From a virus, in the IMG/VR virus record IMGVR_UViG_3300044695_007705, positions 18,311 through 82,310 of that record: a DNA stretch of 64,000 nt. One strand, given 5' to 3'. The first letter of the stretch is position 1; every line of letters starts with the position of its first letter. Both the position numbers and the translations under genes were made by a program. Under the pieces are notes generated by a model that saw nothing but the letters and a program-made list of their open reading frames with translations, searched no databases and was not told the origin of the DNA. Positions 1 to 64,000 of the stretch are shown piece after piece.

Positions 1-76
1 GACCGATAGGCGTCCCAGAGACCCAACTCTCCTTCGGCGCCTCGCTCCAGCCCTTAGGCTTCTCGTAATAAGTCAT
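1..76 (-). CDS. Hypothetical protein, 5' part only (MTYYEKPKGWSEAPKESWVSGTPIG..., runs off window)
   Basis: ATG at 76, open to window edge, 18 nt downstream of a GTTGAAAGC box (95-103). Confidence 0.6.
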   Translation of the reverse strand, partial: MTYYEKPKGWSEAPKESWVSGTPIG

Positions 77-94
77 TTGAAATACGCTTTCAAA

Positions 95-103
95 GCTTTC
101 AAC
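95..103 (-). promoter_or_regulatory. GTTGAAAGC box (putative late promoter)
   Basis: 18 nt upstream of ATG 76. Confidence 0.7.
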
Positions 104-596
104 GAAATATTCTGGTCAATGATTCGATAATTCCGTCGTCAGACGCCTTAGCTTTAGACACTTTGGCCGCTTCGGCAACAAGCTTGCTCGGCTTAACCTT
201 TTTACCGAGTTTACGATACGCTTTGACCGTGGTTTCCGCGTTCTTTTCCACCTTGCTAAGCAGCTCTTGCGATTGTTGTTTCTGCTCCGCCACTCTCGGA
301 TCCCATTTCGACAGGATATAGCGTGTAAGCTTTTCCACCTCCTTCTCATCAAGATTGTTATCAGAAATAGACTCTAAGATCGAGCCGGTAATCACCCTAA
401 GCTCGGACTTAGAATACCAATCAGTAGACCTGTGCTTCAGCCAGAAAGAATCTACCGCATTAAAAGCATCTGCAAGGAAGGCGGGATCGAAGAGTTTTCT
501 GTCAAGCAGATTTTTATTCACGAAATTCGCCACACTTCCATAAGCTTTACTGGCGAAGGGAAGCTTATTGAAAAGATTGAAAGTAAAGTTTACCAT
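99..596 (-). CDS. Hypothetical protein (165 aa), probably late/virion
   Basis: Long ORF preceded by GTTGAAAGC box (617-625); its TGA stop lies inside the next box. Confidence 0.75.
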   Translation of the reverse strand: MVNFTFNLFNKLPFASKAYGSVANFVNKNLLDRKLFDPAFLADAFNAVDSFWLKHRSTDWYSKSELRVITGSILESISDNNLDEKEVEKLTRYILSKWDPRVAEQKQQSQELLSKVEKNAETTVKAYRKLGKKVKPSKLVAEAAKVSKAKASDDGIIESLTRIFR

Positions 597-616
597 TTTA
601 CAAACGGGTACGCAAA

Positions 617-625
617 GCTTTCAAC
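617..625 (-). promoter_or_regulatory. GTTGAAAGC box (putative late promoter)
   Basis: 20 nt upstream of ATG 596. Confidence 0.75.
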
Positions 626-1094
626 CGAAAAATCCGTAAGCCGACCATTCCGGGTCTTTAGTTTGTTGTACGGTTTCAACCACTTTCGGAAGAGGCGGTC
701 TAGGCTTCCTCTTTAATACCATTCCCGTTTGTTGCAGGGGCCTATCCGCCTTCTTAACATTGCACTTGGAGCATGCCAGCACAAGGTTTTCCCAAGTATC
801 CTGACCACCCCTGCTTCTGGCAATAACATGGTCGATTGTTAGACTCCTGGTGCTGCCACAATACTGGCAACTGTAGCCATCTCGCCTGTAGATTCCCGTC
901 TTTGTAGGTTTTTCTCTGGCCGCCCGACTAAGCGGCATTTTAATATACTTGAGAAGGCGGATTACTTTCTCTGATACCCGCTGCGCTCTGTTTTTTAGCA
1001 AAAGAACAATAGCCCTTCTTCCACGGACAATGTTCAAAGGCGTGTAGTCGAAGTTTAAAACTAAAACCTCAATCTCTGGACTTAAACTCGTCAC
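621..1094 (-). CDS. HNH endonuclease (McrA/HNH_5-like, cyanobacterial type)
   Basis: VLVLNFDYTPLN N-terminus; RDGYSCQYCG...LTIDHVIARSRGGQDTWENLVLACSKCNVKK. Confidence 0.9.
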   Translation of the reverse strand: MTSLSPEIEVLVLNFDYTPLNIVRGRRAIVLLLKNRAQRVSEKVIRLLKYIKMPLSRAAREKPTKTGIYRRDGYSCQYCGSTRSLTIDHVIARSRGGQDTWENLVLACSKCNVKKADRPLQQTGMVLKRKPRPPLPKVVETVQQTKDPEWSAYGFFG

Positions 1095-1245
1095 CCGTAC
1101 CTCCGCAATCAGGGCATTCTACTGCTTCGGACCTCGGGCATTCTTTACCCGGGTCGTATATTTCAAGTACGTTGAATCCCCGCCCCTGGCAATTTTTACA
1201 CCAAGGGCGTTTGAAGTCGGGTATCAATACTTGCGGATTGCTCAT
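1069..1245 (-). CDS. Small DnaJ-type zinc-finger protein (58 aa)
   Basis: CKNCQGRG and CPDCGGTG motifs; ATG at 1245 overlaps the dut TGA (ATGA), preferred over the longer track start at 1347. Confidence 0.7.
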   Translation of the reverse strand: MSNPQVLIPDFKRPWCKNCQGRGFNVLEIYDPGKECPRSEAVECPDCGGTGDEFKSRD

Positions 1246-1892
1246 ACCCCTGTCGAGCCGAACCCGCCCAATGACCTTTCCGTCTTGGTAAATACGCTTT
1301 TGTCCCTGGTTACGACGGAGTCGGATTGGTCGATGGCAAGTTCGCACACCCCTTGGGCAATTCGTGCGCCATGAGTAAACACATGGTAATTGTCCCCCAA
1401 CGAGCCTTTGCCTATCTCGTTCGTCAAAGATACCTTGACCCAGTCCCTGTATCCCGAGTCGATAACTCCTGGCGAGTTCGTGACAACCACGCCGTGATTA
1501 TGACACAAGCCGCTTCTCCCTACAATTTTATATTGGAGAACGAATTGATTCCAAGGAGGGCCTGGATACACTTTTTGTATCTCTGGCAAGACGATTTTGA
1601 AACCAGAATTCACAAGGACTGTCTCTCCAGGCGGGAGAAAAACCGCCCCCCTTTCGTTCTCGATTTTTTCAAGAAAGAAGGGAAGCAATTCCGATTCAAA
1701 ATGCTCGCCATTGATATACAGCTTATAGCCGTATTTCAAAGCGTCGGACTCGAACTCTCGGAAAAAGCGGATCGCGTCAGCCCGATTAAATCCGCCCTCT
1801 ACGAACGCTTTGATGTCCGCTCCGGCATCACCTGGGTGCGCCACTTGGGGGGCAAAGTTCTCGTCTTCAACGTAAAAAGTAGGCTTGAGCAT
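1242..1892 (-). CDS. dut: Trimeric dUTPase with a ~50-aa insertion after motif I
   Basis: Motifs GDAGAD, GRSG, GVIDSGYR, RIAQ, RSLGGFGSTG. Confidence 0.92.
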   Translation of the reverse strand: MLKPTFYVEDENFAPQVAHPGDAGADIKAFVEGGFNRADAIRFFREFESDALKYGYKLYINGEHFESELLPFFLEKIENERGAVFLPPGETVLVNSGFKIVLPEIQKVYPGPPWNQFVLQYKIVGRSGLCHNHGVVVTNSPGVIDSGYRDWVKVSLTNEIGKGSLGDNYHVFTHGARIAQGVCELAIDQSDSVVTRDKSVFTKTERSLGGFGSTGV

Positions 1893-1930
1893 TTGATTTT
1901 AGATAGCGGTTAAATTTTAACACAGGAGGT

Positions 1931-3871
1931 TCAACCCTGGCAAGCCAGGCATTCCCTGTATTCCGGCTCGGCCTCGGGGGAAAGCATCGCTTCCAAGCCT
2001 TCGTACCCACCTTCGACATGGCTGCCGTTAATCCATATTTGCGGTACGGTTTGATACGGCCAGTCCACGTCGCTGATTTCCGACCTGTCCTTTTCTTGAA
2101 TAACAAATCCGGCCTTGGTAAGGAGTTCTTTGGCTTTTACGCACCACGGACAACCATCTTTCGTCACAATTAAGGCGACGGGCGATGAAACGGTTACTTG
2201 TTTAGCTGCTTTCTTAACTTGTAAAGAAGTTGACTTCAAATAATACAAAGACTTAAGGCCGACTTTCCAAGCCAACAAATGCAGCTTGTACAGGTATTCT
2301 GCCGTTGACTCAGGATCGACAAACAGGTTAAGGGACTGGCCCTGGCACACGTACCTCTGCCGGTCAGAAGCCTGTTTTACCAGCTCAAACTGGTCGATTT
2401 CCCGGGCCGTTTTGAACACGTTTTTTACATTCTCGCTTAAAAAGTCGAGATGCTGTACGCTTCCACGCTCATCAAGAATACTATCCCATACGTCTTGAGT
2501 ATTTTTACCTATTGAGGTGAGGTGTGCTTCGAGGTACGGGTTTCGACGCACAAAGGTTCCCTTGTCATTAGTCGCGACGAACAAGTTCGCGATGATGGGC
2601 TCGATGCCTTCGCTTACTGCACCGCATATGACAGAGTTTGTTTTAGTAGGAGCAATTGCAGTTCGAGTAGCGTGGCGGATTCCATGCCCCTCGCACCATT
2701 CCGGTTCGCCGTACTCCCTCGCCATGTCCTGAGACGCTTTTAGGGTCATTTCGTCTATATATCTGTGGGTTTCAATGTTTAACTCGCGTGCTTTTTGGCT
2801 TGCGAAAGGCAGTCCGCGAGACTGGTAAAGGGCATGCAGACCCATTGTCCCCAGCCCGAGTGAACGGGACTTGGACGTGAATCTTACCGCACGCCCCATG
2901 GACGGGATTCTCTTCGCCTTGTGGATAAATTCTTCGACAATCGCGTCCAGAAAATAGATTCCTAGTTCTGGAACGGTTTTACCGGTGTTTCTCCCCTTCC
3001 AATCTTTCCACTCGTCGAACTTAGCCAGGTTAAGAGATGATAGTACACATGTAAACGAATGATTTTCATCCATAGGCAACATGATCTCTGAACATAAGTT
3101 CGAGGATATAATATTCAAATTGCGTTTCTTGAAGCATTCTGGCGCCTGGTTATTAGCATTGTCTACAAACATTAAGTAAGGCGAGCCGGATACCAAACGA
3201 CTTCTCAACACCTCTCCAAATATTCTCTGCTTGTCTTTATCGCCCTCTAACATCTCCTCAATCCACTTGTTCTTTACAACTACAGCAAGGTTCGAGTCGA
3301 TGAAATTGCGCGGATCGCCCTGGCTATGGTCTTTGCTGCGCAAAGCGTCCATGAGGTCAGGGTGCTCAATAGGGATGTAAAGAGCGAATGAGCCGCGCCT
3401 TGTGTTCCCCTGGCTAACAATGGCTGCAGTACGGTCATAAAGGCGCATCCATTCCACAATCGAGCCGGACTTGCCACCACCGCTGATCGGAGAGCCGCTG
3501 GGGCGAAGTTCACCAAAATAACTCCCCACACCCCCGCCATGCTTACTCAATGCAGCAACTTCTTTCAAATGGCTAAAGATGTTATTTGTATCATCTTTGA
3601 TGGTATGAGAATAGCAGGAAGCCGGAAGTCCTCTATTCGTACCGAAATTACTTAACACAGGAGACGCACCTCCCATGTAACCTTTCCAAAACATCTCCAT
3701 AATATCTTCGCCGATTCCCGGTCTTTTAAGATATTTTTCGGCCGTTAACGAGCACCGCTTCCACATCTCGCGTGGAGTCTCGCCAGGCAATAAATAGCCA
3801 TTCGCAAGTACTTGTTGCGCTTCTTCGTTGAGCCAGTCGGGGTGTGTAGCTAGGGTGTCAATGTCAAACAT
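1931..3871 (-). CDS. nrdA: Class Ia ribonucleotide reductase alpha subunit with an internal C-terminal glutaredoxin domain
   Basis: ASPVLSNFG, SC, SNLCSEI, TAIAPTKTNS, QGQSLN, KSLYY; CPWC...TVPQIWING Grx; terminal CLACQG; no ATP cone. Confidence 0.95.
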   Translation of the reverse strand: MFDIDTLATHPDWLNEEAQQVLANGYLLPGETPREMWKRCSLTAEKYLKRPGIGEDIMEMFWKGYMGGASPVLSNFGTNRGLPASCYSHTIKDDTNNIFSHLKEVAALSKHGGGVGSYFGELRPSGSPISGGGKSGSIVEWMRLYDRTAAIVSQGNTRRGSFALYIPIEHPDLMDALRSKDHSQGDPRNFIDSNLAVVVKNKWIEEMLEGDKDKQRIFGEVLRSRLVSGSPYLMFVDNANNQAPECFKKRNLNIISSNLCSEIMLPMDENHSFTCVLSSLNLAKFDEWKDWKGRNTGKTVPELGIYFLDAIVEEFIHKAKRIPSMGRAVRFTSKSRSLGLGTMGLHALYQSRGLPFASQKARELNIETHRYIDEMTLKASQDMAREYGEPEWCEGHGIRHATRTAIAPTKTNSVICGAVSEGIEPIIANLFVATNDKGTFVRRNPYLEAHLTSIGKNTQDVWDSILDERGSVQHLDFLSENVKNVFKTAREIDQFELVKQASDRQRYVCQGQSLNLFVDPESTAEYLYKLHLLAWKVGLKSLYYLKSTSLQVKKAAKQVTVSSPVALIVTKDGCPWCVKAKELLTKAGFVIQEKDRSEISDVDWPYQTVPQIWINGSHVEGGYEGLEAMLSPEAEPEYRECLACQG

Positions 3872-3975
3872 GATAAAAAAAAGACGAAAAATTCCTTCAC
3901 AAAAGATTTACATCTTTTGCGTTAGTTAGCAATTAAGGGGTTGGTTATCTCTTAGGGGTTAGGGAGGCCGAGGGC

Positions 3976-4467
3976 TCAGTCTTTCCATTTCGCACCTTCC
4001 TCCATAAGGCCGTCATCCCAACTATCTTTAACATTTTTACTCCTATTGCACCAGTAGAGATTAGTTAGCCTATTATCCGGTTTGCCATCTTCGCCAGTAG
4101 GATGCCTATGGCAGATGACTATGTTCTCTCCACTGGGTTTTTCAGGTCCAAATAACTCCATCACGGCTTGGTGGATGAAGAATTCCTCGCGATGTGGAAC
4201 TCCATCTCTGACCCAAGTGGCATTTAACCTAAACTTCCCCCTGTCGTCAGACCGGGGTTTTCTCATTTTTATCGAACCATCTTCTCTTACTCGGCGCACT
4301 CTCCCCATATCACTCACCTGGTAAGGGGAGTCTTTCCACCTAAGCCATTTTTCCTTCTTCTCATCTTCCGGACTCAATTCAGGCACTTCTTCAAAAGATT
4401 CCGAACCTTCGGTCTGATCTTTATCGGGAAGATGCCACCCAGTAGGGATATTAACATTAATCTCCAT
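3976..4467 (-). CDS. NUMOD4-HNH homing endonuclease-like protein
   Basis: YQVSDMGRVRR (NUMOD4), IHQAVMELF, ICH...DNRLTNLYWCNRSKN; start moved to ATG 4467, just after the stop of the small upstream ORF. Confidence 0.8.
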   Translation of the reverse strand: MEINVNIPTGWHLPDKDQTEGSESFEEVPELSPEDEKKEKWLRWKDSPYQVSDMGRVRRVREDGSIKMRKPRSDDRGKFRLNATWVRDGVPHREEFFIHQAVMELFGPEKPSGENIVICHRHPTGEDGKPDNRLTNLYWCNRSKNVKDSWDDGLMEEGAKWKD

Positions 4468-4471
4468 GACA

Positions 4472-4642
4472 TTAAATATCCCAAGAGTCGACAGGCTGTT
4501 TGGAGTATGTCTTCTTGCCATTCTCATTCTTTCGGTGAATCTCTAGTAAACTATCAGAAACTCCAGCTTGAGTAATCAAGCAAATAGTCCCGTAGTTATA
4601 TTTCATGATGTCCTTGTTTTTGTCGGTTTTAGAGAGTGCCAT
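4472..4642 (-). CDS. Small hypothetical protein, 56 aa (MALSKTDKNKDIMKYNYGTICLITQAG...), not in ORF track
   Basis: Translated by hand; fills the gap between the two HNH genes, stop 4 nt before next ATG. Confidence 0.55.
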   Translation of the reverse strand: MALSKTDKNKDIMKYNYGTICLITQAGVSDSLLEIHRKNENGKKTYSKQPVDSWDI

Positions 4643-4715
4643 GGGGGGGGTTAGTAATTGGTAATGGGATGGGGTTTAAAAATGAAGGACAGGGGGGAGT
4701 GATAATTCCCTAATT

Positions 4716-5570
4716 TTAGCAGGCAGTGAGGCCGAGTTCGGGGCAAAATTTATTATTTTTAGCCATATTTTCCCCCTCCGTTATCACTCTCAGATTCCAA
4801 GGTACATGTAAGCCGCACATTTTGTTGTGCTTTAAAGGTATTATGTGGTCTACGTGGAAAACTTTACCTGTTTCTCTTTCCAGGGCTTTAGCAAGCAAGT
4901 GCATATTACTGATTTCTTTTTTATGGCTCTCGTTTAGCCAAGGTGGCATTGAATTCCTCTTTCTCGCTCTCTTTTCTGAACTCTGTCTTCTAACCATAGG
5001 GGTATTTTTAGAAGCCCAATCTCTCTGTTTTTTAATAATTTTTTCCCTATTTTCAATGTAGTATTCTTTAGACTTTTTTCGTATCTCTTCCCTCTTCTCT
5101 AAATATCTGCTCTTGTCATAGTCTTTTTTCCTGCCTTTGTTATTCTTGTTGTACTCACAAAAATACACTTTTTGGCAGTCTTTGCAATTGCTACTGTAAC
5201 CGTCTTTGGTGGATCGGGACTTGGTAAAAGATGATACTTCTTTAACTTTGCCGCAGCACGAGCAAGCTTTTTCATTTATAGACCTACTACTATTTCTACA
5301 TGCACTGCATACTTTGTATAATCCCGTCTTAGTAGGGCTACCAGTAAAGTTATCCTTGTGTTTTTTAGTCTTACATTTACTGCAAGAGATCATCTGGTTG
5401 GGGTCTAAAATTCTCTTGGCAGTTTTTTCTTTATTTAACGTGTTAACACATAATTTACAAATGTTGCATCTTTTATCTTTATTGGCACTATTCACATGGA
5501 ATTCATTGAGATTTTTCTCAACATTGCACCTTGTGCAACTCTTTTTATCCGTCAGACAGAAAGTTTCCAT
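4716..5570 (-). CDS. HNH homing endonuclease with three N-terminal CxxC...CxxC zinc-ribbon repeats
   Basis: FHVDHIIPLKHNKMCGLHVPWNLRVITEGENMAKNN; AT-rich relative to neighbours; ATG 5570 follows stop of upstream small ORF. Confidence 0.9.
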   Translation of the reverse strand: METFCLTDKKSCTRCNVEKNLNEFHVNSANKDKRCNICKLCVNTLNKEKTAKRILDPNQMISCSKCKTKKHKDNFTGSPTKTGLYKVCSACRNSSRSINEKACSCCGKVKEVSSFTKSRSTKDGYSSNCKDCQKVYFCEYNKNNKGRKKDYDKSRYLEKREEIRKKSKEYYIENREKIIKKQRDWASKNTPMVRRQSSEKRARKRNSMPPWLNESHKKEISNMHLLAKALERETGKVFHVDHIIPLKHNKMCGLHVPWNLRVITEGENMAKNNKFCPELGLTAC

Positions 5571-5571
5571 T

Positions 5572-5727
5572 CTAGTTAGTCTTTTTAAGGTAATTGAGTC
5601 GGGCGAAGTAGTAAGCGCTCCAGGCAAGTTCGGGATCGGTGAAAGTCTTAACCCCGGACAAAGTCTTTACTACCCATGTGTTTCCGGGCTGCTGGAGATA
5701 AGGCTTTGGAAACGGGTAGTCAGCCAT
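5572..5727 (-). CDS. Small hypothetical protein, 51 aa (MADYPFPKPYLQQPGNTWVVKTLSGVKTFTDPELAWSAYYFARLNYLKKTN), not in ORF track
   Basis: Translated by hand; fills the nrdB-HNH gap with 9-nt and 1-nt spacers. Confidence 0.7.
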   Translation of the reverse strand: MADYPFPKPYLQQPGNTWVVKTLSGVKTFTDPELAWSAYYFARLNYLKKTN

Positions 5728-5736
5728 TAGATCAGG

Positions 5737-6741
5737 TCATGTCAGAACCAGGTCCAAGGCCCTAAGATCGACGTTGTCAAAGTCTTGGCTGGGTTTCGCC
5801 ACATAACCACCGCCATCTTTGCTCATGGAGAAAAAGTCAGTATTGGTTTGGCCTTTGACCATAGGGTCGAACCAGGAAGCGATGTTCCGCGCCAGAGAAA
5901 CTTGCTCGTCACTCATTTCATACCTCATATCAAGGTCGAGGTTTTGGAAACGGTCGTTTGCCCGGTACAATATATACGCTTTTAGATCGTCTAAAGAGAT
6001 AGGGATAGCAGTGTTATCTACTTTGCTAAAGATGTTCTCCAGAAAGCTGTATTCATTAGAAATGATAGAGTCGAAACCTTGTTTGATTTGGCGCTCTTCT
6101 TCTTCCGTAATACCTGTTTCTTTTACGAGTTGTTTGAATAGTAAACTGCCTGCGTCACTGTGAGCCATTTCGTCCCTGACCGACCATGATATGATTTGCG
6201 CTAGTCCTTTGAGTTTACCGCCTCTGTTAAAAGCTAGTAAAATTGCAAAGGACGAGTATAGTGAAACTCCTTCACCACAACCAGAAAACACAGCTAATGA
6301 TACCTTTTCCGACTCGCACTCAGTAAAGAACCTTTCAACTTTTGTTTTAGCCGCCTCGTCCGCCATGAACTCTTCGAACTCATTAAGGCCGAGTGTATCT
6401 GAGAGATAGTTATAAGCCGCTGCGTGGATACGTTCAAACGCGCTGAACGTCCTTGCCATGTCTTGGATTTCCGGCTTAGGGAACGTTCTGCATACCGTGT
6501 CTCCCCAATAACACGAGATGCCTAGTTCGGCGGAGGTGAAACCGCGCAACACACCGGCCACCAAATCTTTCTCCGACTGCGATAAGTTATGCTCCCAGTC
6601 CAAACAATCACTTTTCAGGCTGACTTCCCACGGATTCCACACCGACAAGATCGCCTTTTTAAAATAATCGTTGAATTCAGGAAAGTCGTATCCATGGTCG
6701 AATTTGTAGACCATGGGGGGATGAGAAAGAATCGAGGCCAT
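5737..6741 (-). CDS. nrdB: Class Ia ribonucleotide reductase beta subunit
   Basis: W-x-P-x-E, FERIHAAAY (ExxH plus radical Tyr), EGVSLYSSF, RDEMAH, TDFF. Confidence 0.95.
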   Translation of the reverse strand: MASILSHPPMVYKFDHGYDFPEFNDYFKKAILSVWNPWEVSLKSDCLDWEHNLSQSEKDLVAGVLRGFTSAELGISCYWGDTVCRTFPKPEIQDMARTFSAFERIHAAAYNYLSDTLGLNEFEEFMADEAAKTKVERFFTECESEKVSLAVFSGCGEGVSLYSSFAILLAFNRGGKLKGLAQIISWSVRDEMAHSDAGSLLFKQLVKETGITEEEERQIKQGFDSIISNEYSFLENIFSKVDNTAIPISLDDLKAYILYRANDRFQNLDLDMRYEMSDEQVSLARNIASWFDPMVKGQTNTDFFSMSKDGGGYVAKPSQDFDNVDLRALDLVLT

Positions 6742-6761
6742 TTAGCGTGTGGGTTGGAATA

Positions 6762-6770
6762 ATTATATCA
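6762..6770 (-). promoter_or_regulatory. Host sigma70-type extended -10 promoter (TGATATAAT) for the nrdB operon
   Basis: Perfect TGnTATAAT 20 nt upstream of nrdB ATG. Confidence 0.7.
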
Positions 6771-7289
6771 CAAAGCGAGAGTTTCCGGGAATCTTTCTCG
6801 AAGTTGGGCCAGGGCAGAATCGGGCAAAGTAGCCGAAAGCGTCCTATAGGCGTCTTGCAAAGCAGAGGTCCGGTCACCACGCATAGGGGATTTATAAGTC
6901 TCACCACCTTTGAAATTGGGCACTACGGTGTACATTTTCTCCGATTTGATATCTTGCACAAGGTAGTAGTTACGGCCTTGGACAACACCATCCTCAAGGA
7001 CGATGTGCCCTATGGGGAGGTCGATGGTGCCGACATCGGCAGGGTCTTTGTCCCCAGCTTTAGGGCGATAGTCATCTTTACCGCCGTAACCGTCTCGGTT
7101 ATCTGACACTTTCGTAGCACCAAATTCCGAGTCAGGGGACACATACCTGCTATGATAGTCGTCTTCCCCCTCACCAATTTGGTTAGAAGGAATGTCGTTA
7201 GGGCCTGTGCCCATTCTCGCCTCACCAAACTCGTAAGACATTTCTTCTTTGTTCAGTGACGACCAGCCATAAGGCGCTTTCGTTTCCAT
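6768..7289 (-). CDS. Hypothetical acidic protein (173 aa), probably late/virion
   Basis: ORF preceded by GTTGAAAGC box (7314-7322). Confidence 0.75.
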   Translation of the reverse strand: METKAPYGWSSLNKEEMSYEFGEARMGTGPNDIPSNQIGEGEDDYHSRYVSPDSEFGATKVSDNRDGYGGKDDYRPKAGDKDPADVGTIDLPIGHIVLEDGVVQGRNYYLVQDIKSEKMYTVVPNFKGGETYKSPMRGDRTSALQDAYRTLSATLPDSALAQLRERFPETLAL

Positions 7290-7313
7290 TAGCTCGACTT
7301 GTTAAGATAACAA

Positions 7314-7322
7314 GCTTTCAAC
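7314..7322 (-). promoter_or_regulatory. GTTGAAAGC box (putative late promoter)
   Basis: Immediately after a terminator, 24 nt upstream of ATG 7289. Confidence 0.8.
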
Positions 7323-7323
7323 T

Positions 7324-7350
7324 AAGAAAACCCCGGGCGTAGGCCCGGGG
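7324..7350 (-). terminator. Intrinsic terminator
   Basis: CCCCGGGC-CTAC-GCCCGGGG stem-loop followed by TTTTCTT, 14 nt after stop of 7365..8327. Confidence 0.85.
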
Positions 7351-7364
7351 AGTGCTAAGGGCGA

Positions 7365-8327
7365 TCAGGCGAAGTTCAGATCCAGGGCGTCCGGATTGAC
7401 TTCTTCCTGCCTGCTCAGGATCAGCGTGCAACGGATCCGAGTCTTGCCATCGCTTGTGACTTCCTTGTCCTTGATATGGAGCAAGGCGGGCTTTTCCGCT
7501 GTGATCTCAGGCGAAGTTGCCAGCAGCGAGCGGAGACTGGTATGAGCCCAGGTCTCAGCAGTTTGACCGGTCCCCACCGGATAATCGCCGATCACGATCC
7601 GATACGAAGTACCGAATTTCGTGTTCGCGCTCCGATAGCCGATCACACTGTACTGCCCGATTTCGAGGTCGCGGAAGTCGATCTCGCTGTCGCAGTCGGA
7701 GCGCATGCCCCCAGACCCACGGGGAGTAACCTCCTGCACAAGGGGAAGAATGTCATCCACCGCCTTGTTCTTTTTGAGCAAGGAGTTGAGAGCTTTTGTC
7801 TCAGGCGGGTTCTGGTAGTCAATGAACCGAACTGCAATGGGCATGGCGGTTTGACCCGAGCCATCCTCTTCGTCAACAGACACCATCAGGCAAGCGTCGG
7901 GTCCACGGCCGGAGAAGTTGAATGCAGCGAATTCAGCCTCAAGCGTTACAGCTTGGCCGTTAATTTCTACGCCCAAGCCCTCCTTGCCCAGAGTGACAGG
8001 GATGTAGCGATTGCCCCATTGAATGGTGAACGAGCCGGTGGAAGTACCTTCGACCTCGTCATTCCCTGCCTTGAGAATGGGGCCGAAAAGGCGGTTGTAA
8101 ACACCGTCTTCCGCCTTGATAAGGAACGTGTTCTCTTCGAGAGGGAGTTCTTCGCCAGTCAAAGCGGTAAACACCTTGTCCAGGGCGAGACGCATCGCCT
8201 TGGGCAGATTCGCGTTAGGCAGAGCGGTGTACTGCTTAGAGTACTCACGTCCTGCGAGCGGGGCGAGATCGGGGCTTGTGGTCCCCACCTCGATCACGTT
8301 GACGGTAAAAGTTGTAGCCGTGGTCAT
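7365..8327 (-). CDS. Putative single-stranded DNA-binding protein (320 aa)
   Basis: Beta-rich sequence, acidic tail ending EEVNPDALDLNFA, GC3-biased codons, monocistronic; function is inference. Confidence 0.45.
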   Translation of the reverse strand: MTTATTFTVNVIEVGTTSPDLAPLAGREYSKQYTALPNANLPKAMRLALDKVFTALTGEELPLEENTFLIKAEDGVYNRLFGPILKAGNDEVEGTSTGSFTIQWGNRYIPVTLGKEGLGVEINGQAVTLEAEFAAFNFSGRGPDACLMVSVDEEDGSGQTAMPIAVRFIDYQNPPETKALNSLLKKNKAVDDILPLVQEVTPRGSGGMRSDCDSEIDFRDLEIGQYSVIGYRSANTKFGTSYRIVIGDYPVGTGQTAETWAHTSLRSLLATSPEITAEKPALLHIKDKEVTSDGKTRIRCTLILSRQEEVNPDALDLNFA

Positions 8328-8383
8328 ACGATTTGGTCCTTTGGATTTGGACGATAGGGAGAAATTCCCCTCGTCATGTTTTT

Positions 8384-8389
8384 ACTATA
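8384..8389 (-). promoter_or_regulatory. Possible host-type -10 box (TATAGT) for 7365..8327
   Basis: TATAGT in the intergenic region, followed by a leader hairpin (8350-8375). Confidence 0.4.
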
Positions 8390-8414
8390 CACCGCGCCGG
8401 GGGCGGCGGCGAAT

Positions 8415-8705
8415 TCAAATGTCAGGATTTGCTGACAGAAATTCTTGCGCTTTGAGGCGTATCGCGTAAAGCTGTGTCGAGAATGGATTCAATGGGCACA
8501 AAGGGGGGATGTAGAGCACAAGGCGACCGCGCCACCACACCGCCCTCTCAAACGGGCATTTGGGCGGGATTCGGTCCACCCAGGCCTGGGCGAGTTCCCG
8601 CGTCCATACCTTCGGCTCTAGGAAGTGCAGGGAGAATTTTGGCAAAAGAGAAACGAGTTTAATCCACCAGATAGGGGGCCTGGCTCTTTTAGATTTTCCC
8701 TCCAT
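8415..8705 (-). CDS. Mo-dependent nitrogenase C-terminal (Mo-nitro_C) domain protein
   Basis: IPPKCPFER...IPPLCPLNPFSTQLYAIRLKAQEFL, characteristic of this cyanobacterial family. Confidence 0.85.
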   Translation of the reverse strand: MEGKSKRARPPIWWIKLVSLLPKFSLHFLEPKVWTRELAQAWVDRIPPKCPFERAVWWRGRLVLYIPPLCPLNPFSTQLYAIRLKAQEFLSANPDI

Positions 8706-11700
8706 TAATACATTACCATTATATGGACAGTATTTTGGCTTAAGTTAGCCTGTGTTGGGTTTCCGGGGCCACTAGGTAAATACTCCAAGTCTATGCTCTT
8801 TATCTTAATTTGGGTGGTAGTAAGGCTCGAAATGCCGATTAAATGGTCTGCCTCAGTGTCTTGAGCTGAAACATTTACAACCATATTATTTACGTCTACC
8901 CCGATATCCCCACCCGGGATATCTACAGTGTACATTAACCCGTTAATTCCATTGGGTTGAACATTGTCAAACACAGGTGCCGAAGAGGTAGCGTTTGCTA
9001 AAACTCCCCCTCTCGTTAAAACTACACCATTACCAGCGATTTTCATCCACCCCCTGACGGTAAATACGGAGTCTAAGGCGGTCTTAATCGCCTTTTCGGT
9101 CACCAGACTTGAATCGTCGGGAGTACTTCTGATCGCCGTAAGGACTGGCACTTGCTGTACGTCTCCAGCAAGACCCGTACCGGATCTTCCAAGCACTCTA
9201 AAATCGCTGATCTCTTGAATCTTTTTGAGATTGAGAGCATTATCGCTAACTTGATTATTACCAATCCATTGCGAGGTAAAAAGTCCGTCTTCGGTTACAA
9301 GTCTTTGCCGTCTGGTAGCAGAACTGGCCTCTTTATTAATCGAGTTAGTTATGCTAGAGACTTTTTGACCGCTTAAGCTCCCCAACCCTAAGGATGCAAA
9401 AGTAACAGTGTCGTCATTTAAAGGTAAACCGGCACTTACGCTGAACTGGGTAATGTTATCTAATGGGTCGTTGGGGTCACCACCCGGAATTTCCAGAGAA
9501 ACCTCTGTTACCGCAATTCCATTACCGCCATTAACGCTGTTACTAAATCGGACTTCCAGTTCATTAGCCAAGTCAAAAGCTGTGACAGCGACTTTGTCAC
9601 TAATCCCCAAGAACGCAGGGTTCTTCGCCCCTCTAATATCTTCCTTCTTGGCGAGCTGGACGAGACCGGCCCGGTCTCTCGACGCATACACCTGGGGCGG
9701 GTTTGGCGATGCGATGATGTCGCCAGTAGTCAAAGACTTGAACTGAGTATCGTTACTGAAGAATATACTTGTACCCCGGCCCATTATAAGGCTGGAGCCG
9801 TCTTGCATCAGCAACGTACTTCTTATAATTACGTTGTTCAGTACTTGGTTGGTAAGGCCTTCGGCTCCGGACTCAGACGCGTAGGGAATCGAGAACTGTT
9901 CGCCCGATCTAAGGTCAAAGACGGTAGTACCGAGGTAATAATTTCCCTCCTCGTTCATGCCGGTGGCGTATACCCGGCCACCATTCTCTTCGGTAATAAT
10001 CTTACCAAGAATGAACTCTTGCTCTAAAGGTTCGCCTTGGAATGTTGGGAACGAAGTGTCGTAGTTCAGGTAACCGGTCCATTCCCAGGTGTGCCCTGAG
10101 GCGCGGATTACGGACGGACGTCTCAGCCCGATCAGGATGCCGACAGAGGCGGATGCCGAAGTACGGACGGTAATGGGGTCGGTAGACGCCTGTAAAGGTG
10201 CGCTGAAGTTTACAGAAGCCCTTGCTTGCATGAGAGCCAGCGCTTGCTTAGTGGCACTTTCAGTGGGATCTTCCGTAAGCTCGGGATAATCGCTGTCCAG
10301 GGCGGGGTAGAAATCTCCGGTGAATACGTCGCGAGCGCGGGAACCCTGCGTCAAATAGGTTACGTATTTTCCACTGTTTTGGGCACTAGCTCCCGGTGTA
10401 AACACCTCCTCATAAGGGCGCACTTGAGTAATGGTTAACGGGTTATCCTCAAGTTCGGATGAATTATTTAAAGGGAAACCGGCAACACCCGACTGCTTCT
10501 CAAGAACATAATACGGTTGCGGACGTCTCATCCCTCTAAGACGCTCAAATCCTTCGAGTACGACTCGATACACTCGGTCATCCGCTCGCCTCTGGTCAAC
10601 AGCCCGGATGATTTTTATAGCCGAGCGGTTGAACATAAAGTCCAGAGAGGCAAAGACGGCATCTTGCCCGGTCGGATTATCCAGCAGCTTATACCTAAAG
10701 GCGTAGTCAAACCGCTTTGTTAAATATCCGTCAGCGTTTTGATCCGTGGCCTCTTCAGGAATATTTGAAGTTGTTACATCAATATACCAGGCTGGCGAGC
10801 CGGTAACCGTGTTGCCTGTTTCCGGGTCGATATCAGCAGGTGCGCTGTCCCATACAAACACTTTCGAGCTGTCGTCTAGACTGTTAAATCCGGGAGAGTT
10901 TGTAGCCGCTAGTTTAATATCCCCAGTGTATAAAATCGAATTACCTACTTCATCAAACCCATTAATATAGATACGTTTTCTGTTGGGCCTGTTCGGTCCA
11001 CCAGATAACTCCCAAGTGTCCGTACCGATTTTCTTGGTGTAGCTGTACTGTCCGAAAGCGATGTTAGACGCAGAAGGCGGACTCTCCAGGCTAAAAGGAC
11101 TGGCAATGTTCGAGTTTTGAACATAGATTCTGATAGTTTCGGGGGCCTGGTTTTCACCCGTTTTATTAGCCTTTACATAAGCTAAAGTCTTGCTGTAATC
11201 TATTACAAGACTCGTACTCACCTCAATGTCTTCGAGAGTAGGAGGTTTTCCGTTAGCCAATGTAGTGTATTGGAGCGGCAGAGGCGGGATAATTTGTGTT
11301 ATCCTAGTACCGCTATATCCACTTTCCGGCGCCGCTTGATCTTGACTAAAAGACTTCGCCTTGTAGCCAATACCGCGAAGCGAGATATCGCCAAAGTCGG
11401 AACAAGAGTTAGTAATTGATAAGTCGGCTCCAGATTCTGATATGAAATGATCGCTGTTACCTATACAGAATACGGAGACGATTTGGATCGTGGCATCGTT
11501 ACTACCTCTGATACCGAAATGGCGGTACTTGAACTTATCTGCACTGCTGGATTTGTATTTTTTGCCTTCGCTATCCGTCTTGTTAATCGGAGGATCTTGG
11601 AAATACGTATTATCCAAATAACAGGCAGGGTCGGTCTGAAGCGAGACTTGGGTAAAGTTCGCGGTGACCATCGACTTAAAGCCAGACACACGTGAACCGT

Positions 11701-14059
11701 TCGCCCAGAGGCCGTTCAGACCGAAGATGCTCCGTACCGAGCAATTGAAAACATAAGGCGAGCTGGAACGCGTGGAGTTAATGTCCGGCAAGGGGACAAT
11801 AGCGCCATCCGAGTTGCGAATTCTGGTGGCGCCGGGATACATAACAGCCGCGTTACTGGCCGAGTCGGGACTAGGAATTCCTGTCTGATTCTCCTCAATG
11901 TCCTGAGACCGGTTTTGCTTGGTAGCGGCAATAGGAGCGACGATAGTCGTCTCGGCAGCAATCGCTTCAAGCAGTTCGTCTTCCCACCCATCAACATCTT
12001 TGAACAGGGAGTTGATCCGGGAGTAGTAAGATGTCTCGCTACCGCCCCCGATAATCTCTTGCTCCGAAGCAAATTCAATGGCGGTGACGGTATTATGGCT
12101 TCTCGAGTATTGCAAGTTGTCGGTGAAAGTCATCAACGACACATAGGTGCCACCGGTAACTTTGAATATAGCGGTTTTTTCTGTCTGCGGGTCGTTTTGG
12201 ACCGGGCTGAGTTCCGGAACGTACATCGGCCGGATGCGGACCTTGCGCAGATCGACTCCGTCTACCGATATTCCCCGGGGAACGATAAGACCCCCGGTCT
12301 GAGGATTTACAACAGCCAGATTGTCAAAGAAGAGTTTGTCGTTTACTTCAAAAGTCCCTCTAACGTATTCAAGGCTGATGATCCAGTTCGAGCTGGAGCC
12401 GGATTGTTTTTGCACCCGAGCGATGTTACCAACACCCCCAGACTCTGAGTAAAGGACTCGGCCCAGGTTCAGTTCGCGTGGCGGTTGCGTGTTAACCGAA
12501 TTACCGACATTTACCACGATGGTAGTGGCTTTGTCTCCTATAACCGAGTTAGAAATTGTTAACCCTGTATCTACTTTTTGAACGAGTCCGGTTCCTTCAC
12601 TTACCGTAAGACCGGAAAGAACACCGGGACTATTATCAACATAATAGTCACCCGGAGCGATTTCCAGCATGACCTTGTCGTACCGGTCGTTGTTCTGGCC
12701 GGAGCGACGGGATTCTCTAACACCTTCAAGCAGCGCACGTTCAATGGTGCGGAACGGACGATCTTTATCAAATCCCCTGTTATCGATTGAATCTTCGCCG
12801 ATCGTCTGATCGATGTAGATTGTGTTTCTGGAAAGAGGAGTGAAAGAGGCGTTAGATCTGTTGCATCGGGGGGCTTGAGGGACGTTTACAAGTCCGCCAG
12901 TACCATTCGCATACAATGCCACTGTTTCGTCATATTGCCTGTAGCACTTGCCAAGTGTCGGGTCGGCTTGTGACGGCTCGAAACTGTATACTCCTGCGGA
13001 AAGAATGGGATATGTGGTGGGCAATCTGGCCCCGTCCGGGCACTCGGCAATAGTCCTATCGCCAATAAACTCTTTACCACCACAAGAAAGGAACGTACCA
13101 AGAACCGGATTGCACTCTGACCCGGGTGCTTCTTCGAATTTCCATTGCCCAGTAGCCGCATGATAAAACAGCTCAAGATGCGCGTCTCGGATGTTAACAA
13201 TCCAGTCGTCTGGAGAACCATTAAGCAGTTCGTTACTTACCGGGTTTGTACGAATAATTAAAGGGAAACGGTCAAATGTGCCGGAAATATCAACTAATGC
13301 GATTCGATCGCTGTCGCTTGGGGACTCAGGAAGCGTAACAATAATGCTACCGTTACCAGTATCTGCAATTACTCTGTCCGAGACTAACGCGGTGTAATCG
13401 TCGCGCTGGATGGAGGTGTTAGAAAGATTTCTCGGATAGGGATTAAGGGCGGAGATGAAGGTGTGTGGGCGGATGTCAATGTAACCAGTACCAAAGACTT
13501 CGCCTGTGTCGGGATCAGTGGCCAAGCCGTCGCCATTCGTGTCAAGAGTGATCTTCGCCAGCGGAATATGCGCTTCGTTAACGCTTGGCAACGAGCTGGA
13601 CACCGAGACGGTGTAAGGTGCGTCTTGCTGTTCAAGCAGGTAAATGTAAGAGACTGTTCCCGCGCCACCCTGCAACTTGATGTTTTGCCTGGGCCAGGAA
13701 ACAGCGTCCCCCGACCGGTTTATAAAGCTTCCCGCCTCAATTGTTACACCTTGGCCACCCTCGAATGCGAAAGTGGACGGCAACCCTACAACCGCTAAAA
13801 GTTCGTTTTCATTTCCATTAAGTACGATACCGTCATGAGCAAGACGACCGATGGCGGTCTCCGGCTCAAGCCGGGGATTAGCAATTTCCCAATCCTTAAT
13901 AGCGTCTCGCTGGCCAATATCCCAGCCTTCCTGCTCACCGCTAGTCGCTACGTCATAGTAATCAGAGCGGGGCTCCCCGGTAAACTCCGTCCCTTCCTGG
14001 ACTTTATTCAGATACTGGCTAGAGACTACTTTGCCGTTTTGAAAAGCGATTTTTTCCAC
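8705..14059 (-). CDS. Large tail fibre / virion structural protein (1784 aa), cyanophage type, beta-helix-like core
   Basis: RPFRTIERAL, PRGISVDGVDLRKVRIRP, SSSPYVFNCSVRS, GFKSMVTANFT, SITNSCSDFG, LRRPSVIRASGHTWE; T4 gp9/10-like TLPESP segment. Confidence 0.8.
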   Translation of the reverse strand: MEKIAFQNGKVVSSQYLNKVQEGTEFTGEPRSDYYDVATSGEQEGWDIGQRDAIKDWEIANPRLEPETAIGRLAHDGIVLNGNENELLAVVGLPSTFAFEGGQGVTIEAGSFINRSGDAVSWPRQNIKLQGGAGTVSYIYLLEQQDAPYTVSVSSSLPSVNEAHIPLAKITLDTNGDGLATDPDTGEVFGTGYIDIRPHTFISALNPYPRNLSNTSIQRDDYTALVSDRVIADTGNGSIIVTLPESPSDSDRIALVDISGTFDRFPLIIRTNPVSNELLNGSPDDWIVNIRDAHLELFYHAATGQWKFEEAPGSECNPVLGTFLSCGGKEFIGDRTIAECPDGARLPTTYPILSAGVYSFEPSQADPTLGKCYRQYDETVALYANGTGGLVNVPQAPRCNRSNASFTPLSRNTIYIDQTIGEDSIDNRGFDKDRPFRTIERALLEGVRESRRSGQNNDRYDKVMLEIAPGDYYVDNSPGVLSGLTVSEGTGLVQKVDTGLTISNSVIGDKATTIVVNVGNSVNTQPPRELNLGRVLYSESGGVGNIARVQKQSGSSSNWIISLEYVRGTFEVNDKLFFDNLAVVNPQTGGLIVPRGISVDGVDLRKVRIRPMYVPELSPVQNDPQTEKTAIFKVTGGTYVSLMTFTDNLQYSRSHNTVTAIEFASEQEIIGGGSETSYYSRINSLFKDVDGWEDELLEAIAAETTIVAPIAATKQNRSQDIEENQTGIPSPDSASNAAVMYPGATRIRNSDGAIVPLPDINSTRSSSPYVFNCSVRSIFGLNGLWANGSRVSGFKSMVTANFTQVSLQTDPACYLDNTYFQDPPINKTDSEGKKYKSSSADKFKYRHFGIRGSNDATIQIVSVFCIGNSDHFISESGADLSITNSCSDFGDISLRGIGYKAKSFSQDQAAPESGYSGTRITQIIPPLPLQYTTLANGKPPTLEDIEVSTSLVIDYSKTLAYVKANKTGENQAPETIRIYVQNSNIASPFSLESPPSASNIAFGQYSYTKKIGTDTWELSGGPNRPNRKRIYINGFDEVGNSILYTGDIKLAATNSPGFNSLDDSSKVFVWDSAPADIDPETGNTVTGSPAWYIDVTTSNIPEEATDQNADGYLTKRFDYAFRYKLLDNPTGQDAVFASLDFMFNRSAIKIIRAVDQRRADDRVYRVVLEGFERLRGMRRPQPYYVLEKQSGVAGFPLNNSSELEDNPLTITQVRPYEEVFTPGASAQNSGKYVTYLTQGSRARDVFTGDFYPALDSDYPELTEDPTESATKQALALMQARASVNFSAPLQASTDPITVRTSASASVGILIGLRRPSVIRASGHTWEWTGYLNYDTSFPTFQGEPLEQEFILGKIITEENGGRVYATGMNEEGNYYLGTTVFDLRSGEQFSIPYASESGAEGLTNQVLNNVIIRSTLLMQDGSSLIMGRGTSIFFSNDTQFKSLTTGDIIASPNPPQVYASRDRAGLVQLAKKEDIRGAKNPAFLGISDKVAVTAFDLANELEVRFSNSVNGGNGIAVTEVSLEIPGGDPNDPLDNITQFSVSAGLPLNDDTVTFASLGLGSLSGQKVSSITNSINKEASSATRRQRLVTEDGLFTSQWIGNNQVSDNALNLKKIQEISDFRVLGRSGTGLAGDVQQVPVLTAIRSTPDDSSLVTEKAIKTALDSVFTVRGWMKIAGNGVVLTRGGVLANATSSAPVFDNVQPNGINGLMYTVDIPGGDIGVDVNNMVVNVSAQDTEADHLIGISSLTTTQIKIKSIDLEYLPSGPGNPTQANLSQNTVHIMVMY

Positions 14060-14078
14060 AATAAGCTTAAACTACTAC

Positions 14079-14564
14079 TCAGCTTTCAACGACTTTCGCC
14101 CACAGTACTCTTGCGATCCAGGCGGGTCGAGGGCCAAAACTACTCAGCTCGATAAGGACTTCGGCCCCTGTTTCTGCATAATCGTCTAACGAGTTTCCAC
14201 TTGCCCAGTCAACCGGGTAGTCGAAATAAGCAGAAAAACTGGTCAATGGTTCGCCAACGAATCTTGCCAGAATCCGTATTTCGCGGTAATTTCCTGGCCT
14301 GACCTGGAGCGGATCGGTGTTCGGAATGGGTAAATTGTCCGGATCGGTGATGTCAAGTTCGAGGTAGTTGCCAGCGAATAAGTTACCGGCGATAGGCTTA
14401 TTAACACAAGCGCCCCCTAACTCGACAGGGAATCCAGACTGGTCAAAGACCCATGCTCTGCCGTCTGCCGTGTTTGTGACAATCTCTCCTTCGTCCCCGT
14501 CCCCCAGAAACGGTTCTTCGTTCGCCAAAGGCGTACTTAAGTTCTGAATACTCGCTTCTGCCAT
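14079..14564 (-). CDS. Putative virion/fibre-associated protein (starts MAEASIQ)
   Basis: GEIVTNTADGRAWV fibre-type motif; ATG 14564 lies 25 nt after box 14590-14598. Confidence 0.65.
   Translation of the reverse strand: MAEASIQNLSTPLANEEPFLGDGDEGEIVTNTADGRAWVFDQSGFPVELGGACVNKPIAGNLFAGNYLELDITDPDNLPIPNTDPLQVRPGNYREIRILARFVGEPLTSFSAYFDYPVDWASGNSLDDYAETGAEVLIELSSFGPRPAWIARVLWAKVVES
14082..14090 (-). promoter_or_regulatory. GTTGAAAGC box (putative late promoter)
   Basis: 22 nt upstream of GTG 14059. Confidence 0.75.
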
Positions 14565-14589
14565 TTTAAAATAAATTCCTATACACCTT

Positions 14590-14609
14590 GCCTTCAACGA
14601 GTTGAAAGC
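14590..14609. promoter_or_regulatory. Divergent back-to-back box pair (GTTGAAGGC on -, GTTGAAAGC on +)
   Basis: 14590-14598 and 14601-14609; 25 and 20 nt from divergent starts. Confidence 0.8.
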
Positions 14610-14629
14610 CAGTTATAGGGTAAAAATTC

Positions 14630-15634
14630 TTGTCTACTTACGCCACGGATTCCTGGTCGACAATTACCGGTCTTGCTTCGGTCGCCTACGGGTCGCCCGA
14701 GAGATACCCGGAAGTAGCGAATCAGGTAATTGCGAACTCGCCTGTCGGAGGGATTGTAAACAGCATGACCCCGGCCATGTTGATCGAGCAAGCGTTAACT
14801 GAGGATAAAGTCTTTTCTGCTCTTGAACAAGAGTATGAGACTAATCGCGAGTTTTCTAGGCACGTAAACACGCCGGGAAACAATCTGGCCAAAGTTGCCA
14901 GTAATTTGCACAAAAACGTCTTGACATCATATGGCGAGATGTCTAGTTATGAGACGTCATTGTCCAGTGTTATTGACTATCTAGAAGTGCCCGGGATTTC
15001 CGGCCCCGGCCTTGTCAACAGGCTTAAAAAAATCATACCCGATCTCGAAGTTTACTCTAATCTCGCATCTGTAGTGCCTGCACGCAAGCCGGACAAATTG
15101 CCAGCCGGTTCCTTATTGCCGCTTTCCGACTCGGTCGGTTTGACATCTGATTACAGGGGGGTCGAATTCTCTACAGGGTATCTTACTCCGGAAGATTATT
15201 TTGCCGGTATCGCTTTGCCCGGGGCTGGGTCTACGGCTCAGAACCTTCCCGACACAATTCTTAAATCGTTGTCAGAAGGGTATGTCGGTTACGCTACTAC
15301 CAGGCCTTTGGAATCGCTGCTCAGGCCGGGATTAGACTCTCTTCTCTCATTAAGTGATGTCCAAGAGGCGAGGAACGTGTCTCGCTCTCTGGCTGGCCTG
15401 GGGACTATCGGCACGATTCGAGACTTTACTGGCATCGGAGCATTAAGTCCTGCTGACCAGAAAATGTACGCTGTTGATGTGGCGAAGCTTGTGGTGGAGA
15501 TCAATGGTTACACCACCTATCAGCCCGAGGTCAATTCCAATGGCGATTTCATCACCCCGTTAAAGGATACGGAGAACTCTGACCCGGGCAGAGGACTCCC
15601 ATTCTCGCAAAGAACCCGTACTACAACCTTTTAA
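14630..15634 (+). CDS. Baseplate-associated protein with N-terminal LysM/tail-X-like segment
   Basis: N-terminal DSWSTITGLASVAYGSPERYPEV...ANSP; directly upstream of baseplate J; box 20 nt upstream of TTG. Confidence 0.55.
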   Translation: MSTYATDSWSTITGLASVAYGSPERYPEVANQVIANSPVGGIVNSMTPAMLIEQALTEDKVFSALEQEYETNREFSRHVNTPGNNLAKVASNLHKNVLTSYGEMSSYETSLSSVIDYLEVPGISGPGLVNRLKKIIPDLEVYSNLASVVPARKPDKLPAGSLLPLSDSVGLTSDYRGVEFSTGYLTPEDYFAGIALPGAGSTAQNLPDTILKSLSEGYVGYATTRPLESLLRPGLDSLLSLSDVQEARNVSRSLAGLGTIGTIRDFTGIGALSPADQKMYAVDVAKLVVEINGYTTYQPEVNSNGDFITPLKDTENSDPGRGLPFSQRTRTTTF

Positions 15635-15642
15635 TATAAGTT

Positions 15643-16944
15643 ATGGCATTAGAAATATTCGCACCAATACTGCCTCTGCAGCTCGATAATAGGAATGTAG
15701 GAGACATCGTCCGAGCTATACAGACTCGAATGTTTATCGAGTCGGACGGGACGCTTAATGATTTTACTCCCGCCTCGCCTTTGTCCGCGATAAGCGAGGG
15801 CCAAGGGTTCGCCCAAGCCGAACTTCTATACTATTTGAATACTTTGCCCGAGGCTGTTACGTTGCAATGGCTTAGGAGTCTGGGTGTCCAAAGAAAGCTG
15901 GGATCTAGGGCATTGGCTGAAGTAACCTTTTACAAGGTTCCGGGATATAGCAGGCCTGTGACTATACCAGGTGGGACGAGGGTGTTCGCCAGAAGCGGCC
16001 AATCCTACATCTTGTTGGATCAAGTGCAGATTGTCGACCAAAGCGCTGTTGGCACGGTACAATCCGAGCGTTGGGGGGAAGTTTATAACGTAGAGCAGGA
16101 TGAAATTACCCGCATCGAGAGAAATTTCCTCGGGCTCGATTTCATTACTAATCTCGAACCGGCATCGGGCGGTACGGATCTTGAAACCGTTGATCAGATG
16201 AAGATCCGGGCTTTTGAATTGCTGGGGCGGAGAAACCTTACATCGAGAGAAGATTACAGGTCTGAAGTCAGAGCAATAGCACCCGAAGCATCAATTGTCG
16301 AGGTATTGCCCTATGAGGAGAGGTTTCAAGACGATGTAGAGAATAATCGTGGGATTTTTATAGTGGCGGGGGGAGAGGACGGCTCGCCTTTGACTACTGC
16401 GACTCAATCCGTCTTGTTAACATCGCTTAGAGACCGAACCCCTATCGATGTTAAACTGTTTCTTACACCTCCAACTATTCTACCAGTTGAGGTTGTGGTG
16501 AGTATATCTTGGAATCCGAGAATTACTACAACTTTCAGTGATACTTTGGCTTCACAGGTAAACGATTTATTAAAAGGTATTTTCTCTCCGTCTAGTCTAG
16601 GGTTAGGGACCAACGTCTCTTATACTGATGTTTCCCGGCAAGTGTTAGCCTTGGACTTCGTCCAAGATATCCCTATTCTCGACCTTAAAGAAATGGCGTT
16701 GGATCCGGAGATTACCGGGAATACGGATGGAGTTTGTGGTAGATTTCTCGGTACGGAAGACGAAGAAACGCTAACATGCTCGTACACTTATAACCAATTC
16801 GTTGATAGAGTGTCTGCCTCGTCCCTCATATGCCCGAACAGCACTTCGGCCTTTAGACTCTATCGCTCAATCGTTTCTTTAACCTCGGTCATCGACTCGA
16901 CTACCATCACTTACACGTACGACAATTTATATGATATCGTCTAA
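15643..16944 (+). CDS. Baseplate J-like wedge protein
   Basis: LNDFTPASPL, IPGGTRV, TNLEPASGGTDLETVDQMKIRA, TSREDY. Confidence 0.9.
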   Translation: MALEIFAPILPLQLDNRNVGDIVRAIQTRMFIESDGTLNDFTPASPLSAISEGQGFAQAELLYYLNTLPEAVTLQWLRSLGVQRKLGSRALAEVTFYKVPGYSRPVTIPGGTRVFARSGQSYILLDQVQIVDQSAVGTVQSERWGEVYNVEQDEITRIERNFLGLDFITNLEPASGGTDLETVDQMKIRAFELLGRRNLTSREDYRSEVRAIAPEASIVEVLPYEERFQDDVENNRGIFIVAGGEDGSPLTTATQSVLLTSLRDRTPIDVKLFLTPPTILPVEVVVSISWNPRITTTFSDTLASQVNDLLKGIFSPSSLGLGTNVSYTDVSRQVLALDFVQDIPILDLKEMALDPEITGNTDGVCGRFLGTEDEETLTCSYTYNQFVDRVSASSLICPNSTSAFRLYRSIVSLTSVIDSTTITYTYDNLYDIV

Positions 16945-19459
16945 TAGTTCTTGGGATCGTAAATCAAGCAAAAGGGGAAAGTCTCCGGCTTTTGCCCTTA
17001 ACCCGGCTCGTGTGAACTTCGAGTTCGCCAATGACAGAGCGAGGAGTAAAATATTTCAGCATGTAATCGGCCGAGTAGAGTTCACTCAAGACGGCCAAAG
17101 TAAGAACCGGGCAAGAGATGAGGTAATTCGAAGGGAGTATGATCAGAAGACTCTGTCCGAGTACAAATACAGAAGTATTTCGCATGTTCATACCCTTCCT
17201 GTTCTCCTGTCTGATGAAGTAGAAGTCTTGGCACATGGAGTACCCGTCCCAAATGGCTTAGAAAACTGCGCCATGGCCGGAATGAGCTGCAGTGATGGTG
17301 CGAGTGATACTGAGTGTGAGGTGGGAAAGTGCGTTATTGGCAGACTGGTTAATGAAGAACGGGGCAAGTGGAGATATGAGTCGTATACTGTGCCGGATCT
17401 TTACTACTATTTATATGGGGAAGAGGTTGTAGAGACTTTAGCTGTTTCGCGAGGGGTGTTTCAGCTTCCAGGAGCGGATGAATCGGTAAATGTTGACAAA
17501 GTGGCTAGTGTCTACTCGACAGTATATCTCCCCCCGAGCACATATTCGGGCGAGAGTTTTACAAGGCGAGTAGTAAAATTCCTTTCACCGACATCGCTTC
17601 AAGACTCTTTAGATATATTTGTACGACTTATCCTTAGCAGTGATATTCTCGCCACCGTCCCACTCGAGAGAAAGACTTACGATCGAGTATTTAACTCTGT
17701 TACAGAGTCTTTGCCATCGGCATGGTCTGAATTTATAGCTGCAGAATTAGATGAGCTTTGGGGTGACAGAGAAAATCTTACAAACAGAGAGTTTGTAGCA
17801 GAATCTTATAATGTGTTGGGCTTATTGTACCAAAAAGCAATACAGTTCGCGCTAAGCTCTTTCCGACTGCCTGCGATTGCAATAGACGGGCAGATTTCTC
17901 GGCCGGTGTATAATAGACTTCCGGGTGTGTCCGGGGCGTATAATAACGAAGACAGTGATTCGGATGTTGCAAAATGGCTGACTTCCGGCTCGGATATGGA
18001 ACTCAGCGATTCCAAGACGCGAATAGACTGGTTTTATAATAATTTTCTCGACCCGGAAACTTGCTATCCACTAAACCTGGACTGGACCGCTCAGCACATG
18101 GGTTTCTTTGGTGGTATGTGGAACTTGGAATGGGATTCCCCGTTCAAACGCTTGCTGTTAAGGAATGCGCATAAGAATGATTTGCCCGAAGGCGGCTTAT
18201 GGACTCGAGACTCAGAAGAGGATACTTTAAGGGGTATAGATCTTTCGCAAATAGAATTTGCTTGCGGGAATAACACAGTATCGAGATATTCAAAAAACTT
18301 ATACAATTTAGATAATTCTCTGGTAGAGCGTGTAGTAGTTGACGAACTTATTGCTGACATGTCTCAATGGCCAGGACTTATACCGGCTAGAGGTTCTTTA
18401 TTGTCAGTAATATTTATGTTCTGGGCTTTTAATATAAAGGCAGTAAGCGCTGAAGAATTTGCTGTTAACGATGACGGATCTTATAGTGTTAGAAGTGGAC
18501 TAAGGGCTCTCGAGTCAAGCTCCCCTGTTAATCTCCCTGTAATTTGGGATGTTATACACGTCGGCACTGATCAGGACGCCGAAGTTGGGATGTACAGTAA
18601 TCAGTTAGTGGCTGACATGGCTGTTTGTCGAGACGTTAATTTGGCGAATACTGTTGTAATACGAATGCCGTTTTATTACAATAGAGATGGTAAGACTTGG
18701 GATGCAGCTAAGAGTATAATAGATAACTGGATGACTGCTACTGCAGACAAAAGACTTCAGTACGGTTATCCTGTCTCTGATTTATTAACCGCTGATGATT
18801 TTTTCTTTGAGATATCTGGGGGGCAAATAGACACAGTTATCTGGTATCCAGATGAAATTACCCCCCAGTCAATACCTCCGGCGGGAGAATTTCAGAATAG
18901 GTTTGAGGGCGATGGGGGAGAGTCAAATTTGGTTGACCCCTATTCAATAACTGTCGTAGAGTCGGCAAATGCCATGAGCGGGGGATTGTGGTCTTTCAAT
19001 CCAGATTTTTGTAGTCCTTTCTCCAATGAGTTTTGTATTGAGTTTTTTGCCTACGTCGGGGATGTCGGAGAATTTGAAAATGACTTGGTTATTGTTGTTG
19101 CGGATAATAATTTATTATCTGGTTGGGGTATTCTTGGAGACTCCCTTATTTTAAATTTTGAGCCATTTGGTGAGGATCAAATAATACCATTGCCATGGCC
19201 TAGAGAGTCTTTGACTCACTGCAGTATTCAGTATTATCAGGGGAGTTTAATAATTCATCTGGGGGGAGAATTAATAGCTAGTGTTCCTTACGAAAATAAA
19301 ATTAACGATCCAATAATGGCCTTCGGGTTATTTAAACTCTTGCTGCCAGAACAGCAGGATGTCGAAGTGTTTTTAGGCCAGATAAGAATCTCTTCTTCAG
19401 CAATATACAAAGATCAGGAGAGTATAACAATCCCAGGTTATCCATTTTTTCAGGAGTAA
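16931..19459 (+). CDS. Baseplate wedge / P2 gpI-like tail protein with C-terminal LamG-like domain
   Basis: VYNRLPG, FLDPETCYPLNLDWTAQHMG; C-terminal FCIEFFAY...GQIRISSSAIY; follows baseplate J. Confidence 0.65.
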   Translation: MISSNSSWDRKSSKRGKSPAFALNPARVNFEFANDRARSKIFQHVIGRVEFTQDGQSKNRARDEVIRREYDQKTLSEYKYRSISHVHTLPVLLSDEVEVLAHGVPVPNGLENCAMAGMSCSDGASDTECEVGKCVIGRLVNEERGKWRYESYTVPDLYYYLYGEEVVETLAVSRGVFQLPGADESVNVDKVASVYSTVYLPPSTYSGESFTRRVVKFLSPTSLQDSLDIFVRLILSSDILATVPLERKTYDRVFNSVTESLPSAWSEFIAAELDELWGDRENLTNREFVAESYNVLGLLYQKAIQFALSSFRLPAIAIDGQISRPVYNRLPGVSGAYNNEDSDSDVAKWLTSGSDMELSDSKTRIDWFYNNFLDPETCYPLNLDWTAQHMGFFGGMWNLEWDSPFKRLLLRNAHKNDLPEGGLWTRDSEEDTLRGIDLSQIEFACGNNTVSRYSKNLYNLDNSLVERVVVDELIADMSQWPGLIPARGSLLSVIFMFWAFNIKAVSAEEFAVNDDGSYSVRSGLRALESSSPVNLPVIWDVIHVGTDQDAEVGMYSNQLVADMAVCRDVNLANTVVIRMPFYYNRDGKTWDAAKSIIDNWMTATADKRLQYGYPVSDLLTADDFFFEISGGQIDTVIWYPDEITPQSIPPAGEFQNRFEGDGGESNLVDPYSITVVESANAMSGGLWSFNPDFCSPFSNEFCIEFFAYVGDVGEFENDLVIVVADNNLLSGWGILGDSLILNFEPFGEDQIIPLPWPRESLTHCSIQYYQGSLIIHLGGELIASVPYENKINDPIMAFGLFKLLLPEQQDVEVFLGQIRISSSAIYKDQESITIPGYPFFQE

Positions 19460-19465
19460 GTATCC

Positions 19466-22400
19466 ATGAGCGAGTTTTTTAAACATGCCGGGGTGATGGC
19501 CCGAGCGCAAAGCAGGATTGTCGAAACGTTAGGTGTGCCTTTTGCCGATCCCTTTAACGAGGAGGCGGTAATCATTGATGTTAATGATCCCAAAAGGCTT
19601 GGCAGGGTCAAGGTCACTACGGACGACGGATTCACCTCTAAATGGATCCCTGTGTCCGGTTCGAGTAGCGGCACGTTAAGCTCGAGATATATCGGCTCGA
19701 ACGTCTTGGTTGGTAAGACAAATGGCCGAAGCGAAAACATGTATGTCATAGGTATTGTTAAGAATGACAAAGATGTTGGATTGAATGGGTCGCCGTTCCA
19801 ACTCCCCATAATCGATGAGAGCATGGCGGTTTGGAATGGATCTTCCGACCCTGGAATGACTTGCAATAGGGAGAACGAGGGGCGCACGTATATACTGAGT
19901 AACGAAATCAATCAAGATGTTGTTGTCTGTCTTAGGCGGAGTAGCCCGCAAGTGGGGAACAAACCGGCTTGGGCGTGGAAATCCCTGACCAACGGGCTTT
20001 GGGTCGAGAAGGGTATTAACCCGGGGAACGAAACCACAATCCCGATCGAGCAAGCGCAGTTGAGAAATCCGGGCATACCGGAATGTACCGAGTCACTGCT
20101 TGGCGAGAAGCATGACTTTGCTGAAGACAGGGGGTTCAGGACAACAAGCATGGTTTGCAGAAGGGATGAGAACGGCGAGTTTGGCTGGATCCCGGAATCT
20201 GCTCCTCCTGTATTCTTTAGAACAACTTTGCCTACTTGCTCGGAAAAAATACATGGCATGGAGGCGGTTGTAGACGATGGAAACAACTCAGAAATTGTAA
20301 AATGTTTGAGATATCAAGGGCTTATGAGGTGGGTGAAGGAGGGTAAAAGACTCCCGCACAAGTTTCACAAAAAGGATAAACCGCTTACGAAGGTGGAATT
20401 TCTGGATGGGTATGGGCCGGTGCCCGCACTTGAAGAGGGCGGGTTCGATTGGCTCAAGGAACCAGAGATTATTGAAACAGTCTTCGATACCGTAATCTCC
20501 AACATCCCTATAACTAATACAGATCCGGCCCTTAGGAACGCATTGCAACTGGCGGGGCTGTTACCGGCTCAGGCGTTTAACGGTGCGCAGGTATTGTCTA
20601 CCGCTGCGAGAGAGGCGATGAACCGCAGACTCGGGGTTCCTGTCGACACTTTAACTAACACGTTAAGACAAGAGCTAGATAGAGATGGAAAACTTTCGTT
20701 TGAAACTGCACAACTATTGACAGGTATAGGCGATGCGGGCAGGGTATTGACTAACGGGGTTGTTGGGGGCACGGTTGACCAAGCCCTGGTAAATATCGGC
20801 CAAAACGCCTTAAGAAATTCGCTGCTTTCACTGAGTCCGCAAACCGCGTCGGTAATGACCGGCTTGATGTCTGGAGGAGTCTGGGGCGCGATTGATACAG
20901 CCACTATCCTCGGGCTGAGCAAACTCCCCCCTGAGGTGAACAAGTACGTCCAGCCGGTTGTCGGAATCGCCAGGAACGTGCTCGCGGGGTATCCCACCGC
21001 CTTAGGAAATATTCTTAACACCGCGTCCGGGGGAGGGCTGACCGCCGCTGTTTCCGGTACGTTTAACTCGCTGCTCGGCAGGAACGCAATAACGCCTCAG
21101 ATCCTGTCCTCTACCGCCTCGTTGATTGGGGGTGGGGCCCTGGGGCCAATGGGGCAAATGTTCAACCAGTTCAGTAATTTGGCCGGAATGCCGATGGCGC
21201 CAGGCGCCTTGGGATCGTTACCGTTTCTCGCTAGCACAGCCATGGGTGCGCTGGGCATTGGCAACGCAGTGCAATCGTTGTTTGGTGGCTTAGGGGGTGG
21301 CATAGGCTTTAACGGGCTTGCCGCTCTTGTAGGGGGCGGGTTCAACCCAATATCAACTGCGCTGTTTGGGATTGGAGCATTGTCCTCGTTGTTTGGTGGG
21401 GCGGGCGGTAACTGTCCTTGCGATCCTAAGTGTCGCAAAGTTGCACATGGAGTCGATACGGACGGCCAGAAATTGCTCGATCCGTGTGGTGCTTTGACGA
21501 GTGTAAATGCCAATGCCTATTGTCCCACAGGTTTTTGTTTACCAAACAATGTTGGAGACGTAGCATTTGACTTGGGACTTACTCCTACTCTAGTTGGTAA
21601 AAATCTAATCCCTCCTAACACAAGTGACTTGACCCAGATGATATACGGGTCGCAGCGTCTTGTAAACATGGCGGAGAAGTTCTATGAATCTCGTTATGCG
21701 GACGAGGCGGAGAAAGAGGCGGAATTTGCTTACACGTTTGAAAACGTGGAAAAAGGGTTCAAAATGGCGGATAATAATATTACCCGCATTGAATCGGTTG
21801 AAAGGCGACTCATAGACTCCGGGTATAATACGCTGCAGAATATATTCTGGAAGCCGGGGCCAGAAACCGCTATTCTCGAGCAGCTTATAATCGATGTTAG
21901 GGAGAATTCCCAGGCCTTGCAATCCATATACCGGTTTGTCAAAACCCTCGACCTGGTTAAAGACGGCCCTAGGATCGGTGTTAACGTTACCCCGTCAATT
22001 GGACTGGCGTTAGCGAATATCCCCGGGCTTGCGGGGCTGTACGAAAAGAACAAGATCGAGACTACTAAGATTATGGAGGGCGGGATAAAACCAGCACACC
22101 TCGAATGGGAGACGATGACTCCCGGCCTAGACACTCCTGTTAAGCTCGGACTTTACAATCCCCCTCTGCCAATCGTCTTCCCCAACGAACGCACGCTATT
22201 TGACGAGGCGAGATTCCTGTCTATCTCGCTTGATTCGAAGATTGTAGACGATTTGCAAGAGAGCAAGCCGCCTATCGATCGGGTGCTGTCTCCGAATCAA
22301 ATCAACACTCTTAAGAATACGTTTATTCAAAGGGCGGGTGATGCGTCCCTGTCAAGCGGTATTATAACACCCGGCGGAAGAGTTACGCAAGACTTGCCAT

Positions 22401-22600
22401 TGCCCGAAGGGTTTGTTATTCCGGATGGCACCGTATTCCCCGAAGGGTCTTCGCTACCAACAGGTGTAGCGCTACCGTCCGGGACTTTACTACCCGCCGG
22501 TACTGTCTTCCCGGACGGGTTTGTATTCCCCGGGCAAGAACGCACTTCGCTGTACGAAGAGTTGAAAGCGAGGGAGAGCGGAGAAACCGACTGTGAATAA
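19466..22600 (+). CDS. Baseplate spike protein (gp5/gpV OB-fold N-terminus) with long extensions
   Basis: IIDVNDPKRLGRVKV...SKWIPV OB-fold signature; Cys repeats, Gly-rich region, hexapeptide repeats. Confidence 0.7.
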   Translation: MSEFFKHAGVMARAQSRIVETLGVPFADPFNEEAVIIDVNDPKRLGRVKVTTDDGFTSKWIPVSGSSSGTLSSRYIGSNVLVGKTNGRSENMYVIGIVKNDKDVGLNGSPFQLPIIDESMAVWNGSSDPGMTCNRENEGRTYILSNEINQDVVVCLRRSSPQVGNKPAWAWKSLTNGLWVEKGINPGNETTIPIEQAQLRNPGIPECTESLLGEKHDFAEDRGFRTTSMVCRRDENGEFGWIPESAPPVFFRTTLPTCSEKIHGMEAVVDDGNNSEIVKCLRYQGLMRWVKEGKRLPHKFHKKDKPLTKVEFLDGYGPVPALEEGGFDWLKEPEIIETVFDTVISNIPITNTDPALRNALQLAGLLPAQAFNGAQVLSTAAREAMNRRLGVPVDTLTNTLRQELDRDGKLSFETAQLLTGIGDAGRVLTNGVVGGTVDQALVNIGQNALRNSLLSLSPQTASVMTGLMSGGVWGAIDTATILGLSKLPPEVNKYVQPVVGIARNVLAGYPTALGNILNTASGGGLTAAVSGTFNSLLGRNAITPQILSSTASLIGGGALGPMGQMFNQFSNLAGMPMAPGALGSLPFLASTAMGALGIGNAVQSLFGGLGGGIGFNGLAALVGGGFNPISTALFGIGALSSLFGGAGGNCPCDPKCRKVAHGVDTDGQKLLDPCGALTSVNANAYCPTGFCLPNNVGDVAFDLGLTPTLVGKNLIPPNTSDLTQMIYGSQRLVNMAEKFYESRYADEAEKEAEFAYTFENVEKGFKMADNNITRIESVERRLIDSGYNTLQNIFWKPGPETAILEQLIIDVRENSQALQSIYRFVKTLDLVKDGPRIGVNVTPSIGLALANIPGLAGLYEKNKIETTKIMEGGIKPAHLEWETMTPGLDTPVKLGLYNPPLPIVFPNERTLFDEARFLSISLDSKIVDDLQESKPPIDRVLSPNQINTLKNTFIQRAGDASLSSGIITPGGRVTQDLPLPEGFVIPDGTVFPEGSSLPTGVALPSGTLLPAGTVFPDGFVFPGQERTSLYEELKARESGETDCE
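22399..22533 (+). repeat. ~7 tandem hexapeptide repeats [LIF]-P-x-G-x-x in the spike protein
   Basis: LPEGFV IPDGTV FPEGSS LPTGVA LPSGTL LPAGTV FPDGFV FPG. Confidence 0.85.
22561..22569 (+). promoter_or_regulatory. GTTGAAAGC box upstream of terL
   Basis: 23 nt upstream of GTG 22593, embedded in the spike gene 3' end. Confidence 0.7.
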
Positions 22601-24173
22601 GAGCCAATTGGCGAAAGAGAAATCTCTTGTCAAAGAGATGATGCTGAAAGTTGAGAGTTTGAGCCAGGAGGAGAGAAAAGAACTGCTTCGGCTAAAGTGC
22701 CGCACGGAATTTATTACCTACGCCCGAGTTATTACCCGAGAAGCCACAAACAGCGGCGTATTTACTCCGTATAGAGTACACGAGTTAATATGTGACTATG
22801 TTCAGAATATCTGTGACGGGAATCCGGATTATAAAAGAACCTGTATATCCTTGCCGCCTAGGAGCGGCAAAAGCATGCTTATATCTAAATTAATGCCGAG
22901 TTGGCAGCTAGGACGTAGCCCCAGCGCTCAGTTCATCATGGCGTCTTATGGTCTTAAGCTCACGCACGAGAACTCCAGGGCGATATTGAGTTATATTACA
23001 AGCGATACGTTTAAATGGATATTTCCTGAATGCAGTATTAATAAGAAAGACTGTAACCTTAAGACTATGAGAACTGGTCAAGGGGGAATTATAATGTCCG
23101 CTAGTGCAGGGTCCGGTGTTACTGGCTTCGGATTTGGTGTAATTAGCGAAGAAGATTTACCAGGTATCGGCATCTTAGACGATTTACTTGAAGACGGTAA
23201 TTCACTACAAGTACTTGAATCGACTTTTGCCTGGACTGCGACTCAGTTCCTTACTAGAGGTTTACCAAATAACTGTGTTATGTCGATGGGAACTAGATTC
23301 CACGTGGAAGATGTTATCGGCAGATTGCTATCAAGTGACCCGGAAGGTTGGCTAGAGCTAAATGTGCCCGCTTTGTGTCTTGATGAGGAGAACGATCCTA
23401 TAGGTAGAAAGTTAGGTGAATCACATTGGCCGGAATTTTTCCCTGTAGAAGAATTGAAAGTATATGAAAAGCAGGACAAGAATACTTTTGAGACGCTGTA
23501 TCTTGGTAGACCTAAGGGCGCCAGCGGTTCGATTTTTAAACACTCCTGGTTCGAGCAGCATGAGAAAAATCGTCAACAATACGAGTTTGTATTCGCAACT
23601 GCCGATACTGCCCTTAAAGAAAAAGAGATGAACGATTACTCGGTCATGTGCGTGTTTGGGGTTGTTAAAAAGACGAGGAAATTACACCTTATTAGTGTGT
23701 ACAAAGAGCAGATGGAGTTCCCGGACCTGTTAAAGGTGATGCCGCTGTGGTTAAAGACTTGGAAAGTAAGGGCGATTTATATCGAGAGCAGGGCTAGTGG
23801 ACTTCCTTTGATACAAATGCTTCGCAAAGAATTACAGATTCCGGTGAAGGAGGTAATCCCAACCAAAGATAAGATTATGAGGGCGAATGAGGTGGCGCCG
23901 GTAGCGGAAGACGGTCGAGTTTCGATATATTCAGAAATTCCCAAGCTCGGTGAATTAATGTCAGAGCTGTGTGCTTTTCCTTACTCAAAGAATGATGATT
24001 TTGTCGACGCTTTTGTCATGGGTTTAAGAGTGTATAGGGATGAGATTATGGGGGCGGCCAAGGCTGCCCATGGAGGATCTAGAGTTCAACTCCCCCAAAT
24101 CAATCATATTGGGGGTAGTCAAAGAGTTACGGGAAGACTCGGAAGAGGGAGCTTGCCAACTCAGTATTTATAG
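22593..24173 (+). CDS. terL: Terminase large subunit
   Basis: Walker A PPRSGKS, Walker B GILDD, MGTRFH, RNase H-fold ADTA and DDFVDA. Confidence 0.95.
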   Translation: MNKSQLAKEKSLVKEMMLKVESLSQEERKELLRLKCRTEFITYARVITREATNSGVFTPYRVHELICDYVQNICDGNPDYKRTCISLPPRSGKSMLISKLMPSWQLGRSPSAQFIMASYGLKLTHENSRAILSYITSDTFKWIFPECSINKKDCNLKTMRTGQGGIIMSASAGSGVTGFGFGVISEEDLPGIGILDDLLEDGNSLQVLESTFAWTATQFLTRGLPNNCVMSMGTRFHVEDVIGRLLSSDPEGWLELNVPALCLDEENDPIGRKLGESHWPEFFPVEELKVYEKQDKNTFETLYLGRPKGASGSIFKHSWFEQHEKNRQQYEFVFATADTALKEKEMNDYSVMCVFGVVKKTRKLHLISVYKEQMEFPDLLKVMPLWLKTWKVRAIYIESRASGLPLIQMLRKELQIPVKEVIPTKDKIMRANEVAPVAEDGRVSIYSEIPKLGELMSELCAFPYSKNDDFVDAFVMGLRVYRDEIMGAAKAAHGGSRVQLPQINHIGGSQRVTGRLGRGSLPTQYL

Positions 24174-24182
24174 TGCTAAAAT
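24153..24182 (+). promoter_or_regulatory. Host sigma70-type promoter TTGCCA-N18-TAAAAT with TG extension, driving trx-sigma-HNH
   Basis: TTGCCA 24153-24158; TGCTAAAAT 24174-24182; AGGAG RBS before ATG 24213. Confidence 0.65.
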
Positions 24183-24212
24183 TATTAAGCCATTATTCAG
24201 GAGATTAATCCA

Positions 24213-24545
24213 ATGGAAAAAGAGACCTTTTTAAGAAAAGTCGTACTCTTCGTACAGCCCGGATGCCCCGCTTGCGAAGCTATGAAACCGATTTGGGGAC
24301 AAGTGGCCGGAGAAGTATCTGAAGAATACCCAGAACTGCGTGTGGGCTGGGGAGAATACGACGTCACTGAGGACAACTGGGAATTTCTCGAATCACTTAA
24401 GCCGGGAACCTCCGGGCAAGGAACTCCAGAAATCGCTGTTTTTGACGAAGAATGCGATTTGATCGGGTTTAACGGTGAGGGCATTATGCCCGCTTCGCAA
24501 CTTAAAAGCTTCGTGATCAATTCGATTAAGGGGGGCAGAGCCTGA
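24213..24545 (+). CDS. Thioredoxin-fold protein
   Basis: VVLFVQPGCPACEAMKP active site; GTPEI cis-Pro loop. Confidence 0.85.
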   Translation: MEKETFLRKVVLFVQPGCPACEAMKPIWGQVAGEVSEEYPELRVGWGEYDVTEDNWEFLESLKPGTSGQGTPEIAVFDEECDLIGFNGEGIMPASQLKSFVINSIKGGRA

Positions 24546-25270
24546 TGACCACGCAAGGTATTAATGTCGAGCTGAGAAGGGAGAGGCTTAGGAATAATTA
24601 TAATCGGAGGAAGACGGAGTACGAGCGGACTCGCGATTTTCACATCCGGGAAAATATGTGGAAAGCGAGTTATGCCGCGAGGAAAGTGGCTTCGTTCTCC
24701 GGTGTCCCATTTGATGAGTTGAGGTCTGTAGCCCTTGAAGCAATGGTCAAACTTTATGACAAGTGGGATCCAGAGAAGGCGAATTTTAGTACTTGGCTAA
24801 ATCGTTCGCTAACGTTCCAGCTATTGAATTATTTGCGCGATAACTCGCGAATGATCAAGATACCACGGTCGTATTCAGACGCTTATATGAAGATGAGAAG
24901 GATTGTTGGCAGGAGCCCAGACCTGACCGACGCGCAGATCTCTGAGGCTACTGGACTAACCGAGCAGCTTATAGCCGAGACGCGTGAAGCGTTTCAGATG
25001 ACGTATTTGGAGATTAACGAGGAGACAGAGATGCCAGTTGATGACGGCGGGATTGATGACGATAATCTCGCCTCGATGTTTAGCGATTATGGGGATATTA
25101 TAGGTAGGCTTTCGAAACTTTACCCAGAAGAATACACCTTTCTAATGGATGTTTACATTCACAAAAGAGCTGTGTCAACCATCTATCGTAAGAACCCAGG
25201 TATTAATAGTGCGGAGAAGATTGCAGCGAGGACGGACGAGCTGCTTAGCAAACTTATGAGTGATGGGTAA
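24545..25270 (+). CDS. Phage RNA polymerase sigma factor (group 3, SigF/SigB-like) with degenerate region 4
   Basis: Region 2 FDELRSVALEAMVKLYDKWDPEKANFSTW...LLNYLRDNSRMIKIPRS; region 3 TDAQISEATGLT. Confidence 0.88.
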   Translation: MTTQGINVELRRERLRNNYNRRKTEYERTRDFHIRENMWKASYAARKVASFSGVPFDELRSVALEAMVKLYDKWDPEKANFSTWLNRSLTFQLLNYLRDNSRMIKIPRSYSDAYMKMRRIVGRSPDLTDAQISEATGLTEQLIAETREAFQMTYLEINEETEMPVDDGGIDDDNLASMFSDYGDIIGRLSKLYPEEYTFLMDVYIHKRAVSTIYRKNPGINSAEKIAARTDELLSKLMSDG

Positions 25271-25976
25271 GTCGATATATACTGATATTGGCGAGCAGCA
25301 ATACAATAAAAAGCAGTTCGCGGAGAGATGGAAGTCTATTACTTCATCTTATGAGACAGGTGTCTTTTTTAACGAAGAGGACACCCTGTTCCTGAGACAA
25401 GTCTGCTTAAAGATTGAAAGGTTCAGGAAAATCGTCTTAAGGCCTGGACAGTGCAAGTTCAAGCTCACAAGCAAAGAGTTTAATGGTCGCAAAGTCAAGG
25501 GTGTAGTCTTGATGACACCCTCGTCTAAGTATGAAGTATGGATAGGTAAGTCTTATGTGATGTCCAGGATTTTTCCGAGAACTTATGCCCCCGACCCGGC
25601 CAAGGAGAATAGAAAACTCGCGATCCGTGCTTTGAGGAATATTATCCAACCGCAGATCGATCTTTATAAAAGACGAGTCTCGGGTCAAAGTGTTGTTAAA
25701 TCGTCGTTGACAGGCAAGCCGATACACGGAGCGTATCATGTCGATCATGTCTATCCGTTTATACGGCTTGTTGAGGAATGGTGCCGAGATAATTCTCTGG
25801 ACTTAGAGACAATACCCGTCAAATGTGTGGGTGTCACTTGCCGTCTATCTTGCATCAAGATGTCAGAAAGCTGGTTTGATTACCACGCTTTGAATGCACA
25901 GTACCAAGTGCTTGATCCGAGGGAAAACATCATCAAAGGTGCGAAGTACTATGGCAAGTCTTCGGACAATATCTGA
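25260..25976 (+). CDS. DCL/DUF3223-like protein with HNH-like nuclease C-terminus
   Basis: ALRNIIQPQI, YHVDHVYPF, WFDYH...REN. Confidence 0.55.
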   Translation: MMGKSIYTDIGEQQYNKKQFAERWKSITSSYETGVFFNEEDTLFLRQVCLKIERFRKIVLRPGQCKFKLTSKEFNGRKVKGVVLMTPSSKYEVWIGKSYVMSRIFPRTYAPDPAKENRKLAIRALRNIIQPQIDLYKRRVSGQSVVKSSLTGKPIHGAYHVDHVYPFIRLVEEWCRDNSLDLETIPVKCVGVTCRLSCIKMSESWFDYHALNAQYQVLDPRENIIKGAKYYGKSSDNI

Positions 25977-26467
25977 TCGAGCAGGTTAGCAACTTCTCGG
26001 GATATTGACTCAGGCAGTTCGATATTGCCTGACCTATTAAGCCATATTTGTTGCCGGGATTCTCCCGGAGAAAACATGCTGGCGACGGAAACGGACTCTC
26101 TGCCGACATAAACGTCTTGCTCCTCGCCATACCGTCTTTTTAAATACTGGACGATGGGAGAATTTTCTCCCTGCTTTTCGATCTCAACTTCAAGCGTTTT
26201 GAGCGAGCTTTGCAGGGCGGAAAATAGTCTGTCTCCTGTCAAGTCCCCCTCCGCTTCGATTGTTACCGAAGCGGCCCCTAAAGCGCGTACGTATTGCGAC
26301 AAGTTGTGTTCGACTTCGCGAGTATAGCCTTCGGCTACTGTGCGGAGAAACTCACGCCTTACCTGCTCTTTTGACAACTCGTTCAAAGAGTTTTGGACGG
26401 CCTTTTTTGCAGCGTCTTGCACCACGTCTTTGAAAAACAGTCCGAGAAGCGGTTTTAGAAACAACAT
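25949..26467 (-). CDS. Hypothetical protein (172 aa), co-transcribed with the hub-lysin
   Basis: ORF start overlaps the lysin stop (TAATG). Confidence 0.65.
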   Translation of the reverse strand: MLFLKPLLGLFFKDVVQDAAKKAVQNSLNELSKEQVRREFLRTVAEGYTREVEHNLSQYVRALGAASVTIEAEGDLTGDRLFSALQSSLKTLEVEIEKQGENSPIVQYLKRRYGEEQDVYVGRESVSVASMFSPGESRQQIWLNRSGNIELPESISREVANLLDQILSEDLP

Positions 26468-29400
26468 TACTTAGAGCAAGAGAAGTTTTGTCCGTTATTC
26501 CATATTTTGACCGCCTCGTCTCGCCTTTTTTGTATCCCCCCAGGTCCCCTCTCGTAGTACTTATTCCATAAATCTGCCGCCTCTTGGGGTGTTCTAGCTG
26601 CATTCATGGCATCTACTATCCTCACCCCATTTATAGGGAACACATCTCTTCCCTCCCTTATCTCTTGCACTATGAACTCAAGTTGTTGTTGCTCTGTACA
26701 ACTTCTGCCACATTTAGCAGCTAAATTATCCGCTCTGCTTCCGCACCACTGGGCTAATCCGTATCCGGAAGTACCTAAAACTCTGGATGGAGTACTGCCA
26801 CATCCAACTCCGGGATTGGAGCCGTTGTGGACATTAGCGTTAAAATTGCTCTCCACAGAAAAATTACCCAAAGCTCCTGCATAAGCTATTGGGTTTGTAA
26901 TTCCTACGGACCTAAGAGCATTTATGCTATTCTGAATAGTGGATTTAGAAGAACTTGCATAGTTCCCCACATAAGTACAGTTTCCCTGGGGGAAAGAGCT
27001 ACTAACTGAGGAAGCTGCCTCTGTCGCCTCAGCCGTTTCTCTCGAACGTTGTAAAAACTCCCTCACCTCCTCAGCCTCTTTACAAATTTCTTCGCAAGAC
27101 GTTCTCCCATTGCCCAAGTTCCAGCACAAATCTCCCAACGAGCGAATATACCCATAGTAATCGCGGTATTTAAAATTTTCCGTAACTAAGTAGTCTTCAA
27201 AGGTGGGAGGAGCCGGAACGTTGTTTACTGCTACACCCCAATCACTCACCCCAGTCACCTTCACCCTAAGGTCTCCATCCCATCTGTATTCAGCACTTTT
27301 AACGAACCATTTTGAGAATCGTTGAGGGATCCAGACCCCGGGGTCGATATTGTTCGGCCGCCCCTTCTCAATCCACTCATCGTATTTGGTTACGAACGCG
27401 AGGATCGTCCTGCCGGGAACAATTCTTAACGAGCGTGGGATACCCTTAAATTCGGTCTCTATCGTGACGCCGACAGGAGTTGGGGAGTTCTGTACGCCTT
27501 GGCCGTATTTGGAACCGGATGATCTTGTGCCCCCCGTGGCACCTACAGAGACGTTTTCTAGGGAACCGTCTAGTAAATGAGCGAGAAGAAGTACTTTACC
27601 GTCCGGCCTCAGGACTTCGACTACATTCCCGAAACCCCCAAAGTTGGGTACTTTTCTAAGTATCTTGGCTCCACCTATTACCTCGATGACGGTATTTGAA
27701 GGTGCTCCGTAGTCTATTCCGTTGTGCGGAGAAGTCCTAAACGATTCAAAGTCCCCGTATTTGGATGTTACAGGCCATTCACTTGGTTTTTTACCCCCCA
27801 ATCTTATGTAAGGATCCACATCCGCGCTTGTTATGGGTATACCTCTGCCTGAGGTTGAAGAGTTTGGGAATAATTCTACGTGCAAGTGAGGACCGGTGGA
27901 GAAACCGGTGCTTCCTACTCTCCCGGCATATACTTTCTGGTTAGCGGAAGGTGGTAGTTCTGGCGCAGCAGGTGCCGCAGATCCCGGCGTCCTTGCCTTT
28001 TCTGCCGCTATAGACTGCATTACTGGGCCCATTAACTGCTTGTACAAAGCTTCTTTTTGGCTAGCTGTACCTCTTTCGAAGATATTTTTCACTTCGGGGG
28101 ACATCCTCCCCACCTCGAGAATAGTTCCACCTCTACGAGGTACTGCAAGGCCGTCCCTGTGGTTAAGGGGGAAAGCCCCGTAAGTCTGTGAAAGAACATC
28201 GTCAAGCTGCCAGATTTTTCTACCAGCGGTAGGGGGTATTACACCCGATCTACCAAAACATTTAGGTTCTACTTCTTGATAGCAATCGTTGTGTATTTCG
28301 ATCACTTGCTTGCCTTGTCTAACCGCTTCAGATGTTTTTGAATACTGGCTGCTTGGACTGCTTGTTGGCAAACTGCTAGATGGGGGGAAGTAAAACTCGA
28401 CAAAGTCAGACACTCCATACGCCTGGGAGTTTCTCTGCGCCCATTTTACTAATTCGACATTAAGTTCTCTTTCGTTAGGAGCGCCGGAACCCGCTGCATC
28501 GGCATGTCCTGCCATAAGGAATATTTTTGTAGGCTTGGATGTATCAGTAGCTCTCCAATTTTTGTCAGAAGCTTTAGGGGACTCAGGCACTACCTTTGCC
28601 CCAGTAGTAATAGGTCCGGGTGCCGTTTGAATCGTTTTAATCCCCGCTTCTTTCTTTTCTTCGTCTGTAAGATCAAATGCCGGGATGGCGAAATTCCACA
28701 CCAACGACGGTTCGAGGGTAACGGTAGTAGTACCGGCTGATGACTTGGGGATATAGAACCGAGTATGTAGCAATTTCTCAGGATTCGACTCCCCCAAGAC
28801 CTGGTTAATCGCAACTTTACTGCCCTTTTTCAAATCGCCTTGAATCGCCAGTAAATTACCCACCTCCTGATGAATAGGACGGATCGTACACTTCTTTGCC
28901 TTATCACACACTTTAAGGACATAGTTTGTCTGAATATTAATCCATAAGGAGCCGTTAACGTCCTTTGTATAAGTTCTGTTCTCAACAAGTCCGTCTAAAA
29001 ACGATATAGGAACGTTATCATTAACACCAATACCATATAAGTTCGTATTCTCTACCTTGGTGTTTTTAACGGCCGGACCGTTACCTCTCCACACATATCC
29101 GCTTGTCGACTGATTGACTTGAAACCTCTTTTTTAAGACGGTAAACTGCTCGGGGAACTGCTTAATACTCGTCTTGACACTAGCCATCTTCGCCTTTCTC
29201 TTGTCCGGAAAAGTGTCTTCTAAGACGTATTCTTCTCCGTCAATGGGGGTAGTGTCATAATCGACACCTAAGCCGCGCTTGAACTCAAGTTCAGCGTTAG
29301 AATTCAAAAAGTCACGTTCGACCGACCCACTTATTTGGTATCCTTCGTACAAGCCTTTGCCCAAGTAGAATATTGAGCAGCCTTGGTTAACATTTGCTCT

Positions 29401-30240
29401 GGTACAGATCGAAATCTTATTAGCATACTCTTTTAAAGGTAGTTTGCTATAATTTCCTCCCACACTCCCAATATACTTCTTAAGGACTTCTTCCCCTGTA
29501 ACCGCCTTCTCTCTAAACCCACTAGGCATTATGTATTTCTGACCATAATTCGCTTCAGGCGAGTTGCAAAACGAGACTCGATACCCATACTGCTTGGCAA
29601 TTTCCTTCAAATTCTCTTCCAGCGTCTCGTTCTCTTTCATTTGAAAGTTTGCCAGATTCTGGTTAAAAGCGATTGTCTGGGGATCAAGGCCGGAAATAGT
29701 CACTTTGGGGTAGGTTTTCCCATGACTGATATTGAACCGGTTCACCCTAAAATAACTCTCCAGGCTGAAGACGTTGCTGCCGACATTGTAATAGAAAATT
29801 ACAACTAAATGGGCGAATTGTGAAAAACTAGCTTTGCTGATGCCCGGATCTTCAAATTCCGAGCTTTGCTCATATGGACGGCAAGGTCTTTCGCGAGTCG
29901 ACACCTGGCCCTTTTCGCACTTCGGCAGCAAGATATGGTTCGCGGCTGCCAACTGCTCACCAGTGTACGCTGCAGCCGTATCAAAAAGTACCGCCCAAGA
30001 CGCCCCGGTCATGTACGGGTCGGACAACGTGACGTTTACTGTCGACCCGGACAAGGCGTTTACAAACTGAGTTGCTCCTTGGACCGAAGTCTCGGCATTC
30101 GCAGTCAACGCGTCAGGCGACCAGTTCATTGACAGGGTTACACCGGCAATCTGCCTCTCCGGGAACCATATAATTTCCTGATCGCCGGTAGAAAACGGCC
30201 TATACCCTACCAGGCACCTACAACGATAAAGGCTATGCAC
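26467..30240 (-). CDS. Baseplate hub / tail-associated lysin: hub, degenerate M23, amidase_3, permuted M23 and phage tail lysozyme domains
   Basis: IFLMAGH...IEIHN (amidase); GSTGFSTGPHLH and HNGIDYG (M23); GNFSVES...GYGLAQW...YYERG (Phage_lysozyme2); start GTG 30240 or 30264. Confidence 0.8.
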   Translation of the reverse strand: MHSLYRCRCLVGYRPFSTGDQEIIWFPERQIAGVTLSMNWSPDALTANAETSVQGATQFVNALSGSTVNVTLSDPYMTGASWAVLFDTAAAYTGEQLAAANHILLPKCEKGQVSTRERPCRPYEQSSEFEDPGISKASFSQFAHLVVIFYYNVGSNVFSLESYFRVNRFNISHGKTYPKVTISGLDPQTIAFNQNLANFQMKENETLEENLKEIAKQYGYRVSFCNSPEANYGQKYIMPSGFREKAVTGEEVLKKYIGSVGGNYSKLPLKEYANKISICTRANVNQGCSIFYLGKGLYEGYQISGSVERDFLNSNAELEFKRGLGVDYDTTPIDGEEYVLEDTFPDKRKAKMASVKTSIKQFPEQFTVLKKRFQVNQSTSGYVWRGNGPAVKNTKVENTNLYGIGVNDNVPISFLDGLVENRTYTKDVNGSLWINIQTNYVLKVCDKAKKCTIRPIHQEVGNLLAIQGDLKKGSKVAINQVLGESNPEKLLHTRFYIPKSSAGTTTVTLEPSLVWNFAIPAFDLTDEEKKEAGIKTIQTAPGPITTGAKVVPESPKASDKNWRATDTSKPTKIFLMAGHADAAGSGAPNERELNVELVKWAQRNSQAYGVSDFVEFYFPPSSSLPTSSPSSQYSKTSEAVRQGKQVIEIHNDCYQEVEPKCFGRSGVIPPTAGRKIWQLDDVLSQTYGAFPLNHRDGLAVPRRGGTILEVGRMSPEVKNIFERGTASQKEALYKQLMGPVMQSIAAEKARTPGSAAPAAPELPPSANQKVYAGRVGSTGFSTGPHLHVELFPNSSTSGRGIPITSADVDPYIRLGGKKPSEWPVTSKYGDFESFRTSPHNGIDYGAPSNTVIEVIGGAKILRKVPNFGGFGNVVEVLRPDGKVLLLAHLLDGSLENVSVGATGGTRSSGSKYGQGVQNSPTPVGVTIETEFKGIPRSLRIVPGRTILAFVTKYDEWIEKGRPNNIDPGVWIPQRFSKWFVKSAEYRWDGDLRVKVTGVSDWGVAVNNVPAPPTFEDYLVTENFKYRDYYGYIRSLGDLCWNLGNGRTSCEEICKEAEEVREFLQRSRETAEATEAASSVSSSFPQGNCTYVGNYASSSKSTIQNSINALRSVGITNPIAYAGALGNFSVESNFNANVHNGSNPGVGCGSTPSRVLGTSGYGLAQWCGSRADNLAAKCGRSCTEQQQLEFIVQEIREGRDVFPINGVRIVDAMNAARTPQEAADLWNKYYERGPGGIQKRRDEAVKIWNNGQNFSCSK

Positions 30241-30241
30241 C

Positions 30242-30973
30242 TCATGCCACTTCGATAACCACAACTAACGCGCCGGATCCTTCACCGTCACCCTGGCCGG
30301 GCTCAGTGGTGTCGATTTCTAGACTCAAGATATCGCCGACGGCAAAGCCGTCACCGCCGTCCAGGATGTCGGTAATCTCGGTCACAGAACCGTCCACAAT
30401 CGTCCCTTCGAGCGAAGCGTCTTCGTACTGAACAGGATCGTTCTGTTCGCCTACTTCAAGATAAGCTCGGAACACAACACCGGTCGCATCGCCTCCGTCT
30501 AAACCGTCAACCGTGTAGTTCTCACCGCCATCGATTACGTCACCCAAGGCGACAAGCGGACCGACAGGAATAACGTTCTGCGTGATTTGAGAAAGCGTTG
30601 CGGAAAGGTTATACACTGCTACCATAAAGTGATAATCTCCCTCACCAGCGATTCCCACGTACCTTGTAATATTCACAAGCTGATCATTGAGCTGGTTCTC
30701 GTACGGATCCGTCACAACATCCGGATTCGCAACCAACGCGTCCACCACCAGTTCCAAGACCCCATACGCGAATTGCTTGGCCGAGAAGCCCATGCTAGGC
30801 CCGCAAGTGTTGTATTTTTCCAGCAGTTCCGAGCGAATTTCAGGGGTGTTCCCCGTCTCATCGTACTCGTTGACAAGTTTATTCTGTAAGACGGTGGCAA
30901 AAAAATCTCCGAGCGAAGCTTTGTACTCAAACTCGATGCCAACAAGTCTTTTCAGTCTAGCAATGGTTGCCAT
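30242..30973 (-). CDS. Acidic virion structural protein (243 aa)
   Basis: ILDGGDGFAVGDILS fibre-type repeat; box 25 nt upstream. Confidence 0.65.
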   Translation of the reverse strand: MATIARLKRLVGIEFEYKASLGDFFATVLQNKLVNEYDETGNTPEIRSELLEKYNTCGPSMGFSAKQFAYGVLELVVDALVANPDVVTDPYENQLNDQLVNITRYVGIAGEGDYHFMVAVYNLSATLSQITQNVIPVGPLVALGDVIDGGENYTVDGLDGGDATGVVFRAYLEVGEQNDPVQYEDASLEGTIVDGSVTEITDILDGGDGFAVGDILSLEIDTTEPGQGDGEGSGALVVVIEVA

Positions 30974-30998
30974 AATACTTAATCTATCTATTCCTTAA

Positions 30999-31007
30999 GC
31001 TTTCAAC
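30999..31007 (-). promoter_or_regulatory. GTTGAAAGC box (putative late promoter)
   Basis: 25 nt upstream of ATG 30973. Confidence 0.75.
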
Positions 31008-31330
31008 TAAGAAACCCGCACCTTGAGGACGCTTCCCGTACGGTACATGCCTCCGACTGGGACGGGGGGAGTGGCGGCAGCAGCAGCGGTATCGTCAGCG
31101 AATTCCCTAAGGCCGGTAAAATCGATTTGGGCGAAAGGGATGACGTCCTGCTCGCCTACACGTCTTGCGACTCCATCCGCGCCGACATAAAAGATCTGAG
31201 CCTTCGGCTCGTTAAGAAACAGCTCGCCACGTTTGACATTAGCGGCATCATCGTCATACAACGACTGCACGTAGTTTTTAGTCTTGTTCGGGTCGGATGT
31301 AAACCGAACGCCCCATCTCGGTTTAGGCAT
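31007..31330 (-). CDS. Small fibre-like virion protein
   Basis: RGELFLN and FADDTAAAAA..VPVGGMYRTG motifs; box 20 nt upstream. Confidence 0.65.
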   Translation of the reverse strand: MPKPRWGVRFTSDPNKTKNYVQSLYDDDAANVKRGELFLNEPKAQIFYVGADGVARRVGEQDVIPFAQIDFTGLREFADDTAAAAATPPVPVGGMYRTGSVLKVRVS

Positions 31331-31350
31331 TGAAATAATCGTCTCATAGG

Positions 31351-31359
31351 GCTTTCAAC
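31351..31359 (-). promoter_or_regulatory. GTTGAAAGC box (putative late promoter)
   Basis: 20 nt upstream of ATG 31330. Confidence 0.75.
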
Positions 31360-31360
31360 G

Positions 31361-31369
31361 TGCTAGACT
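31361..31369 (+). promoter_or_regulatory. Host-type extended -10 (TGCTAGACT) for the kinase gene
   Basis: TGn-TAGACT 23 nt upstream of ATG 31393, back-to-back with box 31351-31359. Confidence 0.5.
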
Positions 31370-31392
31370 TAGGGAGACTTCTCCCCTCCGCA

Positions 31393-31986
31393 ATGCACAC
31401 GATTATTTTTTTAGGGCCCGATCGGGTTGGAAAAACTTCTCTCCTTAACAAGACGGCGTCTAACTTAAAAAACGCGGGATACCTAGTTCATGCTCTTCAC
31501 TTTTCAGGAATCAGGCCGGAACATAACTCTCCTGTTGAACAGTTCAGGGAAAAGCTTACAGACATTCCTTTGCCGGCCTCAGACTATCTCCTAATCGATC
31601 GTTTCGTCTCCGACACATTGTTTTACGAGGAGCGCAGGGGGCAAATGCCAGCCATTAACCCGATCTGCTCGCAAGAGCCGGAGTCTATCTTGATCGACTT
31701 GAGCGAAAGAGTTGATGTCGTAATCTTGGGCCGGGGCTGGGATCAAACCATGATCGATCGGCACATCACCGAGCTTAGAGCCAATAATCCTCGTGCCTCT
31801 ACGTACTGGATAAACGCCCAGCTCGAGTTAAGAATGAACGAGCATAACGGGTATTATGGACACACCGAGGAGTTCTTCAAATCCCAAAGCCTTATACCTC
31901 GTTCTTGTGTATTCAGCCTCCCCAAGCCCGACATTGACAAAGACGTGTTCACCAACTGTCCCTCTATCCCCCTCAGGCAAAGGTGA
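31393..31986 (+). CDS. P-loop nucleoside monophosphate (thymidylate-like) kinase
   Basis: IIFLGPDRVGKTS, LLIDRFVSDTLFY. Confidence 0.75.
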   Translation: MHTIIFLGPDRVGKTSLLNKTASNLKNAGYLVHALHFSGIRPEHNSPVEQFREKLTDIPLPASDYLLIDRFVSDTLFYEERRGQMPAINPICSQEPESILIDLSERVDVVILGRGWDQTMIDRHITELRANNPRASTYWINAQLELRMNEHNGYYGHTEEFFKSQSLIPRSCVFSLPKPDIDKDVFTNCPSIPLRQR

Positions 31987-31990
31987 AAGC
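31982..31990 (+). promoter_or_regulatory. Box variant GGTGAAAGC upstream of the candidate sRNA/phoH leader
   Basis: One mismatch to consensus; contains the kinase TGA stop. Confidence 0.5.
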
Positions 31991-31995
31991 ATTGT

Positions 31996-32077
31996 AGGTG
32001 CTTTTCTCTGAATGGTTCTCCGTTCAAAATATATCAGCTCCTGGGCGGGTACACAGTCTTTGTGTCCCGTCTTTTTT
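31996..32077 (+). ncRNA. Candidate structured small RNA or attenuator leader upstream of phoH
   Basis: Stem 31996-32002/32036-32042 enclosing hairpin 32009-32026, then a terminator hairpin; follows box variant GGTGAAAGC. Confidence 0.4.
32044..32077 (+). terminator. Intrinsic terminator-like hairpin
   Basis: GGCGGG(T)ACACA-GTCTT-TGTGTCCCGTC followed by TTTTTT. Confidence 0.7.
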
Positions 32078-32094
32078 ATTACCTGGAAAATTCA

Positions 32095-32844
32095 ATGGCT
32101 AAAGCGCGTACAAGGCGAGAGAAGGTCACCGAGTCTTCGGTACCGGGATACGATGAAATTGCCTACGGGATCCCCGCTGGGCGAGGAGACGGCCTTAGGA
32201 CTATTCACCCGGCGAACGAGAGCCAGCGCGAGGCATTGGAGTACCTAAGGAGCCGGACTCTTACTATTTTGACTGGGCCGCCTGGGACAGCCAAGACACT
32301 GCTTTCCGTCTTCATTGCTTGCGAAAAACTGCAAAAGCGGCAGATTGATAAGATATATTATGTTAAGCCGATTGTCGATACGCCGGGGGAGAAAGGAATT
32401 GGCTATTTGCCAGGTAACGAGATGGAGAAACTTGAACCGCACATCGCGTCTCTAAGGGACGCGTTAAGCGTGTTTATGGCGAAGGGGAAAGCAGACTATT
32501 TAATAGATAAAAAGATTATCGAATTTTTGCCTATCGAGCATTTAAGGGGACGGTCGCTGCACCGTTGCGTGGTTATTGCGGACGAGATGCAGAATGCCAC
32601 TGCTCATAGCGTGCTGACTATTCTCTCTCGACTTGGCGACCATAGTTCTATCGCGTTACTCGGTGACGTGATCCAGCGCGATTTAGCCAATAGATTTGGA
32701 AAGGACGGTCTGAGCGATGCGGTTCACAGACTGTCCAAACTCGAGGAGTTTGTCGGTTCAGTAGAATTTCAAATCGATGATATTGTCCGTTCGGAATTTG
32801 TAAAACAAGTTATTTTGTCGTACCGCGATTTGTACGAGAGCTAG
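32095..32844 (+). CDS. phoH: PhoH-family ATPase
   Basis: GPPGTAKT, IGYLPG, LRGRSL, IADEMQN, LLGDVIQRD, DIVRS. Confidence 0.95.
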   Translation: MAKARTRREKVTESSVPGYDEIAYGIPAGRGDGLRTIHPANESQREALEYLRSRTLTILTGPPGTAKTLLSVFIACEKLQKRQIDKIYYVKPIVDTPGEKGIGYLPGNEMEKLEPHIASLRDALSVFMAKGKADYLIDKKIIEFLPIEHLRGRSLHRCVVIADEMQNATAHSVLTILSRLGDHSSIALLGDVIQRDLANRFGKDGLSDAVHRLSKLEEFVGSVEFQIDDIVRSEFVKQVILSYRDLYES

Positions 32845-33034
32845 AGGGGGAGGATTGCTGTGTCGGAGAAGGGAAAAAAAGAGCTGCTGTAAACATCCAC
32901 CTGTCTACACAGGCATTGACTTGCCTGGGGCCCATAGACCAGTTAGGTATCTCGCAAAGCGCGATAAACGCTAGGCAGAACAACGCTTCGAATACAAAGA
33001 AGGCGACTCCCTCTGTTAATTTAATTTTGTCCAT
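32810..33034 (-). CDS. Small membrane protein (74 aa), holin-like candidate
   Basis: Hydrophobic helix VAFFVFEALFCLAFIALC; box variant 23 nt upstream. Confidence 0.55.
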   Translation of the reverse strand: MDKIKLTEGVAFFVFEALFCLAFIALCEIPNWSMGPRQVNACVDRWMFTAALFFPSPTQQSSPSSSRTNRGTTK

Positions 33035-33057
33035 TAGCTATATTTCCCCTATATAAA

Positions 33058-33080
33058 GCCTTCAACGAAGAGTTGAAAGC
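33058..33080. promoter_or_regulatory. Divergent back-to-back box pair
   Basis: 33058-33066 (-, GTTGAAGGC) and 33072-33080 (+); both 23 nt from starts. Confidence 0.8.
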
Positions 33081-33103
33081 CTCTTATAGGGCGTATTGTC
33101 TAA

Positions 33104-36100
33104 ATGGCTACTAAAGTAACTAAAAGCTCACAACTTCCCTCGTTAAATCAAGACGAGGTAATAAGGGTTTTACGTAGGCGGGCAGGAAAAAGAGAAGGAG
33201 TCTCTAACTTTATTGGCCTTAAACGATCCTCGGCTCTGGCTGACGTCGAGAATCCTTCCGACGCTTTAAATAACGTCCTGGACAAAATAAGCCTTGTTTT
33301 AGATGCTGGCGAAAGAAATATCTACAAACGGCCTTACAATTCATCTGACTGGAGAGTTACCAGAGATTTCGTAGAAAAAGACATTAACAGGGAGTTTTTG
33401 TCGCAATTACAGGGTGCGAGTATCGGCGGAGGAATACTCGGTTCTACTGTTCTTACAACTCCCAGAATCCGTATCCAAGACCGGATATCTTTGCTTAATT
33501 CTTTTTATGGGGAGGGCAGCCTCCCCGGTCTTCATAGCGGCCCTAACGCCCAGTTTTACAGATCTCCCGGGTCTCAAGTAATCGGATTTGTAAAATTCAC
33601 TATTGACGTAGATAATAACATCGACTTGACTGAATTAAAAGCGCCGGATGGCTCTACAAATATAACAGAAAGTGATGTTTTAGACGGGGGAGAAAGAGTA
33701 GTTTTAGATATTGATAGCTATCAGACTCCAGGTGGAGTACTTTCATCGCTAAGTGGTACTAACATTACCCTTATACTGGACTCGCCAAATTCCTGGTCTG
33801 TAAACCAATCTTCGGGCAGAAAGCTAAACTCTATTAAGGGGATAGTAGGAGAGTTGGTATTTGGTCAGCTTAAGTTTAAAATCTCAAGGCAGTATTCTTT
33901 ACTAAATCCTCCCCTATGGTTTACTGAGTCCCCAGACGACTCTGGAACTAATATTCCAGGCAGCGGAGATGACAACGACCCTGAGACTTCTCGTAAAGTT
34001 CTTGTAACATCAAGCTCGGGAGATATTATACCTTATGTAGAAAAGGGGTACTGGTTTACTCGGGCCTATGTGGAGAATAGATGGACTAGCAGGGAAAGGA
34101 CTTTGGTTGGAGACAATAGTATAACTCAAGACTCTAATATGAGGTGGCAAACTACTCCTTCCCCTCTGAAAGGAGAGGAGTATAATTGGGGTATCAGATG
34201 GGAGGGATATTTGAGAATTACTCCTGGCATATACGCCCTACAAGTGCAGACTAACGTATCTATTAAAATAGATATGGATTTAGGGGGCTGGACAAATGTA
34301 TTTGACACGTCAACTGCTGCTCAAGAGTCCGAAGATACTTATATATCTGGTCAGTCTTTCGATACTGATTCTCTGGACTCAAAGTATAAATACTTTTTCG
34401 GTGATAATTTATCAACTGACTGGGTAGCTTACGTCCCGATTGTTATAAGAATGTTTAATGGAGGCCCGGACAAAGCGTTTCCAGGTCTTTCGCTTGTATC
34501 AGAGCCTAATCTGTTTATAAAAACTACTAAGATAAGCCAGAACAGAAACTGGTACAGAGAGACGTTTAATGTCACATTAAGTGGTACGGATGGTAACTGG
34601 GTTCTTACAGGTCCCAAAATCTCAGACTTGAAATCTATAAGAGAAGATTCTCTGTCCTCTATTAGCTACAGTTTAATATCCAAAGACGGTCAGTTTTTCC
34701 CATCACCTGTAAGCATTTCTCTTTCTGTTTCTGGGGGAAATTTAATAAGCAATACCACCGGTCTACAGGCTGGTAATTACGAATTACTTGTAAACCCGGT
34801 TAGGGGTCCGGGGTTTGACAGTAATTTACAGGCTCTGTGGAAAGGTAGGATAGCTTCTCCGTCTCCATCAAGTAAACTATACACCGATCTTACGGATTCT
34901 GGCTACACTCCCGACCAGCTTAGAGTGCCCTTTGATTTCAGGCCTCCCTGGTGGAAATTTTTTGACGGTAGTCCGTATAACCGTTCGGATTCCCCGGATA
35001 TTGAAAACACCCCGCTAGACGGGTTTATAAGAAATACTTTTAAATCGACTTTGAAGTCAGATGTAGACGGCCTTGGTTTATATGGAAACGGCCTAGAGCC
35101 TCCCACTTACTCCCAAAGACCTAACATCATTTTGGGCGAATCTCGCTATAGCTTAGACTCCCCCAAAGGCTCTAGCTACATGGGTATTAAATTGACCTCT
35201 AATAGCCTTGGAGAAGGGGGTCTGTTTTTAATAGACTCTTTGCCAATAAATAATTCTGTTTTTAACGACTCTTTACTTCTTGGGGCAAATGACCTTGGGG
35301 GTAGTCCTAATCATTTAACTATAGCGGGAGGTAAGCAAACCCCACAAAAAGCTATTTTTACTCTGCAAGATGATGACACGGACCCGGATACCTATAATAA
35401 ATACTTTTTATTTGACGGCACCCCAACTCAAGATGATGATCCTGAAGATTACGGGTTACCTGCATTTTCGAGCCCTGTCTGGGATTCTCCTATAACAATA
35501 CAGGCTGTTAGAGTGGCTGATGACATTGATTTTACAGATAACGTGCGGCCATTTGTTGATGTCTTTGTAATGGGAGTTGAGAAAATCCTTGTATCTGGGT
35601 ATAATGTCCTCGCTTTTACAACAACTTTAAGTTCTATACTTGATGAGGGGGAAGAAAGAAATCTTTTTGATGAAAAGTATATAGAATTTTATACCGAGTC
35701 TGATTTAGACTACTCTTATCAAAGAGTGGATAGCGGCTCTTCTCTATCATTTTCCGATGTACTTAAGCTGACCTATGATGAATCAGATGACATTATACCG
35801 CTAGAGAGTGAGATACCGAGACCTCCTTCTAGTAGAGTCACCCCTTGGGGGTTTGATTTAGCCGAGACGAGTTCGGGAATCTGTTATCCGCCTTACGCAA
35901 CTGTAAACGAACTACTTTCAGATACTGCTGTAAGTGACGAGGATCTTTACGACTCCCCGGTGGGTAACTACGACGTTATATGGGGTGATGCCACCAAGGA
36001 AGATTTAGGCAGCAATAATTTGACTATTACCGAGAAGTTAGAGTTTTCTGGAGACTCGTCTTGTATCGAGACTATTAGTACTCCTGTTACTTTAAGCGCT

Positions 36101-36229
36101 AATGCTTACTCTCACCGCATCAAAATCGATTTCCCAGTAGACGAGACTTCTGTACCGGAAGACGCAACTGAGTACATAGGAAATAAAGAAAAGGTAAAAG
36201 ATTTCTACTTCCTGTACGTCTCGCTCTAA
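33104..36229 (+). CDS. Large virion protein with a PA14-like domain (1041 aa)
   Basis: YNWGIRWEGYLRITPGIYALQVQTN PA14-like segment; box 23 nt upstream. Confidence 0.7.
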   Translation: MATKVTKSSQLPSLNQDEVIRVLRRRAGKREGVSNFIGLKRSSALADVENPSDALNNVLDKISLVLDAGERNIYKRPYNSSDWRVTRDFVEKDINREFLSQLQGASIGGGILGSTVLTTPRIRIQDRISLLNSFYGEGSLPGLHSGPNAQFYRSPGSQVIGFVKFTIDVDNNIDLTELKAPDGSTNITESDVLDGGERVVLDIDSYQTPGGVLSSLSGTNITLILDSPNSWSVNQSSGRKLNSIKGIVGELVFGQLKFKISRQYSLLNPPLWFTESPDDSGTNIPGSGDDNDPETSRKVLVTSSSGDIIPYVEKGYWFTRAYVENRWTSRERTLVGDNSITQDSNMRWQTTPSPLKGEEYNWGIRWEGYLRITPGIYALQVQTNVSIKIDMDLGGWTNVFDTSTAAQESEDTYISGQSFDTDSLDSKYKYFFGDNLSTDWVAYVPIVIRMFNGGPDKAFPGLSLVSEPNLFIKTTKISQNRNWYRETFNVTLSGTDGNWVLTGPKISDLKSIREDSLSSISYSLISKDGQFFPSPVSISLSVSGGNLISNTTGLQAGNYELLVNPVRGPGFDSNLQALWKGRIASPSPSSKLYTDLTDSGYTPDQLRVPFDFRPPWWKFFDGSPYNRSDSPDIENTPLDGFIRNTFKSTLKSDVDGLGLYGNGLEPPTYSQRPNIILGESRYSLDSPKGSSYMGIKLTSNSLGEGGLFLIDSLPINNSVFNDSLLLGANDLGGSPNHLTIAGGKQTPQKAIFTLQDDDTDPDTYNKYFLFDGTPTQDDDPEDYGLPAFSSPVWDSPITIQAVRVADDIDFTDNVRPFVDVFVMGVEKILVSGYNVLAFTTTLSSILDEGEERNLFDEKYIEFYTESDLDYSYQRVDSGSSLSFSDVLKLTYDESDDIIPLESEIPRPPSSRVTPWGFDLAETSSGICYPPYATVNELLSDTAVSDEDLYDSPVGNYDVIWGDATKEDLGSNNLTITEKLEFSGDSSCIETISTPVTLSANAYSHRIKIDFPVDETSVPEDATEYIGNKEKVKDFYFLYVSL

Positions 36230-37794
36230 AGTGCGAGTATCTTAGCTTCTTTTACCTGATTATTTTCAATATAGGATAGTAAAGGCCACTTGGATATGGT
36301 TCCTCCCGGTACCGCCTCAATGGGCAAGGTTCTGTGGTATACAAATCCCCCGTTTCCTGTAGAAGTCGATATGTTTTGTATCAGGGTATTAACTCTCGTG
36401 TTAAACCCTCGAATTACAGTCCCACCTAGCGGAGAATAAGAAGAGCTTATGCTATACTTTAAAGACCCCGTGGAAGGCAATTCTTCTAACGTGTCTGGGT
36501 CATAAATTGCTGGACTTATAAATTTTCTCCCCACATTATACTGGTATGGTTTATCATCCGTACTAAATACTCTTTCATAACGAGTACCTGAAAATACCCA
36601 AATACCTGGTATGTTAGATCCTTCTGTAGTAGTAGAGTCTGTCAATGAGTCAAAATCAATGTCTTCAAGGACAGAGTCTGGGTCTCTGAAAATTATACGA
36701 TAATTAGAGGTAAGATTTTTACCTTCAATTACGTTATAACTGCTACCTAACAAGTTGATAAGATCGTTCTGTTCTGTGCCAGGTTTATTGTTTTGAGGAA
36801 AAATCTCGAATGTATTTCTTAGTTCTTCCGCTTTTTCTAGTAAAGACCTGATGTTAAAATTTATAGAAGAGCCGGATTGATACGATTCTTCATAAGAAAA
36901 GAACTGGGATCTTGCATTTAATTTGTAGAGTTGGGTGAAATTCTGGGAAGACAGGGTATCTCTTCGTTTAAAAGTTATACCGGCTCCTACAGGTACCAGA
37001 TTTAGGTAAAAATTACCTAAATATACCCATTTAGATTCTAACTCGTTGAACAGAAAGAACCCGTCACTATCGGAAAATTTGACTGTGTACAGGTAACGTG
37101 AATTTTTGAGTGAAGCTTTGGAAGAAACAGTCCCTGACTCAAATCTCTTTTGATAGATAGAATTACCAGAATAATTTGCACACTTGCCAGCAGATGGAGT
37201 TTCTCCTTCACCACAAGACAAAACTATATCTAAGACTTCCTCGGGCATGTAACCAGAGCCGGCGTTTGATATAGTGACATCGGGCGATATGGTTCCATCT
37301 GAATTTACAGTAAGAGTGACTAGACCGGAATCAGAATTAGATTCTGTCCCCCTTAACCTAGCTTGGACGGTCTGTGGCAGAGCTAAATCCTGTCCGTCTT
37401 GATTCCTGACGACGTATCTTTCACCGGCCGACTCTAGTACAACCCGTGTCAAAGAGGAGTTTTTTGCCCATATAATACTGCTTCCCGGATCCCCTATCGC
37501 CCTCTTGTCCAGTGAGTCTAAGAATCTGTCAATCCATATCTTATTGTCGTCGGAAAAAGTCAGATTATTGGTTAAAAACTTGGTCCGAAGGGATATATTA
37601 CCTTCAAGGTCAGATATAGACTGATTAAGTAATGCAAAAATCTGATCAGGAGATGATGCCGGTGATTCAAGGGCAGAAGAAAATCCGAACAAGAGGAGAT
37701 CCTGTTGAACCTGTGTATCGTACAGTTTTTGTACTGCGTCTACAGCATTTAAACCCGTTTCAGACAGATTGTTTCTAGTGTAAAGTCCTGACAT
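36226..37794 (-). CDS. Virion structural protein (522 aa)
   Basis: VTISNAGSGY fibre-type repeat; last gene of the structural run. Confidence 0.7.
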   Translation of the reverse strand: MSGLYTRNNLSETGLNAVDAVQKLYDTQVQQDLLLFGFSSALESPASSPDQIFALLNQSISDLEGNISLRTKFLTNNLTFSDDNKIWIDRFLDSLDKRAIGDPGSSIIWAKNSSLTRVVLESAGERYVVRNQDGQDLALPQTVQARLRGTESNSDSGLVTLTVNSDGTISPDVTISNAGSGYMPEEVLDIVLSCGEGETPSAGKCANYSGNSIYQKRFESGTVSSKASLKNSRYLYTVKFSDSDGFFLFNELESKWVYLGNFYLNLVPVGAGITFKRRDTLSSQNFTQLYKLNARSQFFSYEESYQSGSSINFNIRSLLEKAEELRNTFEIFPQNNKPGTEQNDLINLLGSSYNVIEGKNLTSNYRIIFRDPDSVLEDIDFDSLTDSTTTEGSNIPGIWVFSGTRYERVFSTDDKPYQYNVGRKFISPAIYDPDTLEELPSTGSLKYSISSSYSPLGGTVIRGFNTRVNTLIQNISTSTGNGGFVYHRTLPIEAVPGGTISKWPLLSYIENNQVKEAKILAL

Positions 37795-37801
37795 AAGTGT
37801 T

Positions 37802-40800
37802 TTAAATCCTGAGTATTAAGCCGTCTGAAGAACGTCTCCAGCAAGAACCGGAAATTCCGGATGGGCAAGAGGCTAACTGTTCTAGTCCTGAGTCAGTTAT
37901 TGATTGGTTCCTGGTAGTAGGATCTTCGTACTCTGTAGAAATTACGGTTGAACCTGTCCGGGGGGACACATAATTAAATCCTAGTCCTATCCTTATACCG
38001 CTCAAATTCTTGAACCTTGACCCTAACGGATTTTCAGCTATTTGTTGAGTTTTGTCCCTCTTAGTCTTGTAATATTGCCCTGATACAAGGGCACCAGGCA
38101 CATTCAGAGTTCGTGTTCCAACTGATTCTATGGACTGAGATACTTGACCAAACTGATCGGCAACATTTACTATTCTGAAGGCGTTAAAGGTTTCACTTCT
38201 AGAAAGAGATGTCACAACGTCGTTCCCAGCAGATACTATCACCGGAAATACTTCTTGTTGTGTGTATTGAGAATATTTACCATCTGCTGTTATTTTATTC
38301 CCATCAAGTCTAACAAAGCAGTTAGTAAACTTTCTGAGTTTTTCTATCTCTAAAATTTCAGTTATAATTACACTTAACGTCTCCAAGCTAAAGTTATTAC
38401 CAGACAGGTTGATAGTTATTTTTCTATTGTTGCCTGAGAATATTTTAGTTAGACTACCTCCTTCGTATTCGGATATGAAATTTCGGGACAGATCAAATGC
38501 TGCTCTGTCGGAGTCTACAATTCTACCAAAGCCGGACCGGATATTGAGTTTTCCTGAAAGCCTGTTGTCAGCGCATCTAAATTGCAGAATTCCCGAAAAT
38601 CCTCTCCTGAACCAGTTATTTATGCTGTTGCTGTTCCGTGTAAAAATAAGAGCACTGGGCAAGGTTCCCGGTATGTCCCTATCTATTACTATTTCGTTAT
38701 CTTTTACACTTAAAACTCTAGCAAGTTCTACTCCCGAAAGCTCGAATCTTACCGAATCGTTTACTAATACTCTTTGTTTAAATCCTGTGCCCCCCGTTAA
38801 AACGTATTCGTTGTCTTTTTCGTTAAGTACACCTTCTGTGGGTATTCTTCGGGTTATCGACAGACCTGAGATTTCCGAAGCCGGGTCTGAATCCCTCACG
38901 CAAGAACCCCTTAATGAAGGGTTAAACCAATCACCTCTATAAGTGCTTATCAGGCTATTGGAAATATCGATTAGCGTAACTGTGGAGTTTGAAACTCCCT
39001 CAAAATTGGGTAGTATGGACCCCCCGTCTGCCGAGTTCTGCCCCCATGCAACTATCTCAACTACGTCTCTTCCGAATATAGAATTAGAGGAGGCGATAGA
39101 CAGGTTCGATAAGTCATAAAATCTAGACCCATTGGAAATAATTCTGACAGGCTTTGTTTCAAATTCTGGTACTTTTTTTGACGGCACTATAGGAAATCTG
39201 CCCGTTAGTGAAGACTCCCGTAAAGAAATTGTCTCAAGGTCATAAAGCTCTTTTAAATCGTTCTGTCTAAACTTATAGTTAAGTACAGATTCGCTAAATA
39301 TCAACTGTTTCAGTTTGTGCTCACTACCGGCACCCCTTACTGGGGCAAAATCCGGTGGGAGAAGGAAATTTATACCCGAACTCGTGTAAGGCAATAGCTC
39401 AGATCTCGAGCCACCGAGGTTGATGGAAACGAGGGCGCCCGTATTTTCTATAGGGCTTGATCCCAGGCTTGGGATTTTCCCCGTATTCCTGCAACCGAAG
39501 AACCCTGCGTTAACGAGGTTAGGCGTTTTAAATGGACCTGCGGAGTCATCAAAAATTACACCTCCCTCGGAAAGTGACATCTCCAGAGACGCTAAAGAAC
39601 TCCATATTCCATTCTGTAGATCGATGTTGACGTTAGTCCTGTTTGTGTTTATAGATACACAGCTCTCTCTCCAGTTTGCCCAATCTTCATCCGGGTTGTT
39701 TATAAAACCGTCGATATCATGTCTACCTTGATCTCTGCCACCTATGTTAAAATTACTAAATTTATACTTAGAGATGTGGCCATTATCTTCAGGATCGGTA
39801 GAAGTGCCTATTTCAATTATATCTCCTGAGGCCAAAGATCCGAAAATATTATAAGATATTTGGTTCCCGTTATTGTTAATTTTTGGTAAAGATCCGAACA
39901 AGTACCTATAAGTTCTTCTTTCATCGGTTTGATTGCCGCTTCTTCTATTTAAATTCAGGGACGTGAGGTTGGGGAAAACATCATCGAACCGGGGATTGTT
40001 AAGAAGAAACCTGTCTCTTAGGGAGATAGAACGTACGGAGGAGAATACCCTAAAGTCGGTACCTGGAGTTCTTTCTTGATCAAGAATATATTTTTCAAAA
40101 AGCTCATCCGACCAGTCGTCTCCAGTAGCTGCGACCATCGGTCCCTTCTTGGGGATTGTTAAATAGCTTACGCAGGTGTATAAGGGGTGCTGGAATGAGG
40201 GAGTAGCGGAGGGATTTCTTATATCAAACCAGCCCATGGGGCCGTTCCTCCAGGTATCACCTGAATTTTCCAGGTTCAAGTTTACTAACTTGTTGGAGAG
40301 GGTTTTTAGCCATATAGGTAATATGCTAACAGAAGTATCAGACAGTACTAAACTCTCAAGGTTGTTAAATCCTATAAGGCCTATGTCTTTACCGTCGCCA
40401 GTTTCTCTAATATTTATACCCGAAAACTCAATTCCAGTAACTTTCTCGGGGTTGACATATAGATAGAGATAAACATCAAAAAGATTTTGAAAACCAGAAC
40501 CGGTTATGTCTATGTTCAAGATAAATTCTCTCGTACCAGGTAATTGCGATACTTGTGTGACAGGAATGAAATCAACCCTGGGTCTATTCTGCCTTTGTTG
40601 CAAAGGTTGAATCTGGTAGCCGTAAAAGTAAGGTCTTTCAGAGTCTGAGAAAGTAAATTTTACTGACCCCACTCCGAGTCGGCAAAGCACCTTAAGGGGA
40701 GAGTTTTTGGTAGCCAGCAGCTTAAGTTCTGTCTCAGTCCCTGTGTTGCCGTTATCAACCCCAAGTTGAATAGTATATGAAGGATTTTCTAAGATCGGGG

Positions 40801-41410
40801 CTTTTGGGAGTATACTGTCCCTCGGTATAAAAATTCTATTAACGTGAGACCTTCTTCTGACTCTTATAGGTCCGGGATAAGAAGAGGTTTTAAAGTATCC
40901 GGGGTTCTCATCATCCTGCTCAATGTTAAAAAGACTCGCCCGGGAGGACGACAGATAAATATCAGACCGGGAAGGATTGCTAAAAAGTCTTTGATTGATT
41001 ACGTTAGATTTGTATTTTACACCTTGACATTGGATATTACCGTTATATAGAATAACGTTCGGAGTTTTAAGAACTGGGGATCCAGGGCCGCCCAGCGGCA
41101 CATCGGCATTGAAGAACTCTTTGTCTATAAAAAGACGATTCGGGATATTAATTTCGAAAACTTCACTTAACTGGTGCAGAGAACTTAATAGGGTGTCTGA
41201 AAGTCCAGATGCAGAACGTATATCTTCTCTGGATACACTCGTGCTCAGCCCGTAAATGCTATCTAAAACCTCAGGGGATATTAAAATATTCCTGAGAGCT
41301 TGCCTTTTGTCCGATTCAAAGATTTCAGAAAGATTTTGGAAACTGTCCGAAATAAGGCCTATGTCCGGCCTTGAAAAATTGCCAAATCCCTGGAATAAAA
41401 ATTCTGACAT
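37802..41410 (-). CDS. Leucine-rich-repeat virion protein (1202 aa)
   Basis: LESLVLSDT, LVNLNLENS, LTSLNLN, LETISLRESSLTG, INLSGNNF repeats; box 18 nt upstream. Confidence 0.75.
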   Translation of the reverse strand: MSEFLFQGFGNFSRPDIGLISDSFQNLSEIFESDKRQALRNILISPEVLDSIYGLSTSVSREDIRSASGLSDTLLSSLHQLSEVFEINIPNRLFIDKEFFNADVPLGGPGSPVLKTPNVILYNGNIQCQGVKYKSNVINQRLFSNPSRSDIYLSSSRASLFNIEQDDENPGYFKTSSYPGPIRVRRRSHVNRIFIPRDSILPKAPILENPSYTIQLGVDNGNTGTETELKLLATKNSPLKVLCRLGVGSVKFTFSDSERPYFYGYQIQPLQQRQNRPRVDFIPVTQVSQLPGTREFILNIDITGSGFQNLFDVYLYLYVNPEKVTGIEFSGINIRETGDGKDIGLIGFNNLESLVLSDTSVSILPIWLKTLSNKLVNLNLENSGDTWRNGPMGWFDIRNPSATPSFQHPLYTCVSYLTIPKKGPMVAATGDDWSDELFEKYILDQERTPGTDFRVFSSVRSISLRDRFLLNNPRFDDVFPNLTSLNLNRRSGNQTDERRTYRYLFGSLPKINNNGNQISYNIFGSLASGDIIEIGTSTDPEDNGHISKYKFSNFNIGGRDQGRHDIDGFINNPDEDWANWRESCVSINTNRTNVNIDLQNGIWSSLASLEMSLSEGGVIFDDSAGPFKTPNLVNAGFFGCRNTGKIPSLGSSPIENTGALVSINLGGSRSELLPYTSSGINFLLPPDFAPVRGAGSEHKLKQLIFSESVLNYKFRQNDLKELYDLETISLRESSLTGRFPIVPSKKVPEFETKPVRIISNGSRFYDLSNLSIASSNSIFGRDVVEIVAWGQNSADGGSILPNFEGVSNSTVTLIDISNSLISTYRGDWFNPSLRGSCVRDSDPASEISGLSITRRIPTEGVLNEKDNEYVLTGGTGFKQRVLVNDSVRFELSGVELARVLSVKDNEIVIDRDIPGTLPSALIFTRNSNSINNWFRRGFSGILQFRCADNRLSGKLNIRSGFGRIVDSDRAAFDLSRNFISEYEGGSLTKIFSGNNRKITINLSGNNFSLETLSVIITEILEIEKLRKFTNCFVRLDGNKITADGKYSQYTQQEVFPVIVSAGNDVVTSLSRSETFNAFRIVNVADQFGQVSQSIESVGTRTLNVPGALVSGQYYKTKRDKTQQIAENPLGSRFKNLSGIRIGLGFNYVSPRTGSTVISTEYEDPTTRNQSITDSGLEQLASCPSGISGSCWRRSSDGLILRI

Positions 41411-41428
41411 CCTGGAAACATCTAGTAA

Positions 41429-41437
41429 GCTTTCAAC
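41429..41437 (-). promoter_or_regulatory. GTTGAAAGC box (putative late promoter)
   Basis: 18 nt upstream of ATG 41410. Confidence 0.75.
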
Positions 41438-41442
41438 TCAAA

Positions 41443-44400
41443 TTACTGCTCAAAGTAGTTTAGAGAGGCGTAGATCTCGTTCTCTGTCTCATCATGATTG
41501 CTCAATGACCTGGCGATGAAAAAGGTTGCTAAATTAGCATCATCGTCATTTACTACAGACTCTCCAAATACATTAAATATGCTGGTGAGGTTGATGTCTG
41601 TTGCAGTGTTAGAAGAGACGTAGTACGTTGCTAGAACGTCCCCTTGTCCGGACGAAAGCCATCTAATCGGGTAGTCGGATGGTGTGAATATCCCAGCAGA
41701 GTTTACTTCTCCCGAGGATAAAAAGCTTCCACATTTTCTAGGATTAGTATGGATAGATTTGAAAGTATCTAAGGACAATTCGCTAGCGTCGAAAGTGGGG
41801 GAAGTCGGAAGGCCTCTCGGGTCATTCTGAGTAATAGGGGTTATGCACTTCACAGATCCGTCAGATTCAGGGTTATCGGACCACTGGCTGTGATAATCAG
41901 TTCCTAGGTCAGAGATAGAAAAAGTAGAGCGGTGCGGAGTAAAGGGGCTTAAATCTATACCTCTTGATGTTTTCTGACCGATCCATACACCACCTATGCG
42001 GGTTCCTTGGCGACCTTGTAAAAATACACGGATAAATGGTATGTCCCCCGGGGCAATTTTAGAGACTAAGATATTTCTAACTCTCGATTTTTTATCGATA
42101 TTAGCTATGTAAACTATGTTATACGAAACAACAACATTACCCGGAGATATCCCTACCGGCAAAGAACTGCCTATAGGAAGAAGGTATTGCCTGACTCCTC
42201 CCTCTATAGACCTAGTAATTCCGCCAGTTGTAGATACATTAGCTACTACAGACCCTTGAGACAAGGTTACTTCAAAATTCTCGGGAGAAGTGTTCGGCCA
42301 AGCAGATTGCGGATCATTTATAAAGTATTTGATGCCTTCCTCCGGAGTTCCTTCTACAACAATATTGACATTTTTTCTAATCTCTCTGCCAGATTTACAT
42401 AACAAACCTCTGCATATTCCCCCTTCTTGTCCAGGAACATTAAGTCTTTCCTCGGCGTCTGATTCTGAAAGTCTAGTGTAAAAGTAGTTTCTAAACTCGC
42501 CCGATTCAAAATTAAAAGTATTAGTGACTACTAACGGATTATTTTCTACAAAAAGAGTATTTTCAGGGAAATCTTGGACGAAGTCATGCGGCAGCCCTTC
42601 GTAAAACTTTTGACCATCATACTCGAGTACTGGATCAGATTTTTCTATACCCCAATCTAAATCAGACTGAGTAGCGTATATAGGGCTTTCCGGGTCGGTA
42701 GTATTTGGCCAGCAAAATCCTATCCTTAGGGAGGAAGAGTGAGCTGCGGACACTAAACTGTCTAAAAAACCTCCGGTCCAGTATATGTAAAACTCGTCAC
42801 TAAGTACATCTACAGAACTTAACAAGGTTTGATCTCTTCTGTGATAATCGAACTCTATATCATACCCGTTTGCAAACTCGCCCACTTGAGCGTAAGTGAA
42901 AGGCAAAAACACACTTCTGGGCTCTGGAAAAGGTGTTCTGCTTGTAAGAATAGCTCTTCCGTTTTTATCCCTCTGGAGTTTAATTGACAAAGATCCGCCC
43001 GAAAAGTCTTTAGTCTCTCCGGGGAAAAGGCCATACAAATCAGTACCGATTATTCTGGCTGCCTGGTCTCCTATAACTTCCCAGTTGCTCTCCACAGCAG
43101 GGTTTCTAAACCCTCCGGTAGAAGCTTGGCTATATAAAGCGATTGCTGACCCTTCTCCTTGTGAAAGTCCGATTTCCGGGATATTCTCGTTGACGTACTG
43201 ATTGACGAAAAACTTCCCCTTGAGCCTTCTAGAAGTAGGGAGTATGTTCCAAAAATACCCTTCTTGGTTACTATAGGCCCACCCGGGACAACCCCTTTGT
43301 CTTACAATTTTGATTTCGCAGTCTTGTTGACTGTATATTGTCAGATTGCTAGGAAATATCTCCTTTTTATTGAGAAGAGAAGTGCCGAATCTGTTGACCA
43401 AAAACTGCCTAGGTTTGATCCCGAGTATAGTAGTCCAGTCTATAGCGTTAAGTGAAGTTTTTAATATCGAAAAGTCGGGACTCCTAAGATTTCTTACTTT
43501 AGACTGTGCGTTTAATGTGTATAGGGTGCCCTCGTCATACCCATCAATGTAGTAAGATGCCCCAAATTTATAGACAAACTGCTTAATTCGTATGGCAGAA
43601 GAGTCGTTGATTTGAAGGCGATAACTGAAATAGAAAAATGGATCGGCTAGGCACGGTTTTCCTAGCTGGTTTTCTATCACAAGAGTGTGTAAAGTAATCC
43701 ATCTACACTCATCATTCTCCACAGGCGCATATACATAAAACCTGGCTCCGATGGCCCCGTACCAGCCAAATTCTATCTTGTACATGGTGACTTTATCGGG
43801 GTCGAGAATATACCCTGTTTTCCCCTCCCCGCTCAAAGGATCTCCATTCATTATATTTTGACTTATTACAGTCTCGTATTGTAATTTACCATTTCTTGTT
43901 ATTGTCTTTGTAGTGTCAAAGTACCCTGCAGACTCTAAGAATTCTGTATTATCTAATGGTATAGTTGAACGTCTTACGATAGAGAGGTTCGAGCCATTTG
44001 CGAGTTGAAAAAGATAAGCATCTGTATCGTTCTCGATGCCAAACTCGAGAATAGTTCCTGGTCCCGCACCTACATCGCTTAATCTCACGCCGTAAGTAAA
44101 CCCGCTAATTCGGCCTGGTTGATATCTAAAAGCCCTTATAGATCTTAATACTATTTCCGATCTGTTTACCTGAGTACCCCCGATCCTGTTGCTGTTGGTG
44201 GGCAGGTTTATCTGGGGTCCGAAAGTCTCAGAGGGCCAGGAATTAGAGAAGACGTTGTTTGCAGTATCAGGAACTCGGGGAGTATCGACAATAAAGTAAG
44301 GGAGTTTAAGGTCTTTTTCTAACTGAGTTACACTATTTTCGTTGGGGTGAACCTTGAACTCCCAGTCCTTCAAATCCTGCCTAAGCTCAGCCCACCTAAG

Positions 44401-45474
44401 ACCAAAGTATCTCTCCCATATACCCTGATTAGGGTTAGTCTTTAGCCTGTAATGGCCTTTATTGTCTGATTGTCCCTCAGGAAAATAAGTTCGAGTAGTG
44501 CTGAAGAAGAAATTGTCCCAGGAAGCGTTTAATTGCGTCGGTAAAACCGAGTTAGCTTCCACTATAAAAACGTTCGAGCTTCCCCATATAGAAGTATTAC
44601 TCCTCCAGTTTTCAATGACAACGTTATTGAAGTTAAAAGCTCTCCCGCTAGGAATTACAGGATAATCAGATATAGGACCGAATCTATTTTGCTGAATGTC
44701 AAGCCAGATCTTGTCCCAGTAAAGTTCGTTGAAGTCAAAAGTTCCGTCCCCATTCTCTATGGGGGGATATTTAGTTAGCATGGGGAGAAGGTTATACAAT
44801 CTCCACTCGTCCCGGGTGAAATTCCTCACCATGTACTTGAACAGGTACAGGGCTACTAAAGAATTGAGGTATTGCCCCCAAGTTGTATATCTTTCACCGC
44901 CGCCTGGATTTATTAATTGGTCTTGTAGGGATGGTGAAGGGGGTCTGTTAAATGGTGTAGGATTAGAGTCCAGTACAAGAGCGTTATTTTTATCATCTTC
45001 TATAAACCTGGAGGGGTAATAATTTCCAGAGGCACTAGGCCTCCTATTCCACCACACGTCAAATTCACTTTGACCGGTTCTTACATCTACTCTCCAGTCT
45101 TTCGGGTCTAAGCCATAGGTAGAAACGTTGCTAAAAAGTCCCCTTTGGGTAGTCTCCCTATTAACCCCTAAAAGGCTTTTGGCTACTTCACTCTCTACTG
45201 GAAACTGCTCGATAACGGGTAAAGCAGCCGGACTACCCTTGCTGAATACGTTTTCCGTACTAAGACCGCTTAATTGATAAGAGTCAGAATTAACTACTAC
45301 ACTATTAGATGTAGCAGCCCCGTACTGGCTTTTTCTGTACGTCTCTTTTTCTGTTACAAGAGGTGCGCCTTGTTCGGTTGTCAGGGGAAATCCCCCGACA
45401 TCGACCATCTGTTTTATCCCTTTACTCTTTTGGGGCGGAGTTTTTTCCGCCCGTATACTTCTTTTCCCCGACAT
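41443..45474 (-). CDS. Large cyanophage-type virion structural protein (1343 aa), paralogue of 45475..48528
   Basis: FRYQPGRISGFT, KVTMYKIEFGWYGAIGA, KFGASYYIDG. Confidence 0.75.
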   Translation of the reverse strand: MSGKRSIRAEKTPPQKSKGIKQMVDVGGFPLTTEQGAPLVTEKETYRKSQYGAATSNSVVVNSDSYQLSGLSTENVFSKGSPAALPVIEQFPVESEVAKSLLGVNRETTQRGLFSNVSTYGLDPKDWRVDVRTGQSEFDVWWNRRPSASGNYYPSRFIEDDKNNALVLDSNPTPFNRPPSPSLQDQLINPGGGERYTTWGQYLNSLVALYLFKYMVRNFTRDEWRLYNLLPMLTKYPPIENGDGTFDFNELYWDKIWLDIQQNRFGPISDYPVIPSGRAFNFNNVVIENWRSNTSIWGSSNVFIVEANSVLPTQLNASWDNFFFSTTRTYFPEGQSDNKGHYRLKTNPNQGIWERYFGLRWAELRQDLKDWEFKVHPNENSVTQLEKDLKLPYFIVDTPRVPDTANNVFSNSWPSETFGPQINLPTNSNRIGGTQVNRSEIVLRSIRAFRYQPGRISGFTYGVRLSDVGAGPGTILEFGIENDTDAYLFQLANGSNLSIVRRSTIPLDNTEFLESAGYFDTTKTITRNGKLQYETVISQNIMNGDPLSGEGKTGYILDPDKVTMYKIEFGWYGAIGARFYVYAPVENDECRWITLHTLVIENQLGKPCLADPFFYFSYRLQINDSSAIRIKQFVYKFGASYYIDGYDEGTLYTLNAQSKVRNLRSPDFSILKTSLNAIDWTTILGIKPRQFLVNRFGTSLLNKKEIFPSNLTIYSQQDCEIKIVRQRGCPGWAYSNQEGYFWNILPTSRRLKGKFFVNQYVNENIPEIGLSQGEGSAIALYSQASTGGFRNPAVESNWEVIGDQAARIIGTDLYGLFPGETKDFSGGSLSIKLQRDKNGRAILTSRTPFPEPRSVFLPFTYAQVGEFANGYDIEFDYHRRDQTLLSSVDVLSDEFYIYWTGGFLDSLVSAAHSSSLRIGFCWPNTTDPESPIYATQSDLDWGIEKSDPVLEYDGQKFYEGLPHDFVQDFPENTLFVENNPLVVTNTFNFESGEFRNYFYTRLSESDAEERLNVPGQEGGICRGLLCKSGREIRKNVNIVVEGTPEEGIKYFINDPQSAWPNTSPENFEVTLSQGSVVANVSTTGGITRSIEGGVRQYLLPIGSSLPVGISPGNVVVSYNIVYIANIDKKSRVRNILVSKIAPGDIPFIRVFLQGRQGTRIGGVWIGQKTSRGIDLSPFTPHRSTFSISDLGTDYHSQWSDNPESDGSVKCITPITQNDPRGLPTSPTFDASELSLDTFKSIHTNPRKCGSFLSSGEVNSAGIFTPSDYPIRWLSSGQGDVLATYYVSSNTATDINLTSIFNVFGESVVNDDDANLATFFIARSLSNHDETENEIYASLNYFEQ

Positions 45475-48400
45475 TTACTGCTCCTCCCAAGTCAGAGAAT
45501 TAACCACGGAGAGTTGAGTAGTAGGCTGAATAGAAGAAGATGTTGATTCCCACATACCATAAGCGCAGATTATATCCACTTCGTTAGTGAGAGGGTATGA
45601 AAGGTATTCTTTGTTGTAGGAGAAGTAGTCTGTAAGGTCAAATTGCGAACCACCTGTATTACAGTAAAGTGAGAATATCGTACTACCGGTATCAGACACG
45701 GGTGAAAGTCTGAGGTCTTGAGAGACAGATGCACCGCTGAGTTGGGCGATGGACTCGAAAGTTCCAACTAGCGCAGACTCGTTCCATTTCTTCTGATCTT
45801 CGTACTTGGAATGGGCAAAGTCTCCGGTAAAAGAGGTAATAGAGCCTTGGGCGTTAAAAGTGTACATCCGCACTGGTACCAAAACGCCGAAAATACTAAA
45901 AGATTCAGGCTTGGGGCTGAAGTTTTGAATGTAAAGTTTTGAAGACTTTTTGAAAATCCTCACTAAGACGGGTGACTCGCCTACAGCGGGGGTGGCAGGA
46001 AATCCGCCAATAGGGACGGAAGAAGTCGGCAATCCTCTAACATAACAGTGCATGTAGGAGCCGTTGCTAGAGAGTAAGGAATTAAGGGTGGAGTAGTTTC
46101 CAGAAGTGATATTGTCGCCTGATACGATTTCCCTGGGGACTGTACCCGAGCCTAGTTCGAACCCGAGTTCTGTGGCTGCCGAATCGGAGAAGATTGGGGT
46201 GTTATAAGATTGAGCAAGGGTAGAGTTGTTAAGATTATTAGTAATCAGCAAGGGATTTTTAATAAAATTAACCGTCAATATATTCTTGTCTGAAGAGGAG
46301 TCGGTAAGTCCGATGCCGTACTTAATCGGGTAGAGTTGAAGCCTGTTTCGGATTGGCGTACCGGTCGTATTCACCACTTCATCTTTTGCTCTCAAGGCGA
46401 GCATGGAACGTTGACGCCGGGGGACAATAAGTTCGATCGGGTCGCTTACCGAGAAGGCGGAAGTAGACTTGTTAAAGTATAATTTGACGTCGCTAGCACC
46501 GCTATTCTCCACCCATATAACCCGAATTGTGGTATCGGACTTTAAATACGCTCCTACAAGCTGATCTTTGACAGACTGAGCAACCACCGAACCTGCAATG
46601 TCAAAATAGTTTTGAGACGGAGCAGATGCGATAGTAGTCTTAATGCCACAATAAGCTACTGGTTTTGAGAAGTCGGAAGATTTTGAAAGTAATTTAACCG
46701 TGCCTTTATCTCCACCATCAATATAGTACGAGGCGCCATACTTCACAAGTATGCTCTTGCCGTTGTTGGGAAGGCCGTTGCTAGGACCGGAGTGGGTCAG
46801 ATAAGTAATCGGTAGGGTGGCGTTTCCAAGGGACGCTACGTCAAGCTGGTTAGAGGCCCGCATGTGGTGGACGCGTACCCATCTTGCTTCCCCGTTCCCC
46901 ACGGGCACGTAGCACAGGAACAATGCGCCTACAGCTCCGTACCACGAAAACTCAATCTTCCACATCGTTACCTTTGTAAAGTCGATGTCATAGACTGAGG
47001 TACTGGTCAGTACGTCGTTGTCTACAGTAACAATAGAACCTGGCCTTTTAACACCTACTGCTGTAGGGTCGACGTTGGCGGTAGAAACATCTGACCATCG
47101 TACAGTATTAGTTTCACCATTTAACTGGTCATTGCTGAACATGGCGCGAGGCGGACGCCATTCATACACCATGCGGTACTGGGGTGGTACGCAGATCTTA
47201 AACCACTCCTTCAAAGTGATGTTTTTGCGGCCGATATTCGCATTAGCAACGTCGTAGCTTGAGACGCGGTGAGGAGTGGGAAAAGCAGCACTATACTCTG
47301 CATTGCTCACTTGAGTCGATCCTTGAACGGTTACTAAAAGATTCCAAGTCTTACTGGCGCTGTTCGCCTCGCTTGGAGCCGTATCATAAAGGAAACGGTT
47401 GTTCGAAGTGTTTACGGCAAGCTTGTCCCCATCCAAAGCGATTTGCGAGTCGAAACCAGAACCGCTACCGCGTCCCAAGTTAGTAACTAAATCTTCCCAT
47501 AGGCAGTGAGTGTCAAGACGGATATACCCCGAAGCCGGTTTCAAAAACTCTCCATTAGTGCGCCAAGTTTCATACTCTGTAGGAGTAAAAGTTCCAGGAA
47601 TTTTTTGATCAAAGGGGAATTGGAACTGTCTCCCGGACATGTGTTCAACATAGTTGTTAGACCCGTCTCTGTACGCCAGCCTTACCGCATAGTTTTCGTT
47701 ATACTCGTACTCTGACAAAGTGCTCGGGCTGTCTTCAATCGCTTGGACGTCGGTAGGCGAGTAACAAAGGCTTGGGTCGTAAATAGCGGCAGCTACTAGA
47801 CAAAGACCGTTTCTAAATATAATCGGATCGACTCCCGCTACACCCCAATTCCCCTCTTTAATGTTCGTAGTGCCGGAAATGGCGGAAACTCTGTTCCACC
47901 CCTCGGGCGTGGTCTCAATACCCTCTGGCTCAGACGGGACAATAGCTTGTGTCCTCCGGACGCAACGAAAATCGTTCTCATCGCCACTGTTCGCGATTTC
48001 AAAATAATACCCGTCAAACTTATCAAAAATGCCCCACTTCTTAATCGTAGGCGCACCTTTCATAATGTTTCGGTTAGGATTGCCTTCGTCGTAGGTTGAT
48101 CTCGTGCGATTCATTCGCACACCCATTGTCGAGGAGGAAACACGTCCAGGCTGGTACCTGAAAAATCGTTTCGAGGTCAGTACGGTTGTGCGACCAGGAG
48201 CGGCAACCAGCTCGGCACCGGCTTCTTGCGCGAGGTGGTTTAAACCTGTACCCGTCTCCGTATCGTTCTCAAGAGGGGACTGGGACCACTCAGACGGGGT
48301 AATGTCGTAAGTATTGACGTCGGCAAAAATACCCAAGGCTACTTCGGCCCGTGGGATGCCCAGAAGGCTTAGGGCGACTTCCGACTGAATCTTGTTCTGC

Positions 48401-48519
48401 TCTTCGACAGGAATTGCAGGTTGATCTTCGGCAAAGACGACTGGAAGCGAGTTTACCGCCCTTTGCTGGCCAAGAGGTACAGGGGCAGTTTTTCCGATAA
48501 TCGTTTGTTTGTTGGCCAT
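45475..48519 (-). CDS. Large cyanophage-type virion structural protein (~1014 aa)
   Basis: EEQNKIQSEVALSLLGIPRAEVALGIFADVNTYD, FFRYQPGRVS, KVTMWKIEFSWYGAVGA, KYGASYYIDGGD. Confidence 0.78.
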   Translation of the reverse strand: MANKQTIIGKTAPVPLGQQRAVNSLPVVFAEDQPAIPVEEQNKIQSEVALSLLGIPRAEVALGIFADVNTYDITPSEWSQSPLENDTETGTGLNHLAQEAGAELVAAPGRTTVLTSKRFFRYQPGRVSSSTMGVRMNRTRSTYDEGNPNRNIMKGAPTIKKWGIFDKFDGYYFEIANSGDENDFRCVRRTQAIVPSEPEGIETTPEGWNRVSAISGTTNIKEGNWGVAGVDPIIFRNGLCLVAAAIYDPSLCYSPTDVQAIEDSPSTLSEYEYNENYAVRLAYRDGSNNYVEHMSGRQFQFPFDQKIPGTFTPTEYETWRTNGEFLKPASGYIRLDTHCLWEDLVTNLGRGSGSGFDSQIALDGDKLAVNTSNNRFLYDTAPSEANSASKTWNLLVTVQGSTQVSNAEYSAAFPTPHRVSSYDVANANIGRKNITLKEWFKICVPPQYRMVYEWRPPRAMFSNDQLNGETNTVRWSDVSTANVDPTAVGVKRPGSIVTVDNDVLTSTSVYDIDFTKVTMWKIEFSWYGAVGALFLCYVPVGNGEARWVRVHHMRASNQLDVASLGNATLPITYLTHSGPSNGLPNNGKSILVKYGASYYIDGGDKGTVKLLSKSSDFSKPVAYCGIKTTIASAPSQNYFDIAGSVVAQSVKDQLVGAYLKSDTTIRVIWVENSGASDVKLYFNKSTSAFSVSDPIELIVPRRQRSMLALRAKDEVVNTTGTPIRNRLQLYPIKYGIGLTDSSSDKNILTVNFIKNPLLITNNLNNSTLAQSYNTPIFSDSAATELGFELGSGTVPREIVSGDNITSGNYSTLNSLLSSNGSYMHCYVRGLPTSSVPIGGFPATPAVGESPVLVRIFKKSSKLYIQNFSPKPESFSIFGVLVPVRMYTFNAQGSITSFTGDFAHSKYEDQKKWNESALVGTFESIAQLSGASVSQDLRLSPVSDTGSTIFSLYCNTGGSQFDLTDYFSYNKEYLSYPLTNEVDIICAYGMWESTSSSIQPTTQLSVVNSLTWEEQ

Positions 48520-48524
48520 AGTTA

Positions 48525-50807
48525 TCAAAGGGTGTGAGCGATTAAGTTGCCGTCAGCGATAAAGTAGTTAGGACGGAGAATGAACAGATTGCCCCCGTCG
48601 AACTCGATGGGGTCGGGACCAATAGTCGATCCGGGAATCAGATCGATTAAGACTGAATTTGTTACAGGGTCGATACCTAGGATAGGGTAAGAAGAGTTTT
48701 GATTCCATCCGGAAATCTCGCTTACATTCTTAAACCCGCTGATTACGATAGAATCGTTTTCGGAAGTGGTGACGTTTGAATAAATTTGGAACCCAAGTAA
48801 ATCGCTTGAATTTCTTAACTGAATAGCGATGTAGTTTATACCTTCTACTATCGCTCTACGAATTGAAAATGGCCTGAAGCCGCGTGTCGAGTTTCCTATC
48901 AGAACAGAAGCATTAACTTCGTAAACATACCCGTTTGGGTTGTTTAGCGACTGAGTTGAAGGTATAGTCTTGCCCTCTATTACTTGGGGAGTAACTCCTG
49001 GTAACGTTACGGAGAAAATGCCCACATCGAGTTGAGCTTGGGTCTGAAGAACTCTGAACGATCCTACTTGAGCGGATTTTTGACCTTCCTGATTCAACTC
49101 AAATATTTTCGCGTCTACCGAATCTCTAGCTATAGAGACTGACTCACCACCGTAAGTAACAGTCATGAATACGGGGTCGAGAGAAAATCCCTTTCTAACT
49201 TCGATAGTCGCTTTACTGTACTCGTTGTTATATGTATCTATAGAGCGGATTAACGAATCATTATCGCTGTATGCGAGATTTCCTTGCGAGTTCCATTGAG
49301 ACGAAGTCTCTAGATTGATTCCTTTGTCGCCACACCCTCTCACAATATTACCGTTAATCGTGCTGTACTCCGTGCTTATAATCTGCGGGCCGGTAGTAGC
49401 AAGCAAGGCGGTATTGCCCTGGACGACCATGTTCTCGCTTGTATCGATTATGAACGGGGCTACACCTTGCTCGTAAGGCCTTCCCGACCTTATCACCCTA
49501 TTGGCCGTTATAGACCCAGAATTACAGCTATTTACAAAAAACCCGCCACCTCCATTATTAACAAAAGTACACTCGTTAATCACCAGATTATCAATATTCT
49601 TCAGATTAAGCGAGACTTCAGACGTTATAGGGGAGAGTAAGGAGAAAGTCTCGCCAAAATTACCGTCAAAATACATCGAACGGAGTGTCAACCCCGATAC
49701 TCTAGAATTTGTGGGTTGTCCGTTAAAGCTGAAAAGACCCGGATTTATTGAACTAGGTACTGTACAAGGTAATCTTTTAATAACGGACGCGTTTCCCACA
49801 CCCCTTAAGGAAAGGCTAGAATAATCGAATTGTGAAGAATTATTGAAAGACAAATCCCGGGTGTTGTAACTACCGGCCGGGAAAAAGACTTCTTTAACCA
49901 GTCCAGAAGCCGCCAGGTTAACCGCCTCTCGAATATACCTAGTATCGTCTATCTGAAAATAGACAGTGTCTCCAGGGGACATTTGACTGCCCTGTGAAAT
50001 ACCAGAGCACTGAATAAAGGAACTTTGTTGTCCCAGTACTCCAGGTAAAATCCTAAAGCTTTCCTTAGAAGTTAGCCTTTTTAACAGAGTAACTTGGCCG
50101 CCGGATGCCGAAAAAACTTCTTTTAAATGCTCAGGGAGTACGGGATCATCATGCCAAGCAGCGTATTCTGTACTGCCAAGGTCTCGGAAAGTAATCAACC
50201 CGGATCCGGGATATCCAATCTTATTATTGCCAATGACACCCAAAAAGTCTAATTTATTACCCCACTGCCTGTAAATTACAGGTAATACAAAGTTAGAATT
50301 TCTGGAAAAATTGAGTTGAACGTATTGAGCCGTGTTCCAAAAGTTGGGATTTAATACTTTAGAGGTAGACTCGGGAGTCGGTTTTACCTCATACCTAATA
50401 GGCTGGCTTGTAATAACACCTTTTGATACGTCGTAGCCAGTAATGTAGTAAGTTAAAGCTGCGAGGTTGGGATTTGTACCTGTGGATGAAGAAAAGTCTA
50501 TATCTCCTACTGCTGAGTGCCCAGTAATCGAGATATTGTTCGGCTGCGAGGGGAAGTTAATGCTGTAGCTGAAGGAGAGAATTTCAGTGCCCGCCCTTAA
50601 AAGGTCGGAATATTGGAAAAGAGTTCCTCCCTGGCCATCAGAAATAGACGATATTGTTACAATATTATTCGAAATGTCAGTCACCGAGCCAGTAAAGGAT
50701 AATTCCCCCCGCCCAGAAGCCCCGATGTTCTTGACATTTATGTAAGAATTCTTGTCTTCAGGAACTTGAACTATGAATTCCGTCCCGAATTGCGGAATGT
50801 ACCTCAT
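48525..50807 (-). CDS. Right-handed beta-helix (pectin-lyase-like) tailspike/virion protein
   Basis: DDTRYIREAVN...VFFPAGSY entry motif followed by parallel beta-helix repeats; box 20 nt upstream. Confidence 0.75.
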   Translation of the reverse strand: MRYIPQFGTEFIVQVPEDKNSYINVKNIGASGRGELSFTGSVTDISNNIVTISSISDGQGGTLFQYSDLLRAGTEILSFSYSINFPSQPNNISITGHSAVGDIDFSSSTGTNPNLAALTYYITGYDVSKGVITSQPIRYEVKPTPESTSKVLNPNFWNTAQYVQLNFSRNSNFVLPVIYRQWGNKLDFLGVIGNNKIGYPGSGLITFRDLGSTEYAAWHDDPVLPEHLKEVFSASGGQVTLLKRLTSKESFRILPGVLGQQSSFIQCSGISQGSQMSPGDTVYFQIDDTRYIREAVNLAASGLVKEVFFPAGSYNTRDLSFNNSSQFDYSSLSLRGVGNASVIKRLPCTVPSSINPGLFSFNGQPTNSRVSGLTLRSMYFDGNFGETFSLLSPITSEVSLNLKNIDNLVINECTFVNNGGGGFFVNSCNSGSITANRVIRSGRPYEQGVAPFIIDTSENMVVQGNTALLATTGPQIISTEYSTINGNIVRGCGDKGINLETSSQWNSQGNLAYSDNDSLIRSIDTYNNEYSKATIEVRKGFSLDPVFMTVTYGGESVSIARDSVDAKIFELNQEGQKSAQVGSFRVLQTQAQLDVGIFSVTLPGVTPQVIEGKTIPSTQSLNNPNGYVYEVNASVLIGNSTRGFRPFSIRRAIVEGINYIAIQLRNSSDLLGFQIYSNVTTSENDSIVISGFKNVSEISGWNQNSSYPILGIDPVTNSVLIDLIPGSTIGPDPIEFDGGNLFILRPNYFIADGNLIAHTL

Positions 50808-50824
50808 GTAAATAAGCCTCTAAA

Positions 50825-51007
50825 CTAGCTTTCAACGAAAAATCTAGAAAGTATCGGGTTTGTATCCATACCGGCACTTTTCAACTCGTCCAAAGCTGCT
50901 CTAAAGGCTTTTTCTTTGCCCGGATCAGCTTTCAAATTTTTAAGCTTCGATTCTATTTCCTGCGGGTCGGGGAAAATACCCTCGATGTGATATACATCAG
51001 ATATCAT
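50825..51007 (-). CDS. Small hypothetical protein (60 aa)
   Basis: Fills gap in the operon; last codons VES encode the box. Confidence 0.6.
   Translation of the reverse strand: MISDVYHIEGIFPDPQEIESKLKNLKADPGKEKAFRAALDELKSAGMDTNPILSRFFVES
50828..50836 (-). promoter_or_regulatory. GTTGAAAGC box (putative late promoter)
   Basis: 20 nt upstream of ATG 50807. Confidence 0.75.
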
Positions 51008-51392
51008 AAGTGGTCAAGGGGCTGTGCAAGGTGTAAGAAAAAACCACATCCAATGCATTGGGCAATCCGCTCGAATGCCAGACATATAACTTATCGCCTT
51101 CTTTCAAGGTAATTTTATTGCCGCTTATTACTTCATAAGACACGTTGGGGGGGAGGCTAAGACCATTAAACAAGAAAGCGGTGTCTACCCCGTTGACTAT
51201 TTTGGCGAAAGTAGTCAAATTAGACTGCGTCTTGTTGCACATTAGTAACGATGTGACAAGAGCGAAATTTTTTTGGTGAGCCGGGGGGCTGCCAGACGCC
51301 ACAGGAACATCGATCAATAGGCCAGCAGAACCGCCTTCTACGTTAGAAGGGGAAGCGAGCTTGTTAGTGGAAATATTAGAGGGTAATAGCAT
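50997..51392 (-). CDS. Small beta-rich virion protein
   Basis: SLLMCNKT...KITLKEGDKLYV pattern common in cyanophage structural genes. Confidence 0.65.
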   Translation of the reverse strand: MLLPSNISTNKLASPSNVEGGSAGLLIDVPVASGSPPAHQKNFALVTSLLMCNKTQSNLTTFAKIVNGVDTAFLFNGLSLPPNVSYEVISGNKITLKEGDKLYVWHSSGLPNALDVVFSYTLHSPLTTYDI

Positions 51393-51399
51393 GGTTGAT

Positions 51400-51708
51400 T
51401 CAGTTCCAGAGTAAATTGCTCATGAACATGTGGGCGTGTAGACCAACAATGTCCGCTCTTCGGATAGGGGAAAATGCTGTTTCCGGTTCCGATTCGAACT
51501 CGATGACGTTCCTCCCAATCACCATCGGGGCCGGTGTCCCAAAACCGTCTTGGATTCGGCCCTGATCCCGAAGTTGTAAGTTACCGGTGCGTCTTGCAGG
51601 GATAAAATTTAAAGGAATCCCGTCTGTATCCGGCTCGCCGGAGACCTGTGTCAGCAAGACGTTGTCAAACGTCTTCGAAATATCAAAGTCTTTGATGGAC
51701 TGGGCCAT
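51400..51708 (-). CDS. Hypothetical virion protein (~102 aa)
   Basis: ATG 51708 is 20 nt after box 51729-51737. Confidence 0.65.
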   Translation of the reverse strand: MAQSIKDFDISKTFDNVLLTQVSGEPDTDGIPLNFIPARRTGNLQLRDQGRIQDGFGTPAPMVIGRNVIEFESEPETAFSPIRRADIVGLHAHMFMSNLLWN

Positions 51709-51728
51709 GGGCAATCTTATTCTTCTTA

Positions 51729-51754
51729 GCTTTCAACAAAAAACCGGTGAAAGT
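51729..51754. promoter_or_regulatory. Divergent back-to-back box pair
   Basis: 51729-51737 (-, exact) and 51746-51754 (+, GGTGAAAGT). Confidence 0.7.
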
Positions 51755-51783
51755 ATTATGTACCTTCTTTCCCTCGGATTAAA

Positions 51784-51942
51784 ATGAGCAAACAGGACAT
51801 GGTGACTTTGATCGAGGCGTACTCGGACGCCAAGGCGATCGGTAACAAACACCTTATCAGTATTATGGTTGGGCAGGTAGAACGGGCGTTGGACAGTATC
51901 TTTGACAAACCGGCCTTAGAGGTTGATCAAGATAATGCATAA
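51784..51942 (+). CDS. Small helical protein, 52 aa (MSKQDMVTLIEAYSDAKAIGNKHLISIMVGQVERALDSIFDKPALEVDQDNA), not in ORF track
   Basis: Translated by hand; box variant GGTGAAAGT 29 nt upstream. Confidence 0.7.
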   Translation: MSKQDMVTLIEAYSDAKAIGNKHLISIMVGQVERALDSIFDKPALEVDQDNA

Positions 51943-52285
51943 TAGGCGGCCTGCTGTCTACGTTTTAAGAAAACCTTCGGACCTGTTTCCTGACGACTCA
52001 GGGCTAAGTCCTGGCGACTTTGTGATAATGCACAGCGGGGATGTGAACGTCTGGGACGGTGTCTTTTGGCACCTTCTCCCGGGCAGATTTATTACGGTCG
52101 AAGAACTTAAGGAGTTTTTGGCTTATGCTGGTTCTGGGTGGCCGACAGACCCTGAGGATGCCAGAAACGATTTGCGAGGAGTGTTGCCGAACGATTTTCT
52201 TGAGCGAATGCTCAAAGTGTGTGCTAGGATACAAGAGGAAAGAAAGAGGCTGGAGGTCCAGTCCAGCCCCGTTGCTCTCTCATGA
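51935..52285 (+). CDS. Hypothetical protein (~116 aa)
   Basis: ATG 51935 overlaps the stop of the previous small ORF. Confidence 0.6.
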   Translation: MHNRRPAVYVLRKPSDLFPDDSGLSPGDFVIMHSGDVNVWDGVFWHLLPGRFITVEELKEFLAYAGSGWPTDPEDARNDLRGVLPNDFLERMLKVCARIQEERKRLEVQSSPVALS

Positions 52286-52400
52286 CAGCCCGGGCTACCG
52301 GGCTATAAATACCATAGCCGGTATCCGACAAGGAATAAACCTTGTGTCAAGGATTCAAATCATTGTCAAAATGAGTGAGAGTTAAGATTTGTGACTATTA

Positions 52401-52544
52401 TTAAGAGGGTGAAACCCCTAAGGGCCAAATCTGGCCAGTAGTTGGAATAGTCGGGCCGGGTGGTTCGGGGGCGCTGCCGCCGAAGCTGATACCCGACAGC
52501 GTGACGCTGGCCTGGCCTGCCGGGTCTTGGTTGATTGTCGCCAT
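52401..52544 (-). CDS. Small Pro-rich protein (47 aa) in a high-GC patch
   Basis: TGATG coupling with upstream gene; MATINQDPAGQASVTLSG...GQIWPLG. Confidence 0.5.
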   Translation of the reverse strand: MATINQDPAGQASVTLSGISFGGSAPEPPGPTIPTTGQIWPLGVSPS

Positions 52545-53383
52545 CAGACCATCCCCGCCAGGAACAGGGGAGATGCGCCAGTGACAGCAGAGGCGTTTGG
52601 TACGCATACTAAATCGTTATCGCCTGACGAAAGACTTACTAACTTCCTGCCATAGCCGCACTTTTTAATTTTCCCGCAGTCATAAGCATTGCCGTTTTTT
52701 ACACAAAAAAGTCTTTGCCAGTAAGGCGGTGCAGGGATCAAAACTTCTTCCACAGCCGGTACATCTTGTGCCGCTATAAATACACATGTATGGTCTTTGC
52801 ATCTAGAATCGTAAAGAACAACATCTCCCTCCCGGTACAAAAATTCTTTTTTTATCTTCGCCTCAGACCAAATGTCATTATCAAGGCTTGCAAGATTTTC
52901 TGACCAGTTAGCCGAAAACTCTGACCACGACTCCAGGTACAAAGAACTGTCGTAATACGGGTATTTAACCGCCAATTCCGCATAGCTTGGCAAATAATCC
53001 AGTTCCGATACCTGTACTCTACATATCTCCGTCCACTTACTCTCATCAAAAACCCCGACTGGCGGCGGTATGTCCTCCGCCGCTTCGTACAATATAAGTA
53101 AATACCCATCCTCAGCCGGATATACTACCCTGTCGCCTTGCCTATACCCAAACTCCTCATTATACGAGGCGTTTTTCCAATTAAAATCAGACTCGTCCCA
53201 GGCCAGGTTAAACTTACCCCAAGTGGAGATGGATCTACCGGCATAAGGATCGTATAGCTCGTGCTCTGGTAATAAATCTCGGCCGCAGGTGTTTGTTAGT
53301 TGGCAAGTGAAATCGATATCCAACCCCAGAGACTGTTTTTGCTCCGGGGTTAAACAATTTCCCTGGCCGAATAACCTAGCCAA
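52544..53383 (-). CDS. Virion protein with two CBM5/12-like carbohydrate-binding repeats
   Basis: YRQGDRVVY...LYEA...KW and YREGDVVLY...YW. Confidence 0.6.
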   Translation of the reverse strand: MARLFGQGNCLTPEQKQSLGLDIDFTCQLTNTCGRDLLPEHELYDPYAGRSISTWGKFNLAWDESDFNWKNASYNEEFGYRQGDRVVYPAEDGYLLILYEAAEDIPPPVGVFDESKWTEICRVQVSELDYLPSYAELAVKYPYYDSSLYLESWSEFSANWSENLASLDNDIWSEAKIKKEFLYREGDVVLYDSRCKDHTCVFIAAQDVPAVEEVLIPAPPYWQRLFCVKNGNAYDCGKIKKCGYGRKLVSLSSGDNDLVCVPNASAVTGASPLFLAGMV

Positions 53384-53386
53384 GTG

Positions 53387-53815
53387 TCAACGGAATTGGA
53401 AACTGTCCATCACGAACGTCATTTCGATCGTGCTGGGGGTACCGGAAGTCCTGTCAACTTGTCCGAAATTAAGCGAGGTAAACTGCGCGTCGGGCACGAT
53501 AATTCTCCGCGTCCCAAGGGGGCGAGGATCTTCACCACAAGTTACAGGAGTAATGAAAACGGTTACGAATTCACACCCATGAGACTTCCAAAAATCCACA
53601 ATATCGTAGTGGATTTGGGGGTCGAAAGGCACAGAGATAGTGGCTTCTTGGAGAGTTTTGACCCCCTTGAGCTGGTAAACGCGCTGAGTGATGCCGTCAG
53701 CGTACTGCGAGGTGGCTGCGGTGTCTCTGATTCCAGAGAAAGAGGTGAAAAAGTGAGACCAAGGAGTGGCTTGTACCCAGAATTGAGACTGAGTCGAGGG
53801 GCGAATCTTAAGCAT
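53387..53815 (-). CDS. Tail tube protein (T4 gp19-like)
   Basis: 142 aa; FTSFSGI, ATISVPFDP, C-terminal DRTSGTPSTIEMTFVMD pattern; box upstream. Confidence 0.65.
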   Translation of the reverse strand: MLKIRPSTQSQFWVQATPWSHFFTSFSGIRDTAATSQYADGITQRVYQLKGVKTLQEATISVPFDPQIHYDIVDFWKSHGCEFVTVFITPVTCGEDPRPLGTRRIIVPDAQFTSLNFGQVDRTSGTPSTIEMTFVMDSFQFR

Positions 53816-53850
53816 TATTATGCAAGAGTGGAATGGCTGTTGCCTAAACA

Positions 53851-53859
53851 GCTTTCAAC
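53851..53859 (-). promoter_or_regulatory. GTTGAAAGC box upstream of tail tube gene
   Basis: 35 nt upstream of ATG 53815. Confidence 0.7.
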
Positions 53860-53861
53860 TA

Positions 53862-55829
53862 TTACATGAAGTAAGGAGCGAATGAGGACCAGTATCCTGT
53901 CTTTTCAGGATCGAGTACGACGCATTCGCGATGCAATACCGCACGATTCAATCTATAAGACTTACTGTAAATATTTATGAGAGTTTCGATCTCGTCTTGC
54001 GAAAATTCCTCCTCGCGCATTATTTTCTGCTCGTAAGTCGTCATTTCAATCCGATAGTGATTAGCCGTTCCATAATGTTCGTTCGAACCGACACCAGGGA
54101 TATTTCTCACCTCTTCAAGTAGGCGTTTTGTTGTGAAAACGATATCGCCGGGTGTAGTATGCTCGTCGATGTTAAGTTTGGAAGTTTCGGAGTCCAGACC
54201 ACTAATACCTGTGCTGATGCGTTCCCAGCCAACCTCGTCCAATCCACCCTGATTAAATCTTTCCGCAATTTTTTTAGATACCTTATCTCTGACCGTCTTG
54301 TCCTTAAGATCGCCGGACTCATCAAACTCGGAAAAGTCAAGGTTATCGGCAGACACGTAGTTGTTGCGCGAGACGAGTTGGCCGAGTGTCTTTTCGCCCA
54401 TAACCAGAGGTTCCGGCTCGTCCTTTTTCTGGTGAACAATGCCCTTAGGAAAGGCTCCTGGTTGAGATTCCGACATTCCCGGCATCATTCCATCCATGCC
54501 GGGTACTTCGCCTTTTTCAAGAGACGGGATTTCAAGCTTGTCTCTGACCCAGTCCAAGTCAGAGATTTGGTATCCCAAGGCCTGGAGTTGTGACATTATC
54601 TGGACAACTTTTACCGGATCTTCGCGCTGTTCAAGGTCTTCGAAGTTCCGACGCAGCCGGGGCACTGACGAGCCGGGATAGTTAAGTTCTACAATCCAGC
54701 GAACAAGAGTAGCGTTTAACGTCTCGTCAATCTGCTCGCTGAATGCTTTCGCTTTGCGCATTCGAACACTGTCCGCCACGTTATCCCTAGCATAACTTCC
54801 TACCGATCCTGTATCCTGTCCGACTGTCGACTCGCCGTTGATAAGAAAAGAGATCTGTCTATCAATATAACTGATAATATTCTCGTACATTTCTGGTCTC
54901 CCTTCACCCCCGCTCAGCCAATCGACATCCATTTCGTCTGGTATTACAATGGCGGTCTCTTGGCCAAGCCGTTGTAACGCGGTGAACAACGATTTAACCT
55001 CTTCTTCTGGTGTGCCCAGGCTGAATTTACCCACTGCTGTCGGGGTTGTATGCTTATCTGCGTATTGCAGCCAAAAACTCATCAAAGTACGCCGGAATTC
55101 TACTAACGAATACAACTGACGCCCTAGTCCTGTACCATAGGGGTCCATGTTATTACTATAAGCCCAGTGCCTGTGAATGACCATGCTGCGCATGGGGATC
55201 GGAAGGCCTTCTACAGGGGATTGTATAGTGATTACTCTAGGACTGATAGACCCGTCTTCATTCAGGACGAACTGGAACCGGCGCGGATCTCGTATCTTGA
55301 TTTCGGCGGGGACAACGTAGCCCCCTTGACGCATCCAGCAAATCTCGCCAATACTTATACCGAGTATTAACGATTCGCACATTCCTCGTACGAAAGAGTC
55401 AAAGCCGGAGTTAGAAGTAGCGAGCATGTCGCGCCCCCTGGTCTGCCTGGTATTCGTCCCGAGGTGGTAGATAGTTTGACGTACGAATTCCGCGATTTCC
55501 TCGTCCTTGTCAGAGTCGGAAGCCGGAAACACTTCCCACTTGCGTTGTATAATCTCGCCAACAAGCTTTTCCCACGCACTTATAACCGCACTGTCATTAA
55601 ACAGCCGGGTATAAGACTCGATGGCGCGTGGGCCGCCCCCGCCCTCCTCAATAAGGATGTCGTCCCGCCTTGGAAGGATAGTTCCGGCTAAGACGGACGG
55701 AAGACCTCCCCACGTGTAAGGATCTGATAAATAACCTCCCACATTTCCTTGACTCAGGCTCAGGTTGTAGAGGCGGTCGTTATAGCCAGTTTTTACTATA
55801 CGCTTTTTATCGGTAGGCTGATCTGCCAT
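53862..55829 (-). CDS. Portal protein (DUF935 / Mu gp29-like) with acidic C-terminal extension
   Basis: EIAEFV, PYGTGLGRQLY...FWLQYADKH..PTAVGKF, QISFLINGES, GSYA...DSVR, TLVRWIVELNYP. Confidence 0.9.
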   Translation of the reverse strand: MADQPTDKKRIVKTGYNDRLYNLSLSQGNVGGYLSDPYTWGGLPSVLAGTILPRRDDILIEEGGGGPRAIESYTRLFNDSAVISAWEKLVGEIIQRKWEVFPASDSDKDEEIAEFVRQTIYHLGTNTRQTRGRDMLATSNSGFDSFVRGMCESLILGISIGEICWMRQGGYVVPAEIKIRDPRRFQFVLNEDGSISPRVITIQSPVEGLPIPMRSMVIHRHWAYSNNMDPYGTGLGRQLYSLVEFRRTLMSFWLQYADKHTTPTAVGKFSLGTPEEEVKSLFTALQRLGQETAIVIPDEMDVDWLSGGEGRPEMYENIISYIDRQISFLINGESTVGQDTGSVGSYARDNVADSVRMRKAKAFSEQIDETLNATLVRWIVELNYPGSSVPRLRRNFEDLEQREDPVKVVQIMSQLQALGYQISDLDWVRDKLEIPSLEKGEVPGMDGMMPGMSESQPGAFPKGIVHQKKDEPEPLVMGEKTLGQLVSRNNYVSADNLDFSEFDESGDLKDKTVRDKVSKKIAERFNQGGLDEVGWERISTGISGLDSETSKLNIDEHTTPGDIVFTTKRLLEEVRNIPGVGSNEHYGTANHYRIEMTTYEQKIMREEEFSQDEIETLINIYSKSYRLNRAVLHRECVVLDPEKTGYWSSFAPYFM

Positions 55830-55853
55830 TACAAAGATCTATTCTTCTTCCTA

Positions 55854-55862
55854 GCCTTCAAC
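55854..55862 (-). promoter_or_regulatory. Box variant GTTGAAGGC upstream of portal gene
   Basis: 24 nt upstream of ATG 55829. Confidence 0.7.
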
Positions 55863-55868
55863 GAATTT

Positions 55869-56132
55869 TCAACCCCTAGGGTCTTTGGATTTAAACACTA
55901 CGTCAAGATTCATAATTGCGTCGTACAACGCTTCGCGGTCCATGCCTCCCCGTTCGTACATGTCAATCACCTCTTCCGCGCCGTCCAGATATACGCCAGA
56001 ACTCCCGTCGGTCAAGATGTTTATGCCGTCCACGCCTTTTGCGCGACTCTCATTCTCGTCTGAATGCTTCTTAGATCTTTTTGCCATTGTTTCAAATACT
56101 CCGGTAGGTGTTGGTGGCAGCTTTGTTTCCAA
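55869..56132 (-). CDS. Small hypothetical protein
   Basis: ORF directly upstream of portal; start uncertain. Confidence 0.5.
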   Translation of the reverse strand: METKLPPTPTGVFETMAKRSKKHSDENESRAKGVDGINILTDGSSGVYLDGAEEVIDMYERGGMDREALYDAIMNLDVVFKSKDPRG

Positions 56133-56785
56133 TTAGCGTGACTGGAAAACTCGCTTGGGGGGTTATCAGGAAAATTCTTCCTCAAAAGCTTTACACCAGC
56201 CTCAACAAAGTTTTCGTTGCAGTTGCCATAAGCTTCTTCGAGAAGGTCGAGTTCGATATACGGGTAGTGTTTTGCAAATTCTGTAAACAAAGGTGAGTGG
56301 ATAATCCGTTTGGATTCTGTAACCGTCAAGGAGTTTATTTTATCTTGTACGATTCGGGAATCGAAGTCGGGGATCAGAGAAATCGCGTCAAGGACTTTGC
56401 CCGGGCCGTGCTCGTCGATCAAATCTGCAAATATCCTGTTAACAGCGGTCAAAGATACTTTGGCATCTTTGGCTTCCGGCCAACGCTCAAGCCGTTTACC
56501 ACACCAGGATATTGATATAAGGTCGGAGTACAAGTCCGGGATTTCAATCCCGGGTAAGGTTGAAGTGTATTCTTTGGCGCCTTTGCGGACGCTGCTTAAG
56601 GCGATAAGTCCTTGTTCCTTGGGTTGGCATTGTCCGTGCGAGGTTTCTGAATTGAAGTCGGAGACCCCGGACTCCTCCTGCTTAAGACTCCTGCTCAGGA
56701 GCAGCATTTCCTTCTGGTGACGGTGGGTCTCCAGAGTCTTCCACTTGTCGTGTGCGATTAGTTCTCGGATGATTTCCAGATTCAC
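56021..56785 (-). CDS. Hypothetical protein (254 aa)
   Basis: Long ORF in the portal operon. Confidence 0.65.
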   Translation of the reverse strand: MNLEIIRELIAHDKWKTLETHRHQKEMLLLSRSLKQEESGVSDFNSETSHGQCQPKEQGLIALSSVRKGAKEYTSTLPGIEIPDLYSDLISISWCGKRLERWPEAKDAKVSLTAVNRIFADLIDEHGPGKVLDAISLIPDFDSRIVQDKINSLTVTESKRIIHSPLFTEFAKHYPYIELDLLEEAYGNCNENFVEAGVKLLRKNFPDNPPSEFSSHANWKQSCHQHLPEYLKQWQKDLRSIQTRMRVAQKAWTA

Positions 56786-57179
56786 GGAGGTTTTGTTTTA
56801 CAATGCCGACAATGTCCTTGTACGACCAGCAATATTCTACCGCGCTCAGGGAGCCCGGGGGGATCCGGCCCGAGTCGACCCCACGGTACATAAGGGCACC
56901 CAGCTCGGTCTGCAACGCTTTGCCAGGCTCGTCGTAAACCGCCAGCTTGAGGGCTTTGTCCAGGGCGAGGTGGAGGTAGGCCAGGGTGACGTGATCGTAC
57001 CCGCAGAAGATGGTGTAGTCGGCCTGCGGCAGCGCTTTGAACCCACTTGTCAAAGTGCAAGTTTTCACGTCAACACCTTCAATCTCTTTCAAAACACCTT
57101 CGAGGTGTTGAATCATTTTACCAAGGCTGGGCTCTAAGCTAGTTTTTTCCGTAAACAGCAAGGAGACTTTGTATGACAT
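56682..57179 (-). CDS. Hypothetical alpha/beta protein (165 aa)
   Basis: Box variant GTTGAAAGT 24 nt upstream; internal high-GC patch. Confidence 0.65.
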   Translation of the reverse strand: MSYKVSLLFTEKTSLEPSLGKMIQHLEGVLKEIEGVDVKTCTLTSGFKALPQADYTIFCGYDHVTLAYLHLALDKALKLAVYDEPGKALQTELGALMYRGVDSGRIPPGSLSAVEYCWSYKDIVGIVKQNLRESGNHPRTNRTRQVEDSGDPPSPEGNAAPEQES

Positions 57180-57203
57180 AGGATTAATATAATCTCACTA
57201 AGG

Positions 57204-57229
57204 ACTTTCAACGGTTTTTCGTTGAAAGC
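57204..57229. promoter_or_regulatory. Divergent back-to-back box pair
   Basis: 57204-57212 (-, GTTGAAAGT) and 57221-57229 (+, exact); 24 and 21 nt from starts. Confidence 0.8.
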
Positions 57230-57250
57230 TCGGGAGAAGAGCGTAGAGTC

Positions 57251-60200
57251 TTGACGATTACAGTCAGAGAGAAGGTTGATGCTATTGTTTCCCGTGCCTT
57301 TGACCGGTACGGCTACTTCAGCCCGAACATTAATAGAAATAAGTTCTTTGATATTTGCGTAGAAATTGTTCTTGACGTAAGCGATTTAATTGACTCTGGG
57401 AAAATCCCCAACGCGAAACTTTTAAAAGGTGAGATTGTAAGGTCGTTGTACGCGTTAGACTTTGATAGGGATAAAATTTCCTCCATAATAAGTTATGTTT
57501 TTGATGAAATAGTTAAAGAGACAAGGCTTGTCAGGGAATACAGGACTTATGAAAAACTTGTACTAGAGGCGGTTCAGGACTATAAATCGCTTTTTAGGAC
57601 GGGAATAGTAGAGTATTTGAATGGACTAGAGCAATATCGAGTTTCCGGCCTGATAACAAGGCCGAGGAATAAAAGGTTTTTCCCCGTTCGCGAAAGCTTT
57701 GAGAATTCCCGCCTTAAAGATAAGTTTTCCACCGTTTTCAGCTCCAGATTAAAAGATAAGACGGATGCGATAACTCGTGCGGTATTTGAGATTAATAATA
57801 TTACTTCCGATTCAGACGTTTTAGATTACGAGCTACCCGGCGACATTGATACCGACTTGTTAACAGCTACTTTTTTCGGAGGTGGCAAGAAAATATATCA
57901 AGATGTTGTTGACTTGTTTAATATTGGTAGTGAATTTGGAGGGTATCAGGGATCGTTTTCCGGGGCTGTCGATTACCAGTCCCGGTACTACGGATACGTG
58001 ATGGCTGTCTCGTATGGGAGAAAGACGGAATTTCTGAACGAGGAATTTGGGGACTTTGAAAAAGTCTTCGAACAGCGAACTTTGCAAAATAACGAGATAC
58101 CGGGGCTTAAGTTCTTAGAGCCGATGTTCAGGTTCAAAGATGGTAACAGTACAAATCCTTTGGTAGACAAGTTCAAAGATGGAGTCAAAGATCGATATGT
58201 TGCCGGGGTTATAAACGAAAATGAAGTCGATTTTGTAAAACTTACCCTCGAATCCATTTACATATCTTGTCTTAAGGTCGGCAATTCGATCTACGATAAA
58301 AGTTCTTTGCAAATGGATATATTGTCCAGGGTATTTCCATCTCCCCCCGCTTTGTACAAGTCGGATAAGGGGATTACTGGGGGAATATATACCCTGCTGT
58401 CCGGACACATCAGCCTTTCAACTTTACTCGGCCCGGGAAACATCCCCGACTACCCTGTTACCGACGCGTTTAAACGTATAAAGCAAGAAGTCGATTCTTT
58501 AATCGATAGCTTTAAAACGACCGGATTCAAACCGGAGGGATATGTTCCCTCGCTCGAATTAAATTACCACGAGCCGAGAAAATCTTTGATAAGAGATAGG
58601 ATCAAATCGCTGGGTTTTACAGAAGTGGAAATCGATAAAATAATGTCGGCGAACAACTTCTCCGAGCTGTTAAATTCTCTAGCACCGTTGACCGATTCGA
58701 ACGATGTTATTTCATTTTTCCGGGCATTCGACCTTACTAAGTTAGTGTATGAATTTGGCGGGCAAAATGCCATTGACGAGTATATTAACTTTTTGTACGG
58801 CAAAGATGAGCAGCAATCTTTAATCCGGTTGTTGGGATTTTTAGATGTAAACCGCACACAAAGGTCGATAATCGCTGGGAGTAAATATCCCAAACTTATA
58901 GGGTATTTGATAAGTTTGACTTATGCTGTAGACCCTGAACAGCTCCAGATATTCAACGAGTTTCTTAAAGACAATCAGCTTAGCCTTCTCGAATCTGTAT
59001 CAAAACTTATAGAACAAGGCCAGAGCAATGTAATCCTTCCAAAAGAAAAGGTTTCTTTGCTGTCTGGAATGGTGGCGCAGATGGTTGTAAGCGATAACTC
59101 TGGATATGAGAATCAGAAACCGACATGGAACTCTCTTATTGAGCAATCGGCGGGTAATTCCGGCCCAAGCGTTAGAGGTATGTACAAGGAGAGAGAGGGA
59201 ATTACGCCAACAGAGTTATACGATATTCTTAATAACCCCAGCGCAACCTCTCCCTTAGGCGTTATGCTTAACGGGGTGAGAGGGGGTCGGCTTACATCCA
59301 TTCTCAGGTACTGTAACATCTTCGGACTTTTGTATTCGTTGTCCGATTATCGAAATTCTTATCAGTTGATGAATGAACCGGCTGAAAGGTATGATAAGCT
59401 GCTTGAACTTGTATCGAATTTAGAGGTACTTTCTGATAATCTCGAACTTGGAGCTTTAGTCTTGGAAAATAGAGATAGTTTTCAAGCAGATTTCACTGAA
59501 CCACTAGTAAAAGTACAAGGAAAAGTGTTTGAAGCGGTTGTTGATGTTGTATCGGGTGGAGATGGATCTGAATTCGCTCTTGTTGAGCCACCCGGCACAG
59601 GAAACTCTCGCCTCCCTAACGGTGTAAGAATAAATAACTCTTTGACTCCCGAGGAAGCGTCAGTCTTGGTAGTTGACAGCCTGGGTTCAGGATCGCAACA
59701 ATCAACGTTAAGTGTGGACTCTGGGTCATACATACGTCTCTCGTTATCCAACATACTCGCACAAGGCGTTCTTTTTGAGCAAGGTATGCCTCTTGAGCAA
59801 TCTCCTGGGCAAGATGCAAATGTGCCAGGCAAAGATAAATCTTTACAAGTTCAAGTCTATGAAAAAGGTAATACGATTTTACAAGCAAGAAGCAAATTTA
59901 ATCCTGCAGAGTCTTGTAAAAGATTTGGAGGTACGGACTGCGATCAACTCGGTATTGATAAATGTGAAGGAAGCGGCTATAATAAATCTTTTTATCCTGA
60001 AGTTGGATACGGTACCGAATCTCCTATTCCCGGTATTTTAATAGACAGACCGTTAGGCCAGAGGTTAACTGTTGAAATTGTCCCAGACAACATAGTTAAA
60101 AGCGATACAAATTACTACTACTCTTTACAGGGTATTACTGAGCTTTCTCGATCCACTGTATTCAAAGATAACGAGATGCTCTGCTCGTCCATCAAAGACC

Positions 60201-60322
60201 CGTTTGAATACAGTGCATGCATCTCTATGCTTAAGTGTAAGAGGTTTGACCCCCCGTACCGAGGTAAATATTTCTTTGAGTTCTGCCCGAGATCATTATT
60301 CGGAGGAAGATTGGCGCCATGA
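57251..60322 (+). CDS. Large hypothetical protein (1023 aa), probably virion, with Cys-rich C-terminus
   Basis: Long ORF; TTG start 21 nt after box 57221-57229. Confidence 0.75.
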   Translation: MTITVREKVDAIVSRAFDRYGYFSPNINRNKFFDICVEIVLDVSDLIDSGKIPNAKLLKGEIVRSLYALDFDRDKISSIISYVFDEIVKETRLVREYRTYEKLVLEAVQDYKSLFRTGIVEYLNGLEQYRVSGLITRPRNKRFFPVRESFENSRLKDKFSTVFSSRLKDKTDAITRAVFEINNITSDSDVLDYELPGDIDTDLLTATFFGGGKKIYQDVVDLFNIGSEFGGYQGSFSGAVDYQSRYYGYVMAVSYGRKTEFLNEEFGDFEKVFEQRTLQNNEIPGLKFLEPMFRFKDGNSTNPLVDKFKDGVKDRYVAGVINENEVDFVKLTLESIYISCLKVGNSIYDKSSLQMDILSRVFPSPPALYKSDKGITGGIYTLLSGHISLSTLLGPGNIPDYPVTDAFKRIKQEVDSLIDSFKTTGFKPEGYVPSLELNYHEPRKSLIRDRIKSLGFTEVEIDKIMSANNFSELLNSLAPLTDSNDVISFFRAFDLTKLVYEFGGQNAIDEYINFLYGKDEQQSLIRLLGFLDVNRTQRSIIAGSKYPKLIGYLISLTYAVDPEQLQIFNEFLKDNQLSLLESVSKLIEQGQSNVILPKEKVSLLSGMVAQMVVSDNSGYENQKPTWNSLIEQSAGNSGPSVRGMYKEREGITPTELYDILNNPSATSPLGVMLNGVRGGRLTSILRYCNIFGLLYSLSDYRNSYQLMNEPAERYDKLLELVSNLEVLSDNLELGALVLENRDSFQADFTEPLVKVQGKVFEAVVDVVSGGDGSEFALVEPPGTGNSRLPNGVRINNSLTPEEASVLVVDSLGSGSQQSTLSVDSGSYIRLSLSNILAQGVLFEQGMPLEQSPGQDANVPGKDKSLQVQVYEKGNTILQARSKFNPAESCKRFGGTDCDQLGIDKCEGSGYNKSFYPEVGYGTESPIPGILIDRPLGQRLTVEIVPDNIVKSDTNYYYSLQGITELSRSTVFKDNEMLCSSIKDPFEYSACISMLKCKRFDPPYRGKYFFEFCPRSLFGGRLAP

Positions 60323-61089
60323 TCTTAGGGTATTGTAAACTTGCCGACGGAAATACCAAACTTCTCGAATTCGGTAAAGGTAAAGAATTTAATTATGTCA
60401 AAGGACAAGAAATTGTAAACGCAGAGATTAAGCGTCAGCTTAAGGATTCAATTGAGATAGGTATTGATTTGAAATCGTCAGGTATTGAGAGGTTGAAGAT
60501 TACAAACCAGTCTGTGTTGACATGGGATGATCATTGGATTGATAGGAATAGCGGAAAAATTGTAGATCCGGAAATTCAAGAGCTAGTTTTAAGCCAGAAC
60601 GATCTAATATATGTCAATATTAATACTCCTCGCCCATCACTTAAGATCTTGGATCTTAAGGGGAATAAAGGTTTAAAAGTATTACATTTGCACGAGTGTT
60701 TTAATCTTGAAGCTTTAGATATTTCGGAATGCCAAGCGCTGGAGAATGTGTCTCTAGGGGTGAACAAAAACATTCAAACTTTAAACGCGAAAGATTGCAA
60801 CATGACATCGAGTGCAATGGAGCAGTTACTGAGAGATTTTACTCCTGTAATAACGGCAAGTTCGAATAGCAGGGGTGCAGGAGCGTTTCGTTCGCCACAT
60901 AACACGCTGCTCGATTTGCGTGGTAATGTTATTGATTGGTCGAATAGGCGTATTGCCAGCAAAATAAGAATGCTCGTCACTAATAACTGGGTAGTTAAGT
61001 GGAGTAATAATCCTCCCGCCGAAATAGTACCACCCCAACTGTACGCTCGATTCGTTGAAAGCCGAATAGGGATATCGGAATTCAAATAG
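60319..61089 (+). CDS. Leucine-rich-repeat protein
   Basis: LKILDLKGN, LKVLHLHEC, LEALDISEC, IQTLNAKDC. Confidence 0.8.
   Translation: MILGYCKLADGNTKLLEFGKGKEFNYVKGQEIVNAEIKRQLKDSIEIGIDLKSSGIERLKITNQSVLTWDDHWIDRNSGKIVDPEIQELVLSQNDLIYVNINTPRPSLKILDLKGNKGLKVLHLHECFNLEALDISECQALENVSLGVNKNIQTLNAKDCNMTSSAMEQLLRDFTPVITASSNSRGAGAFRSPHNTLLDLRGNVIDWSNRRIASKIRMLVTNNWVVKWSNNPPAEIVPPQLYARFVESRIGISEFK
61054..61062 (+). promoter_or_regulatory. GTTGAAAGC box (putative late promoter)
   Basis: 26 nt upstream of GTG 61089, within the LRR gene 3' end. Confidence 0.7.
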
Positions 61090-61958
61090 TGGCGGATTTA
61101 CGCACGAGGTTTATCGAGGATTACGCGGGCGGCTTGCTTAATGTTGCAAGGCAAGAACTTTCTAGTACGGGCGAGGTACTAGCGCAGGATGGTTTTCCTG
61201 AGACAGGGAGTCTGTTCGTTGAAGACGGCAGAGGGGTAAAGTCCGGGATCCGGCTTGGTGCAAGCTTGGCAGAGTGTGTCGATCCTGTAACCCAGACGGG
61301 CATCTTGAATGTAAGAAGTGCGGATAGGACGTACGCTAAAATACGCGAACTAAAGATATTTGCAACGGCAATTGCATCGTCCCAAGCCGCCTTAAGCGAG
61401 TCGGTAGCAGAATCTGCTCAGAATCTGGAATCCGCCTTTGAGACGCTGGAAAGTGAGTTTGAAAGGCTGAGTGTTGGTGTTTCGGGAGAAGTTGAAACAG
61501 TCAACACGTCTTTGGGGCTGAGAATCTCAAGTGTCGAGCAAGGTGTTGAAATCCTGACAAACCGGGTTTCGCAACTTGAGCAGGAAGAGGCACCCGAGCC
61601 GGATCAGGACAGAGTTGTAATTCTCGAGCAAAGTACAGGGCCGATAAATGATCAAGACTCGTTCGAACTCGATCTTAACTCGGCCAGGTATTTTGGTCTT
61701 TTATCAATCGAGACGAGTGTCCCAGCTTGGATTACTGTTTATACAGATAGGGCGGCCAGGGCCAGAGATGAGAGGTCCGGGCCAGGTCCTGGTCCCGGTG
61801 TGATTGTCGATGCGGTCACAACCGCTCAAAACTTTCAAGTCGATTATTTACCACTGGTGGTGGGATATTCGGAAAACGGCATTCTCAGGGTTCGGGTGGT
61901 GAATCAGTCGGGTAGCAGGAACAAGGTTAACGTCAAGCTACGGCATATCCGCCTCTAA
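61089..61958 (+). CDS. Coiled-coil fibre-like virion protein
   Basis: Heptad region; C-terminal LLSIETSVPAWITVYTD...PGPGVIVD cyanophage fibre-tip motif; box 26 nt upstream. Confidence 0.7.
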   Translation: MADLRTRFIEDYAGGLLNVARQELSSTGEVLAQDGFPETGSLFVEDGRGVKSGIRLGASLAECVDPVTQTGILNVRSADRTYAKIRELKIFATAIASSQAALSESVAESAQNLESAFETLESEFERLSVGVSGEVETVNTSLGLRISSVEQGVEILTNRVSQLEQEEAPEPDQDRVVILEQSTGPINDQDSFELDLNSARYFGLLSIETSVPAWITVYTDRAARARDERSGPGPGPGVIVDAVTTAQNFQVDYLPLVVGYSENGILRVRVVNQSGSRNKVNVKLRHIRL

Positions 61959-62303
61959 AGTGTCTATTAGCCAGCATATTGTTTCCAGCCCGAGTCTAAT
62001 GACTACGACGGGTTGTGTTTTGGTAAATACGTAAAACAATATTCCTTCTTGCCTTTCTTGTTGCTCAGGGAACAGCGTTCTGAACGTTTTGTCATGAATA
62101 TCCTCACCCCCCAGCATTTCGTACACGCTGTCGGGGTCAAAAACCCACATCACATTCGAGCGGTCTTTAGTGGCAACGTAAAGCGCGAAGGGAGTACGAT
62201 TATCGGCAATATACCTCAACGACTCAAGCACACCTTCCTTGTCGCCAGTCTTGTTCAAAGACTGAGCGAGTATTTTTCTCTCCTCGGGCGTGTTAATTGA
62301 CAC
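61938..62303 (-). CDS. Hypothetical protein (121 aa)
   Basis: ORF coupled to upstream gene. Confidence 0.65.
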   Translation of the reverse strand: MSINTPEERKILAQSLNKTGDKEGVLESLRYIADNRTPFALYVATKDRSNVMWVFDPDSVYEMLGGEDIHDKTFRTLFPEQQERQEGILFYVFTKTQPVVVIRLGLETICWLIDTLEADMP

Positions 62304-62586
62304 GGTAGGAACGAGCCTTTGAATTAAGGCCTAGTCGAGAGTAGATCTGCCTTGTCATGGACAAGGCGAGTTTTCTATCTTTCTCGGTTAGAAAGATCAC
62401 GCCGGACTTAAATGCCGGTTTATCTGAGTCTTTTGCAGGAGGAGCAGCCTCCGGCTCGGATTTGAAATCCGGCACTTTGTTGAGGGGGTGAGACTTCTCT
62501 AAGGGGGGAGTTTCCCGCGCTTGCATTTCTTCTGGCCCACTCTCGCCAGGCTGCGATTTGCGACTTTGAGAACGAGTTTCCGCCAT
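62293..62586 (-). CDS. Hypothetical protein (97 aa) with disordered N-terminus
   Basis: ORF downstream of box 62621-62629. Confidence 0.55.
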   Translation of the reverse strand: MAETRSQSRKSQPGESGPEEMQARETPPLEKSHPLNKVPDFKSEPEAAPPAKDSDKPAFKSGVIFLTEKDRKLALSMTRQIYSRLGLNSKARSYRVN

Positions 62587-62593
62587 TTGACAT
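62420..62593 (-). CDS. Overlapping alternative-frame ORF, 57 aa, ending GGCSSCKRLR
   Basis: Translated by hand; first ATG after the box (27 nt); CxxC motif. Confidence 0.4.
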   Translation of the reverse strand: MSNGGNSFSKSQIAAWREWARRNASAGNSPLREVSPPQQSAGFQIRAGGCSSCKRLR

Positions 62594-62620
62594 TTTAGGG
62601 TGGTGGGCTGGTGCTAATTG

Positions 62621-62629
62621 GCTTTCAAC
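62621..62629 (-). promoter_or_regulatory. GTTGAAAGC box (putative late promoter)
   Basis: 27 and 34 nt upstream of ATGs 62593 and 62586; sits at the edge of the high-GC module. Confidence 0.75.
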
Positions 62630-62726
62630 GCCTCGTAATCTCGGGTCATCGGTTTGCCCCCCCCCCAGAGGAGGATCGGTTGGGGTCGAGAGCTGACCTA
62701 CGGCTGCACCAGGTCAAACACCACCC

Positions 62727-63068
62727 ATGCCCTACCTGATCCGCTTCACCGCCGCCGTTGCACTGGCGTCCGGCCTGCTGGGCTGGCTGCTGAGTGCCAT
62801 GCCCCTGCTGGTGGCGCTGGGCGTCGCGGTCGTCTACGCCTGGGTGGTCATTGAGGTCGAGGGACACTACGGGGGGTTAGAGGGCTATGCGGCGAAAGGC
62901 GCGAACTGCGTTAACAATTATTTTATTATCGGCACTCTGAAAGCCAGCACCCATGTTAAAAAGCCATGCCGTAGTTGCAGTCGCCTCGGTAGACGAACAG
63001 TGGGTAAAAGGAGCAAACGCTTGAAAAGATGTATTAAAGTTTGCCACGCCTGTCTGCGCAGGAATTGA
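62727..63068 (+). CDS. Small two-helix membrane protein (high GC); 3' extension antisense to neighbour is doubtful
   Basis: MPYLIRFTAAVALASGLLGWLLSAMPLLVALGVAVVYAWVVIE with strong GC3 bias up to ~62875. Confidence 0.4.
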   Translation: MPYLIRFTAAVALASGLLGWLLSAMPLLVALGVAVVYAWVVIEVEGHYGGLEGYAAKGANCVNNYFIIGTLKASTHVKKPCRSCSRLGRRTVGKRSKRLKRCIKVCHACLRRN

Positions 63069-63560
63069 TGATGTATTATTACTCTTTGGAGGTACAGAGT
63101 AAATGTTGGCACCCCACGATGTATTATTTGCTGCAGTCGAGGGCTTGAGGTTAAAATACGCTATATCCCACTCGAAACGACTTGCAAGGTACCAATCCGT
63201 AAATCCACCAATACTAAGATCGACACAAAATTTGGCTGCAGGATGATTATTTATACCGGCTGCCACCATGGCAGCAGTGTTTGCGGCACCATCAAATGGG
63301 CTATTCGTGCCGGCGGTGGCGGTGGTTGCTGTCTTCCAACTCAAGGACGTCGTTAGTGGGTAACCTGGCCCAGTAGCCCCACTCTCCCTAGGCGCCACAA
63401 TCAGCGCATGAGTTGGGTTGCCGTTAGCAGTGTGGCTGATCAGGCCGACAAAGTATCCGCCACCAACAGGCAGGCCGATGTTGGCGGGGTTAAGGAAGTC
63501 GAATGCGGAAGGCGGGGTCAAGCTCCCCACAAACGCCACGTCAAACAGGCTGAACGTCAT
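62877..63560 (-). CDS. DUF1566/Lcl C-type-lectin-fold receptor-binding-like protein
   Basis: GGGYFVG, FDGAANT, GGFTDWYL, SSTE...AW...VRAFRR; ATGA coupling at 63557-63560. Confidence 0.75.
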   Translation of the reverse strand: MTFSLFDVAFVGSLTPPSAFDFLNPANIGLPVGGGYFVGLISHTANGNPTHALIVAPRESGATGPGYPLTTSLSWKTATTATAGTNSPFDGAANTAAMVAAGINNHPAAKFCVDLSIGGFTDWYLASRFEWDIAYFNLKPSTAANNTSWGANIYSVPPKSNNTSSIPAQTGVANFNTSFQAFAPFTHCSSTEATATTAWLFNMGAGFQSADNKIIVNAVRAFRRIAL

Positions 63561-64000
63561 GACTGCACCTCCGCCGGCAGCCACTGCAGCGCCGATTCCA
63601 CGGCCTCAGTCTCGGGATCGTCCGGCGCATAGGTGCCATCCACCACCCTCGGCTGATCCCATCGCCACCGCGACCCATCAGGGCCGGTCCACTCATCGCC
63701 TCGCGCCGGATTCGGTGGCCAGTTCCACTGCTGCTGTGGACCGGCCAGGCCCACCACGAACTCAGCGGGAAGGTCGTACTGAGTGGCGAGCATCTGCAGC
63801 CCTGTGACCAGCTCAGGCGCGATCAGGTCAATGCCCCGGCAGGTCTGCCAAGCGCTCAGGAACACACGGGAGTCGCCATCGGCAGCCTTCCCGAGACCCA
63901 CGCCCAGGGCCAGTGCAAGGCGCGGCGAGACGGTCTGCGCAGCGGCCAGGAGCTGATCCACCTCCACCGGCAGGGCGTCAGAGAATTCGATCCAGCGGGG
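63557..64000 (-). CDS. Hypothetical tail-fibre-associated protein, 5'-truncated by window edge (high GC)
   Basis: Frame open to 64000 (PRWIEFSDALPVEVDQ...); C-terminal DDPETEAVES. Confidence 0.65.
   Translation of the reverse strand, partial: PRWIEFSDALPVEVDQLLAAAQTVSPRLALALGVGLGKAADGDSRVFLSAWQTCRGIDLIAPELVTGLQMLATQYDLPAEFVVGLAGPQQQWNWPPNPARGDEWTGPDGSRWRWDQPRVVDGTYAPDDPETEAVESALQWLPAEVQS

Follow-up and report, generated by a model that had tools for sequence, protein, structure and literature searches.

The window (the whole stretch of 64,000 nucleotides that was analysed) covers the structural half of the genome of a myovirus that is a relative of the marine cyanophage S-TIM5, and it is moderately probable, judging from its sequence, that a phage sigma factor expressed by the host steers the host core RNA polymerase to promoters that consist of a single nine-base box, GTTGAAAGC. 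This box precedes most transcription units (terminase, portal, tail fibre, baseplate and some others), and the sigma factor would therefore act as the switch to middle and late gene expression. The evidence comes from the sigma protein and its relatives, from the promoter of its operon, from the number, position and geometry of the boxes, and from the association of two box variants with two clades of the sigma factor. The coordinates of all features are collected in Table 1.

Table 1. Features of the window discussed in the text (for the other exact boxes, the position given is that of each site).
Feature	Position	Strand	Basis or remark
GTTGAAAGC box in back-to-back divergent pair	14601..14609	+	partner is the variant GTTGAAGGC, 14590-14598, - strand
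GTTGAAAGC box before terminase large subunit gene	22561..22569	+	TerL by Pfam
Other exact GTTGAAAGC boxes	95, 617, 7314, 14082, 30999, 31351, 41429, 50828, 51729, 53851, 62621	-	
Other exact GTTGAAAGC boxes	33072, 57221, 61054	+	
TTGCCA-N18-TAAAAT promoter with TG extension (TGCTAAAAT), predicted host-type (primary-sigma)	24153..24182	+	31 nt 5' of thioredoxin-like ORF
Thioredoxin-fold ORF, 110 aa, GCPAC motif, first operon gene	24213..24545	+	Pfam, PHROG
Phage sigma-70-family factor, 241 aa, ATG start	24545..25270	+	ORF, Pfam, NCBIfam, PHROG
Sigma region 2 (residues 46-102)	24680..24850	+	Pfam Sigma70_r2
Region 3.0 (RMIKIPRSYSDAY) and region 3 helix-turn-helix (residues 102-150)	24848..24994	+	
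Predicted region 4 of the sigma factor, divergent (residues about 180-238)	25082..25258	+	hhalign
Third operon gene, 238 aa, no recognised family	25260..25976	+	overlaps sigma stop codon

The Sigma Factor and Its Relatives

By its domain matches, the sigma gene encodes a protein of the sigma-70 family; the open reading frame given in a preliminary description of this DNA is real, and the peptides quoted there (WDPEKANFSTW, YLRDNSRMIKIPR and VYIHKRAVSTIYRKNPGINSAEKIAARTDELL) are all found in its translation. Sigma70_r2 (PF04542) scores 32.5 bits on the window's protein, above its cut-off of 24 (E 7.5e-8), and is matched in 34/34 family members, and PHROG 351, “RNA polymerase sigma factor”, covers residues 28-176 (E 1.3e-15). 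The best-conserved part of the protein is formed by regions 2.3-2.4 (residues 79-101), where 17 of 23 positions are invariant among 32 family members of the GTTGAAAGC clade; in region 3.0, 7 of 17 positions are invariant in the same members. A helix-turn-helix that probably belongs to region 3 is recognised by HTH_24 in 20 of the 34 family members (residues 123-142 in the window's protein), and Sigma70_r3 matched a single member of the 34 (E 0.078), Sigma70_r2 and HTH_24 being the only Pfam matches listed for the sigma factor at E<=1. Aligned with solved SigA chains, the family profile extends to profile position 132, i.e., through region 3.0 and the start of region 3.1, and it also aligns across the Pfam r3 domains of two full-length relatives, P0152 and P0212.

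P0152 and P0212 were reached with the family profile and are the two tested on NCBIfam of ten distant matches that were scanned with Pfam. They score 237 and 230 bits on the SigBFG model (TIGR02980, cut-off 234.35), so that among the full-length relatives found, the closest belong to the SigB/F/G type. The likeness to cyanobacterial group-3 sigma factors that had been noted previously is real, but it is remote: the window's sigma factor itself reaches 29.3 bits only on TIGR02980, below the cut-off, and 28.8 bits (cut-off 261) on the model for cyanobacterial SigF (NF005644 / PRK07408), which covers residues 24-123 only. A cyanobacterial host is assumed for the window's phage: psbA and psbD were found in S-TIM5 only, and neither turned up in the record that contains the window or in three relatives, all of them incomplete.

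The canonical region 4.2 motif, which the preliminary description had reported missing, is regarded as absent here as well, because no Pfam match to region 4 is listed for the family: neither Sigma70_r4 nor r4_2 is among the 25 Pfam families listed, out of 28, for the 34 members at E<=10, and the three unlisted ones have at most one member each. By profile comparison, the C-terminus appears to be a divergent region 4, and the domain does not appear to be lost. The last 66 residues match sigma region 4, its helix-turn-helix included, at the level of fold homology (hhalign probability 96.3%, E 1.7e-9, against 64 rows; 83% against four canonical rows), a reversed control and 20 column shuffles gave 0.7% and at most 0.8%, respectively, and by their Atlas features, residues 170-241 fall closest to Sigma70_r4 clusters (scores 0.92-0.89). 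A comparison of the C-terminal profile with PDB sequences returned no sigma factor, its best match (coronavirus nsp3, E 0.19) being at chance level. Within the domain, the 4.1 helix is kept and helix 1 and the turn of the helix-turn-helix are conserved and basic, with a two-residue insertion in the turn. The recognition helix has 0/19 invariant positions among the 32 members of the GTTGAAAGC clade, and its canonical basic positions have changed to acidic or neutral residues. The degeneracy previously ascribed to region 4 is thus found in the recognition helix only, the remainder appearing homologous to canonical region 4, and a loss of region 4 as in T4 gp55 is not supported. The protein also appears to keep the helix-turn-helix of region 3. 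Region 4 also holds a strongly conserved basic patch, KRAxSTxxRK, with a mean net charge of +3.9 compared to +0.8 in canonical sigma factors, and through this patch it could still bind DNA or a partner in an unseen way. Overall, the architecture appears to be that of a full group-3-type sigma factor, unlike the minimal sigma factor of the gp55 type.

The Sigma Operon and Its Promoter

The stop codon of the thioredoxin-like ORF overlaps the sigma start codon, and a thioredoxin-like gene lies directly 5' of the sigma gene in 77 loci. Its product matches Thioredoxin_2 of Pfam with E 5.8e-4 (20.6 bits, under the cut-off of 27) and PHROG 22, “thioredoxin domain”, with E 1.9e-4. The third protein of the operon gave no match in Pfam, PHROG, NCBIfam or PDB; it is 45% identical to gp109 of S-TIM5 (E 1e-56), and the third-gene position is likewise occupied in L009 and L034.

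A host-type promoter before the sigma gene had been proposed from the window alone, and the related loci support it. TTGCCA-N18-TAAAAT is matched twice in the window, where 0.05 matches would be expected; the site before the operon has TG in front of its second hexamer and falls at the terminase gene's 3' end. The extended -10 sequence TGnTAnnnT is found within 100 nt 5' of the thioredoxin-like gene in 73/77 related loci, compared to 517 of 5000 random windows (10%) and 107 of 814 upstream regions of other ORFs (13%). L034 has a perfect TTGACA-N17-TATAAT before the operon and S-TIM5 has TGGTATAAT, and the gene 5' of the operon, as read from the upstream sequences, differs in L008 and L010-L012. 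The sigma operon is probably switched on by the host RNA polymerase. The box before TerL may additionally feed the operon by read-through, and no terminator-like site is listed on the + strand from the TerL start to the sigma start.

The Nine-Base Box and Its Geometry

The window holds 16 copies of GTTGAAAGC, where 0.64 would be expected, and 0/100 shuffles reached 16; 62 sites were collected across three related records. At 58 of these 62 boxes, an ORF of 50 aa or more starts within 80 nt in the same orientation, and this start lies 20-45 nt from the box start at 47/62 boxes, compared to 336 of 2000 random positions. Between divergent genes, the boxes abut back-to-back (e.g., GCTTTCAACGTTGAAAGC in G002), and in short divergent intergenic regions the box is the sole conserved element. 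Several boxes, as read from their printed contexts, lie directly 3' of terminators made of a hairpin and a T-run.

The preliminary description had these promoters lack a -35 element, and the 62 sites agree, if the boxes are the promoters that we predict: from -55 to -16 relative to the box, conservation reaches a maximum of 0.14 bit, with no -35-like element. On the 3' side, only T13 (43/62), a purine at position 14 (60/62) and G15 (34/62) are conserved, and the flanks stay below 0.6 bit except at position 14. This conserved T-A/G-G lies five bases downstream of GTTGAAAGC. If the purine were +1, TGAAAG would come to lie at -12..-7 and GT at -14/-13, a spacing known from open complexes of the sigma-70 family. 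By its geometry, the box would be an extended -10-like element at about -14..-6 with the start site at the purine, and GGAG/AGGA-like sites can be read in the leaders predicted on this basis, which are about 13-22 nt long. As a candidate single-element promoter, it thus combines an invariant 9-bp box near the presumed -10 position with no such element near -35 at the 62 sites.

Two further arrangements were considered and rejected. A promoter of a T7-type single-subunit polymerase (17 bp, ending in TATA-GGG at a few sites) was discarded, as no such polymerase was found in the five records searched and GGG is not general. Leaderless transcripts, with the box placed at -35, were discarded as well, as the distance from box to start codon varies between 27 and 39 nt and the position that would then be -10 shows no conservation.

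We infer the reader of the box (polymerase plus sigma factor), the start site and the timing as follows. The host holoenzyme with its primary sigma factor would transcribe the three-gene operon of the thioredoxin-like protein, the sigma factor and the 238-aa protein from the extended -10 promoter. The SigB/F/G-like sigma factor would then replace the host sigma factor on the host core RNA polymerase and direct it to compact promoters of the form M-GTTGAAAGC-Y-N3-T-A/G-G, in which regions 2.4 and 3.0 would read the box at about -14 to -6 and the pyrimidine-purine step 5 nt 3' of the box would be -1/+1. No -35 element would be used; the fold of region 4 would be kept, presumably for binding to the beta-flap, and its DNA-reading helix would have drifted.

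Box Variants and Sigma Clades

The box variants were compared among 80 loci, the best 80 of the 88 viral loci that carry the sigma gene. In loci with a sigma factor at least 58% identical, gene-proximal GTTGAAAG was counted 119 times versus five times for GTTTAAAG, and 25 of the 29 loci are G-type, none T-type and four undecided. In loci with a sigma factor at most 45% identical, GTTTAAAG was counted 83 times versus seven times for GTTGAAAG, and 24 of the 51 loci are T-type, none G-type and 27 undecided; S-TIM5 itself has the GTTTAAAG box. Substitutions that are fixed between the clades in region 2.4 include L85V, S88C, T90Q and Q92H, among others. A covariation of region 2.4 with the motif, which had been suggested as a check, is seen across the 80 loci in that box variant and sigma clade change together, although this is essentially one phylogenetic split. 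The association does not prove that the sigma factor reads the box, because any co-inherited factor would give the same pattern. Neither variant of the box occurs in L037, a locus of 11 kb and 57% GC whose sigma factor is 68% identical, and de novo motif counts in the short or box-less loci L035/L079, L036, L037, L081, L086 and L091 yielded nothing convincing.

The Polymerase and the Genome

The multisubunit RNA polymerase domains PF00623 and PF00562 were not found in the complete S-TIM5 genome or in four partial records, with controls detected in 14/14 genomes. The T7-like domain PF00940 was likewise not found in these five records, a negative result that is uninformative because the control was found in 0/14 genomes. 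A highly divergent phage RNA polymerase would escape the Pfam models used. Each of the five records has exactly one sigma gene. Box-bearing relatives without the sigma gene, for example with an RNA polymerase of their own, had been named in the preliminary description as the case that would speak against it; no instance turned up among S-TIM5 and the four partial records, all of which carry a single sigma gene and gave no RNA polymerase domain. The record to which the window belongs has a completeness of about 51%, and many ORFs of the window have no recognised family. When 20 kb of window sequence were searched by megablast among phage records, no match was found, and no locus was found for the more distant sigma relatives P0069 and P0070.

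Which Factor Reads the Box

A different reader of the box, such as a host alternative sigma factor, a phage activator acting with the host holoenzyme, or an unrecognised phage polymerase, would leave the phage sigma factor mainly to reprogram host genes. This is unlikely. In its favour are the single clade split behind the association, the many ORFs without a recognised family and the incomplete record, and cyanophage sigma factors have been discussed as modulators of host metabolism (PMC12284385). Such a reader is at odds with the presence of one sigma gene and no RNA polymerase domain in every record including that of the complete S-TIM5, with the early-type promoter of the operon, as expected of a switch, and with a sigma factor that is best conserved in the part that melts promoters and reads the -10 element. 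The geometry of the box also suits the -10 region of a sigma-70-family factor, and the box variant changes along with region 2.4 residues.

If the phage sigma factor is the reader, it might still use the box in another way, with region 4 reading it as a -35-like element and region 2 taking the TAG on its 3' side for the beginning of a -10 element. Region 4 appears to be retained, homologous to its canonical counterpart and conserved and basic in helix 1 and turn, the closest full-length relatives found are of the SigB/F/G type, and the S-TIM5-type box begins with GTTTAA, which resembles the -35 element of Bacillus SigB. However, only 7 bp separate the first six bases of the box from the TA, and sigma-70-family holoenzymes have about 16-18 bp between the -35 and -10 elements. 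Further, the would-be -7 lacks a conserved T (position 18 is A20 C8 G26 T8 at the 62 sites), the recognition helix has no invariant position although the box is invariant, and a TA at -12/-11 would leave leaders of about 3-12 nt, all of which makes this use of the box quite improbable. Least probable is that the box is no promoter and acts in the RNA instead, marking sites of processing or translation within long polycistronic transcripts. In favour of this, its distance to start codons is fairly fixed, mostly 27-36 nt, and its orientation is always sense. Between divergent genes, however, boxes on opposite strands abut, with no upstream transcript to supply them; several boxes come after the terminator-like hairpins seen in their contexts; and neither a conserved pairing partner nor a structure is apparent, the flanks being as poorly conserved as described above.

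Comparison With Known Systems

In the related cyanophage S-TIM5, gp108 (annotated “SigF” / “RNA polymerase sigma factor”) is the orthologue of the window's sigma factor, with 39% identity over residues 30-238. The synteny of terminase, small ORF, sigma gene and conserved ORF is identical, and S-TIM5 also has an extended -10 sequence before the operon and a single-box motif before many genes. Its box is GTTTAAAG(W) in place of the GTTGAAAGC of the window's phage, its region 2.4 has V85, C88, Q90 and H92 (in the window's numbering), and gp108 carries a C-terminal extension; S-TIM5 further differs by its psbA/psbD genes, which were not found in the window's incomplete record. With the cellular group-3 factors SigB, SigF and SigG, the phage protein appears to share a region 2-3-4 architecture of about 240 aa, and alignments of the family profile with the SigB/F/G-type P0152 and P0212 run over the full length. 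It differs from them by its low score on their model (29.3 bits at a cut-off of 234.35) and by the lack of a listed Pfam r4 match. Promoters of the SigB/SigF/SigG family are bipartite, with -35 and -10 elements, whereas those predicted in the window have a single element.

The closest systems in logic appear to be T4 gp55 and phiEco32 gp36. Late promoters of T4 have one short element, TATAAATA, around -10 and no -35 element, and gp55 is a minimal sigma factor without regions 3 and 4 that depends on gp33 and the sliding clamp. A phage protein of the sigma family, the host core polymerase and -35-less promoters would be common to both systems, the latter two being predicted for the window. The proposal of a T4 gp55-like solution can thus be retained for the single-element, -35-less promoters suggested by the 62 sites, but not for the protein, which is not of the minimal gp55 type and appears to keep the region 3 helix-turn-helix and a region 4 homologue. 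In phiEco32, according to PMC12276001, the host holoenzyme with its primary sigma factor reads the early genes, and gp36, a distant phage sigma homologue, reads middle and late promoters with the single consensus AATGTA centred at -11.5. The common logic would be host-read early genes followed by a phage sigma factor with a single element near -10. The element of the window's phage differs in being 9 bp long and invariant, and its sigma factor, which was compared with gp36 by promoter logic, appears to have a group-3 architecture with the region 3 helix-turn-helix and the region 4 homologue. A partner like phiEco32 gp79 is not known for it, although two co-transcribed proteins are present.

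Implications for TIM5-Like Phages

Since phage sigma factors with -35-less promoters are already known, the system proposed here would be a variant of a known strategy and not a new principle. Nothing was found in print on gene control in TIM5-like phages; the 2012 description of S-TIM5, which lay outside the search, may describe the motif. A paper that mentions both S-TIM5 and a sigma factor names the phage in a list only, and the text of a paper on TIM5-like phages (PMC10087341) contains no mention of a sigma factor, promoter, motif, RNA polymerase or transcription. Among the matches listed for the motif strings, all looked primer-like or unrelated and none concerned a phage, and among those listed for cyanophage sigma factors and late promoters, none concerned TIM5-like phages.

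Read jointly, and as a tentative possibility that we hold with less confidence than the switch itself, these observations might mean that the S-TIM5-like lineage runs its middle and late programme with a SigB/F/G-derived sigma factor that gave up reading the -35 element. It would instead read a long, invariant 9-bp element of the extended -10 type, with G or T at the equivalent of the flipped -11 base. Specificity for GTTGAAAGC versus GTTTAAAG could be set by positions 85, 88, 90 and 92 of region 2.4, which would make a natural orthogonal pair, and region 4 with its KRAxSTxxRK patch and the two co-transcribed proteins might have new roles in the assembly or activation of the holoenzyme.

The searches for this sigma factor gave at least 63 protein clusters and 88 viral loci that carry it, and TIM5-like phages are a widespread lineage. 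If the proposed switch is true, their regulatory map would lead from one host-type promoter to one phage sigma factor and from there to a 9-bp box before most genes, and a second sigma lineage, a group-3-like one, would have gone over to promoters with a single element. With their matched changes in region 2.4, the two box variants would then amount to a natural experiment on how region 2 sets -10 specificity, and they could supply compact orthogonal pairs of promoter and sigma factor.

Identity and Setting of the Phage Sigma Factor

The window spans bases 18311-82310 of an 82,310 bp IMG/VR virus record (~51% complete according to CheckV), and a nucleotide search with 20 kb of it against phage records found no near-identical relative. 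Large ORFs in the window encode a Mu-type portal, large terminase, tail fibre, baseplate spike-like protein, and virion proteins. The sigma ORF finds its best phage matches in 'SigF' or 'RNA polymerase sigma factor' genes of the cyanophages S-TIM5, S-TIM54, S-TIM61, and S-TIM66 (39% identity over residues 30-238), and it lies in an S-TIM5-like gene order: structural genes, large terminase, small ORF, sigma, conserved ORF, convergent ORF, large virion protein. Together, the sigma matches and the shared gene order argue that the window covers the structural half of a myovirus distantly related to S-TIM5. Photosystem genes (PF00124) are present in S-TIM5 and were not found in the window's record or three related records, all of them partial.

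All peptides quoted in the preliminary description are present in the translated sigma ORF. Its region 2 scores above the Pfam cut-off, and PHROG 351 (sigma factor) matches residues 28-176. The best named NCBIfam matches are the SigB/F/G and SigF models, but the protein fails the curated cut-offs of both SigB/F/G and cyanobacterial SigF, by ~200 bits or more. A profile built from 34 members of the family and searched against 1.84 billion representatives matched 687 proteins at E<=1e-3. Ten distant matches were scanned against Pfam, and two of these (P0152 and P0212), which align with the profile from end to end, were put to NCBIfam; their scores on the SigB/F/G model (cut-off 234.35) were 237 and 230 bits, respectively. 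The label 'SigF-like' is hence appropriate for a remote kinship, but not for family membership. Eleven further proteins of ~480-640 aa (P0078, P0091, P0093, P0094, P0101, P0108, P0110, P0114, P0116, P0139, and P0145) match the profile only at positions ~100-165, which comprise region 3.0 and the HTH of region 3. Each does so 5-9 times, and they look like tandem repeats of a module resembling sigma region 3.

Features of the sigma operon and back-to-back boxes in the window and in G002, a related virus record
Feature	Position	Strand	Remarks
Promoter TTGCCA-N18-TAAAAT with TG extension	24153-24182
Thioredoxin-fold ORF	24213-24545	+	CPAC motif; first operon gene in 77 loci
Sigma	24545..25270	+	241 aa ORF
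Third operon gene	25260-25976	+	238 aa; overlaps sigma stop codon; 45% identical to S-TIM5 gp109
Divergent box pairs, window	14590/14601, 33058/33072, 57204/57221		back to back
Divergent box pairs, G002	22812/22813, 39701/39702		abutting, no gap

Fate of Region 4

As previously described, the signature T/SxxEIAxxLGxSxxxV is absent. No region 4 family was among the families listed by a Pfam scan of all 34 members (E<=10), and no sigma came up when PDB sequences were searched with a profile of the last 65 positions. Profile comparisons nevertheless indicate that a region 4 domain is still present: the C-terminus of the full-length profile aligns onto Pfam region 4 of P0152, P0212, P0122, and P0096, and an HMM of the C-terminus alone matches region 4 of P0122 and P0079. 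In hhalign, the C-terminal 66 residues matched four canonical region 4 segments with a probability of 83% (E 8.7e-6) and a 64-row canonical alignment, with rows of the own family left out, at 96.3% (E 1.7e-9, 56 columns), whereas the reversed query reached 0.7% and 20 column shuffles at most 0.8%. By language-model features, the clusters closest to residues 170-241 are those of Sigma70_r4 (0.92-0.89), which is a lead only. In the region 4 alignment, the 4.1 helix LxxLPxxEYxFLxDVY is kept and the HTH turn carries a two-residue insertion (RKNPGIN). HTH helix 1 and the turn are conserved and basic (mean net charge +3.9 vs. +0.8 in canonical sigmas). The predicted recognition helix has no invariant residue at its 19 positions among 32 members of the GTTGAAAGC clade, and at positions where R/K predominates in canonical sigmas, the phage family has E/Q/D. 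Of the proposed 'degenerate region 4', drift of the predicted recognition helix is borne out, but the fold appears to be kept.

The Box as a Probable Promoter Element

The window contains 16 copies of the 9-bp box, GTTGAAAGC (0.64 expected), and the whole record 19; two related records, with sigmas 59% and 62% identical, contain 22 and 21 copies, giving 62 boxes in total. Of these, 58 have within 80 nt the start of an ORF of 50 aa or more in the same orientation, and for 47 this start lies 20-45 nt from the box start, compared to 17% of random positions. By reading, the units headed by boxes include terminase, tail fibre, and many others, while one-mismatch variants precede the portal gene and, in divergent pairs, the second member. 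Divergent genes carry two boxes back to back, 0-8 nt apart, which are the only shared sequence in these short intergenic regions, and several boxes, with contexts read by eye, directly follow a GC hairpin and T-run. A signal acting at the RNA level would be a rival explanation, but these placements argue against it and fit a promoter element.

Upstream of the box nothing is conserved (-55 to -16, maximum 0.14 bit, 62 sites), and the only informative downstream positions are 9 (T in 37/62), 13 (T in 43/62), 14 (purine in 60/62, A in 47), and 15 (G in 34/62). The downstream TA is unlikely to begin a -10 hexamer, with T at the would-be -7 (position 18) in just 8/62. If purine 14 were +1, TGAAAG would occupy -12 to -7, with GT at -14/-13, C at -6, and G at +2. 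Such spacing is that of a sigma-70-family extended -10 promoter, and predicted leaders would measure ~13-22 nt; we infer the start site and -10 element of the box on this basis. This arrangement recurs at S-TIM5-type sites (88 distinct), where the TA(R) at positions 13-16 is softer. The abutting boxes of G002 form a perfect palindrome, GCTTTCAACGTTGAAAGC; their two predicted start sites would lie ~28 bp apart, so that the two promoters probably exclude each other.

Sigma Clades and Box Variants

Complete S-TIM5 and four partial records each contain exactly one sigma region 2 gene. No multisubunit RNAP domain was found in them (controls positive in 14/14 genomes), nor was a T7-like RNAP matched, although the control for the latter model was uninformative. 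The case that would have spoken against the sigma as reader, relatives carrying the box without this sigma (for example with their own RNAP), was thus not encountered among these records.

For a clade comparison, the best 80 of 88 IMG/VR loci were fetched with the family alignment. Where the sigma is at least 58% identical (29 loci), 119 gene-proximal GTTGAAAG face 5 GTTTAAAG, and per locus 25 are G-type (GTTGAAAG), none T-type (GTTTAAAG), and 4 undecided. Where it is at most 45% identical (51 loci), 83 GTTTAAAG face 7 GTTGAAAG, with 24 T-type, no G-type, and 27 undecided loci, mostly short ones. S-TIM5 has only two exact GTTGAAAGC; its listed GTT[GT]AAAG sites are mostly GTTTAAAG, many of them, by reading, 25-35 nt before start codons. 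Clade-fixed differences include L85V, S88C, T90Q, and Q92H (region 2.4) as well as M103L (region 3.0), whereas FSTW, NR, F91, LNYLRD, SR, PR, Y110, D112, and Y114 are common to both. Within the G-type clade, 17/23 positions are invariant in regions 2.3-2.4 and 7/17 in region 3.0, compared to none in the region 4 recognition helix. This pattern, including the co-variation of region 2.4 residues with the motif, would fit regions 2.4 and 3.0 as readers of the box; as a single phylogenetic split, it amounts to an association rather than proof.

One contig, L037 (10,960 bp, 57% GC), encodes a sigma 68% identical to the window's yet has neither GTTGAAAG nor GTTTAAAG; either it holds too few promoters to show the box, or it uses a third variant. 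Gene-proximal GTTAAAAG was counted 19 times in the G-type group (L042-L044 and others, sigma at least 58% identical) and 4 times in the T-type group; position 4 of the box may tolerate a third base.

Host-Type Promoter and Operon

The match to a host-type promoter ahead of the sigma would be weak evidence by itself, since a consensus scan yields 18 promoter-like sites in 8 kb vs. 10.5 in shuffles. Comparison of related loci makes a strong case for it: of 77 loci in which sequence is available for 100 nt ahead of the thioredoxin-like gene, 73 have TGnTAnnnT in this stretch, mostly as TGGTATAAT, TGCTATAAT, or TGTTATAAT, compared to 517/5000 random windows and 107/814 regions ahead of other long ORFs. 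Start-codon choice accounts for three misses (L010-L012), where TGCTACAAT is present; the fourth, L062, which lies on the contig of L034, shows a perfect TTGACA-N17-TATAAT. As read by eye, the extended -10 is retained in L008 and L010-L012 although the upstream gene differs. In the S-TIM5 clade (L002 ~11570-11650; L083-L105), it lies ~78 nt before the thioredoxin-like gene, and the intervening leader is strongly conserved and self-complementary-looking (…cgtaggtttt…aaaacgacgagcgcacgcg…), which may reflect a leader RNA structure. A second host-type promoter may lie at 1914-1943 (-), directly ahead of ORF 1242..1892 (-), where the window has its one further TTGCCA-N16-19-TAAAAT match.

The sigma is the middle gene of a three-gene operon, preceded by the thioredoxin-like gene and followed by the gene for a 238-aa protein; at both junctions the stop and start codons overlap. 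Direct redox control of the sigma looks unlikely, because the window's sigma has no cysteine. The 238-aa protein, whose slot is also occupied in L009 and L034, has no match in Pfam, PHROG, NCBIfam, or PDB; by eye, it shows an H-x-D-H...C-x-G-x-x-C...N pattern reminiscent of HNH-type proteins.

Relation to Known Phage Sigma Systems

That a host holoenzyme makes a phage sigma, which then reads single-element, -35-less promoters, is already known. T4 gp55 follows the same logic of a phage sigma on such promoters, but the window's sigma appears to retain a homologue of region 4 besides its region 3 HTH and does not match the 'minimal sigma' feature of gp55. The suggested gp55-like solution is therefore apt for promoter logic and not for architecture. 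Another likeness is phiEco32 gp36, a phage sigma likewise made by host holoenzyme and reading single-element, -35-less promoters, with a consensus AATGTA centred at -11.5 (PMC12276001). Outside the 2012 S-TIM5 paper and supplementary files, nothing was found in print on the sigma or motif of TIM5-like phages. Overall, the observation behind the preliminary description stands, and its interpretation does so in part: comparative evidence backs the host-type promoter and the link between sigma and box, while a gp55-like architecture and full degeneration of region 4 are not supported. On balance, the sequences favour, with some reserve, a scheme in which a host-type promoter would drive expression of the sigma, which would in turn direct transcription from the box promoters.
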